DNA of 64,000 nt from Raja brachyura (taxonomy: Eukaryota), in assembly GCA_963514005.1 (NCBI GenBank), contig OY740783.1, positions 5,456,001 to 5,520,000 of the forward strand, written 5' to 3'. The stretch's first letter is position 1. Each line of letters starts with the position of its first letter. Shown piece by piece: positions 1 to 64,000 of this stretch. The translations under genes and the position numbers were made by a program. The notes under the pieces were generated by a model. The model was not told the DNA's origin and ran no database searches. It saw only the letters and a program-made list of their open reading frames with translations.

Positions 1-300
1 GGGAGCACTCTATGGGTTAAAGGCTTATTGTACCTATATGCATCATGTGCATGTTCAACTTCAGATTGACAACACTACAGCAGTAGTGTACATTAATCAC
101 ATGGGTGGAAGTAAGTCTGTATCCTGTGATAAATTGTCTAATCTCATTTGGCACTGGTGTATTACGAGAAACATCTGGGTTTCAACTATCTGCTTACCAG
201 GTAGATATAACATGATGGCAGACACCAGGTCATGACAATTCAATGACAACAAGGAATGGATGTTGAATCACGAAGTGTTTAATGACATTGTCATTCGTTA
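1..300 (+). mobile_element. DIRS1-type retrotransposon, RNase H region (5' part, runs off window)
   Basis: QIDNTTAVVYINHMGG...LPGRYNMMADTRS motifs; the reading continues at 5020 after a nested insertion (GTTAT repeated at both junctions). Confidence 0.88.
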
Positions 301-389
301 TTTACAAATTAGCCAGAAAAAGCAGCCTACCAGAGGACTGGGAGAAATTCAGAGTCCAGCAGAGGAGGACAAAGGGCTTAATTAGGAAA

Positions 390-1435
390 GTCAAGTCAAG
401 TCAAACAAACTGTATTGTCATTTAGAAATACATCAATATATGCAATTCCAAATGAAATTCCGTTGCATTTGGCTCCCCGTGCAACACGATAATTAACAGA
501 AGGGTAAAATGGGAAAAAAATGGATAAAAGGATAAAATAGACCATGGTGGCAGCCCATTACATGGCATTCAGGAGTCTGATGGCTCATGGGAAGAAGCTG
601 TTGCAGAACCTTGATGTTCTGCTCCTTATGCTACGATATATTTTGCCCGAGGGCAACAAGAGTGAACAGTCTGTGATGGAGATGTGTGGGGTCTTTTATA
701 ATACTGCTGGCCTTAGACATGCAACGTTTGGTCACAATATCCGCAATTGAGGGGAGAGAAGTCCCTATGATTTTTTCCGCTGTCCTCACCACTCCCTGCA
801 CAGACTTCCATTCAGAGGCTTTACAGTCCCCAAACCAGACAGAGATACAAAATACTCTCTATGGTGCCCCTGTAGAAAGTAGTGAGGATGGGATGGGGGA
901 GAAGAGCTCTTCTCATCCGGCGCAGAAAGTGCAACTGCTGCTGCGCTCTCTTAACTGTTGATGAGATGTTATTTGACCAGGTCAGACTGTTAGTGATCTG
1001 CACCCCCAGGAACTTAGTGCTACTGACCACCTCCACATTGCTGTCATTGATGTGAAGTGGTGTAGGACTGTGCCAGTTTTTCCTGAAGTCGACAATGACC
1101 TCCTTTGTTTTTTCGACATTCAGGATCAGGTTGTTCATATTGCACCAGTCCACCAGTTGTTTCACCTCCTCCCTGTAAGCCAGCTCATTGTCGTCCCTGA
1201 TGAGGCCCACCACTGTTGTGTCATCTGCGTACTTCATGATGTGGCTTGTACTAAACCTGGCACAACAGTTGTGGGTCATCAGGGTAAACAGCAGTGGACT
1301 CAGGACACAGCCCTGAGGGGAGACGGTGCTCAGAGTGATGATGTTAGAGATGTTATTTACAACCCTCATTGACTGGGAGGGAAAACTCAGTGAGGAAGTC
1401 CAGTAGCCAGTTACACATGGGGATGCTAAGGCCCA
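390..1435 (-). mobile_element. Rex1/Babar-like LINE 3' fragment
   Basis: PQGCVLSPLLFTLMT...KYADDTTVVGLI...LNVEKTKEVIVDFRK; (TTGAC)n tail at about 390-404. Confidence 0.75.
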
Positions 1436-1438
1436 ATG

Positions 1439-2867
1439 GAACCATATAACAATTACAGCACGGAAACAGGCCCTCTCGGCCCTTCCAGTCCGTGCCGACC
1501 ATTTATTTTCCCCTAGTCCCATCTACCTGCACTCAGACCATACCCCTCCATTCCCTTCCCGTCCATATACCTATCCACTTTACTTTTAAATGTTAAAATC
1601 GATCCTGCCTCCACCACTTCTGCTGGAAGCTCATTCCACACAGCCACCACTCTCTGAGTAAAGAAGTTCCCCCTCATGTTACCCCTAAACTTCTGTCCCT
1701 TAATTCTCATGTCATGCCCTCTTGTTTGAATCTGCCCTACCCTCAATGGGAAAAGCTTATCCACGTCAACTCTGTCTATCCCTTTCATCATTTTAAAGAC
1801 CTCAATCAAGTCCCCCCTTAACCTTCTGTGCTGCAAAGAATAAAGACCTAACTTGTTCAACCTTTCTCTGTAACTTAGTTGCTGGAACCCAGGCAACATT
1901 CTTGTAAATCTCCTCTGTACTCTCTCTATTTTGTTGACATCCTTCCTATAATTAGGCGACCAAAATTGTACACCATTCTCCAGAATTGGTCTTACCAATG
2001 TATTGAACAATTTTAACATTATTTCCCGACTCCTATATTCAATGCTCTGATTTATAAAGGCCAGCACACCAAAAGCTTTCTTTACCACCCTATCTACATG
2101 CAATTCCACCTTCAAGAAACTATGCACAGTTAATCCTAGATCCCTCTGTTCCACAGCATTCCTCAATTCCCTACCATTAACCATGTACGTCCTATTTTGA
2201 TTTGTCCTGCCAAGATGTAGCACTTCACACTTATCAGCATTAAACTCCATCTGCCATCTTTCAGCCCACTTTTCCAAATGGCCCAAATTCTCTGTAGACT
2301 TTGAAAATTTACTTCATTATCCACAACACCACCTATCTTAGTATCATCTGCATACTTACTTATCCAATTTTGCACCCCATCATCCAGATCATTGATGTAC
2401 ATGACAAACAACAGTGTACCCAACACAGATCCCTGAGGCACCCCACTGGTTTCCAACCTGACAAACAGCCATCCACCATTACTCCCTGACATCTCCCATT
2501 CAGCCACTGTTGAATCCATCTTGCTACTCCGCCATTAACACCCAAATATTGAATCTTCTTTACCAACCTTCCATGGGGAACCTTGTCAAAGGCCTTACTG
2601 AAATCCATATAGACAACATCCACTGCTTTACCCTCATCAATTTCCCAAGTAACCTCTTCAAAAAATTCAAGAAGGTTTGTCAAACATGACCTTCCAGGCA
2701 CAAATCCATGTTGACTGTTCCTGATCAGACCCTGTTTTTTTCCAGATGCTTATATATATTATCTCTAAGTATCCTTTCCATTAATTTTCTCACCACTGAC
2801 GTCAAACTAACAGGTCTATAATTGCTAGGTTTATTCTTTGAACCCTTTTTAAACAATGGAACAACAT
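1439..2867 (-). mobile_element. CR1-type LINE family B ((GGTTATAT)n tail), 5'-truncated and frameshifted
   Basis: RT ORFs 2360-2701, 2163-2519, 1513-2286; same family as 50457-51772 and 58184-60730. Confidence 0.88.
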
Positions 2868-3683
2868 CCCCAGGATAAATGGATAATCCCCAGGGCAAAG
2901 ATAGGCTGCATCCCAGAGTACTTAAGGAAGTAGCCCCAGAAATAGTGGATGCATTAGTGATAATTTTTCAAAACTCTTTAGATTCTGGAGTAGTTCCTGA
3001 GGATTGGAGGGTAGCTAATGTAACCCCACTTTTTAAAAAGGGAGGGAGAGAGAAAACGGGGAATTACAGACCAGTTAGTCTAACATCGGTAGTGGAGAAA
3101 ATGCTAGTCAGTTATTAAAGATGGGATAGCAGTACATTTGGAAAGTGGTGAAATCATTGGACAAAGTCAGCATGGATTTATGAAAGGTAAATCATGTCTG
3201 ATGAATCACTTAGAATTTTTCGAGGACGTAACTAGTAGAGTGGATAAGGGAGAACCTGTGGATGTGTTATATCTGGACTGTCAGAAGGCTTTCGACAATG
3301 TCCCACGTAAGAGATTAGTATACAAACATAAAGCACACGGTATTGGGGGTTCAGTATTGATGTGGATAGAGAACTGGCTGGCAGACAGGAAACAAAGAGT
3401 AGGAGTAAACGGGTCATTTTCAGAATGACAGGCAGTGACTAATGGGGTACCGCAAGGCTCAGTGCTGGGACCCCAGCTATTTACAATATATATTAATGAT
3501 CTGGATGAGGGAATTGAATGCAACATCTCCAGGTTTGCGGATGACACGAAGCTGGGGGGAAGTGTTAGCTGTGAGGAGGATGCTAGGAGGCAGCAAGGTG
3601 ACTTGGATAGGTTGGGTGAGTGGGAAAATGCATGGCAGATGCAGTATAATGTGGATAAATGTGAGGATATACACTTTGGTGGC

Positions 3684-4257
3684 TGTTAGGTACTTCCCCT
3701 CCCCCCCCTGGTGAATGCGATGTACTTCCCTTTCTGTTTCTCTGCAGGCCGTGTCTGGGAGCCAGGAATCAAAGGGTTAAGAGCTTCTGTACCTGATTGG
3801 CCAAGCTACGTCAGGTGACTCATTGGTAGCTTAAAAGGCAGAAGCTCCCAGAATTCTCTCTCTTCATGCTAGATCCCTGAAGTAAGAGGTGCCGGTCTGA
3901 GCTGCATGAGGCCTGTCCGCATGGCACAGCACTTTGTGTATTTGTCGCATATTTTTTCCAAATTAATGTTGTATTGGGATGGAAGGGATGACCTGAGATT
4001 TTTTGGGTATTTTTGGTTGCAGGGTTATGTCTGTATAGGCAGGATTAGAGTCTTCAATCCGACGGCCCATTGGGAGGCTGGCTGGAGCACACTTATATAT
4101 TATTTGTTAGCCGATTCTGGCCCCTGACCGTGGTGTTTAAATCAACCAGGTTTTGTGTTAGTTTAACACAATTAAAGACTGTTTTTTCATCTTAAACTTG
4201 ACCCTCATTTTGATTTGTTATGCGACTCTGAGGAACCTGCCTTCGGGAGTCGTAACA
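3684..4257 (+). mobile_element. Solo LTR, 574 bp
   Basis: TGTTA...TAACA termini, 5-bp TSD GTGGC/GTGAC, cleanly interrupts a CR1 ORF, ATTAAA near the 3' end. Confidence 0.8.
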
Positions 4258-5019
4258 GTGACAAAAACAGGAAAGTAGACTATTGTCTGAACGGTGGCCA
4301 ATTAGGAAAAGGGGAGATGCAACGAGACCTGGGCTTCATTTAAAGTAGGCCTGCAGGTGCAGCAGGCAGTGAAGAAAGTGAATGGTATGTTATCTTTCAT
4401 AGCAAAAGGATTTGAGTATAGGAGCAGGGAGGTTCTACTTCAGTTGTACAGGTCTTGGTGAGGCCACACCTGGAGTATTGCATCCAGTTTTGGTCTCAAT
4501 AATCTGAGGAAAGACATTGTTGCCGTAGAGGGAGTACAGAGAAGGTTCACCAGACTGATTCCTGGAATGGCAGGATTTCCATATGAAGAAAGACTGGATA
4601 GACTCGGCTTGTACTCGCTGGAATTTAGGGGGGATCTTATAGAATCTTGCAAAATTCTTAAGGGGTTGGACAGGCTAGATGCAGGAAGATTGTTCCCGAT
4701 GTTGGGGAAGTCCAGAACAAGGGGTCACAATTTAAGGATAAGGGGGAATTCCTTTAGGAACGGGATGAGGAAACATTTTTCACACAGAGAGTGGTGAGTG
4801 TCTGGAATTCTCTGCCACAGAATGTAGTTGAGGGCAGTTCATAGGCTATATTTATGAGTTGAGTTAGATGTGGCCCTTGTGGCTAAAGTGATCAGGGGGT
4901 ATGGAGAGAAGGCAGGTACAGGATACTGAGTTGGATGATCAGCCATAATCATATTGAATGGCGGTGCAGGCTCGATTGGCCTACTCCTGCACCTATTTTC
5001 TATGTTTCTATGTTTCTAT

Positions 5020-6874
5020 GTTATGGTGTACCGGACATTGATCTGTTTGCATCCAGGTTTAATCATCAGTTACCAAATTACGTGTCATGGGAGCCAGACC
5101 TAGGGGCAGTAGCAGTTGATGCATTCTCGCTACACTGGGGTGGAAAATATTTATATGTATTTCCCCCATTCTGCCTCATCAGTCGATGCTTGGCCAAGAT
5201 CAAGCAAGACTCCACTTCTGGCATATTAGTAGTACCAGACTGGCCGACTCAGCATTGGTTCCCACTCGTCCGAGCTATAATTACACAGCCGTTTATGGCT
5301 CTCCCCAAGAGCAGAAATCTGCTGGTACACCCTGTGACAGGGGAAAGCCATCCTCTTCATGACCGTATAACTGTATTTGTTTGCCGATTCTGAGGAGACC
5401 GTTCCTGGGGCTCGGGCTTTCAGAGCGTACGATAGATGTGATCACTGCGGCCTTGAGGAAGAGCACCCAAAAACAGTACCTCACTCACATAAGGAAATGG
5501 GAGATGTACTGTTCTCTCTCAAAAATTTCATATGACACGGCCTCCATCACGGATGTTTTGCAGTTTCTTTCATCACTTTTCTATGATCAGAAGCTCAGTT
5601 ACAGTGCCATAAATAGTGCTAGGAGTGCTTTGTCATCTTATTTATGGCTGGGGTCAGGGATCACACTGTAGGATCTCATCCCTTAATAACTGAATTCATG
5701 AAGGGCATTTTTAACTCTCCTTCCCCTAGGCCTACGTATTCACAGATGTGGGATGTGAGCGCGGTTCTCACGCTGCTCCGTCAGTGGGCATCAGCTTCAT
5801 CCCAGTCTCTGCATTATCTCACACTCAAGGTAGTCATGCTCATGGCGCTGGCCTCAGCTCAACGAGTCCAGATGTTACATAAACTTAGACTGGACAGCAT
5901 GATTACATCTTGTGACCACATCACCTTTTTTGTTCATGATCTCATTAAGCAGAGCAGGCCAGGGATGTTGGGGCTAGAATTGAGTTTTATGCCTTACCCC
6001 TTAGACCTACGGTTGTGTGCGATATCTCACATATTACAATACGTTAGGGTCACTAAGAGCCTCAGAGGCTCAGAACTTTCCTTATTCGTCAGCTACACCA
6101 AACCTCATAGGAAGGTTACAGTGCAGACCATCTCAAAATGGATTAAACAGTTTCTGGCATGTGCAGGAGTGAACACTGACACCTTTAAACCTAATTCCAC
6201 CAGGGTTGCATCGACATCAGCAGCAAGGGATATGGACGTCCCTCTAGACCACATTCTAGCGGCTGCGGGATGGTCTAATGAGCGGACGTACCAAAGATTT
6301 TATAACAAACCTATCGCCAGACCGGGGACTTTCGGTAATTCTGTTTTAAGTTCTGTTTCACAGTTTCCCCCTGGGTCAGAGAGGTCACTGTTAATTTTCT
6401 TTTCGCTATTAAAACATTAGCATTTTTATCCATGTCATGTTTGAATGCATTAATTCTTTCTCACTCATCCTGGTCAATTTATGCAGTGTGGGACGCATGG
6501 ACTAGTTTCCACGGCATGAAATCACAGAGCTTCAAAATCTTCATGTAGTCACTCACATGACTCCGAAGTAAAATAGTAAGATTAAACGAGAACTTACCAG
6601 TTTGAAGTTTGATCTTTATTTTATGAGGCGTTACGATGAGCGATTACGTGCCCTCCGCTCCCGACCCTCGTAACATAAAGATCTTTCTGGAAGTTCTAGT
6701 CAACTCAAATATTACTATTTTAGTTCAACAACTGTTCTTCCGTGATTTCACATCGCTGCTTTGAAGATTGACGCGCATGCAGGTTGACGACCTTCTTCAC
6801 GTAATCGCTCATCGTAACTCCTCATGACATAAAGATCAAACTCCAAACTGGTAAGTTCTCATTTAATCTTACTA
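5020..6874 (+). mobile_element. DIRS1-type retrotransposon 3' part: methyltransferase-like domain, frameshifted tyrosine recombinase, terminal inverted structure
   Basis: IDLFAS...YVFPPF (DAM-like); recombinase split over ORFs 5381-5671 and 5644-6420 with SAQR, PNSTR (H to N), AAGW, FY; inverted repeat 6574-6650 / 6798-6874. Confidence 0.9.
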
Positions 6875-6989
6875 ATATGTGGTACAAATCCAAATGCATT
6901 TTAGATGTCCAAAAACGCTACATTCCAACATCTTCTCTCAAGCATGGCAGTCTGAACCTGGTGCCATAACTGTTCAAAACTGTGTTCAA

Positions 6990-9525
6990 ACAGAATCAGG
7001 TTTTGACAGTATGAGACGGAAATTAGCTAGGATAAACTGGCAAGTGATACTTAATGGCTTGATGATGGATATGTAATGGCAAAGATTTAAAGATCGTATG
7101 GATGAATTGCAACAATTGTTCACCCCTGTTTGGCGTAAAAATAAAACAGGGAAGGCGGCTCAACTGTGGATAATGATCGAAATTGGGGACATTGTTAAAT
7201 CCAAAGCGTACAAATTGGCCAGAGGAAGCAGCAAACCGGTGGACTGGGAGAAATTTAAAATTTAACAGAAGAGGACAAAGGGTTTAATTAAGAGGGGGAA
7301 AGTGGAGCATGAAAGGAAGCATGTGAGGAAAATATTAGTGAAGACAAATGTAGGTCCCTTACAGTCAGAAACAGGTTAATTTATAATGGGAAACAAGAAA
7401 ATGGCAGACCAGTTAAACAAATACTTTGGTTCTGTCTTCACTAAGGACGACACAAACATTCTCCCAGAAATACAAGGGGACCCAGGATCCAGTAGGAGGG
7501 AGGAAGTGAAGGAAATCAACATCAGTCAGGGAATGTTGTTAGGTAAACTGTTGGGATTGAAGGCAGATAAATCCCCAGAGCCTGATGGTCTGCATGCAAA
7601 CCAACTCAAGGAGGTGGCTCTCGAAATCGTGGATGCATTCGTGATCATTTTCCAATGTTCTATAGACACTGGATCATCTCCTGTGGACTGGAGGGTAGCT
7701 CATATAACCCCACTTTTTAAGGAAGGACGGAGAGAGAAAACATGGAATTATAGACCAGTTAGCCTGACATCGGTAGTGGGGAAGATGCTTGAGTCGATTA
7801 TTAAAGATGTTATAGCAGCGCATTTGGAAAGCACTGACAGGATCGGTCAAAATCGGCATGGATTTCTGAAGGGGAAACCATGCTTTTTTTTTGTTAGAAG
7901 TACAGTAATGTAGTACCTGATACATACATACATACATACATACATACATACATGTTGCCATTCTTGTACAAGTTCTTATTTTTTAAATAGCAGTGATAGA
8001 AAAAGGAAAATAATGAGTGTCGAGATAGATAGACAAGAGAGGAGAAACAGATAGCGAGAGAGACAAAAAGCAGAGATAAGAAACTAAGGAGATTGAAAAA
8101 GAAAAAGAAAATAGAAAGAAAATAAATTAGGAGAGATATACCTATTTAATATCTTTACCCATCCATCACCCGGTTCTGAACCATTTAATTTCTAAGGTTA
8201 TGTTATGTTGCACCATATGCTTGTAAGAAGTCGATAAAAGGAGACCAAGTCTTTAAGAATTGGTCTACTTTGCCTAGTAGGAGGAATCTCATTTCTTCAA
8301 GATGTAGCGTTTCCGTCATATTTGAAACCCACATTTTGTACGTTGGCGTGGATGCGTTTTTCCAAAATTTAAGTATAAGTTTTTTTGCTGTTATTAAACC
8401 ATAATTAAAGAGCGCTTCTTGGAACGTAGTTAATTTACGCCCCTCTTCCATTGATCCGAAGATAATCAGTTCTGTATTGGGGTTCAAATTTGTGCTGAAT
8501 AGTTTTGTAAAAGTTCCGAAGATTTCATTCCAATTTTGTACAGGAGACAAAGGAATGTGCTATAGTGGCATTTTGAGTTAGACATTTGTCACAAATGGGA
8601 GAAACATTTGGAAATATTTTATTCAACCTGGTTTTCGAGTAATATAGTCTATGTAAAATTTTAAATTGAATTAATGCTTGAAAAATTGGAAACCATGCTT
8701 GAATAATCTTCCGGAATTTTTTGAGTATGTAAGAGGGAAAATGAATAAGGGAGAGCCAATGGATGTGGTGTATCTGGACTACCTAATGCCCTTTGAAAAG
8801 GTCCCACACAATTGATTAGTGTGCAAAATGAGCGCACATGGTATTGGGGGGTGAGATATTGTCACGGATAGAAAACTGGTTGGCAGACAGGAAGCAAAGA
8901 GTAGCATATTAACGGGCCATTTTCAGAATGACAGGCCGTGACTAGTGGGTGGCTCAAGGCTCAATGCTGGTACCCCCAGGTATTTTCTATATATATTAAC
9001 GGTTTGGACGAAGGAATTAAATTTAACATCTCCAAGTTTGCGAATGACACAGAACCGGGTGGTAGTGTGAGTTTCAAGGAGGACTATTTGAGGCTACATG
9101 GTGACTTGGATATGTTGGGTCAGTGGACATATGCACGGTAGATATAGATATATGCACGGTACAGTATAATGTGGATACATTTGAGGCTATCCATTTTGGT
9201 GGCAAGAAAAATAAGGTAGATTATTATCTGAATGGTGTCAGATTAGGAAAAGGGAAGGTGCAACGAGACCTGTGTGTCCTTGTACATCAGTCACTGAAAA
9301 TAAACATGCAGGTTAGGCAGGCAGTGAAGAAAGTAACTGGCTTGTTGGCCTTCACAGTGAGGGGATTTGCGTATAGGAGCAAGGATGTCCCACTGCAGAT
9401 GTACAGGGCCCTGGTGAGACCACACCTATAGTATGGTGTGCAATTGTATCTCCTAATTTGAGGAAGAACATTCTTGCCATTGAATGAGTACAGCTTACGT
9501 TCATCAGGTTAATTCCCGGGATGCC
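6990..9525 (+). mobile_element. Degenerate CR1 LINE split by an L1 insertion
   Basis: ORF 7386-7913 and RT fragments 8700-9525. Confidence 0.85.
7886..8687 (-). mobile_element. L1-clade LINE 3' fragment
   Basis: ORF2 C-terminus (LILKFWK...W..FI), polyA at about 7884-7892, 13-bp TSD GGAAACCATGCTT (7873-7885 / 8688-8700); contains (TACA)n at 7921-7952. Confidence 0.88.
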
Positions 9526-11429
9526 AGACATAAAAACAGCTTTTTTCCACAAACAGCAGTTCTACTTAATAACCAAAAGTCTGTAAACTCCTTTTGCTCT
9601 GCTATTTTATTTCATTCACATGTTTGAACTATAATGTTTTATTCTTAATATTTTAATGTTTTATGTTTTATTCTTAATGGTTTAGTCTTAATGCGAGCGG
9701 AGCACCAAGACAAAATCTTTGTGACTGCATATACGTGGCCAATATGATGAAAGAATGGAGCGACTAGGCTTAAATCTCTTCCCTGTACGGGTGACCCAAC
9801 CTTTTCCCTGTTGTCATTGGGGCCTAGCACCGTGGAGCGGCCTCCAACCGGTACGACCCGGGCGCTCCAGTCGCGGAGCCTGCGGCCTCACCATCGCGGA
9901 GCTGGCCGGCTTCGGGGCGTGGAGAGCTGTGATGATACACGGCTGCGACCCGACTCGCAGCGGAGGCTCCAGCTGCAGGTCCGATGGACGGTGACATCAG
10001 GAGCTCGCGGGTCCCTGGTGGGAGACCGCTTTTCGGTGCTCCTGCAATGGCAGGGCTGCCAACTTTCACACATTGAACGTGAGACTAACGCGTTTGAGGA
10101 AATTCTCACGCCCTCACGCTGATGACAGAAGTTCTCACGCTCAAAAAAATATTTTAAAAAATGTATGAATAAATAAATAAAGTCACACTCCTCCACACTC
10201 ACCAATGGGAATAGTTTTTTGTTGGCAGGTACCCCGTAAAGAACGAGCAATTTTATTGGCTTAAGCCCATCGCACACTATTTAAAATGGCAATGTAGGCA
10301 AAAATGCTGGAGAAACTCAGCGGGTGAGGCAGCATCTATGTCTGAGTTTGACCCTTCTTCAGATTCAAGCATTTCTCCAGGATTTTTATCTACCGCTCTA
10401 TAGATGCTGCCTCACCCGCATTCACATTCCCGTGCAGATGGGTGGTCCCAGCACTTCCCCCGTGTCCCCCCCTGAGGCACCGCTCACATCTCCCACCCTC
10501 ACCTCCGGCGGCTCTGTCATGGAGTTTTAACCCCGGCCCGGAGCCAGGAGCCGACCGGGTGAGTGGGGGCATAGGGCCGCCTCCGGAGCCGCGGGGATGA
10601 ATCTCGGGCTAAGGCGCCGCTCCGATGCCTGACCCCCGGGTCACTGACCCTCACCTCCCCCGGACCACCGGGCCACTGACCCTCACCTCCCCTGGACCCA
10701 AGCTGGACACAGAGAACCTGGCTGGCCCGCATTCCCGGGGAGGGGGGGAGAGAGGGAAATGCTCCCCGGATGTCGCCAAGTCTCCGCTCACTCCGGGTGT
10801 TGTCGCCGTTTCACTGACACACACTCTCGCACACACTGGCACAGACAAAGTTTAAAGGGATTTGGGCCAGATGGGAATAAATGGGACTACTTTAGATGGG
10901 GCATCTTGATCTGCATGAACAAGTTGGGATGAAGGGCCTGTTTCCATGCTGTAAGACTATGACACACTGTAGAAAGGGTGCAATTGCTCTGGAGAGGATC
11001 CAGGGACGATTTATGAACATATTGGCGGGGCTGGCATTTTTATTTTCACTTTGAAGAAAGATTTGATAACTGGAATTGTATTCTCTGCAGCAACGGAGGT
11101 GAAGAAGAGACTTAGTTGAGGTGAATAATATTATGAGAATAGGACCTGTTTCGCTTAATAAGGAGTGTAAGAAGGAACTGCAGATGCTGGCTTAAACTAA
11201 AGATAGATACTAAAAGCTGGAATAACTCAGCAGGACATGTAGCATCTCTGGAGAGAAAGAATAGGTGATGTTTCGGGTCGAGACCTTCAGACTGAAGAGG
11301 TTGAAAACCAGCCATAAAACACAATGACTGGAGATGTGTGTTATCCAATTAATGGCAGGAATTAGAATCATGTGTTCATCTTTATTGACGTGTCACCATA
11401 ATAAATATTACAGAAAAAATAATTTAATG

Positions 11430-11702
11430 GGGTGCCACGGTGGCGCATCGTTAGAGTTGCTGCCTTGCAGCACCACAGACCCAGATTTGATCCTGACTAC
11501 GGGTGCTGTCTGTACAGTATTTATACATTCTCCTTATGACCACATGGTTTTCTGTGGAAATTCCGGTTTCTCCCACATCTGAGAGAAGTGCAGGTTTGTA
11601 GGTTAATTGGCTTCTGTAAATTGTCCGTGGCGTGTAGGATACAACTGGTGTATGATAGATTGCGGTCGGTGTCGACTTGGTGGGCCGAAGGGCCTGTTTC
11701 CA
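11430..11702 (+). mobile_element. tRNA-derived V-SINE (HE1-like)
   Basis: tRNA-like head, central GTGCAGGTTTGTAGGTTAATTGGC domain, LINE-like tail GGGCCGAAGGGCCTGTTTCC. Confidence 0.75.
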
Positions 11703-12471
11703 TATATATGTTTTACATATATATCTTAATTTCATTGAACAATATATGGTTGATTATGTGGAATTATTTTCATCTTGTGTCTATAGTCAAAGGGTAAGTT
11801 TTATTGATTTATTTGTGCAGATCAGTGATGGAAGTCAGATTCTTCTTGCTTTTTTCTATGTTTTGGTTTCTCTATATTTTCATAACATCTCTATATATGA
11901 ATTATAATCTGATTTCCATACATGAATATACTAATGTCATTCATGTGCTGCACCTGTTGATCAGAGTCTGGCTCTACTGTGGAATGTAATTAGGAATGTA
12001 ATTTAGCCTAACCTTATTCACACCTGATCCAATTTGAAGCATAAATATTGCATTGTGTAAGTTAAAAGTATGCACCAGATTCCACAATTTCAAACTGAAA
12101 AATGCAAAAGCTTCCTACCATGGGAGGTGGGACAGCAAGAGAGTTTTGAATCTGTGGAATTCACTGCCACAGAAGGCAGTGGAGGCCAATTCACTGTGTG
12201 TTTCCAAAACAGAATTAGATATACTATACATCTTGGATCTAATGGAATCAAGGGATATCGGGAGAAAGCAGGAATGGAGTAATGATTTTGGATGATCAGC
12301 CATGATCATATGGAATGGCGGTGCTGGCTCGAAAGGCCGAATGGCCCCTATTTTCTATGTTTCTATATTTTACTCACGTGTTCTAATCTGCTTCTGCACT
12401 GATATCGATTAACCTGCGAAATTAAATCTTTGTAAATAATTTGCTGGCCTCTGTGACTTTATGTTAAAAAA

Positions 12472-12780
12472 AAATCTACATTTAGGAGACATAGAGCCTA
12501 AACTGCCTTAACTCTGGAGACTCTTTCTTCGTGGGAATGAAAATCCCCCCTGCCCTCCTCCAAACCCTTGGTATGACCTGCTTCTGCCAAACTATTCGCA
12601 AAAGCGTCTGCGAGAATCTAAGCACATCAGATGCACGTTTATATGCTTGGTAAGAGACTCAACTCGGCCCTGGAGCTGAATAAGCCTTTTCACGCCATAT
12701 TACTCCTTTAACTTCGGTGGCAAAACATCTAACATATGCTCTATCTCTCCTAAGGTTGGTAGATCTGGAGGGAACATGGG
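12472..12780 (-). mobile_element. Degenerate RT fragment of an RLE-type non-LTR element (Hero-like)
   Basis: Hand translation across frameshifts: FPPDLPTLGEIEHMLDVLPPK / KAYSAPGPS*VSYQAYKRASDVLRF...IVWQKQVIPRVWRRAGGIFIP...CLLNV. Clade recalled from motif. Confidence 0.55.
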
Positions 12781-13673
12781 CCCGACACTGGGCCCTATGA
12801 CGGCAGGCCCAGTCAGTAATCAAACAACCTAAGGTCCAGAAACACAAAGCACACAGAGTTGGTCTTGCATTATGCCACGGAAAGTAGGCCCAATCTCTAT
12901 TCAAATTACTCTGGGCCCAGTAACTATAGTTGCAGTTACCCTGATAGTGCGCTGAATGGGCCAAATGCAACCAAATGAGACTAGTCCATGATACCCAACT
13001 AGTGGGATGGGTAGATTGCATCGCTTTGTGTCTCCGTGTGGACTATTCTTATTTGGGGGGCAATATTCCCTCACTCCTTGCTGTCAAAGGCCGCACCAAC
13101 GTCCCAGTAAAAGCGTAACCACGATGGGTACGAGGCAAATCGATCTGAACTAATTTACTATCCGTTGGTGTAATGTGATCCCAGCTAATTCCAGATGCTG
13201 ACGAATAATTCTTAATGTCTATCCTTGTCTCTTGCCCGTTCTAGACTCCATACCCAGAATCATACCCATGTACGTTGCTGGCCTCTCTGACGGTGTTGGC
13301 TGCATCAGGTGCACATTCGTTGCTTTGAAACATTTCTTTGAATATTCGACAGACATATAAGAGGGTGTGTGATATTGCTTAGTGCTTGGTGGAGCAGGCA
13401 GTTTGTCATCACACCTATTTGTCGAAGATAGTTACTGTATAAGGGGAGGTTGCGAAAAGCTTCTCCTGGAACTTTGGCATAAAATGCACTCAAATATATA
13501 TGACCTTAACTTCATCGTACACCCAAGCACGCAATGACCGCATAATCGAAGTGATTCCTATTCTACCAACCAGCGATTTGAGAGAAATTATCTTTAGGCG
13601 TATTTAGCACCAGGTGCTGGTTCCTTCGAGAAACAAACTTAGCAAACCAGGTTCGGCTTTATGTAATTCCGCT

Positions 13674-13679
13674 TTTATT
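13674..13679 (-). terminator. Candidate polyA signal of the membrane-form mRNA
   Basis: First AATAAA I found on minus downstream of TM2 (about 770 nt); unverified. Confidence 0.4.
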
Positions 13680-25892: not shown

Positions 25893-26940
25893 TAGAAACA
25901 TAGAAAATAGGTGCAGGAGGAGGCCATTTGGCCCTTCGAGCCAGCACCGCCTTTCATTGTGATCACGGCTGATCGTCCCCAATCAATAACCCGTGCCTGC
26001 CTTCTCCCCATATCCCTTGACTCCACTAGCCCCTAGAGCTCTATCCAACTCTCTCTTAAATCCATCCAGTGACTTGGCCTCCACTGCCCTCTGTGGCAGG
26101 GAATTCCATAAATTCACAATTCTCGGGGTGAAAACTTTTTTTCTCACCTCAGTCTTAAATGACCTCCCCTTTATTCTAAGACTGTGGCCCCTGGTTCTGG
26201 ACTCGCCCAACATTGGGAACATTTTTCCTGCATCTAGCTTGTCCAGTCCTTTTATAATTTTATATGTTTATATGTTTATATATTTCTATAAGATTCCCCC
26301 TCACCAGCAGAGCTACCCCCCCTCCTCTGCCCACCTGCCTGTCCTTTCTATAGGATGTCTAACCCTGAATATGAAGTTTCCAGGCCCGATCCTCCTGCAG
26401 CCACGTCTCAGTAATCCCCACAATGTCATATCTACCAACCTTCAACTGAGCCTCAAGCTCATCTACATTACTTCTTATACTTCACGCATTCATATACAAT
26501 ACTTTTAATTCCTTATGCATCTCACCTTTCACATCGATCCCTATTACACTTGGCCATACTCTCCTATCCCTTTGTGAGCTTCCTTTCCCGTTAATTCTGG
26601 GGGTCATTAACCATCCCTTTACTGTCTTTGCCTTTAACTCCGTCCTCGACTATCCCATTTGACATCCCACCCCCTTATTCAGTTTAAAACCACCCGTGTA
26701 GCAGTGGCAAACCTGCCTGCCAGATTGCCGATCCCCCACCTGTTAAGATGCAATCCCTCCCTTTTGTACAGTTCCCCCTTACTCCAAAACAGATCCCAGT
26801 GATCTAAGAATCTAAATCCCCTCCCCCTGCACCAGTTCCTCAGCTGCACATTCAGGTCCCGTATCTGCCTGTTCCTGCTTTCGCCAGCACGAGGAACTGG
26901 AAGCAAACCGGAGATAACAACCCTGGAGTACTTATCTTCA
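25893..26940 (-). mobile_element. CR1 3' fragment (25893-26300) joined to a CR1 ORF1-end / ORF2-start fragment (26300-26940)
   Basis: MFPMLGESRTRGH...GY; VVISGLLPVP...FLDHWDLF...GLHLN (ORF1 esterase-like). Confidence 0.82.
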
Positions 26941-26959
26941 ATTGCCAAATCCCGCAAAT

Positions 26960-27435
26960 TATATGCATTGCATCATGGACTGGTTCGGCAATTTGAAAGT
27001 CCAGGAACGGAAAAAGACTGTAAAAAGTTTCAATCACTGCCCAGTCTATAACCGGCGCTGACCTCTACATCATCAAAGGGATGTATCGGAGTTGCTGCCT
27101 CAAAAAGGCAGCCAACATCATCGGAGACCCACACCATGCGGGCCACACACTCATCTCACCACTGCCATCGTGAAGAAGGTACAAGAGCCTGAGAACTGTA
27201 ACGTCCAGGCTATTAAACAGCACAACCTCATAAGCTCTGAACGACAATAGACTATTATTATTGCACTGTTATTGTTTGTTCTTTGAATATGTACACACAC
27301 ACACACACTGAACTTTTTTTTCTCACTCTCGTTTATCATATTATTTATGATGTTCACATATTCTGTTGTGCTGCAGCAAGCAAGAATGTAATTGTTCTAT
27401 CTGGGACACATGACAATAAAACACACTTGACTCCA
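26960..27435 (+). mobile_element. Rex1/Babar-like 3' fragment just downstream of the CH1 donor
   Basis: Degenerate ORF2 C-terminus (RSCCLKKAANIIGDPHHAGHTLISPLPS*RRY), 3' end TGACAATAAA...TTGAC. Confidence 0.65.
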
Positions 27436-27473
27436 ACTCCACCCTCAGCCTTGCATTGCACCCCAACACGAAC

Positions 27474-27770
27474 CTGGTAATGGCAGTTTATACTCTTTTT
27501 GGTTGTGCCGAACCACACAGAAGATGTCGCTTTCCCCAGCCACTGCCTCGGTGATGGTTAACTCGCTGCTCCGGGTGTAAGTTCCCAACTTATTGAACAC
27601 TGCCGGGTAGTTCTTCACTCCATCGACCAGGTCTGTATCATCTTTCTTCCAAGATACAATGGCGCCCGCAGGGGAATAGCCCAACGCCAAACAACCGTAG
27701 GTGAACGAACCACTGGAGCCGTGATCCTCGCACGTGAAGAGAATGAAGGGGCTGGGGGGGGAATCAGCCG
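27474..27770 (-). CDS. IGHM: IgM CH1 exon
   Basis: Acceptor CTTGCAG, 297 nt. AADSPPSPFILFTCEDHGSSGSFTYGCLALGYSPAGAIVSWKKDD...SDIFCVVRHNQKEYKLPLP has the C1-set Cys/Trp/Cys plus an N-terminal Cys for light-chain linkage. Donor GTTCGT. Confidence 0.93.
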
Positions 27771-28209
27771 CTGCAAGTTAAAGGTCACATGAATGTTAAA
27801 CTCTCTCTCTTGCTAGTTTTGCAAAATATTCAGTGCGAAGAATCATTATACAGCAATTCGTTACGCAATATTCTATTTCATGAAACTTCACCCGAGTATC
27901 ATAAACTATTAGTTCAACATAGAAAATGGAAACATAGAAAATAGGTGCAGGAGGAGGCCATTCGGCCCATTGAGCCAGCACCACCATTCATTGTGATCAT
28001 GGCTGATTCAACATTCCACCTTGATCCCACCTTGGAGCACATTGGCTGAAAACTTCTTGGGGTGCCAATATCTGGCAGTTACTGTCAAATGCACGCACAA
28101 TTTCCAGTTGGAAATATATCAATAGGCCTCCAGTATTAATTACTGTAAAATTCCCAGGGTTTCTCAGGAATGCTCAATGGCCATAAGTAACGTTACTATC
28201 TCACCAAAC

Positions 28210-28680
28210 TCCTTGTTGTGACTGGGGATGATGGAGTAAGGGCAGAACTAGGGGATACAGTGTGGACACGTGTGAGGGCCTCGTCTATGGTAAACGTGGG
28301 GAATACCCGCTCCCTAAAGAATGAGGAGCACGGATATTCTGGTATGGAACAACTCATCTTGGGAGCAGTTGCGCAGAGACGGTTGAATTTGGGAATAGGA
28401 CATAGAGTCTTTGCAGGAGGCAAGGTTGGAAGAGCTGTAGTCCTGATAGCTGTGAGAGTCCGTAGATTTGCAATTTACGACAGTCGATAGTCTATCTCCT
28501 GCGATGGAGACGGTGAGATCAACAAAGTGGAGGCATTGTGTCGGGGATGGACCCGGTGAAATTGAACGTAGGGTCTCAGTTAGTAGCTAATGAAGTCCAT
28601 GAGTTCTCCATGAGTATAGGAGGAAGAATACGGGGATAGGGGCAGTCTGTGTCAGGGGTTGTTCCATGTACCCAACCAAA
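28210..28680 (-). mobile_element. Penelope-like element RT C-terminal fragment
   Basis: SSFFRERVFP..IDEALTRV..VSPSSALTP and degenerate upstream RT motifs. Confidence 0.7.
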
Positions 28681-28710
28681 TGGAAATTGGTGGAATGATG
28701 TGGAATGTTG

Positions 28711-30685
28711 GAAACGAAATGTTCTGCTATTTTAATTATAGAACAGGGTATCCCACTAATACTTGAATAGAATGAGAATTGGAATCGATGGCTCAAAGGA
28801 GGATTTGACTGATGTTCAAAATTACATTTGCATTAATTTAATTAAAATTAAATAATTAGGTAGGTTTTGCTTGGACCCATGAGAGTGCCCATGGCAAAAC
28901 ATTTGATTTGGAGAGAAGAGTTTGGGTTTTATAAATGGTTCAGAGACTATCCGATCAATTCACAGAAATTGGAAAGAAGACTGGTTTACCATATCAGGCT
29001 CCCGAACATAAATTGAGAGAAGACAAAAAAAAAAAATCACAATCTTGCCATGAACTTGTCCCTAAAATGTGTCAATCGAACCAAACCAACTAAGGAGGTG
29101 GATGGGATTGAAATGGTAGCTCTATTATTTAACGACAAATAACACACCTAAAATGTCACTTAGCACTGTATTTTGTGAAATATCACTCCTATCACTCACG
29201 AAAATATACTGATCATTTGTATGCCGACAGTAATTACAAGTAAATTCCGAAAAGCAATCCAGCCGACATTGGATAAGAACATTACATTCATACCAGATAA
29301 AAAAATATGGAAGAGATTGCATTGGTAAAGATTTTAATTAACTCTCTCAATATAATGTCTACATTAATAAACGTTATGTAATCCAACATCTGGAAGCTAA
29401 ATGTAGCATATAAATTGTAAGAACACTCCTGACTCAAAATTAATAATATTAGGAATATTAGAACACATCAATTAATAACAACGAATAAAATAATTTTTAT
29501 CGATTACAGTTTAATAATTGGGAAAAAATTAATATTGAAATTTTGGAAAGGTCCTACATCCCCCACAATCAAAATGTGGATTACAGGAATGTCGGAGACA
29601 CTTCACCTGGAAAGATTAAGACTTGTCCTACTGGGCAAGTTGGATCAATTCAGAGGGATATGGTCTCCATTTATTGAATATTTAAAGGGTCAAAATGGCT
29701 CGGTGCGAGAACCTGACTGAAGCCTGAATGAAGGAATAGATGAAGAATCACATATAATAATCCATGGATATATCTCCAATGATGTATAACCTGCTCAATA
29801 CTTCATTCATCTTTTTGATTTTCTATTTTTACTTTATTTTTCTCTATTATTTTCTACCTGTATTAAAAAAAAAATTAAATGCATAGAAGTACAAATAAGA
29901 AATAATTGTTAATATTAATGTGACATGTATATTCTTCCTTTAATATGTACTTCGAATAAAAATATTTAACAAAAAGAAAAATAAATAAATAGTAAGAACA
30001 TGTTAGTACTTCGCCATTGAATCAATTGGCACAGGTTTCAAATGTTTGTCTGTGTGCACCATTGCAATGGACTGTCCCTTAATGGATTCAAAAATTAATC
30101 AAATGAATATTAATGTTTTTGCAATGACGCTCAGTTCCGTTTCCAGCATCTTTAAAACGAGTTTACGTTTACAATATCATCGGCACTGGAGAACGAATGA
30201 TTAACGTTGTATCACTGTCTGATCGGAAACAAATTAAAAAGATACCCATCATAAATTACAACCTGCAATCTATTAAAAAAAAATCGAAGTTTGCTTCGTG
30301 ACTTTAACGGCAAAAGTCTTTAATTCATATAGAGGAAGTCTACTTTTAATATTGAAAATGCACAATGTTGGTAAATCAATGTTTTAATTAATTAAATGCA
30401 AATGTAATTTTGAACGTCGCTCAAACCCTCCTATGAGCCATCGATTTAAAGTCTGATTCTGTTCAAGGATTAGTGGGATACCCTGTTCTATAATTAAAAT
30501 AGCAGAAAATCTCGTTCCATTTCCCCAATTTTCTTTTTTTTACCGTAAATTACATTTTTCATTAGCAATTTAGTAAATAGAGGAACGTTATGTTTAAATG
30601 ACATTGGGCGCCGTAGACAAAATTTGATTTCAAATTGTCTTTCTAATAAATGCGTGGATTAAAAATTATTTAAATACTACAGCTG
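28711..30685. promoter_or_regulatory. Candidate J-C intronic enhancer region (two octamers, PU box, E-box)
   Basis: ATTTGCAT 28826-28833 and ATGCAAAT 30396-30403 lie in an inverted duplication; AGAGGAAGT 30331-30339; CAGCTG 30680-30685; AT-rich flanks. Function is inferred. Confidence 0.45.
29426..29985 (+). mobile_element. L1-clade 3' fragment in the J-C intron
   Basis: KFWKGPTSPTIKMW...WSPFIEYL, AATAAA and A-rich tail, about 15-bp TSD TAAAT(T/A)GTAAGAACA (29411-29425 / 29986-30000). Confidence 0.87.
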
Positions 30686-30879
30686 TTCCGAAATGTCCCC
30701 ATTTGACATTCAACGTATTTTCCAAATAGGTAATGTCGTGGTATTGAACAGGAAATTGAGACATGGGTCATGGGGTCGGGCAACACTTGTGGAAGGGGAA
30801 AACCAATACATTTCCAGGTCAACGATACTTGGATGACCAGTTCATGGCAAATTCAATTAAGATTAGAGATGGAACAAAG

Positions 30880-31120
30880 AAATAGATCTTTCTGCCAACC
30901 GAATCCGCGGCGACACACACGTTCTACGTTATCGCATCCACCCCTGACACACCAGGGACAATCACACAGGTCAATTAACCTGCAAACCTGCACATCTTCG
31001 GGACGTGGGAGGAAAGCAGAGCACCAGTAAATAGCATTTAAACCACAGGGAGAATGCACAAATTCCTACACAGTCTGCCACTGATTTCGGAAACGTAGTC
31101 GGCGCTCTGGCGCTACCAGC
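30880..31120 (-). mobile_element. Degenerate V-SINE
   Basis: Reverse complement of the central domain seen at 11590-11620 (CAATTAACCTGCAAACCTGCAC). Confidence 0.65.
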
Positions 31121-32592
31121 TGTCTTTCTGGTCCCAGGCCTGAGATTTGACTTTCGCCGCAGGTTGCCTGACCCTTTAAGTGTTTGCAGAATGTATTGGT
31201 CTTATTAATTTACATCAATTCCTACTTATTTTTAAACATATATCTTCTTTGTGTTTATTGAAATAACCCAATCCGACAGCAATACCCGGTCGTTGCCATT
31301 CGAATTGAACATACAAAAACATCCAATTGTGCAACAACATCGTCTCCCGCAATGACCGGCTGAATGATACCACTGATGGGCTGAATCACACAACACACAT
31401 TGACTGAAACTCTTCACAAAAATCCAAATATTTCTGTCCATAGACTACCGAAATTCATTGGCCAAAAGATGTCCGAGCCAATCATTGTTGAAATAACAAT
31501 GATTAACACAATAACAAATGGACTCCACCAATACATAGATACATAGACAATAGATAGATCCTGTTACTGCTAACCAAACGCGCCGATGTTACTTATTTGC
31601 TAATTGACTCCAGCATCTCCCCCAATACCGATGTCAGGCCAACTGCTCTGTCATTCCCTGCTTTCTCTCTCCCTCCTATCTTGAAAAGTGGGATAACATT
31701 ATCTACCCTTAATCCACAGGAACTGATGCAGAATCTATAGGACATTGCAGAGTGATTACCAATGCTTCCACGATATGGAGACACACCGCCTTCCCAACCC
31801 ATTGTTCAAGCGATTTTGATTGCAACATGCGCCTTAATTGAGTTCAACAAAGAAACTGACAAGTTACTAAAGAACTTTGCACTTCTGTGCTTTGCTGCAA
31901 GAAAATGATACATCTTCAATGCAAGTTTTGTTAGCCATTGGATCAAAGGTGGCAATGCGATTCCACCAATTAATACATACACTTCTTAAATACAAAACTT
32001 GGACATTTTACACCCCTTTCTATCGTTTGTTTCATATAGAAACATAGAAAATAGGTGCAGGAGGAGGCCATTTGGCCCTTCGAGCCAGCACCGCCATTCA
32101 TTGTGATCATGGCTTATCATCCCCAATCAATAACCCGTGCCTGCCTTCTCCCCATATCCCTTGATTCCACTAGCCCCTAGAGCTCTATCTAACTCTCTCT
32201 TAAATCCATGTGTTGAGAAATATGCGTTGAGAACAAACAAACTGAGACAAAGCATCTGCTGTCGATCAGAAAACACAGTTCAATGCATCGCCGATCTGGG
32301 ACCACAACAGTCTCAAACAATTTGAAAGCATGGTGAAGGCAAATTCAAGCACATTTTTTGACTAATTAGGAACTAAATCACATCCGTTTCATCGTCAAAG
32401 GATCGAAGTCATAGCATACAAAGGCACGTTTAATTCAGGAATCTCACTGCAGCGAAATAACATAACATTCTAAAGCAACATCGATCCAACATTGCAATGA
32501 ATTTGTAATTAATGCAGAAGACAATTACTGGAAATATATATTAAAATTACAACTGGATACATCTAGAGACTGAATAGGATGAAGTTTCTTAC

Positions 32593-32640
32593 CGTTGGTT
32601 ACGGTCAACATGGTGCCTCCTCCCCAGTAGTCAAGATAGT
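32593..32640 (-). CDS. IGHJ: JH segment (YLDYWGGGTMLTVTN)
   Basis: WGxG motif, phase-1 donor GTAAG at 32592-32588, upstream RSS. Confidence 0.96.
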
Positions 32641-32679
32641 CACGGTGTTACATTCTATGGGGTTCTTCACACAATAACA
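32641..32679 (-). other. J 5' RSS, 23-bp spacer
   Basis: On the + strand: CACGGTG (32641-32647), 23 nt, ACAATAACA (32671-32679), abutting the J coding sequence. Confidence 0.9.
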
Positions 32680-33006
32680 TGATCTGCACCAGGCAGGCAA
32701 AAAAGAACACAATTCCTGTAAGTATTCGTATTTCACATCTAAGGCGAATGCCTTATTGCTCTTTGAAAACAATGAATGCGTTAAAAATATAATTTCCAAC
32801 AAGAATCAGGTGCCAAGGTGCCATGTATTTTACAGGGCAGTGACATGTGATTAGAATAATTTACATGTAAAATATAAATTACCACAAGTTGCCAATACAA
32901 TAAAAGGTGCTAAAATAGTCCTGGACATGTTTATGCTCCTGTAGGATGAGATATTAAATTGAAAATAGCATATACTGACCCAGACCACGGTATTATGGGT
33001 TGTGGA

Positions 33007-33074
33007 TGTTTTTGTATTGGTAGGAACCGCTGTGCCATCCAGTATACACAGTGAAACATGGCATGACAAATACT
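33007..33074 (-). other. IGHD: D2 segment (coding 33046-33035, TATACTGGATGG) with 12/12 RSSs
   Basis: Minus strand reads AGTATTTGT-12-CACTGTG / TATACTGGATGG / CACAGCG-12-ACAAAAACA. Confidence 0.94.
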
Positions 33075-33323
33075 TCACTCTTCAAGAACTGATGCATGCA
33101 CTGCTCACAGAGGATATGTCCCCGGGCACTATTCGCTGTCACTTTTAAAGCTAAACGGTGTTCTTCCAAAGCTCATATAACATAACGATAACTGGTCGGA
33201 AGACAGTTGGACATTTCTCAAAAACAATCCATATAACTTTAAGCAGTGAACTTCCATTTGAATTTGCTTCGCTCGGCTCTCCAGCTGTGCTCGTAGGTTG
33301 GAACAGGAGAAAAGTAGGTGTGG

Positions 33324-33401
33324 GGTTTTTGTACGGGGAAGTCGCTGTATGCAGCACCGTGACCCACTGTATACACAGTGAGACAGACCCGCACAAAAAC
33401 C
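33324..33401 (-). other. IGHD: D1 segment (coding 33373-33362, TATACAGTGGGT) with 12-bp 5' RSS and 22-bp 3' RSS
   Basis: Minus strand reads GGTTTTTGT-12-CACTGTG / TATACAGTGGGT / CACGGTG-22-ACAAAAACC, the typical chondrichthyan D1 layout. Confidence 0.95.
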
Positions 33402-33477
33402 TCCCATACAGTTCACACTCAGGTTTCATTTGAAATGGCCTTCGACACGATTTTAAATGGCCCAGCAGTTCACAGAG

Positions 33478-33633
33478 AACATAGAAACATAGAAAATAGG
33501 TGCAGGAGTAGGCCATTCGGCCCTTCATTCATCCAACTCAGTATCCCGTACCTGCCTTCTCTCCATACCCTCTGATCCCCTTTAGCCACAAGGGCCACAT
33601 CCAACTCCCTCTTAAATATAGCCAATGAACTGG
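33478..33633 (-). mobile_element. CR1-A 3' tail fragment inside the V-D1 interval
   Basis: (CATAGAAA)n tail and 3' UTR with an internal deletion. Confidence 0.88.
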
Positions 33634-33953
33634 AACATAGTAGACATAACACCAACAATCTCCCTGCATCTCAACTGCGTAATGGAATCAGCATATATTC
33701 GAGGTCTATGATTGTACACAACGCTGTCGGTATGAGTGAAGGAAAGAACAAACCAATCTCACTTGAATGCGCTGGTTACATTTTGAATAATTGCTAGGTT
33801 TATTCTTTGAACCCTTTTTAAACAATGGAACAACATATCGTGTTGGATTTGCCAACGGTAGTTTGCGCTCCATTTTCCGACTGTTATTATAGCTGTTGAA
33901 AAAAAATTCTCACCTCTGGTCTTTGATGGTGAAAGCTGGACTTCCCAACATGC

Positions 33954-33992
33954 CGCTCTTGTACGGGTCTGTCACTGAATCCTCACACTGTG
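33954..33992 (-). other. V 3' RSS, 23-bp spacer
   Basis: Heptamer CACAGTG (33992-33986), 23 nt spacer, nonamer-like ACAAGAGCG (33962-33954). Confidence 0.88.
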
Positions 33993-34293
33993 TCTCTCGC
34001 ACAGTAATAGACAGCGGTGTCTTCGATCCTCAGGTCCCTGGCGGTCACGGTGAACATATTCGAATTGTCTTTGGACGGAGTAAATCGGCTCTCTATCCCC
34101 GGAGCGAAGTGCTTGTCAGTAGGACTGTAGTAGTGAAGCACCCACTCCAGCCCCTGCCCGGGGACCTGACGGACCAAATGCATTTCGGCACTGCTAAGAG
34201 TCAACCCGCTGGTTTTACATTCCAGTGTGATGGAGCCTCCAGGACGGGCCGTCGCTGTCTTGGGCTGAGTTAGAACGATATCGGAATGGACAC
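33993..34293 (-). CDS. IGHV: VH exon of IgM cluster, germline and unrearranged
   Basis: Acceptor CTTGCAG; translates VHSDIVLTQPKTATARPGGSITLECKTSGLTLSSAEMHLVRQVPGQGLEWVLHYYSPTDKHFAPGIESRFTPSKDNSNMFTVTARDLRIEDTAVYYCAR. Both Cys and the YYCAR motif present, no stops, directly followed by an RSS heptamer. Confidence 0.97.
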
Positions 34294-34457
34294 CTGCAAG
34301 TTATAAAAGGCATGAATGGTGAGGAGATAAAATACTGACCATTAATCCCCGACACTAATTATCAAGAGGAAAGACATTGGGAGGGTTGAAGAGTGGGTAG
34401 AAGGGGAATGGCGTTGGGGATCTACCACGTGTGGATTTTGTCCAACTCGTTACTCAC

Positions 34458-34503
34458 GGACTATTAATGCCAGGAACAGACTCAGTGAAACCGCCGACCT
34501 CAT
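34458..34503 (-). CDS. IGHV: IgH leader exon (MRSAVSLSLFLALIV, phase 1)
   Basis: ATG at 34503-34501, 15 hydrophobic codons plus 1 nt, then donor GTGAGT (34457-34452). Splices in frame to the V exon (R-V-H-S|DIVLTQ). Confidence 0.93.
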
Positions 34504-34596
34504 CCCGCTGGGAAGTGTGACCCGGTTTGTTTCTGTACAGAACCTCGCAACAAACCCACTGTAAGGAAGATGGATTTCGGACCCTCTTAGAGAGAA

Positions 34597-34666
34597 TTAA
34601 ATACCCGGCAAAAGAGGGCGTGGCTGTGGGCGGGGCCTGTAAACCGAGTGGTGCAGCGGGCGGAGC
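34597..34666 (-). promoter_or_regulatory. VH core promoter: TATA-like box and GC boxes, no octamer
   Basis: TATTTAA at 34603-34597 (about 95 nt upstream of ATG); GGGCGTGG 34616-34623, GGGCGGGG 34628-34635, GGGCGGAG 34659-34666. Confidence 0.6.
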
Positions 34667-34680
34667 TGAGACACGGCTCC

Positions 34681-35468
34681 CATAGAAACATAGAAACACA
34701 GGTGCAGGAGTAGGCCATTCGGCCCTTCGAGCCTGCACCGCCATTCAATATGATCATGGCTGATCATCCAACTCAGTATCCTGTACCTGCCTTCTCTCCA
34801 TACCCCCTGATCCCTCTAGCCACAAGGGCCACATCTAACTCCCTCTTAAATATAGCCAATGAACTGGCCTCAACTACCTTCTGTGGCAGAGAATTCCACA
34901 GACTCACCACTCTGTGAAAAATGTTTTTCTCATCTCGGTCCTAAAACAATTCCCCCTTATCCTTAAACTGTGACCCCTTGTTCTGGACTTCCCAAACATC
35001 GGGAACAATCTTCCTGCATCTAGCCTGTCCAACCCCTTGAGAATATTGTAAGTTTCTATAAGATCCCCCCTCAATCTTCTAAATTCTTATAGAAACTTAC
35101 AAAATTCTCAAGGGGTTGGACAGGCTAGATGCAGGAAGATTGTTTCCGATGTTGGGGAAGTCCAGAACAAGGGGTCACAGTTTAAGGATAAGGGGGAAAT
35201 ATTTTAGGACCGAGATGAGAAAAACATTTTCACACAGAGAGTGGTGGGTCTCTGGAATTATCTGCCACAGAAGGTAGTTGAGGCCAGTTCATTGGCTATA
35301 TTTAAGAGGGAGTTAGATGTTGCCCTTGTGGCTAGAGGGATCAGGTGGTATGGAGAGAAGGCAGGTATGGGATACTGAGTTGGATGATCAGCCATGATCA
35401 CATTGAATGGTGGTGCAGGCTCGAAGAACCGAATGGCCTTCTCCTGCACCTATTTTCTATGTTTCTAT
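34681..35468. mobile_element. Two CR1-A 3' ends in inverted, tails-out orientation forming a palindrome of about 790 bp
   Basis: Left arm 34681-35063 (minus), right arm 35085-35468 (plus), spacer about 21 nt. Confidence 0.92.
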
Positions 35469-36070
35469 GCAATGAAATGGGCTCAAGAAACGACCATGCG
35501 TCGCAAGACCTATATGGAGTCCACTGGGAAAAAATAAATGTTTCATCAGAGATAGCTACTTGAGGTAACGGAGGTTGAAACCTTCCCATGTGATTCAGCG
35601 CGGTCTAATTTAAAACAGACCGACAAGGCAACAGTTCGGGAGATTATGTTTCATTGCACTGCTGTATTCAGTGGTTTCAAAATGCCAGGATGCAAAAGCA
35701 CAGCCTATGCATTGACAGTTGACCACATTAATTGAAGGATGAAAACCATAGATTCAGGCTGAACAAAATGGAAATAAAATGACAAGAGATGTGAGTGTGT
35801 GAGCAATATTTGAGGTAGACAGACAGACGGACGGACAGACCGACACAGACCGACACAGACAGACACANNNNNNNNNNNNNNNNNNNNNNNNNNNNNNNNN
35901 NNNNNNNNNNNNNNNNNNNNNNNNNNNNNNNNNNNNNNNNNNNNNNNNNNNNNNNNNNNNNNNNNNNNNNNNNNNNNNNNNNNNNNNNNNNNNNNNNNNN
36001 NNNNNNNNNNNNNNNNNNNNNNNNNNNNNTCAAAGGTAGACACAGAATGCTAGTGACATAGAAACATATA

Positions 36071-36580
36071 ACACAGAGAGTGGTGAGTCTCTGGAATTCT
36101 CTGCCACAGAAGGTAGTTGAGGCCAGTTCATTGGCTATATTTAAGAGGGCGTTAGATGTGGCACTTGTGGCTAAAGGGATCAGGGGGTATGGAGAGAAGG
36201 CAGGTACGGGATACTGAGTTGGATGATCAGCCATGATCACATTGAATGGCGGTGCAGGCTCGAAGGGCCGAATGGCCTACTCCTGCACCTATTTTCTATG
36301 TTTCTATGTTTCTATAAAATAGGTGCAGGAGGAGGCCACTCGGCCCTTTGAGCCAGCACCGCCATTCATTGTGATCATGGCTGATCGTCCCCTATCAATA
36401 ACCCGTGCCTGCCTTCTCCCCATATCCCTTGACTCCACTAGTCCCTAGAGCTCTATCTAACTCTCTCTTAAATCCATCCAGTGACTTGGCCTCCACTGCC
36501 CTCTGTGGCAGGGAATTCCATAAATTCACAACTCTCTGGGTGAAAACGTTTTTTTCTCCCCTTTATTCGAAGACATTTAT
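36071..36580. mobile_element. Tail-to-tail CR1 3' fragments (plus 36071-36315, minus 36316-36580)
   Basis: Both carry the CR1 3' UTR and meet at the TTTCTATG tail. Confidence 0.85.
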
Positions 36581-37368
36581 TCCCCTTTATTCTGACATTT
36601 CTGGTCGAGACCCTTCTTCAGACTTCTCCAGAGATACAGTCTGTCACCGTTGAGTTACTCCAGCATTTTGTGTCTCCCTTCGATTAAAACCAGCACCTGC
36701 AGTTCCTTCCTACACATTCGTTGTCAATATCGAATCATATTGGGACTGTCCATTCCAATTTCGAGTTTAGTTACAGAAAAGGCAGTAGGGAGAAATGATA
36801 ATAATGCAAACACAACGTTATATTAAAATGTCATCAAGAGTTCCAAAGGAAATTAATGGATGTTACGGGTGCAGGAGTGGAATTGTAGATCTGTCGAGTG
36901 ATTGGAGAAATTATCGGCATTAGGGATGATTCCTGTGGTGTTGATATTCCATAGAGCAAAGTTGAATGAAGACAAGTTCCAAACAATGAATCAATTAACA
37001 CATTTGTTGGACAGTGTTACAATGATCCAGACTGCACTGGCTGGGCGAATGGTGTCTAATTGAGATATCTGAAGAAGAATCCACTAGTGTTATCTGAGGA
37101 GAGAGATAGAAATAGTCATTAACCGATGCGTGAGGAAAACACAAGGAATGTGGAACATTTAAGGTGCAGACAGGCAAATCAATGTTCCTGCGTTCCAACA
37201 TACTATTCTTCCACGACTTTGAATTGGAATTAATCATTGTATTTTCTGTGCATTTGTGAATTTGTTACGTGTGGCATTCAAATGTATGCAGAGAATGGAA
37301 TTGATCCCAGCCATTGTTGGAAAATATGATACATGTTCTTAGTTAACCTAGCTTTGTATGGAATATTG

Positions 37369-37553
37369 CGTTAAAGAAGGAACTGCAGATGCTGGAGAAT
37401 CGAGGGTACACAAAAGGCTGGAGAAACTCAGCGGGTGCAGCAGCATCTAAGGAGTGAAGGAGATAGGCGACGTTTCGGCCCGAAACGTCGCCTATCTCCT
37501 TCGCTCCTTAGATGCTGCTGCACCCGCTGAGTTTCTCCAGCCTTTTGTGTACC
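37369..37553. mobile_element. Penelope-derived fold-back repeat (near-perfect hairpin 37405-37553)
   Basis: Arms of about 74 nt centred on GACGTTTCGGCCCGAAACGTC; related copies at about 10290-10420, 11165-11290, 59547-59733. Confidence 0.75.
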
Positions 37554-38057
37554 TTTGTTGGGAATATTATTGACTACCATCATCCATATGAACTTCAACT
37601 TTGTTTATTTTTTATACGAGTGAACGTTGACAACTTAAACTAAATTTCTCTGAAGTAGTCAGTTGGGAGATTTGCATTTCTTTCTCACTTTATCAGTTTT
37701 GCACCTCTCGGGAAACATTGACTCCATTTCTGTCCTTCAGTAAACGAACTTAGGTCTGGGGCTGTTGAAATCAGCGTTTATTTAAATCAGCTCATCTCTG
37801 TTTCCAGCCACTTTTAGAGCAACACAAACCAGGCAATGAAGACACCATTCTCAACGGCGATGATATGTTTTAAGGATATTGGCAGTTGGCGCGAATCAAC
37901 TGAACTCTCTGAAGGAGTCCATTTCTTCATTTCTCGTTCAAATAAATTGATGGGATTGAAAATTATGGATTCACTTCAGAATATTATTTTGCTGCCCACT
38001 TGAATCTCCACTTGCAGGGATGTTTGAGCAAATGAGGTCAATAGAGGAATCACAAAG

Positions 38058-41000
38058 CGGATGACACAAAGTTGGGTGGCAGAGTGAACTGTGAAGAGGA
38101 TGTTAGGAGGTTACAGGGCGACCTGGACAGGTCGAGTGAGTGGGCAGATGCGTGGCAGATGCAGTACAATATAGATACATGTGAGGTTATTCACTTTGGT
38201 GGCAAAAACAAGGGGGCAGATTATTATCTCAATGAGGTTAGGTTAGGTAAGGGGGAGGTACAGAGAGACCTGGGTATCCTTGTACACCAGTCACTGAAAG
38301 TTGGCGTGCAGGTACAGCAGGCAGTGAAGAAAGCTAATGGAATGTTGGCCTTCATAACAAGAGGATTTCAGTACAGGAGTAAAGAGGTTATTCTGCAGTT
38401 GTATAGGGCTCTGATAAGACCACATCTGGAGTATTATGTACAGTTTTGGTCTCCTAATTTGAGGAAGGACTTCCTTGTGATTGAGGCAGTGCAACGTAGG
38501 TTCACGAGATTGAAACTTTTTCACCCGGAGAGTTGTAGAATTTGTAGAATTCCCTGCTACAGAGGGCAGTGGAGACCAAATCACTGGATGGATTTAAGAG
38601 AGAGATAGAGCTCTAGGGGCTAGAAGGAGTCAAGGGATATGGGGAGAAGGCAGGCACGGGTTATTGATTGGGGACAATCAGCCATGATCACAATGAATGG
38701 CGGTGCTGGATCGAAGGGCCGAATGGCCTCCTCCTGCACCTATTTTCTACATTTCTAACTTTCTATGTTTGTAGGCATCAAGACACACACACGCAGAAGT
38801 AAGAATTTAATTGTACTTATGAAAATTATACATTCTTGATACTTGAAGCGTCATAGGTGAGAAACATATCCTGTTCCTGCTTTTTCCAATATCCCACGAT
38901 TCCTTTAGTCCTAAGAGCTAAACCTAACTCTCTCTTGAAAAGATCCAGTGAATTGGTCTCCGATGCCTTCAGTGGCAGAAAATTCCACAGATTCACAACT
39001 CTCTGAGTGAATTTTTTTATCCTCATCTCAGTCCTACATGGCCTATCCCTTATTCTTAAACTGTGACCCTGGTTCTGGTCTCCCCCAATGGCGGGAACAT
39101 TTTCCCTGCATCCAGCCTCTCAGTCCTGCCATGCCGGGAATAAACCTGGTGAAATTAATGGATGTTATGATCCACTGCACTACCTCAATAGCAATAATGT
39201 CCTTCCTCAAATTACGAGACCAAAATTGCACACTATATTACAAGTGCGCTATCACCAGGGGCTGTGCAACTGCCAGTAGGACCTCCTTACTCCTAAACTC
39301 AAATCCTCTTGCAATGAAGGACAACATGCCATTAAGTTTTTCTTCTTCCAGCCCCCCCCCCCACCCCCCGCCTTCACATCAGCCTGAAGAAGGGTTTCGA
39401 CCTGAAACGTTGCCCATTTCCTTTGCTCCATAGATGCTGCCTCACCCACTGAGTTTCTCCAGCATTTTTGTCATTAGATTTCTTCACTGCCTGCTGTACC
39501 TGCATGCTTACTTTCAGTGACTGAAGCACACCCAGGTCTCACTCAACCTCCCCTTTTCCAAATCTGACACCATTCGGATAATAAACTGCCTTCCTGTTCT
39601 TGCCACCAATGTGGATAACCTCACATGTATCCACATTATATTGCCACCTTGCAGCCTCATAGCATCCTCATCGCAGATCACACTGCCACCCAGCTTTGTG
39701 TCATCCGTAAACCTATCTTGGAAATGTCACATTTAATTCCCTCATCTAAATCGTTAATATATATTGTAAATAACTGGGGTCCCAGCACCGAGCCTTGCTG
39801 CATCCCATTAGTCACTGCCTGCCATCCCGAAAAGGACCAGTTAATTCCTATTCTTTGCTTCCTGTGTGCCAACCAGTTCTATATCCATGTCAGTACCCTA
39901 CCCCCAATACCATGTGATATAATTTTGCCCACCAATCTCTTGTGTGAGACCATGTCAAAGGCTTTTTGAAAGTCCAGATACACCACATTCACTGGCTCTC
40001 CCTTATCCATTCTACTGGTTACATCCTCAAAAAATTCCAGAAGATTAGTTAAGAATGATATCCCCTTCATAAATCCATGCTGACTTTGACCAATCCTGTC
40101 ACTGCTTTCCAAATGGGCCGCAATAACATAATTAATAGTCGACTCAAGCATCTTACCCACGACCGATGTAAGGCTAACTGGTCTATAATTTCCTGTCATC
40201 TCTATCCCTCCTTTCTTAAAAAGTAGAGGTACATTGGCTACCCTCCAGGACACAGGAACGTATCCAGAGTTGGGAGAACATTAGAAACAGAAACACAGAA
40301 AAAAAAGGAGGAGGCCATTCGGCCCTTCGAGCCATTGTGATTATGTCTGATCGTCCCCTATCAATAACCCGTGCTTGCCTTCTCCCCATATCCCTTGACT
40401 CCACTAGTCCATAGAACTCTATCTAACTCTCTCTTAAATCCATCCAGTGACTTGGCCTCCATTGCCCTCTGTGGCAGGGAATTCCATAAATTCACAACTA
40501 TCTGGGTGAAATAAATTTTTCTCACCTCAGTCTTAAATGACCTCCCCTTTATTCTAAGGCTGTGGCCCCTGGTTCTGGACTCGCCCAACATTGGGAACAT
40601 TTTTCCTGCATCTGGCTTGTCCAGTCCTTTTATAATTTTATGTTTCTATAAGACACTCCCTCATCCTTCTAAACTCCAGTAACTACAAGCCTAGTCTTTT
40701 CAGGGATTTGAGTATAGGAGCAGGGAGGTTCTACTTCAGTTGTATAGGCTCTTGGTTAGACCACACCTGGAGTATTGTGTACAGTTCTGGTCTCCAAATC
40801 TGAGGAAGGACATTATTGCCATAGAGGGAGTGCAGAGAAGGTTCACCAGACTGATTCCTGGGATGTCAGGACTATCTTATGAACAAAGACTGCATAGACT
40901 CGGTTTATACTCTCTAGAATGTAGGAGATTGAGAGGCGATCTTATAGAAACTTACAACATTCTGAAGGGGTTGGATAGGCTAGATGCAGGAAGATTGTTC

Positions 41001-42410
41001 CCGATGTTGGAGAGGTCCAGGACAAGGGGTCACAGCTTAAGGATAAGGGGGAAATCCTTTAGGACCAAGATGAGAAGGACTTTTTTCGCACAGAGAGTGG
41101 TGAGTCTCTGGAACTCTCTGCCACAGAGGGTAGTTGAGGCTAGTTCATTGGCTATATTTAAGAGGGAGTTAGATGTGGCCCATGTGGCTAAGGGGATCAG
41201 ATGGTATAGAGAGAAGGCAGGTACGGGATGCTGAGTTGGATGATCAGCCATGATCATATTGAATGGCGGTGCAGGCTCGAAGGGCCGAATGGCCTACTCC
41301 TGCACCTAATTTCTATGTTTCTATGTTTCTATGTTTCTACCTCTTTCTTGAAAGTATCCAGCGAACCTGCCTCCACCGCCCGCCAGAGAATTCCGACTCT
41401 GTGTGAAAAATTGTTTCCTCGTCTCCATTCTAAATGGCTTACCCCTTATTCTTAAACTGTGGCCCCTGGTTCTGGACTCCCCCAACATCGGAAACACGTT
41501 TCCTGCCTCCAGTGTGTCCAAGTCCTTAATAATCTTATATGTTTCAATAAGATATCCTCTCATCCTTCTAAACTCCAGAGTATACAAGCATATGACAGTC
41601 CCGCCATCCCGGGAATTAACCTTGTAAACCTACGCTGCACTCCCGCAATAGCAAGAATGTCCTTCCCCAAATTAGGGGATCAAAACTGCAAAAAATATTC
41701 CAGGTGTGGTCTCACTGGGGCCCTATACAACTGCAGAAGGACCTCTTTGCTCTTGTACTCAACTCATCTTGTTATGAAGGCCAACATGCCATTCGTTTTC
41801 TTCACTGCCTACTGTACCTGAATGCTGACTTTCATTGACGTGAACAAGGACCCCAGATCCCGTTGTACTTCCCCTTTTCCCAAATTGACACCATTTAGAT
41901 AATAATCTGCCTCCCTGTTTTTGTTACCCAAGTGGATAACCTCACATTTATCCACATTAAACTTCATCGGCCATGCATCTGCCCACTCCCCCAACCTGTC
42001 CAAGTTACCCAAGTCATAGCATCCTCCTCACAGTTCACACTGCCACCCAGCTTTGTGTCATCTGCAAATTTGCTAATGTTACTTTGAATCCCTTCATCCA
42101 AATCATTGATGTATATTGTAAATAGCTGCGGTCCCAGCACCGAACCTTGCGGTACCCCACTAGTCACTGCCTGCCATTCTGAAAGGAACCCGTTAATCCC
42201 TACTCATTGTTTCCTGTCTGCCAACCAATTTTCTATCCATATCAGCACTCTACCCCCAATACCATGTGCCCTAATTTTGCCCACTATTCTCCTATGTGGG
42301 ACCTTATCAAATGCTTTCTGAATGTCCAACTACACTACATCCACTGGCTCTCCCTTGTCCATTTTCCTAGTTACATCCTCAAAAAATTCCAGAAGATTAG
42401 TCGAGCATGA
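38058..42410. mobile_element. Cluster of CR1 fragments (+38058-38770, -38860-40280, -40280-40700, +40703-41336, -41340-42410)
   Basis: Repeated RT C-terminal ORFs and 3' UTRs on both strands. Confidence 0.88.
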
Positions 42411-42424
42411 TTAGTCATACCATT

Positions 42425-45400
42425 AGTCATACCAATATACAAAACTGGGAACAAGCATAATTTCACAAACTACAGACCTGTTTCTTTACTCCCTCAATTC
42501 TCCAAAATACTAGAAAAAATGTTCAACAATAGACTAGACATATTTGTAGAAAAGCATAAACTAATCACTGAAAGTCAATATGGATTCAGATCAAACAGAT
42601 CAACATCACTTGCAATAATAGAATCAATTGAAGATATCACAAACACTGTTGACAATAAACTATATGCAGCTGGGATATTTATTGATATAAAGAAAGCATT
42701 TGATACGATCAATCATGATATCATATTTAAAAAACTGGAAAGGTATGGCATCAGAGGTCTAGTACTGGATTGGATAAAAAGCTATTTAAGTAACAGGCAA
42801 CAGTTTGTGAAGCTGGGCAGCTCATTAAACTTGAGCAAAACCAAAATAATGTTATTTGGTAATTGCAGAACAAATACACAAGCGAATATAAAGATAAATG
42901 GGGTTGAAATTGAACGAGTTCATGAAAATAAATTTCTTGGGGTTATAATGGATGATAGAATCAGCTGGAAATCACACATGTACAATCCAAACTGTCAAAA
43001 AGCATTTCTGTATTACTCAAAGTTAAGCAGGTTCTGGATCACAAATCACTCCGCATTCTCTACTGTTCACTAATCTTACCCTACTTAAATTACCGTGCAG
43101 AAGTCTGGGGCAATAACTATAAAAGTTCGCTACATTCATTAACTATTCTGCAAAAAAGAGCAATACGCATTATTCACAATGTCAGGTATCTGGATCACAC
43201 TAATTCATTATTCTTACAGTCAGAATTATTAAAATCAGCAGATTTGGTTGCATTTGAAACAGCACAGATAATGTTTCGGGCCAAAAATAAAAACTTACCT
43301 GGAAATATACAAAAATTATTCAATGAGCGAGTGGGGGGTTATAATTTAAGAAGAATATTTAATTTTAAGGTACAAAGAGTCCTTGCAACAATATCCACTA
43401 AAAATAGTTACGGACAAATTTAAATATTTAGGTATTAATGTATCTAAATCCTATAACTCATTAATTAAATCTTAACTATCCCCAATTGTTAGATAAACTT
43501 AGAAAAAATATTTTATATTGGAAAACACTTCCTATATCTATGATTGGTAGAATAAATGCTATAAAAATGATTTTTTTACCACAACTGTTATATTTGTTTC
43601 AAGCTATCCCCTTTTATGTCCCGAAATTTTTTTTTTTTTAAATCGATAACATAGTTAATAGTTTTATCTGGGACTATAAAAATCATAGAATAAGTAAAAA
43701 ACATTTATGTAAATCCAAAATAAATGGAGGATTAGCACTTCCAAATTTTTTGTACAATTTTTGGGCAGTTCAGATCAAAAATATGAATTTTTGGTGGGTA
43801 AATTTGGATCATGAACCAATGTGGTTAAAGATGGAAAAGGAAGATTGTTTACCTTTTAATGTAGGTTCAATTCTTTTTGCGCCAAGAGAAGTTAAAAAAA
43901 AAATTTATAGGGACAACCCTATAATTCATAGTAATAGACGTATTTGGAAACAAATAGTTAAGACTTTACATTTAGATAATTTGTCACTTAACCTACCGAT
44001 TATGAATAATCCTTTATTTAAACCCTCTATATTAGATAGGGGGTTTAGACATTGGGAAGATTTAGGAATTAAAAAGATAGAACACCTGTACAGAAAGGGA
44101 AAATTTCTTTCATTTCAGGAGTTACAAGATATTTATGGATTACCATCACATAATTTGTTCAGGTATTTACAAATTAGAGATTATATTAAGTCTAACACAA
44201 AAAATTATAAAAATAAAGAACCAGGATTATTAGATGAATTGTTTAATAAACACCCAAACACAGAAAAATTAATAGCTTATATATATAATATTATTTTGGA
44301 TAGTGATAACCCAACAACAGAAATATATCGTCAAGCATGGGAAAATGAAATTGGTTTATCTATAACGAAAGAAACTTGGGAAGAAAGTTTACAATGTATA
44401 CATCGTTGTTCGTTAAATGCTAGGCATACATTGATACAATTTAAAGTATTATATAGATTACATTATTCAAAAACATAGAAACATAGAAACATAGAAATTA
44501 GGTGCAGGAATAGGCCATTCGGCCCTTCGAGCCTGCACCGCCATTCAATATGATCATGGCTGATCATCCAACTCAGTATCCCGTACCTGCCTTCTCTCCA
44601 TACCCTCTGATCCCCTTAGCCACAAGGGCCACATCTAACTCCCTCTTAAATATATCCAATGAACTGGCCTCAACTACCCTCTGTGGCAGAGAATTCCAGA
44701 GACCCACCACTCTCTGTGTGAAAACCAAATTAAATAGAATTTTTCCTAACGTTTCACCTATTTGTGATAAATGTCAGAATTTAGAGGCCAATTTAACACA
44801 TAGTTTCGTAACGTGTTCAAAACTTAGTTATTATTGGACAGAAATCTTTAGAGTTATATCTGAAGTTCTTAGAGTTAAACTGGATCCAGATCCAAAGTTA
44901 ATAATATTAGGAATTCCAGACTCAAAATTGGTATTAACAGTAAATCAAAGACATTTTTTTGATTACTGTTTGATAATAGGGAAAAAAATAATATTGAAAT
45001 TTTGGAAGGGAACATTAACCCCCATAATTAAAATGTGGACAGCAGAGATGTTGGAGACATTGTATTTGGAAAGAATTAGATTTGTCCTAATGGACAAATG
45101 TGAAATTTTTGAACAAATATGGTCTCCATATATACAATATTTGAAGGGATAGCTGTTCTTGGCATCGCAACTCAATGGGTATTCGACAGGATTTGATGGA
45201 AAAAAAAACAACTTACTTTCAAACTGGGATTTGTATACATGTCTCTATAACAATATATTTTGTTGTTTTGTTTTTAAATATATATATATATGATACCTTT
45301 TACTGTTTTTAAAGGGGAAATATATATATATTGAATAGATATATATTAATTAATGTGTTTTTTCTTTCTCTTTTTTTTCTCTCTCTTTCTCTTTAAATTT

Positions 45401-46327
45401 TTTTTCTCTTTTACATAATCAAAATTATTATTTAATCGCAACTTTTGTTGATTTAAAACCTATTCTTTTTTCTTTTTCTCTTTATTTCTAAAAAAACAGA
45501 AGATAACAATAGTCAATGTGATATTGGTACAATTACTGAATTAAGTTGGTGTTTGTAAATTTGTTTTATCATTGTGAAATGTTTACTTCTAATAAAAATA
45601 ATATTAAAAAAAAACAAACAAAAAAAAAACAAAGAGTCCTCACGTCCAGAAAAACGTTTTGTATTTCAGTCTGTGGAGTGGGATTGTGGAACAGTTTGAA
45701 TGTGGAGTTGAAGCAATGTCCAAACATGAACCAGTTGAAAATGACAGACAATAAACTTTTTTTCACAAGGTACAGGGATGAAGGGGATGGTTGACAAACA
45801 GGAGTTAATGCTTATTTATTTATTTTATTTATTATTTATTTATGTTTTTTGGTTATTTCATACATATTACTTGTATGTGTTTATCAGTTGTATGCATATA
45901 TATGTCTGTATGCATCTCTAAAAATAGTCTGGGGTACGTCTACGGTTAAATTGTATCTCAAATGAATAATTAACTATTGTAGATTATATATTGTATATTA
46001 TGTTACATATTACATTACTATTGATACATTATTATTATAAGCAATGTTATTAATAATGGTGACAATTATTATAATTAATTAATTAATTATTAAATATGGA
46101 AGAAGGGTTTAGGGAGGAGGGGTGAGATTAAATAAGTTATTTTTCTTTTCACTCCTTTTCGAGCTTGTAAAGAAAAAGTGTTGGACATTTAAATTTTGCT
46201 TTATGCTTTTCATTGCTTTGCAAATATTGCCTGGCATGTCCAATTGTTTGACTATTTCGATTTTGTTGGTGTTAATTATTCCTATTTATGTCTTTACTTG
46301 TTTGGAACAAATGAACAAATAAATAAA
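42425..46327 (+). mobile_element. L2/Crack-like LINE (RT ORF 42519-43073), inserted in a CR1 and split by L1
   Basis: NYRPVSLLPQFSKILEK, SQYGFR, IFIDIKKAFDTINH, YGIRG..LDWIKSYLSNRQQFV; (AAAT)n tail at about 46317-46327; host CR1 resumes at about 46330. Confidence 0.75.
43384..45628 (+). mobile_element. L1-clade LINE, 2.2 kb, 5'-truncated, containing a CR1-A tail insertion (44475-44720, minus)
   Basis: FKYLGI, GGLALP, FRYLQIR, CDKC...H zinc knuckle, polyA; 12-bp TSD ACAAAGAGTCCT (43372-43383 / 45629-45640). Confidence 0.9.
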
Positions 46328-46592
46328 CTATTTCCCCTTCGTAAACACATGCTGACTCAGACCAATCCTGTTAGTACTATTCAAATGTGCCGCTATTTCA
46401 TCTTTTATAATTGACTCCAGCATCTTCCCCACCACCGGTGTCAGGCTAACTGGTCTATAATTCCCTGGTCTATATTTCTCTCTCCCGCCTGTGGGGGGGG
46501 GGGGGGGCTCTCTGTTGAGCTAGTGTGGGTGTTGTGGGGAAAGGACTGGTTTCCAGAGGGCTAATGTGGACATGGTGGGCTGAATGGATTCT

Positions 46593-47090
46593 TGGGCTGG
46601 CAGCTCAGTCACTTATGGCTGGTGGGCTGGCAGTTCACTTACTCACGGCTGGTGGGCTGGCAGTTCACTTACTCACGGCTGGTGGGCTGGCAGTGCAGTC
46701 ACTTACGGCTCGTGGGCTAGCAGTTCACTTAGTCACAGCTGGTGGGCTGGCAGTTCACTTACTCATGGCTGGTGGGCTGGCAGTGCAGTCACTCACGGCT
46801 GGTGGGCTGCCAGTGCAGTCTCTCATGGCTGGTGGGCTGGCAGTGCAGCCACTGATGGCTGGTGGACTGGCAGTGCAGTCACTCACGGCTGGTGGACTGG
46901 CAGTGCAGTCACTCATGGCTGGTGGGCTGGCAGTGCAGTCATTTATGGATGATGGGCTGGTAGTTTACTTACTCACGACTCGTGGGCTGGCAGTTCAGTC
47001 ACTGACGGCTGGTGGGCTGGCTGTGCAGTCACTGACAGCTGGTGGACTGGCAGTGCAGTCATTCACGCCTGGTACGCTGGCAGTTCACTC
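46593..47090 (+). repeat. 30-bp minisatellite, about 16-17 copies (GGCTGGTGGGCTGGCAGTGCAGTCACTCAC)
   Basis: Direct tandem periodicity; explains the (AGGLAVQSLT)n ORF. Confidence 0.95.
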
Positions 47091-47309
47091 TGTTACCCCT
47101 GCTCCCTTCAGCCTCCCTCTCTGCTCCTTGCCATTCCCCTCCCCCCCACACATTCAGTCCATCTCCCCACAACCTCCCTCCATGCACTCATAGTGGCTCT
47201 CCCACAAAGCATCCATTCCTGCCCATTAGGTCAACATTCTTGGTCGATGTTCCGTTCTTCAGGAAACCTTTGACATTTCCCTTCATCTTTCCTCAGTTTA
47301 GAGATCCAT

Positions 47310-47450
47310 ATAATTTTCCATGCTGAAATACTGGTTTGTCGAGGTAGATCAACACCTGCATTGTTTGTTCATGTGCTTTATGGACCGTCATAGCAAAACT
47401 TAATTGAATGGGGAATTGGGTCTGCTGAAGGGGAATGTCTTCACCTTCTG
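47310..47450 (-). mobile_element. Helitron PIF1-like helicase C-terminal remnant; probable element extent about 46491-48833
   Basis: Hand translation QQTQFPIQLSFAMTVHKAHEQTMQVLIYLDKPVFQHGKLY resembles helicase motifs V-VI (QFPxxLAFAMTINKSQGQT...PVFSHGQLY). Termini not clearly retained. Confidence 0.7.
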
Positions 47451-48833
47451 TTAAACGTCCTGCTGCCGAGTGAGGGGGACGGCTTCAGGCAGGGGCTCTC
47501 ATGGGCTGATGAGGGATGGGGATGTCCTGCAGCGGGGGATGGGGGTGGCTTCAGGATGGGGAGCATCCTATAGTCAGGCGGAGGGGCAGCGTCTTGAGGT
47601 GGGGGATGTCAGTGGGGGGGGGGGCGGAGAGCGACCTACTCATGGCCTCTAGACTCACGCACTGCCTTGGGACTATCTCATGGTCTCTGAACTGACAGAC
47701 TGAATCACGGCTTGTGGACTGACTGACTTGTGCCCGACCTCTGGAGTCACGTCCAACTTTTGTAAACTGAAAACTGTAACATCCACATTGAGGAACAGCT
47801 TTTTCCTGATAGCCGTCAGGCTATTAAACAATAAACAAGGTCTGAACTACGAAAGACTATATTATTTGTACTATTTGTTATTTNNNNNNNNNNNNNNNNN
47901 NNNNNNNNNNNNNNNNNNNNNNNNNNNNNNNNNNNNNNNNNNNNNNNNNNNNNNNNNNNNNNNNNNNNNNNNNNNNNNNNNNNNNNNNNNNNNNNNNNNN
48001 NNNNNNNNNNNNNNNATACTAAAATGCCAAGTACCTTCAGAACGTAGTAAACATACAGTGTGTAAACCGAATGATTCAAATGTTTAAAGCCTCCTGTAGA
48101 GGCTGCTGCTGCTGAAGCAAAAACATGCTTTAAATATCGTCCAACAGACACACTCACCAGATCACTTGATTTATTCAATGGTGTCTTCACTCTGTGCCTT
48201 CTGCAGTCAGCACGATCTTGCCACGAACCGGAAATTATGCACTCAGCGCCATTTTGCCAATAACCGGAAATTACACCATCGGCACCATCTTGCCACTTAA
48301 CAGAAGTCATGGAATGAGCGCCAATTTTACAATTAAACACAGTCCTGATCCAGTTGCTTTATCCATCTGAAAACTGTTGCAACGATTTTAAATGCCAAGC
48401 CAATTTAGCAAACTCTTTGCAAACAGCCAACACGTTTTCTGAAGAGTTATAGAAAGCCAAACCAATTTGGCAAACACTTCACAACCACATCAGGGGACAC
48501 ACCGTCGAGTAGACGTGCGATCAGTGTTATTCGCAGCACAGAGAGCAGTGACCCTCTAGCTTCCTCAATCTCGCAGAGACTGAGTGAGGCACGATGCTTC
48601 CTGGTTTTATAGTCCCTCCCCCCTGCCGACACCAGGGGCAGCAGAGAGAATGGCAACATTTTTTTAAACATTAATAACTCTCTGATTTCTTATCGATGGG
48701 AAAACTCCTCCAGTCGAATCCGGCGGAGGGGGACTCTGAGCGAGCTGGCCAAAAATGACAGCCGGAAGTTGCAGTGTTCTTTCAGAAATCACGAAACAGA
48801 AAGTCAGAAAGCGGTCAAGATCTTAGTTTTAGT

Positions 48834-49445
48834 CAATCTAAATCCTTGCTCCCTGTACCAGCCCCTCAGCCACACATTCAGATCCCCTATCTCCATGTTC
48901 GTGTCCTCACTAGCATGAAGTACTGGAAGCAATCCAGAATAACCACCCTAGAAGGCCTGCTTTTCAGTCTTCTTCCAAACTCTCTGAACTCATGTTGGAG
49001 AACCTCTTTCCGCTTCTTCACTATGACGTTTGTGTCTACGTGCACAACTACTGCCGGCTGTTCACCTTCTCACTGGAGAATGTTCTGAATTCAGCTCATG
49101 ACATCCTGAACCCTGGCACCAGGGAGGCAACAGACCATCCTCGTGTCTCATCTGCCGCCATAGAATTTCCTGTCTGCTCCTCAGACAATGGAGTCACCCA
49201 CCGCCAGGGCTCTGCCCGACACCGGACAAGTCCCATCTCTAGGATTGGAGCCACCGACGTGTCCGCCGCTGACTGGAAGCATCGTCTCCCCAGACAGTTC
49301 CCAAGAGGCACAGCCACCTGGGTCTCCTGCCCTCCTCAGTTACCACCCTCTCTCTCAGTCATACACCTTTGTTCTTCCTGTCCTCAGCATGACAACCTCA
49401 CTAAAGTCCTGTCCAGGAAACTTTCATTTTCCCAGATGGCCCTGA
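48834..49445 (-). mobile_element. CR1 ORF1 (esterase-like) fragment
   Basis: Degenerate VGDSIV...MVCCLPGARVQDV...VVVHVDTN reading on minus. Confidence 0.7.
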
Positions 49446-49449
49446 CGTA

Positions 49450-49920
49450 ATCCAGCTGCTTCTCCAGTGCCCCAACACGATCGGTGTTGATACTGATCCA
49501 TTGTAAGATATCCAAGCGGATCATGGGATGCTGCGTGTGGTAAAGGTTGACAATGGAAGAGGCTCGGTGTGGGAATGGGAAGCAGAGCTAAACTGGCTGT
49601 GATCCTTTACGGATAGAGCGTAAATGATCATCAAAACGGTCGCCTAATGTACGCTTGGTCTCACCAATGTACACGAACGAACATCACGGGAAACAGATGC
49701 TGCACACGTGATCTCCAGAGGTGAATGTGAATCTCAGTCTGACCTGGGACGACTGTCTGTGTGGCTGGTGGAAGTGAAACAGGAGCTGTCGGGCCAGGCG
49801 TTACATCCCATGCGGATGCAGGGAGAATGCTTGGGAATGGAGCGGTTTCGGTGAGCAGACCAAGCAACTGCGGACAATGTGGTCTCTACGGAAAGCGGAA
49901 GGTGTGGAATGGGAAAGATA
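49450..49920 (-). mobile_element. Penelope-like GIY-YIG endonuclease fragment
   Basis: YIGETKRTLGDRFDDHLRSIR reading on minus around 49600-49672. Confidence 0.72.
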
Positions 49921-50214
49921 GAGTCATAGAGACATAGAGTGATACAGTGTGGACACAGGCCCTTTGGCCCAACTCGCCCACACTGAGCAACAATGTCCCA
50001 GCTACACTTGTACCACTTGCCTGCGCTTGGTCCATAACCCTCCAAACCTGTCCTATCCATGTACCTGTCCAACTGTTTATTTAACGATGGGATAGTCCCA
50101 GCCTCAACTACCTCCTCTAGCAGCTCATTCCATACGCCCACCACCCTCTGTGTGAAAAAGTTACCCCTCGGATTCCTATTAAATCTTTTCCCCTTCACCT
50201 TGAACCTATGAACC

Positions 50215-52960
50215 TTGAAACTGCTAGAGTCAGTTATTAAAGATGGGATAGCAGCACATTTGGAAAGTGGTGAAATCATTAGACAAAGTCAGCATGGATT
50301 TACGAAAGGTAAATCATGTCTGACGAATCTTATAGAATTTTTCGAGGATGTAACTAGCAGAGTGGATAAGGGAGAACCAGTGGATATGTTATGGGATGGG
50401 AAGCAGAGCTAAACTGGCTGTGATCCTTTATGGATAGAGCGTAAATGATCATCAAACAGGATAAACAGGGTCTGATCAGGAACAGTCAACATGGATTTGT
50501 GCCTGGAAGGTCATGTTTGACAAACCTTCTTGAATTTTTTGAAGAGGTTACTAGGGAAATTGATGAGGGTAAAGCAGTGGATGTTGTCTATATGGATTTC
50601 AGTAAGGCCTTTGACAAGGTTCCCCATGGAAGGTTGGTTAAGAAGGTTCAATCTTTGGGTGTTAATGGCGGAGTAGCAAGATGGATTCAACAGTGGCTGA
50701 ATGGGAGATGTCAGAGAGTAATGGTGGATGGCTGTTTGTCAGATTGGAAGCCGGTGACCAGTGGGGTGCCTCAGGGATCTGTGTTGAGTCCACTGTTGTT
50801 TGTCATGTACATCAATGATCTGGATGATGGGGTGGAAAATTGGATAAGTAAGTATGCAGATGATACTAAGATAGGTGGTGTTGCGGATAATGAAGTAGAT
50901 TTTCAAAGTCTACAGAGAGATTTGGCCATTTGGAAAAGTGGGCTGAAAGATGGCAGATGGAGTTTAATGCTGATAAGTGTGAAGTGCTACATCTTGGCAG
51001 GACAAATCAAAATAGGACGTACAATGTAAATGGTAGGGAATTGAGGAATGCTGTGGAACAGAGGGATCTAGGAATAACTGCATAGTTCCCTGAAGGTGGA
51101 ATCGCATGTAGATAGGGTGGTAAAGTAAGCTTTTGGTGTGCTGGCCTTTATAAATCAGAGCATTGAATATAGGAGTAGGGAAGTAATGTTAAAATTGTAC
51201 AAGGCATTGGTAAGACCAATTCTGGAGTATGGTGTACAATTTTGGTCGCCTAATTATAGGAAGGATGTCAACAAAATAGAGAGTACAGAGGAAATTTACT
51301 AGAATGTTGCCTGGGTTCCAGCAACTAAGTTACAGAGAAAGGTTAAATAAGTTAGGTCTTTATTCTTTGGAGCGCAGAAGGTTAAGGGGGGACTTGATTG
51401 AGGTCTTTAAAATGATGAGAGGGATAGACAGAGTTGACGTGGATAAGCTTTTCCCATTGAGGGTAGGGAAGATTCAAACAAGAGGGCATGACATGCGAAT
51501 TAAGGGACAGACGTTTAGGGGTAACATGAGGGGGAACCTCTTTAGTCAGAGAGTGGTGGCTATGTGGAATGAGCTTCCAGCAGAAGTGGTGGAGGCAGGA
51601 TCGATTTTAACATTTAAATGTAAAGTGGATAGGTATATGGACGGGAAGGGAATGGAGGGGTATGGTCTGAGTGCAGGTAGGTGGGACTAGGGGAAAATAA
51701 ATGGTCAGCACGGACTGAAAGGGCCGAGAGGGCCTGTTTCCGTGCTGTAATTGTTATCTGGTTATATGGTTATATCTAGACTTTCAGAAGGCTTTCGACA
51801 AGGTCCCACACAAGAGATTAGTATACAAACTTAAAGCACACGGTATTGGGGGTTCAGTATTGATGTGAATAGAGAACTGGCTGGCAGACAGGAAGCAAAG
51901 GGTAGGAGTAAACGGGTCCTTTTCAGAATGGCAGGCAGTGACTAGTGGGGTACCGCAAGGCTCAGTGCTGGGACCCCAGCTATTTATAATATATATATTA
52001 ATGATTTGGATTAGGTAATTGAATGCAACATCTCCAAGTTTGCAGATGACACTAAGCTGGGGGGTAGTGTTAGGTGTGAGGAGGATGCTAGGAGTCTGCA
52101 AGGTGACGTGGACAGTCTGGGTGAGTGGGCAAATGCATGGCAGATGCAGTATAATGTGGATAAATGTGAGGTTATCCACTTTGGTGGCAAAAACAGGAGG
52201 GTAGACTATTATCTGAATGGTGGCAAATTAGGAAAAGGGGAGATGCAACGAGACCTGGGTGTCATGGTACACCAATCATTGAAAGTAGGCATGCAGGTGC
52301 AGCAGGCAGTGAAGAAAGCAAATGGTATGTTAGTATTCATAGCAAAAGGATTTGAGTATAGGAGCAGGGAGGTTCTACTGCAGTTGTACAGGGTTTTGGT
52401 GAGCCCACACCTGGAGTATTGCGTACAGTTTTAGACTCCAAATCTGAGGAAAGACATTCTTACCATAGAGGGGGTTCAGAGAAGGTTCACCAGACTAATT
52501 CCTGGGACGTCAGGACTTTCATATGAGGAAAGACTGGATAGACTTGGCTTGTACTCGCTAGAAGTTAGAAGATTGAGGGGGGATCTTAAAAAAACTTACA
52601 CAATTCTTAAGGGGTTGGATAGGCTAGATGCAGGAAGATTGTTCCCGATGTTGGGGAGGTCCAGAACAAGGGGTCATAGTCTAAGGATAAGGGGGAATTC
52701 CTTTAGGACCGAGATGAGAAAAATATTTTTCACACAGAGATTGATGAGTCTCTGGAATTCTCTGCCACAGAAGGTAGTTGAGGCCAGTTCATTGGCTATA
52801 TTTAAGAGGGAGTTAGATGTGGCCTTTGTGGCTAAAGGGATCAGGGGGTATGGAGAGAAGGCAGGTACAGGATACTGAGTTGGATGATCAGCCATGATCA
52901 TATTGAATGGCGGTGCAGGCTCGAATGGCCCACTCCTGCACCTATTTTCTATGTTTCTAC
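50215..52960 (+). mobile_element. CR1-A LINE containing a nested CR1-B copy (50457-51772)
   Basis: Host breaks at GTGGATATGTTAT and resumes at GTTATATCTAGACTTTCAG; insert ends in (GGTTATAT)n. Confidence 0.9.
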
Positions 52961-52969
52961 GTTTCTATA

Positions 52970-53720
52970 TCCTCTGGTCCTCGAATCCCCTACTCTCATG
53001 ATCCTCTGGTCCTCGATTCCCCTACTTTGTATAACTCTATAAGATCTCCCCTCATCCTCCTACACTCCATGGAATAGAGACCCAGCCTACTTAACCTTTC
53101 CTTCTAGCTCACACGTTCTAGTCCTGGCAGCTTCCTTGTAAATCTTTTCTGAACCACTTCAAGCTTGAAAATATCTTTCTTATAACATGGTGCCCAGAAC
53201 TGAACACAATACTCCAAGTGCGGTCTCACCAATGTTTTATACAACTGCAACATGACCTCCCAACTACTATACTCAATACTCTGACTGATGAAGTCCAAAG
53301 TGCCAAAATCATTTTTGACCACCTTATCGACCTGCTACTCGACCTTCAAGGAACTATGCACCTGTACTCCGAGATCCATCTGCTCCACAACACTACCCAG
53401 ATGCCTACAATTTACTGTGTATCGTCCTGCCCTTATTAGACGTCCCAAAAGGCAACACCTCACACTTCCTTGTATTAAATTCCATCAACCATTCCTCAAC
53501 CCACCTGGCCAATCAATCCAGATCCTGCTGCAATCGTACACAACCATCTTCACTGTCTGTTGAATCATCAGCAAACTTGTTAATCTTGCCCTGTATGTTC
53601 TCATCCAAATCATTGATGTAGATGACAAACCGTAACAGGACCAGCACCGAACCCTGTGGCACACCACTAGTCAGAGGCATCCAGTCCGAGAAGCAACCTT
53701 CCACCATCACCCTCTGCTTC
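52970..53720 (-). mobile_element. Degenerate CR1 of a third family (related 3' end at 49920-50212)
   Basis: [26 protein letters not shown] fragments. Confidence 0.8.
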
Positions 53721-53756
53721 AGTACTTCCTCAACGGTAGCCCTGACTGCTCTCATG

Positions 53757-54210
53757 ACACTTCCAATGACTGGATGCGACTGCAGATGAGATCGCCTTGA
53801 AGATATTGGAAATGTCAGAGAATTATATATTAAATGTGCAGACTGGTGTGGTGAAAAGCGAGGTCCAGAGGAACATTATCCTTGTTCCGTCTGAGGAAGG
53901 GCGAGTGAGAGAAGAACTGCGAGACACAGGGAAGATATGGATGAAGGTGAAATCCACAACTGCACGGGCTAAACCACGGCTACTGAAATTAAAGGAATGT
54001 TTCGCGTGTCGCTGGGTGAAAAGCGTTTTCTTGGAAGTACAAGTAGCTGAGATGGAGAAATCGAGAGTAAGGGATGGTGTCCTTGCAAGAGGGAGATTGG
54101 AAGGATGCAGTCAAAGTAACAAGTATTAATGGGCGTCTGTGCATAGTCTATCTTTTGTGATGGAGACAGAGAGATCCTGAAAGCAGAGTTCAGTCACAGA
54201 CATTGTCCTC
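53757..54210 (-). mobile_element. Degenerate Penelope-like fragment
   Basis: Resembles 28210-28530 along its length (e.g. GTGATGGAGACAGAGAGATC). Confidence 0.55.
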
Positions 54211-55022
54211 GTAAATTTCCGTTGTTCTATTTCATTTCTCCATGTCAGTAACACTCTCTGTAGACGTGAAGCTTGTCAAGCCCTTAACGCAGGGTGAATT
54301 ATATTCACATTTAAACTCCTTGACATCTCATTTTTACCATGTTAAATGGGACATGCTCCAGGGAAATATTTGTAACGTGATTTCACGAACAACAGTGTTG
54401 TACACTGAATAATATTTATAGTAATGGATCACCACTCGACAGGAACATTAAAGATTGGAGCAGGGGAGGCCATTTGGCCCTTAAAACTGGTTCAGCCTTC
54501 AACCTGATCATCATGTGCCCGATTATTCAAAATATTATTAGATCCCTCCAACGCCCAGAACTCTATCTAGCAAATTTGTGAATGGATGTAATGAACATCC
54601 ATTCTATCTTTTAATCAATTGCACTTCTTACTTTCAGTCCAAAGTGACTTTCGGTCCAAACTATCAGAAGAGCACAGTTAAATTATGAATCCTAATGACC
54701 CATTTGTTATCCAATAGCATCGCCAGTTGAGGGTTCGAAACATGTGTTGCTGGGCAGATCTTGGAGTTGTTAGTTTGCAGTCAGCAGCTCTGTGCATTGG
54801 GCTGGAATCAGTACATTCATTTCTCTAAATAATCCACAGGTGCTTCCGTTCAGTTATTCCTGCTCTTTGCTTACGGTGGAGAGTTGGACTTCACCCACAT
54901 AATATGCGGGGGAAAGGTGAAATCAATTGGAATCAAAATAAATATGAAATGCCATGCATTTAAAAATGAAGCTTTAAAGGCGAGTTCTGAGGCTAATAAT
55001 ATTAAGTGAGACACAGATGCGG

Positions 55023-57270
55023 CATAGAAACATAGAAACATAGAAAATAGGTGCAGGAGGAGGGCATTTGGCCCTTCGAGCCAGCACCGCCATTCATTGC
55101 GATCATGGCTGATCGTCCCGAATCAATAACCCGTGCCTGCTTTCTCCCCATATCCTTTGATTCCACTAGCCCCTAGAGCTCTATCTAACTCTCTCTTAAA
55201 TCCATCCAGTGATTTGGCCTCCACTGCCCTCTGTGGCAGGGGAATTCCACAAATTCACAACTCTCTGGGTGAAAAAGTTTTTTCTCACCTCAGTCTTAAA
55301 TGGCCTCCCCTTTATTCTAAGACTGTGCCCTCTGGTTCTGGACTCGCCCAACATTGGGAACATTTTTCCTGCATCTAGCTTATCCAGTCCTTTTAAAATT
55401 GTATATGTTTTTATAAGATCCCCCCTCATCCTTCTAAACTCCAGTGAACGCAAGCCTAGTCTTTTTAATCTTTCCTCATATGACAGTCCCGCCATCCCAG
55501 GGATCAATCTCGTGAACCTACACGGCACTACCTCAATCACAAGGATGTCCTTCCTCAAATTAGGAGACCAAAACTGTACACAATACTCCAGATGTGGTCT
55601 TACCAGAGCCCTATACAACTGCAGAAGAACCTCTCTACTCCTATACTGAAATCCTCTTGTTATGAAGGCCAACATTCCATTAGCTTTCTTCACTGCCTGC
55701 TGTACCTGCATGTCAACTTTCAGTGACCGGTGCACAAGGACACCCAGGTCTCGCTGTACCTCCCCCTTACCTAACCTAACCCCATTGAGATAATAATCTG
55801 CCCCCTTGTTTTTGCCGCCAAAGTGGATAACCTCACATTTATCTATATTATACTGCGTCTGCCACGCATCTGCCCACTCACTCAACCTGTCCAGGTCACC
55901 CAGCAACCTCCTAACATCATTACACTCGTTACTGCCTGCCATTCTGAAAAGGAGCCGTTCACTCCTACTCTTTGCTTCCTGTCTGCCAACCAATTTTCTA
56001 TCCACATCAACACCCTACCCCCAATACCATGTGCTCTAATTTTAGTCACCAGTCTCCCGTGCGGGACCTTAGCAAAGGCTTTCTGAAAGTCTAGATACAC
56101 TACATCCACTGGCTCCCCTTCATCCATTTTACTTGTCACATCCTCAAGAAAAAGGTTATGGGGAATAGGTCCTCTAGGAGGGTAGTGATTTTGGATGATC
56201 AGCAATGATCATATTGAATGGTGGTGTAGGCTCCAAGGGCTGAATGGCCTACTCCTGCACATGTTTTAATAATAATAATAACAATAATAATAATAATAAT
56301 AATAAATACTTTATTGATCCCCTCAGAGAAATTCAGAAATATTTTCCTGAGGAATATTTTCTATATTTCTACCTTTCTATGTTTCAAAAAAAAACTGAGA
56401 TCGAACGGCCCACTCATGTGATTTATCTCTTACCGTTTGTCTACCTATGTTATAGCAAATTCATTTTAATTCGCTGACATATCGACCAGATTCCCCGTGT
56501 CTTCTACACGTCTACTGTTGTACATTAAATCAAAGTGGGGAAAACTAAATGAACTTTATTAACGCCTCATACTTCCCTCTAATTGCTTGTGTTTATGTGG
56601 CTCTGCACAGATGGTCCTTATTATCATAAGAGTGCGCATAGAATAAATGATAAAATGAATGATACCATAAGGAAGGAATGCATTAAGATTCTGCTGAACC
56701 AGATTAACCCCCCTCTTTTATATTTTCTGTGGCGATATTGAGGTCGATGGGCAAGAGCTCACCATGTAACTGAAAGGAAACACCTGTGTCGACCGTGCTG
56801 CTAAATTAATCAGGCGCTTTCAGTCTGCTGCTCAAACACTGGAAACACAGAAAATAGGTGCAGGAGTAGGCCATTCGGCCCTTCGAGCCTGCACCACCAT
56901 TCAATATGATCACGGCTGATCATCCAACTCAGTATCCCGTACCTGCCTTCTCTCCATACCCTCTGATCCCCTTAGCCACAAGGGCCACATCTAACTCCCT
57001 CTTAAATATAGCCAATGAACTGGCCTCAACTACCCTCTGTGGCAGAGAGTTCCAGAGACTCACCACCCTCTATGTGAAAAAAGTATTTCTCATCTCGGTC
57101 TTAAAGGATTTCCCCCTTATCCTTAAGCTGTGACCCCTTGTCCTGGACTTCCCCAACATCGGGAACAATCTTCCTGCATCTAGCCTGTCCAACCCCTTAA
57201 GAATTTTGTAAGTTTCTATAAGATCCCCTCTCAATCGCCTAAATTCTAGAGAGTATAAACCGAGTCCATC
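55023..57270 (-). mobile_element. CR1 fragments (55023-56150 and 56842-57270) with (AAT)n at 56268-56306
   Basis: RT C-terminal ORF 55196-56005 and 3' UTR tails. Confidence 0.85.
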
Positions 57271-58262
57271 CATGATTTTGATCATGTATATCCCGGGTAC
57301 TGTGTTTGATTGTGATCAGCTATCATGTGTACAGTGGGCATCGATGTCTCTTGGATTCTGTATGGACTCTGTTTAGAGATTATCTGACGCACAGTTATAA
57401 GGTAGTTCATATAGTGGGTATGATTGCTAGTCACGCACCCCACAGATAGTGACCCGAGTAAAGATTAGATTAGATTAGATTAGATTCCTTTATTGTCATT
57501 CAGACCTTACGGTCTGAACTAAATTGTTACCATACAGTCATACATATAATAAAAACAAAACACACAATAAATACATATCCAACATCCACCACAATGAGTT
57601 CACCAGGCACCTCCTCACTGTGGTGGAAGGCAAAAGGCACATGAGTAAAATACCGAATGGATGCTGATTATCTTCCAGCTCAGCGAAGGCCAGAGGTGTC
57701 CACATTGTATCCCTTTGCACCCTGAAGCTGAACGTATGAAGTGAACTCTTCTGCGTGAAGGTCACTGGGTGATATAATGTAGGCGTGTGTGAAAATGTAA
57801 AACATATCTGGGATGATCAGTGGGGTTTGAATTCCATGTTCTTTAGCCAGAGGACACAGACATTAAACAAATCGACCAATGCTGCGATCCATGTGTACCC
57901 CCGCGTATTTTCCTGCACCAGTCATCTTTTTCTGACTATTGAGTGCAGTAGAAATACTCCTTTGGCGCATGCACTGCCATGCCCTTATGTTAAACCTATC
58001 AACCTCTATGATTTAATTGTCAATTAATTTATATTTCGCTTTGTTTTAGTAAATTAATGCACCGCAATACAACGATACAATGATTCAATGATACTTTATT
58101 GCCACGTGCAGCTAGATACAGTGAAATTCTTTATTTTTGGATACAATCCAGTAAAATCGCACGGCAGACCTCACCTAAGTCCTAGAGAGAGTACAGAGGA
58201 GATTTACTAGAATGTTGCCTGGGTTCCAGCAACTAAGTTACAGAGAAAGTTTGAACAAGTTA

Positions 58263-60307
58263 AGGCCCTGTCTCACTGTGCGAGTTGACCCACGAGGTAC
58301 CCCGTGTGAAAGACTCGTGGTAGTGCACGAGATTTCAAGTTTATGATCAAGTGCTTAACCGAGTTCCCACGGGTATGTCATTGCTGCGATGTTACTCTCC
58401 CGAGTTAACAAGTTCCTCTCCCGTTACTCTTGAGCCAACCGTGAATGAAGGTAAGTGTGTGAGGTGTGAGAAGTCCATGCCGGGTGCCGGCCGGCCACAG
58501 CCGCTGTTCAGATTATTGGGAGGCGGAGCTCAGGGTTCGCCTCTTGAGCTGCTTTGGTGCCCAGGCGTACGTTGAGGTGGAAGGTGGTTGGGGGTGGGGG
58601 GGGGCTCGTCTTCTGAAGAAGGATCTCGACCCGCTGAATTACTCCAGCAGTGTTAAAGAAGGAACTGCAGATGCAGCAAAATCGAGCGTACACAAAATTC
58701 TGGAGAAACTCAGCGGGTGTAGCAGCATCTATAGAGCGAAGGGATGGGTGACAGGAGGGTCTCGACCTGCTGAAATTCTCCAGCATTTGGATCTAAACAT
58801 CACCCATCCCTTCCCTCCAGAGATGCGGCCTGTCCCGCTGAGTTACTCCAGCTTGTTTGTGTCTATCGTTGAATGGGTGACATTTCGGGTCGAGACCCTT
58901 CTTCGGACTGAAAATAAAACTTGCCTCGCGTGAAGCGGCTTGTAAATTAAAACATAAAAACAAGAAATGCTAGACTCATTTATGTGCTCGTATTCATTTA
59001 CCTGGCCTGTTGCTGTCCTCCCTCGTCCACCGTGAGCGCTGGACAACTCACTGGGTGCAAAACTCCGCAGCATTCCGGGCGGAGGGCGATGATCACCCGA
59101 CTGACCGGCAAGTAGAGGCGGCGGGTCGGTCAAGCCCGGCTCCCCGCCACCGGGATAAACACCACTACTGGAGTAAACTCAGCGGGATCTCTGGAGAAGT
59201 CTGAAGTAGGGTCTCGACCCGAAATCTCACCCATCCCATCTCTCCAGAGATGCTGCCTGTCCCTCGGAGTTACTCCAGCATTGTGTGTGTCTATGGGTTA
59301 CACAAAAAGCTGGAGAAACTCAGCGGGTGCAGCAGCATCTAAGGAGCGAAGGAGATAGGCGACGTTTCGGGTCGAGACCCTTCTTGTGTGTGTCTATCTT
59401 CGGTGCAAACCAGCATCTGCAGTTCCTTCCCAATCCCACACTCTCGGCCCCGGGGGGTGGATGGAGCATCACACGTGGACACAACCCACTCACTGCCCAG
59501 ACTTGCCCCTCCGGTAGGTCTTTAACCGCGTCCTAAAGCCGTTCGTGTTAAAGAAGGAACTGCAGATGCTGGAGAATCGAGGGTTACACAAAAAGCTGGA
59601 GAAACTCAGCGGGTGCAGCAGCATGAAGAAGGTCAGCAGGTCTGAAGAAGAGTCTCGACCCGAAACGTCGCCTATCTCCTGCGCTCCTTAGATGCTGCTG
59701 CACCCGCTGAGTTTCTCCAGCTTTTTGTGTAATCCTACAGCCGTTCATTGAGACGAATACGAAGCCACGGGGCAGGTGCCTCAGTAATAAAGAACAAGTT
59801 GCAGATCATCGCAGAAAGGCCGAAGATAGACACAAAATGCTGGAGTGGGACAGGCCGCATCTCTGGAGAGAAGGAATGGGTGGCGTTTCGGGTAAGTCTG
59901 AAGAAGGGTCTCGACTCCATTCCTTCTCTCCAGAGATGCTGCCTGGTCCGCTGAGTTACTCCAGCATTTTGTGTCTATCTTTGGGTCAGTCTTTACTGGA
60001 GCGAACGAACAGATTATGAAACGTTCCCACGGTAGACTTACGAGTCACTAAGGTAAACGCACAGGCCACTACGTTACTACAACGAGTTTAAATGTTTCCA
60101 TTTTTAACTTGAAGAGTTAATTTGACTCGTGGAAAAAATCAAACATGTTTGATTTTTTCCACGAGTTAACAAGTTTCCCGAGTGCCTTCCGTTAGCGCCA
60201 CGAGTCGATAAGTTGCTCGTGCGAGTTCCGACGTTCCCACGACGTGATCACCACGATTGAAAATTCGGGGTCACTCGTGGGCCAACTCGCACCGTGAGAC
60301 AGGGGTT
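58263..60307. mobile_element. 2045-bp non-autonomous PIF/Harbinger-type DNA transposon inserted in a CR1-B fragment (58184-60730)
   Basis: TIRs AGGCCCTGTCTCACTGTGCGAGTTGACCCACGAG and CTCGTGGGCCAACTCGCACCGTGAGACAGGGGTT, TTA TSD (58260-58262 / 60308-60310); removing it restores host AACAAGTTAGGTC. Confidence 0.88.
59638..59673 (+). ncRNA. Minimal type I hammerhead ribozyme motif (Penelope-type)
   Basis: Stem I AGGU/GCCU, core CUGAAGA, stem II GAGUCUCGACCC (one mismatch), GAAA, palindromic ACGU, cleavage triplet GUC. Confidence 0.65.
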
Positions 60308-61329
60308 TTAGGTCTTTATTCTTTGGAGCGCAGAAGGTTAAGGGGGGCTTGATTGAGGTCTTTAAAATGATGAAAGGGATACACAGAGTTGACGTGGATA
60401 AGCTTTTCCCATTGAGGGTAGGGAAGATTCAAACAAGAGGGCATGACATGAGAATTAAGGGACAGAAGTTTAGGGGTCACATGAGGGGGAACCACTTTAC
60501 TCAGAGAGCGGTGGCTGTGTGGAATGATCTTCCAGCAGAAGTGGTGGAGGCAGGATCAATTTTAACATTTAAAAGTAAAGTGGATAGGTATATGGACGGG
60601 AAGGGAATGGAGGGGTATGGTCTGAGTGCAGTTAGATGGGACTTGGGGAAAATAAATGGTCGGCACGGACTGGAAGGGCCGTGAGGGCCTGTTTCTGTGC
60701 GGTAATTGTTATATGGTTATATGGTTATAAGTAATGCACAAAGAGTCGCCATGTTTCTGGCACCGAAAATTGTCTATTGAACTGACATCGATGATAGTTC
60801 AGTCAAAAGTCAATTTCTTTGCACCGATAGAACCCGTCCTTGATTTAACCATTTAATCACAGCTAAGTATTATCGGTATATCCGCTGGAGTCACTTTGGG
60901 GGCAATGACACCACTGGTAAATACATGGTTATCTCCGTCAACATTGTTCGTTCAAATTCTACAAGAGCGGAGGAATGTACTGCTCATATACTGAGCAGAG
61001 CCCCCACAATTGTTTTTCAAACAAATATTATAGGGGAGGGTAACCCTTGACGAAGCCCAGTGCTAACGTGGATCTTGGACAAGCAACAATCAAAGAGAAG
61101 CAGGGAGAAGAGCTTATTGGCTGAAACCAATGGGAAAGGTGAGTTTTAGGATAAAAACAGTTTAAAACTGAGGAATTTGGTTTGTACATTGGTAAATTAG
61201 GCAATTTATCAGTCAATATGAGTAAGCTGCTCTCGGGGAGTGGCAGTGAGGGAAGTGTGAATTTTTGGCTCGATAGTCATTGGAGAGGAGGCTACGCAAA
61301 AAGCTGGAAAGGACGAGACGCGGTAAGAT

Positions 61330-64000
61330 GAAACATAGAAAATAGGTGCAGGAGGAGGCCATTTGGCCCTTCGAGCCAGCACCGTCATTCATTGTAATCA
61401 TGGCTGATCGTCCCCAATCAGTACCCCTTCTCCCCATATCTTGCCTTCTCCCCATATTACCCGACTCTGCTATTCTCAAGATTGCTATTGCCCTATCTAG
61501 CTCTCTCTTAAAAGCATCCAGAGAACCTGCCTCCACCACCCTCTGAGGTAGAGAATTCCACAGACTCTCTGTGAGAAAATGTGTTTCCTCGTCTCCATTC
61601 TAAATGGCTTACTCCTTATTCTTAAACTGTTGCCCCTGGTTCTGGACTCCCCCAACATCGGGAACATGTTTCCTGCCTCCAGCGTGTCCAAACCCTTAAC
61701 AATCATATATGTTTCAATGAGAATCCCTCTCATCCTTCTAAACTACAGAGTGTACAAGCCCAGCTGCTCCATTCTCTCAGCATATGACAGTCCCGCCATC
61801 CCGGGAATTAACCTTGTAAACCTGCGCTGCGCTCCCTCAATAGGAAGAATATCCTTCCTCAAATTAGGGGACCAAATCTGCACACAATAGTCCAGGTGTG
61901 GTCTCACTAGGGCTCTGTACAACTGCAGAAGGACCTCTTTGCTCCTATATTCGATTCCTCTTGTTATAAAGGCCAACATGCCATTCACTTTCTTCACTGC
62001 CTGCTGTACCTGCATGGTTACTTTCATTGACTGATGTACAAGGACCCCCAGATCCCGTTGTACTTCCCCTTTTCCAAACTTGACACCATTTCGATAGTAA
62101 TCTGCCTTCCTATTTTTGCTACCAAAGTGGATAACCTCACATTTATCCGCATTAAACTTCATCAGCCCTGCATCTGCCCACTCCCCAACCTCTCCAAGTC
62201 ACCCTGCATTCTCATAGCATCCTCCTCACAGTTCACACTGCCAGCCTTGTGGTACACCACTAGTCACTACCTGCCATTCTGAAAGGGACCCGTTAATCCC
62301 TACTCTTTGTTTCCTGTCTGTCAACCACTTCTCTATCCATGTCAGCACTCTACCCCCTATACCATGTGCCCTAATTTTGCCCACTAATCTCCTATGTGGG
62401 ACCTTATTAAATGCTTTCTGAAAGTCCAGGTACACTACATCCACTAGCTCTCCCTTGTCCATTTTCCTAGTTACATCTTCCAAAAATTTCAGAAGATTAG
62501 TCAAGCATGATTTCCCCTTCGGAAATCCATGCTGACTTGCACTGATCCTGTTACTGCTATCCAAATATGCGGCTATCTCATCTTGTATAATTGACTCCAG
62601 CATCTTCCCCACCACCGATGTCAGGCTAACCGGTTCCCTGTATTCTCTCTCCTGCCTTTCTTAAAAAGTGGGATAACATTAGCTACCCTCCAATCCACAG
62701 GAACTGATTCTGAATCTATAGAACATTGGATAATTATCACCAATGCATCCACGATTTCTAGGGCCACTTCCTTACGTACCCTGGGATGCAGACCATCAGG
62801 CCCTGGGGATTTATCAGCCTTCCGTCCCATCAGTCTATCCAACACCATTTCCTGCCTAATGTGGATTTCCTTCAGTTCCTCCGTCACCCCAGATCCTCTG
62901 GCCACTACTATATCAGGAAGATTGGTTTGTCCTCCTTAGTGAAGACGGATCCAAAGTACCTGTTCAACGCATCTGCCATTTCCTTGTTCCCCATAATAAA
63001 TTCCCCTTTTTCGGTCTTCAAGGGTCCAACTTTGGTTTTAACTAATTTTTTCCTCTTCACTTACCTAAAGAAGCTTTTACTATCCTGCTTTATATTCTTG
63101 GCTGGCTTACCTTCGTACCTCATCTTTTCTCCCTGTATTGCCTTTTTAGTTATCTTCAGTTGTTCTTTAAACATTACCTAATCCTCTTGTTTCCGGCTCA
63201 TCTTTGCTACGTTATACTTCTTTGCTTTAATTTTTATACTGTCCCTGACGTCCCTTGTCAGCCATGGTCATCCCTTTCTCCACTAGGAATCTTTCTTCCT
63301 CCTAGGAATGAACTGATCCTGCACCTTCTGTATTATTGCTAGAAACACCTGCCATTTCTGTTCCACTGTCATCCCTGCTGGTGTATCTTTCCAGTCAACT
63401 TTGGCCAGCTCCTCCCTCATGGCCCCATAGTCCCCTTTATTCAACTGTAACACTGACACCTCCGATCTACCCTTCCCCCTCCCGAATTGTAGATTAAACC
63501 TGGCCATGTTATGGTCACTGCCTCCTAATGGCTCATTAACCTCGAGGTCCTTTATGAAATCCGGTTCATTAAATAACACTAAATCCAGAATTGACTTCTC
63601 CATGGTAGGCTCCAATACAAGCTGTTCGAAGAATCCATCACAAAGGCAGTCTGCTAAGTCCCTTTCTTGGGGTCCAGTACCAACCTGATTTTCCCAGTCT
63701 ACCTGCATGTTGAAATCTCCCATAACACCCACAGCATTAATTTTGCTACATGCCAATTTTAACTCCCAATTCAACTTGCACCCTATGTCCAGGCTACTGT
63801 TTAGGAGCCTTTAGATTAGTCCCATTAGGGTATTTTTACCCTTACAATTCCTTAGTTCTATCCATACTGGCTCCACATTTCCTGTTTCAATTTCACCCCT
63901 CGCAAGGGACTGAATTTCATTCCTCATCAACAGGGCAACCCCACCCCTTCTGCCCACCTGTCTGTCTTTTCGATAGGAGGTATACCCTTGAATATTCAGT
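61330..64000 (-). mobile_element. Long degenerate CR1 LINE (APE and RT, runs off window)
   Basis: MGDFN and GGSDH in ORF 63283-63774; RT fragments 62905-61497; 3' tail at about 61330. Confidence 0.92.

Follow-up and report, generated by a model that had tools for sequence, protein, structure and literature searches.

According to the excerpt of PMC8269369, MARs flank the mammalian intronic enhancer Emu, whose 220-bp core contains Ets, PU.1, E-box and octamer sites; the excerpt of PMC1800861 puts Emu's one octamer beyond the core. In catfish, Emu3' combines two variant octamers with a uE5 site and lies 3' of mu (PMC1800861, excerpt), and the mammalian IgH 3' regulatory region contains a palindrome around hs1.2 whose arms are reported to co-vary (PMC9936319, excerpt). 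For sharks, the excerpt of PMC2435157 gives the upstream octamer of IgH as absent and proposes a promoter–enhancer holocomplex, naming no enhancer in that portion, and OCA-B orthologues are reported in the excerpt of PMC13043367. The excerpted portions of PMC4279169, PMC12227049 and PMC5192425 mention neither an enhancer nor an octamer. Here we analyse an inverted pair of octamer-bearing arms in the J–CH1 intron of IgM clusters in the skate Raja brachyura; no description of this element was found in the literature searched, a body that leaves the key primary papers outside and does not establish absence from print.

The window, the 64,000-nucleotide stretch of DNA analysed here, contains one IgM cluster on the minus strand, which includes two D segments with RSS between its V exon and its JH segment (Table 1). 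The J–CH1 intron (32592-27771, minus strand, 4.8 kb) contains both arms, which places them in the Emu-type position, between JH and the first constant exon. The AT-rich setting noted in the preliminary description is confirmed by a GC content of 0.37-0.39 across 28001-32000, against 0.40-0.48 in the remaining 2-kb bins of 1-42000. Near the constant exons, self-BLAST also finds self-complementary stretches (19150-19808 and 22444-22681) of 71-74% identity.

Table 1 Features of the IgM cluster and of the inverted arms, in window coordinates.
Feature	Position	Strand	Remarks
Third octamer	37670..37677	-	Upstream of V; 3.1 kb upstream of the TATA box in the window
TATA-like box, VH promoter	34598..34606	-	Positive control of the constraint test
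Leader exon	34503-34457	-	IgM leader
V exon	34293-33993	-	Open frame, then RSS heptamer; with leader, 33993..34503
JH segment	32593..32640	-	
E-box CAGCTG	30680..30685	.	Not conserved; 277 nt from the octamer
J-proximal arm	30382..30530	+	Putative donor; outer end partly deleted in the window
Octamer ATGCAAAT, J-side arm	30396..30403	+	2.2 kb from the J splice donor
PU-box-like AGAGGAAGT	30331..30339	+	Not conserved beyond background
Younger spacer insertion	29426..30000	+	575 bp; A-rich tail; C3 array only
Retroelement fragment	28858..28914	-	5' of the insertion; AMGTLMGPS motif
CH1-proximal arm	28681..28857 (homology 28678-28847)	-	177-bp insertion in the retroelement fossil; inverted copy of the J-proximal arm
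Octamer ATGCAAAT, CH1-side arm	28826..28833	-	
Decayed reverse-transcriptase retroelement fragment	28010..28680	-	3' of the insertion
CH1 exon of IgM	27473..27770	-	Closes the J–CH1 intron
CH2 exon of IgM	22226-21930	-	More constant exons from about 22226

A genome search with CH1 identified 27 close clusters, as well as a divergent gene on C35; once a C17 cluster in which no CH1 was found is added to the close ones, the IgM family as analysed here has 28 members. Two tandem arrays, at C2:150.3-151.1 Mb and C3:5.2-6.3 Mb, hold nine and eight members, mostly split and some partly joined. Most of the dispersed clusters, which sit on C2, C3, C4, C5, C9, C15, C17, C24, C30 and C47, are joined in the germline: the join is in frame at C15:0.55 Mb, C9 and C24, and out of frame or otherwise altered at C47, C30, C4, C5, C17 and C2:156.6 Mb. 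The divergent IgM-like constant region (C35:31561352-31564897) has 48% identity in CH1 and 60% in CH2, with no V or J located in the 15 kb upstream of CH1; an octamer lies 2.6 kb before its CH1, but four octamers occur in 28 kb there and may be due to chance. For the C3 clusters at 5.25 and 5.85 Mb, only 3-kb loci were read.

The inverted pair is confirmed: a BLAST search of the window with this region aligned 28713-28847 with 30516-30382 at 88.9% identity over 135 nt (E 2.6e-45), upholding the pair as previously described while trimming its ends, drawn at 28711 and 30518, by 2 nt. Other clusters put the ancestral arm at about 170 bp, and the J-side arm of the window is shortened at its outer end. 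The 39-nt core (28722-28760 / 30469-30507) is identical in both arms, exactly as reported, and is not surprising because the arms already match at 120/135 positions: when the 15 mismatches are shuffled, a run of that length has p 0.068. Gene conversion between the arms was considered as the source of this core and rejected, given the run-length probability and the lack of any excess of identity within clusters. The perfect octamer in each arm occupies its stated position, as do CAGCTG at 30680 and the PU box, which is separated from the octamer by 57 nt; CAGGTG does not occur between 29609 and 32807. The earlier statement that the VH promoter has no octamer holds for a perfect proximal site, but a third perfect octamer, unlisted until now, lies farther upstream of V.

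The CH1-side arm interrupts a recognizable host. The DNA outside it is a high-copy repeat (3557 first-look candidates genome-wide) with dispersed copies that are 76-78% identical, and in translation a decayed reverse transcriptase frame flanks the arm, with AMGTLMGPS on one side and LVGYMEQ on the other. Atlas neighbours of this retroelement fossil bear HTH_animal and RVT_1, and Pfam returned nothing for four decayed retroelement frames; from its motifs we take the fossil to be presumably Penelope-like. In three of five dispersed copies (L139, L140 and L143) the equivalents of 28858 and 28680 are joined directly, and the remaining two (L141 and L142) do not align across the insertion site. Because these positions adjoin in dispersed copies, the fossil was split by a clean insertion of 177 bp, namely the CH1-side arm, and part of the spacer between the arms is host DNA. 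Target-site duplication is absent, and at both ends the junctions carry 2-3 nt of microhomology (CT at the inner, TTT at the outer) common to the target, the insert and the J-side arm, a signal that is weak alone because it is so short.

The J-side arm, by contrast with this repeat, sits in DNA found only at IgM clusters. All 40 scored matches to the arm (from 46 candidates) fell at IgM clusters in a genome search that is insensitive below about 80% identity and missed the arms at C3:128.6 Mb; the arm is thus not a high-copy repeat, a point on which the preliminary description had made its reading depend. The same held for the J-side spacer (25/25 matches), the outer flank of the J arm (28/28) and the core pattern (19/19), and an octamer-context pattern matched IgM clusters in 41 of 48 cases, the other seven being comparable to the eight of the control. 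When profiles were built from the arm and from the upstream element, neither gave a match at E below 1 in the divergent IgM-like C35 gene, six IgW stretches, two C15 stretches whose type is unassigned, two light-chain-like stretches, C19 or C15:59.0 Mb. Among sequencing-run contigs from four other organisms, the spacer and CH1-side arm are covered in all and the J-side arm fully in three, with no single contig spanning the whole stretch.

Across the 28 clusters, both arms are present in 23, one in three (C47, C9 and C2:156.6 Mb) and none in two, C15:58.4 Mb and C24, which lack any octamer-bearing part of the arms. Both are retained in 17/17 clusters of the two tandem arrays, and the five clusters with arm deletions are all dispersed and also have the longest branches. 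The arm octamers are perfect at 43 of 49 sites, comprising the CH1-side octamer in 23/25 clusters that retain that arm and the J-side octamer in 20/24; an octamer variant, ATGTAAAT, occurs at C2:150.96 Mb. At C2:150.77 Mb, V, CH1 and CH2 are open and the V heptamer is present, yet there is no perfect intronic octamer, and at C15:58.4 Mb and C24, where V, CH1 and CH2 are also open, both octamers are gone along with the arms. Sharing among clusters does not amount to conservation, because it extends by common descent to the entire intron, than which the arms are no more conserved. Two local rearrangements were also seen: the C9 cluster has a second perfect octamer, in opposite orientation about 135 bp from the CH1-side one and in unrelated inserted DNA, which gives it two intronic octamers despite its J-side deletion, probably by chance; and in the C2 array an AT-rich unit beside the octamer, at the inner end of the CH1-side arm, has become a short tandem run of variable length.

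Together, these data define an inverted local duplication in the J–CH1 intron of IgM clusters that is real, IgM-specific and old. An empty site, a nearby template, absence of target duplication and junction microhomology, the features of a templated inverted insertion, are all present. The J-side arm would be the template, likely copied in reverse into the retroelement about 1 kb away by templated break repair, with microhomology-mediated template switching as the putative route. In the arm tree, J arms form one group with the C arms outside it, although support at deep nodes is low, and C–J identity within a cluster (0.76-0.89) is no higher than between clusters; both observations fit one duplication before the radiation of the clusters without concerted evolution, of which the arms give no sign. 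The duplication thus likely predates the cluster radiation, and shortly so: one event would have occurred in the founder cluster just before the present clusters spread, and the copy likely multiplied afterwards with gene-cluster duplication as a mostly neutral passenger. We therefore favour, as the probable though by no means assured account, a repair scar carried as a mostly neutral passenger. It would be an ordinary scar with an unusually legible origin, because the repeat that received the copy has a known empty site. Against this account, the junction microhomologies are short and old, all 17 array clusters retain both arms, and the octamers themselves appear short of substitutions.

That last point rests on parsimony substitutions counted on a 26-cluster tree against base- and CpG-specific non-coding rates. 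The tree was built on columns that include exons and leaves out C19, C35 and C15:59.0 Mb, where the intron is not alignable; at 0.84 substitutions per site it is short, and power on 8-bp words is therefore low. With two references, observed/expected ratios were 0.94-1.00 for the J arm and 1.00-1.01 for the C arm, which is the non-coding rate, compared with 1.01 and 0.88 for the spacer and 0.91 for the retroelement fossil. Most controls responded, with ratios of 0.73-0.76 for CH1, 0.73 for CH2, 0.69 for the leader and 0.55 for the acceptor, and the TATA box had 0 changes against 5.5 expected; the J segment and the 81 bp upstream of the TATA box gave no response (1.0 each), which means that some functional DNA escapes the test.

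The module of octamer, PU box and E-box put forward in the preliminary description was not borne out. The PU box had 4 substitutions against 4.3 expected (0.94), its GGAA core being retained in five of eight divergent representatives, and CAGCTG had 8 against 3.6 (2.2), about twice the background rate, and was retained in four of nine. Among Ets, E-box and MEF2 words, none persists across every divergent representative (the arm holds a MEF2-type word that only 3-4 of 8 retain), and NF-kB, IRF and Runx words were not found in the two stretches scanned. A compact core in which conserved Ets/PU.1 and E-box sites accompany the octamer is accordingly not seen at this locus.

The octamers behave somewhat differently from these words. 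The CH1-side octamer had 2 substitutions against 4.6 expected and the J-side octamer 2 against 3.9, plus a 1-nt insertion in two clusters; jointly this is 4 against 8.5, with p 0.07 against all 8-mers and 0.17-0.20 when the controls are likewise unchanged in the window. All changes are terminal: branches ancestral to the array clusters had 0 against 2.3 expected, and the terminal branches of the two arrays had 2 substitutions and the insertion against 1.3. Any function here would reside in the octamer word itself, and not in the palindrome or its 170-bp arms, the PU box or the E-box.

The third octamer may be a better candidate than those of the arms. A search with the region around it gave 23 matches, all at or beside IgM clusters, and the octamer is perfect in all 23 genomic copies, including those of two armless clusters; one copy (C2:150475285-150475518, at C2:150.475 Mb) has no CH1 match of its own and is possibly a partial cluster duplicate. 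Its distance to the V exon is 1.9-6.3 kb in ten clusters, a spread due to insertions. For the 20 of 23 copies that are on the tree, it shows 0 changes against 4.0 expected (p 0.02-0.065), and the sequence on either side varies at roughly the background rate. The three octamers pooled had 4 changes against 12.6 expected (p 0.005-0.038), the third having been added after its retention was noticed. The upstream octamer may be a displaced promoter or enhancer octamer.

In a rival, functional account, the J-side octamer would belong to an Oct2/OCA-B-dependent intronic enhancer through which every IgM cluster could be activated independently. The second site supplied by the duplication would then be redundant, with the invariant upstream octamer as promoter-side partner. 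We regard this as a tentative possibility. The J-side octamer lies 1.5-2.2 kb past J in AT-rich DNA, as in mammalian Emu (excerpt of PMC8269369), most arm sites are perfect with none of the substitutions on ancestral array branches, and the upstream octamer is as free of change as the TATA control. Furthermore, ATGTAAAT is a functional word of catfish Emu3' (excerpt of PMC1800861), an OCA-B orthologue is reported in sharks (excerpt of PMC13043367), and shark IgH has no proximal promoter octamer, its enhancer holocomplex being merely proposed (excerpt of PMC2435157). On the other side, no partner site is conserved, clusters that look intact have no intronic octamers, and chance alone would put about 0.7 octamers into the 6.6 kb of non-coding DNA that the clusters share, where two independent ones are seen. 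IgW also provides no parallel: six of six stretches of 9.9 kb (J located in three) contain no perfect octamer. Counting against a wholly neutral passenger, enhancers can turn over without sequence constraint, and substitutions are in deficit in the arm octamers (4 against 8.5, p 0.07 raw) and in all three together.

A fuller version of the functional account is more doubtful still. Skate IgM clusters would use octamers away from the TATA box, one invariant and upstream and the other a repair-doubled enhancer site in the J–CH1 intron; the upstream octamer would have lain 1-1.5 kb before the promoter prior to insertions, and the doubling would have come just before the founder cluster spread. 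If true, this would provide the cis-elements by which clusters in cartilaginous fish are activated autonomously, and the view that IgH genes in these fish manage with no upstream octamer would have to be revised. The genome supplies three defined octamer sites and natural controls in clusters with two, one and zero intronic octamers.

We give little weight to the readings that involve neither a passenger nor an Oct-dependent enhancer, even taken together. Improbable in its own right is that a small mobile element, rare today, inserted twice independently to give the two arms, with neither arm the donor of the other. The CH1-side arm is indeed a clean insertion, and the empty-site comparison covers that arm, the J-side arm having no alignable outgroup in the DNA compared. 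However, the search, which reaches about 80% identity, found no copy beyond IgM clusters, the arm has no target-site duplication or terminal repeats of its own, and two insertions 1 kb apart with none elsewhere would be an unlikely outcome.

Later insertions bear on a further reading, that the palindrome itself is functional and kept matched, as around mammalian hs1.2. The spacer insertion has a 9-bp target duplication, GTAAGAACA, at 29417-29425 and 29992-30000, resembles 44885-45148 and 8231-8405, is missing from divergent clusters and appears to be a LINE-like 3' end; other insertions lengthen the spacer, which ranges from about 1 to 5.6 kb among clusters, and a SINE-like piece interrupts the J arm in the C2 array and the C4/C5/C17 group. 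A functional palindrome has in its favour that the inverted arms lie within an IgH locus, that their outer halves match at 88-89 of 95 positions in two C3 clusters and that the mammalian palindrome is conserved as architecture rather than as sequence (excerpt of PMC9936319). The splitting of the J arm, the stretching of the spacer and a within-cluster arm identity not above the cross-cluster level nevertheless make this very improbable, and the absent co-variation of the arms already largely refutes it.

Least tenable, with next to no probability left to it, is the alternative of the preliminary description that an old DNA transposon delivered the octamers and left the arms as its terminal inverted repeats: a 1-kb spacer enclosed by inverted arms of some 170 bp would suit it, but retroelement sequence flanks the CH1-side arm on both sides, resuming past the arm so that the spacer is not internal to one element and the arms are therefore not transposon ends, the outer ends have no target duplication, and the arms and J-side spacer are confined to IgM clusters in searches that reach down to about 80% identity.

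The inverted octamer arm pair, of which we found no earlier description, is neither a transposon relic nor a conserved octamer–PU–E-box module, and a repair scar carried as a passenger remains our preferred reading of it. In its likely origin, it resembles MMBIR and TMEJ templated insertions (excerpts of PMC8421209 and PMC7165422), which are likewise short inverted copies of nearby DNA, lacking a target duplication and showing microhomology of 2-3 nt at both junctions; the skate copy differs in being germline-fixed, old and multiplied by cluster duplication. As an inverted duplication in an IgH locus it recalls the hs1.2 palindrome (excerpt of PMC9936319), which, in contrast, is large, lies 3' of the constant genes and is reported to co-vary, whereas the skate pair is 170 bp, intronic and without co-variation. 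With catfish Emu3' (excerpt of PMC1800861) it shares two octamers at a fish IgM gene, including the ATGTAAAT variant in one skate cluster; the catfish element has been tested and forms one core 3' of mu, and the skate octamers lie 1-5.6 kb apart in the J–CH1 intron. Mammalian Emu (excerpt of PMC8269369) is matched in the JH-to-first-constant position, in the octamer, in PU.1-type and E-box words and in AT-richness. However, Emu gathers uA, E3, uB, E2/E4/E5 and one octamer in 220 bp, and the skate words extend across 350 bp, with an octamer doubled by inverted insertion and a PU box and E-box that are not conserved, all known here from sequence alone. Because conserved partner sites were not found, we do not file the element as a member of the Emu class, although it may still act as a simple Oct-dependent enhancer.
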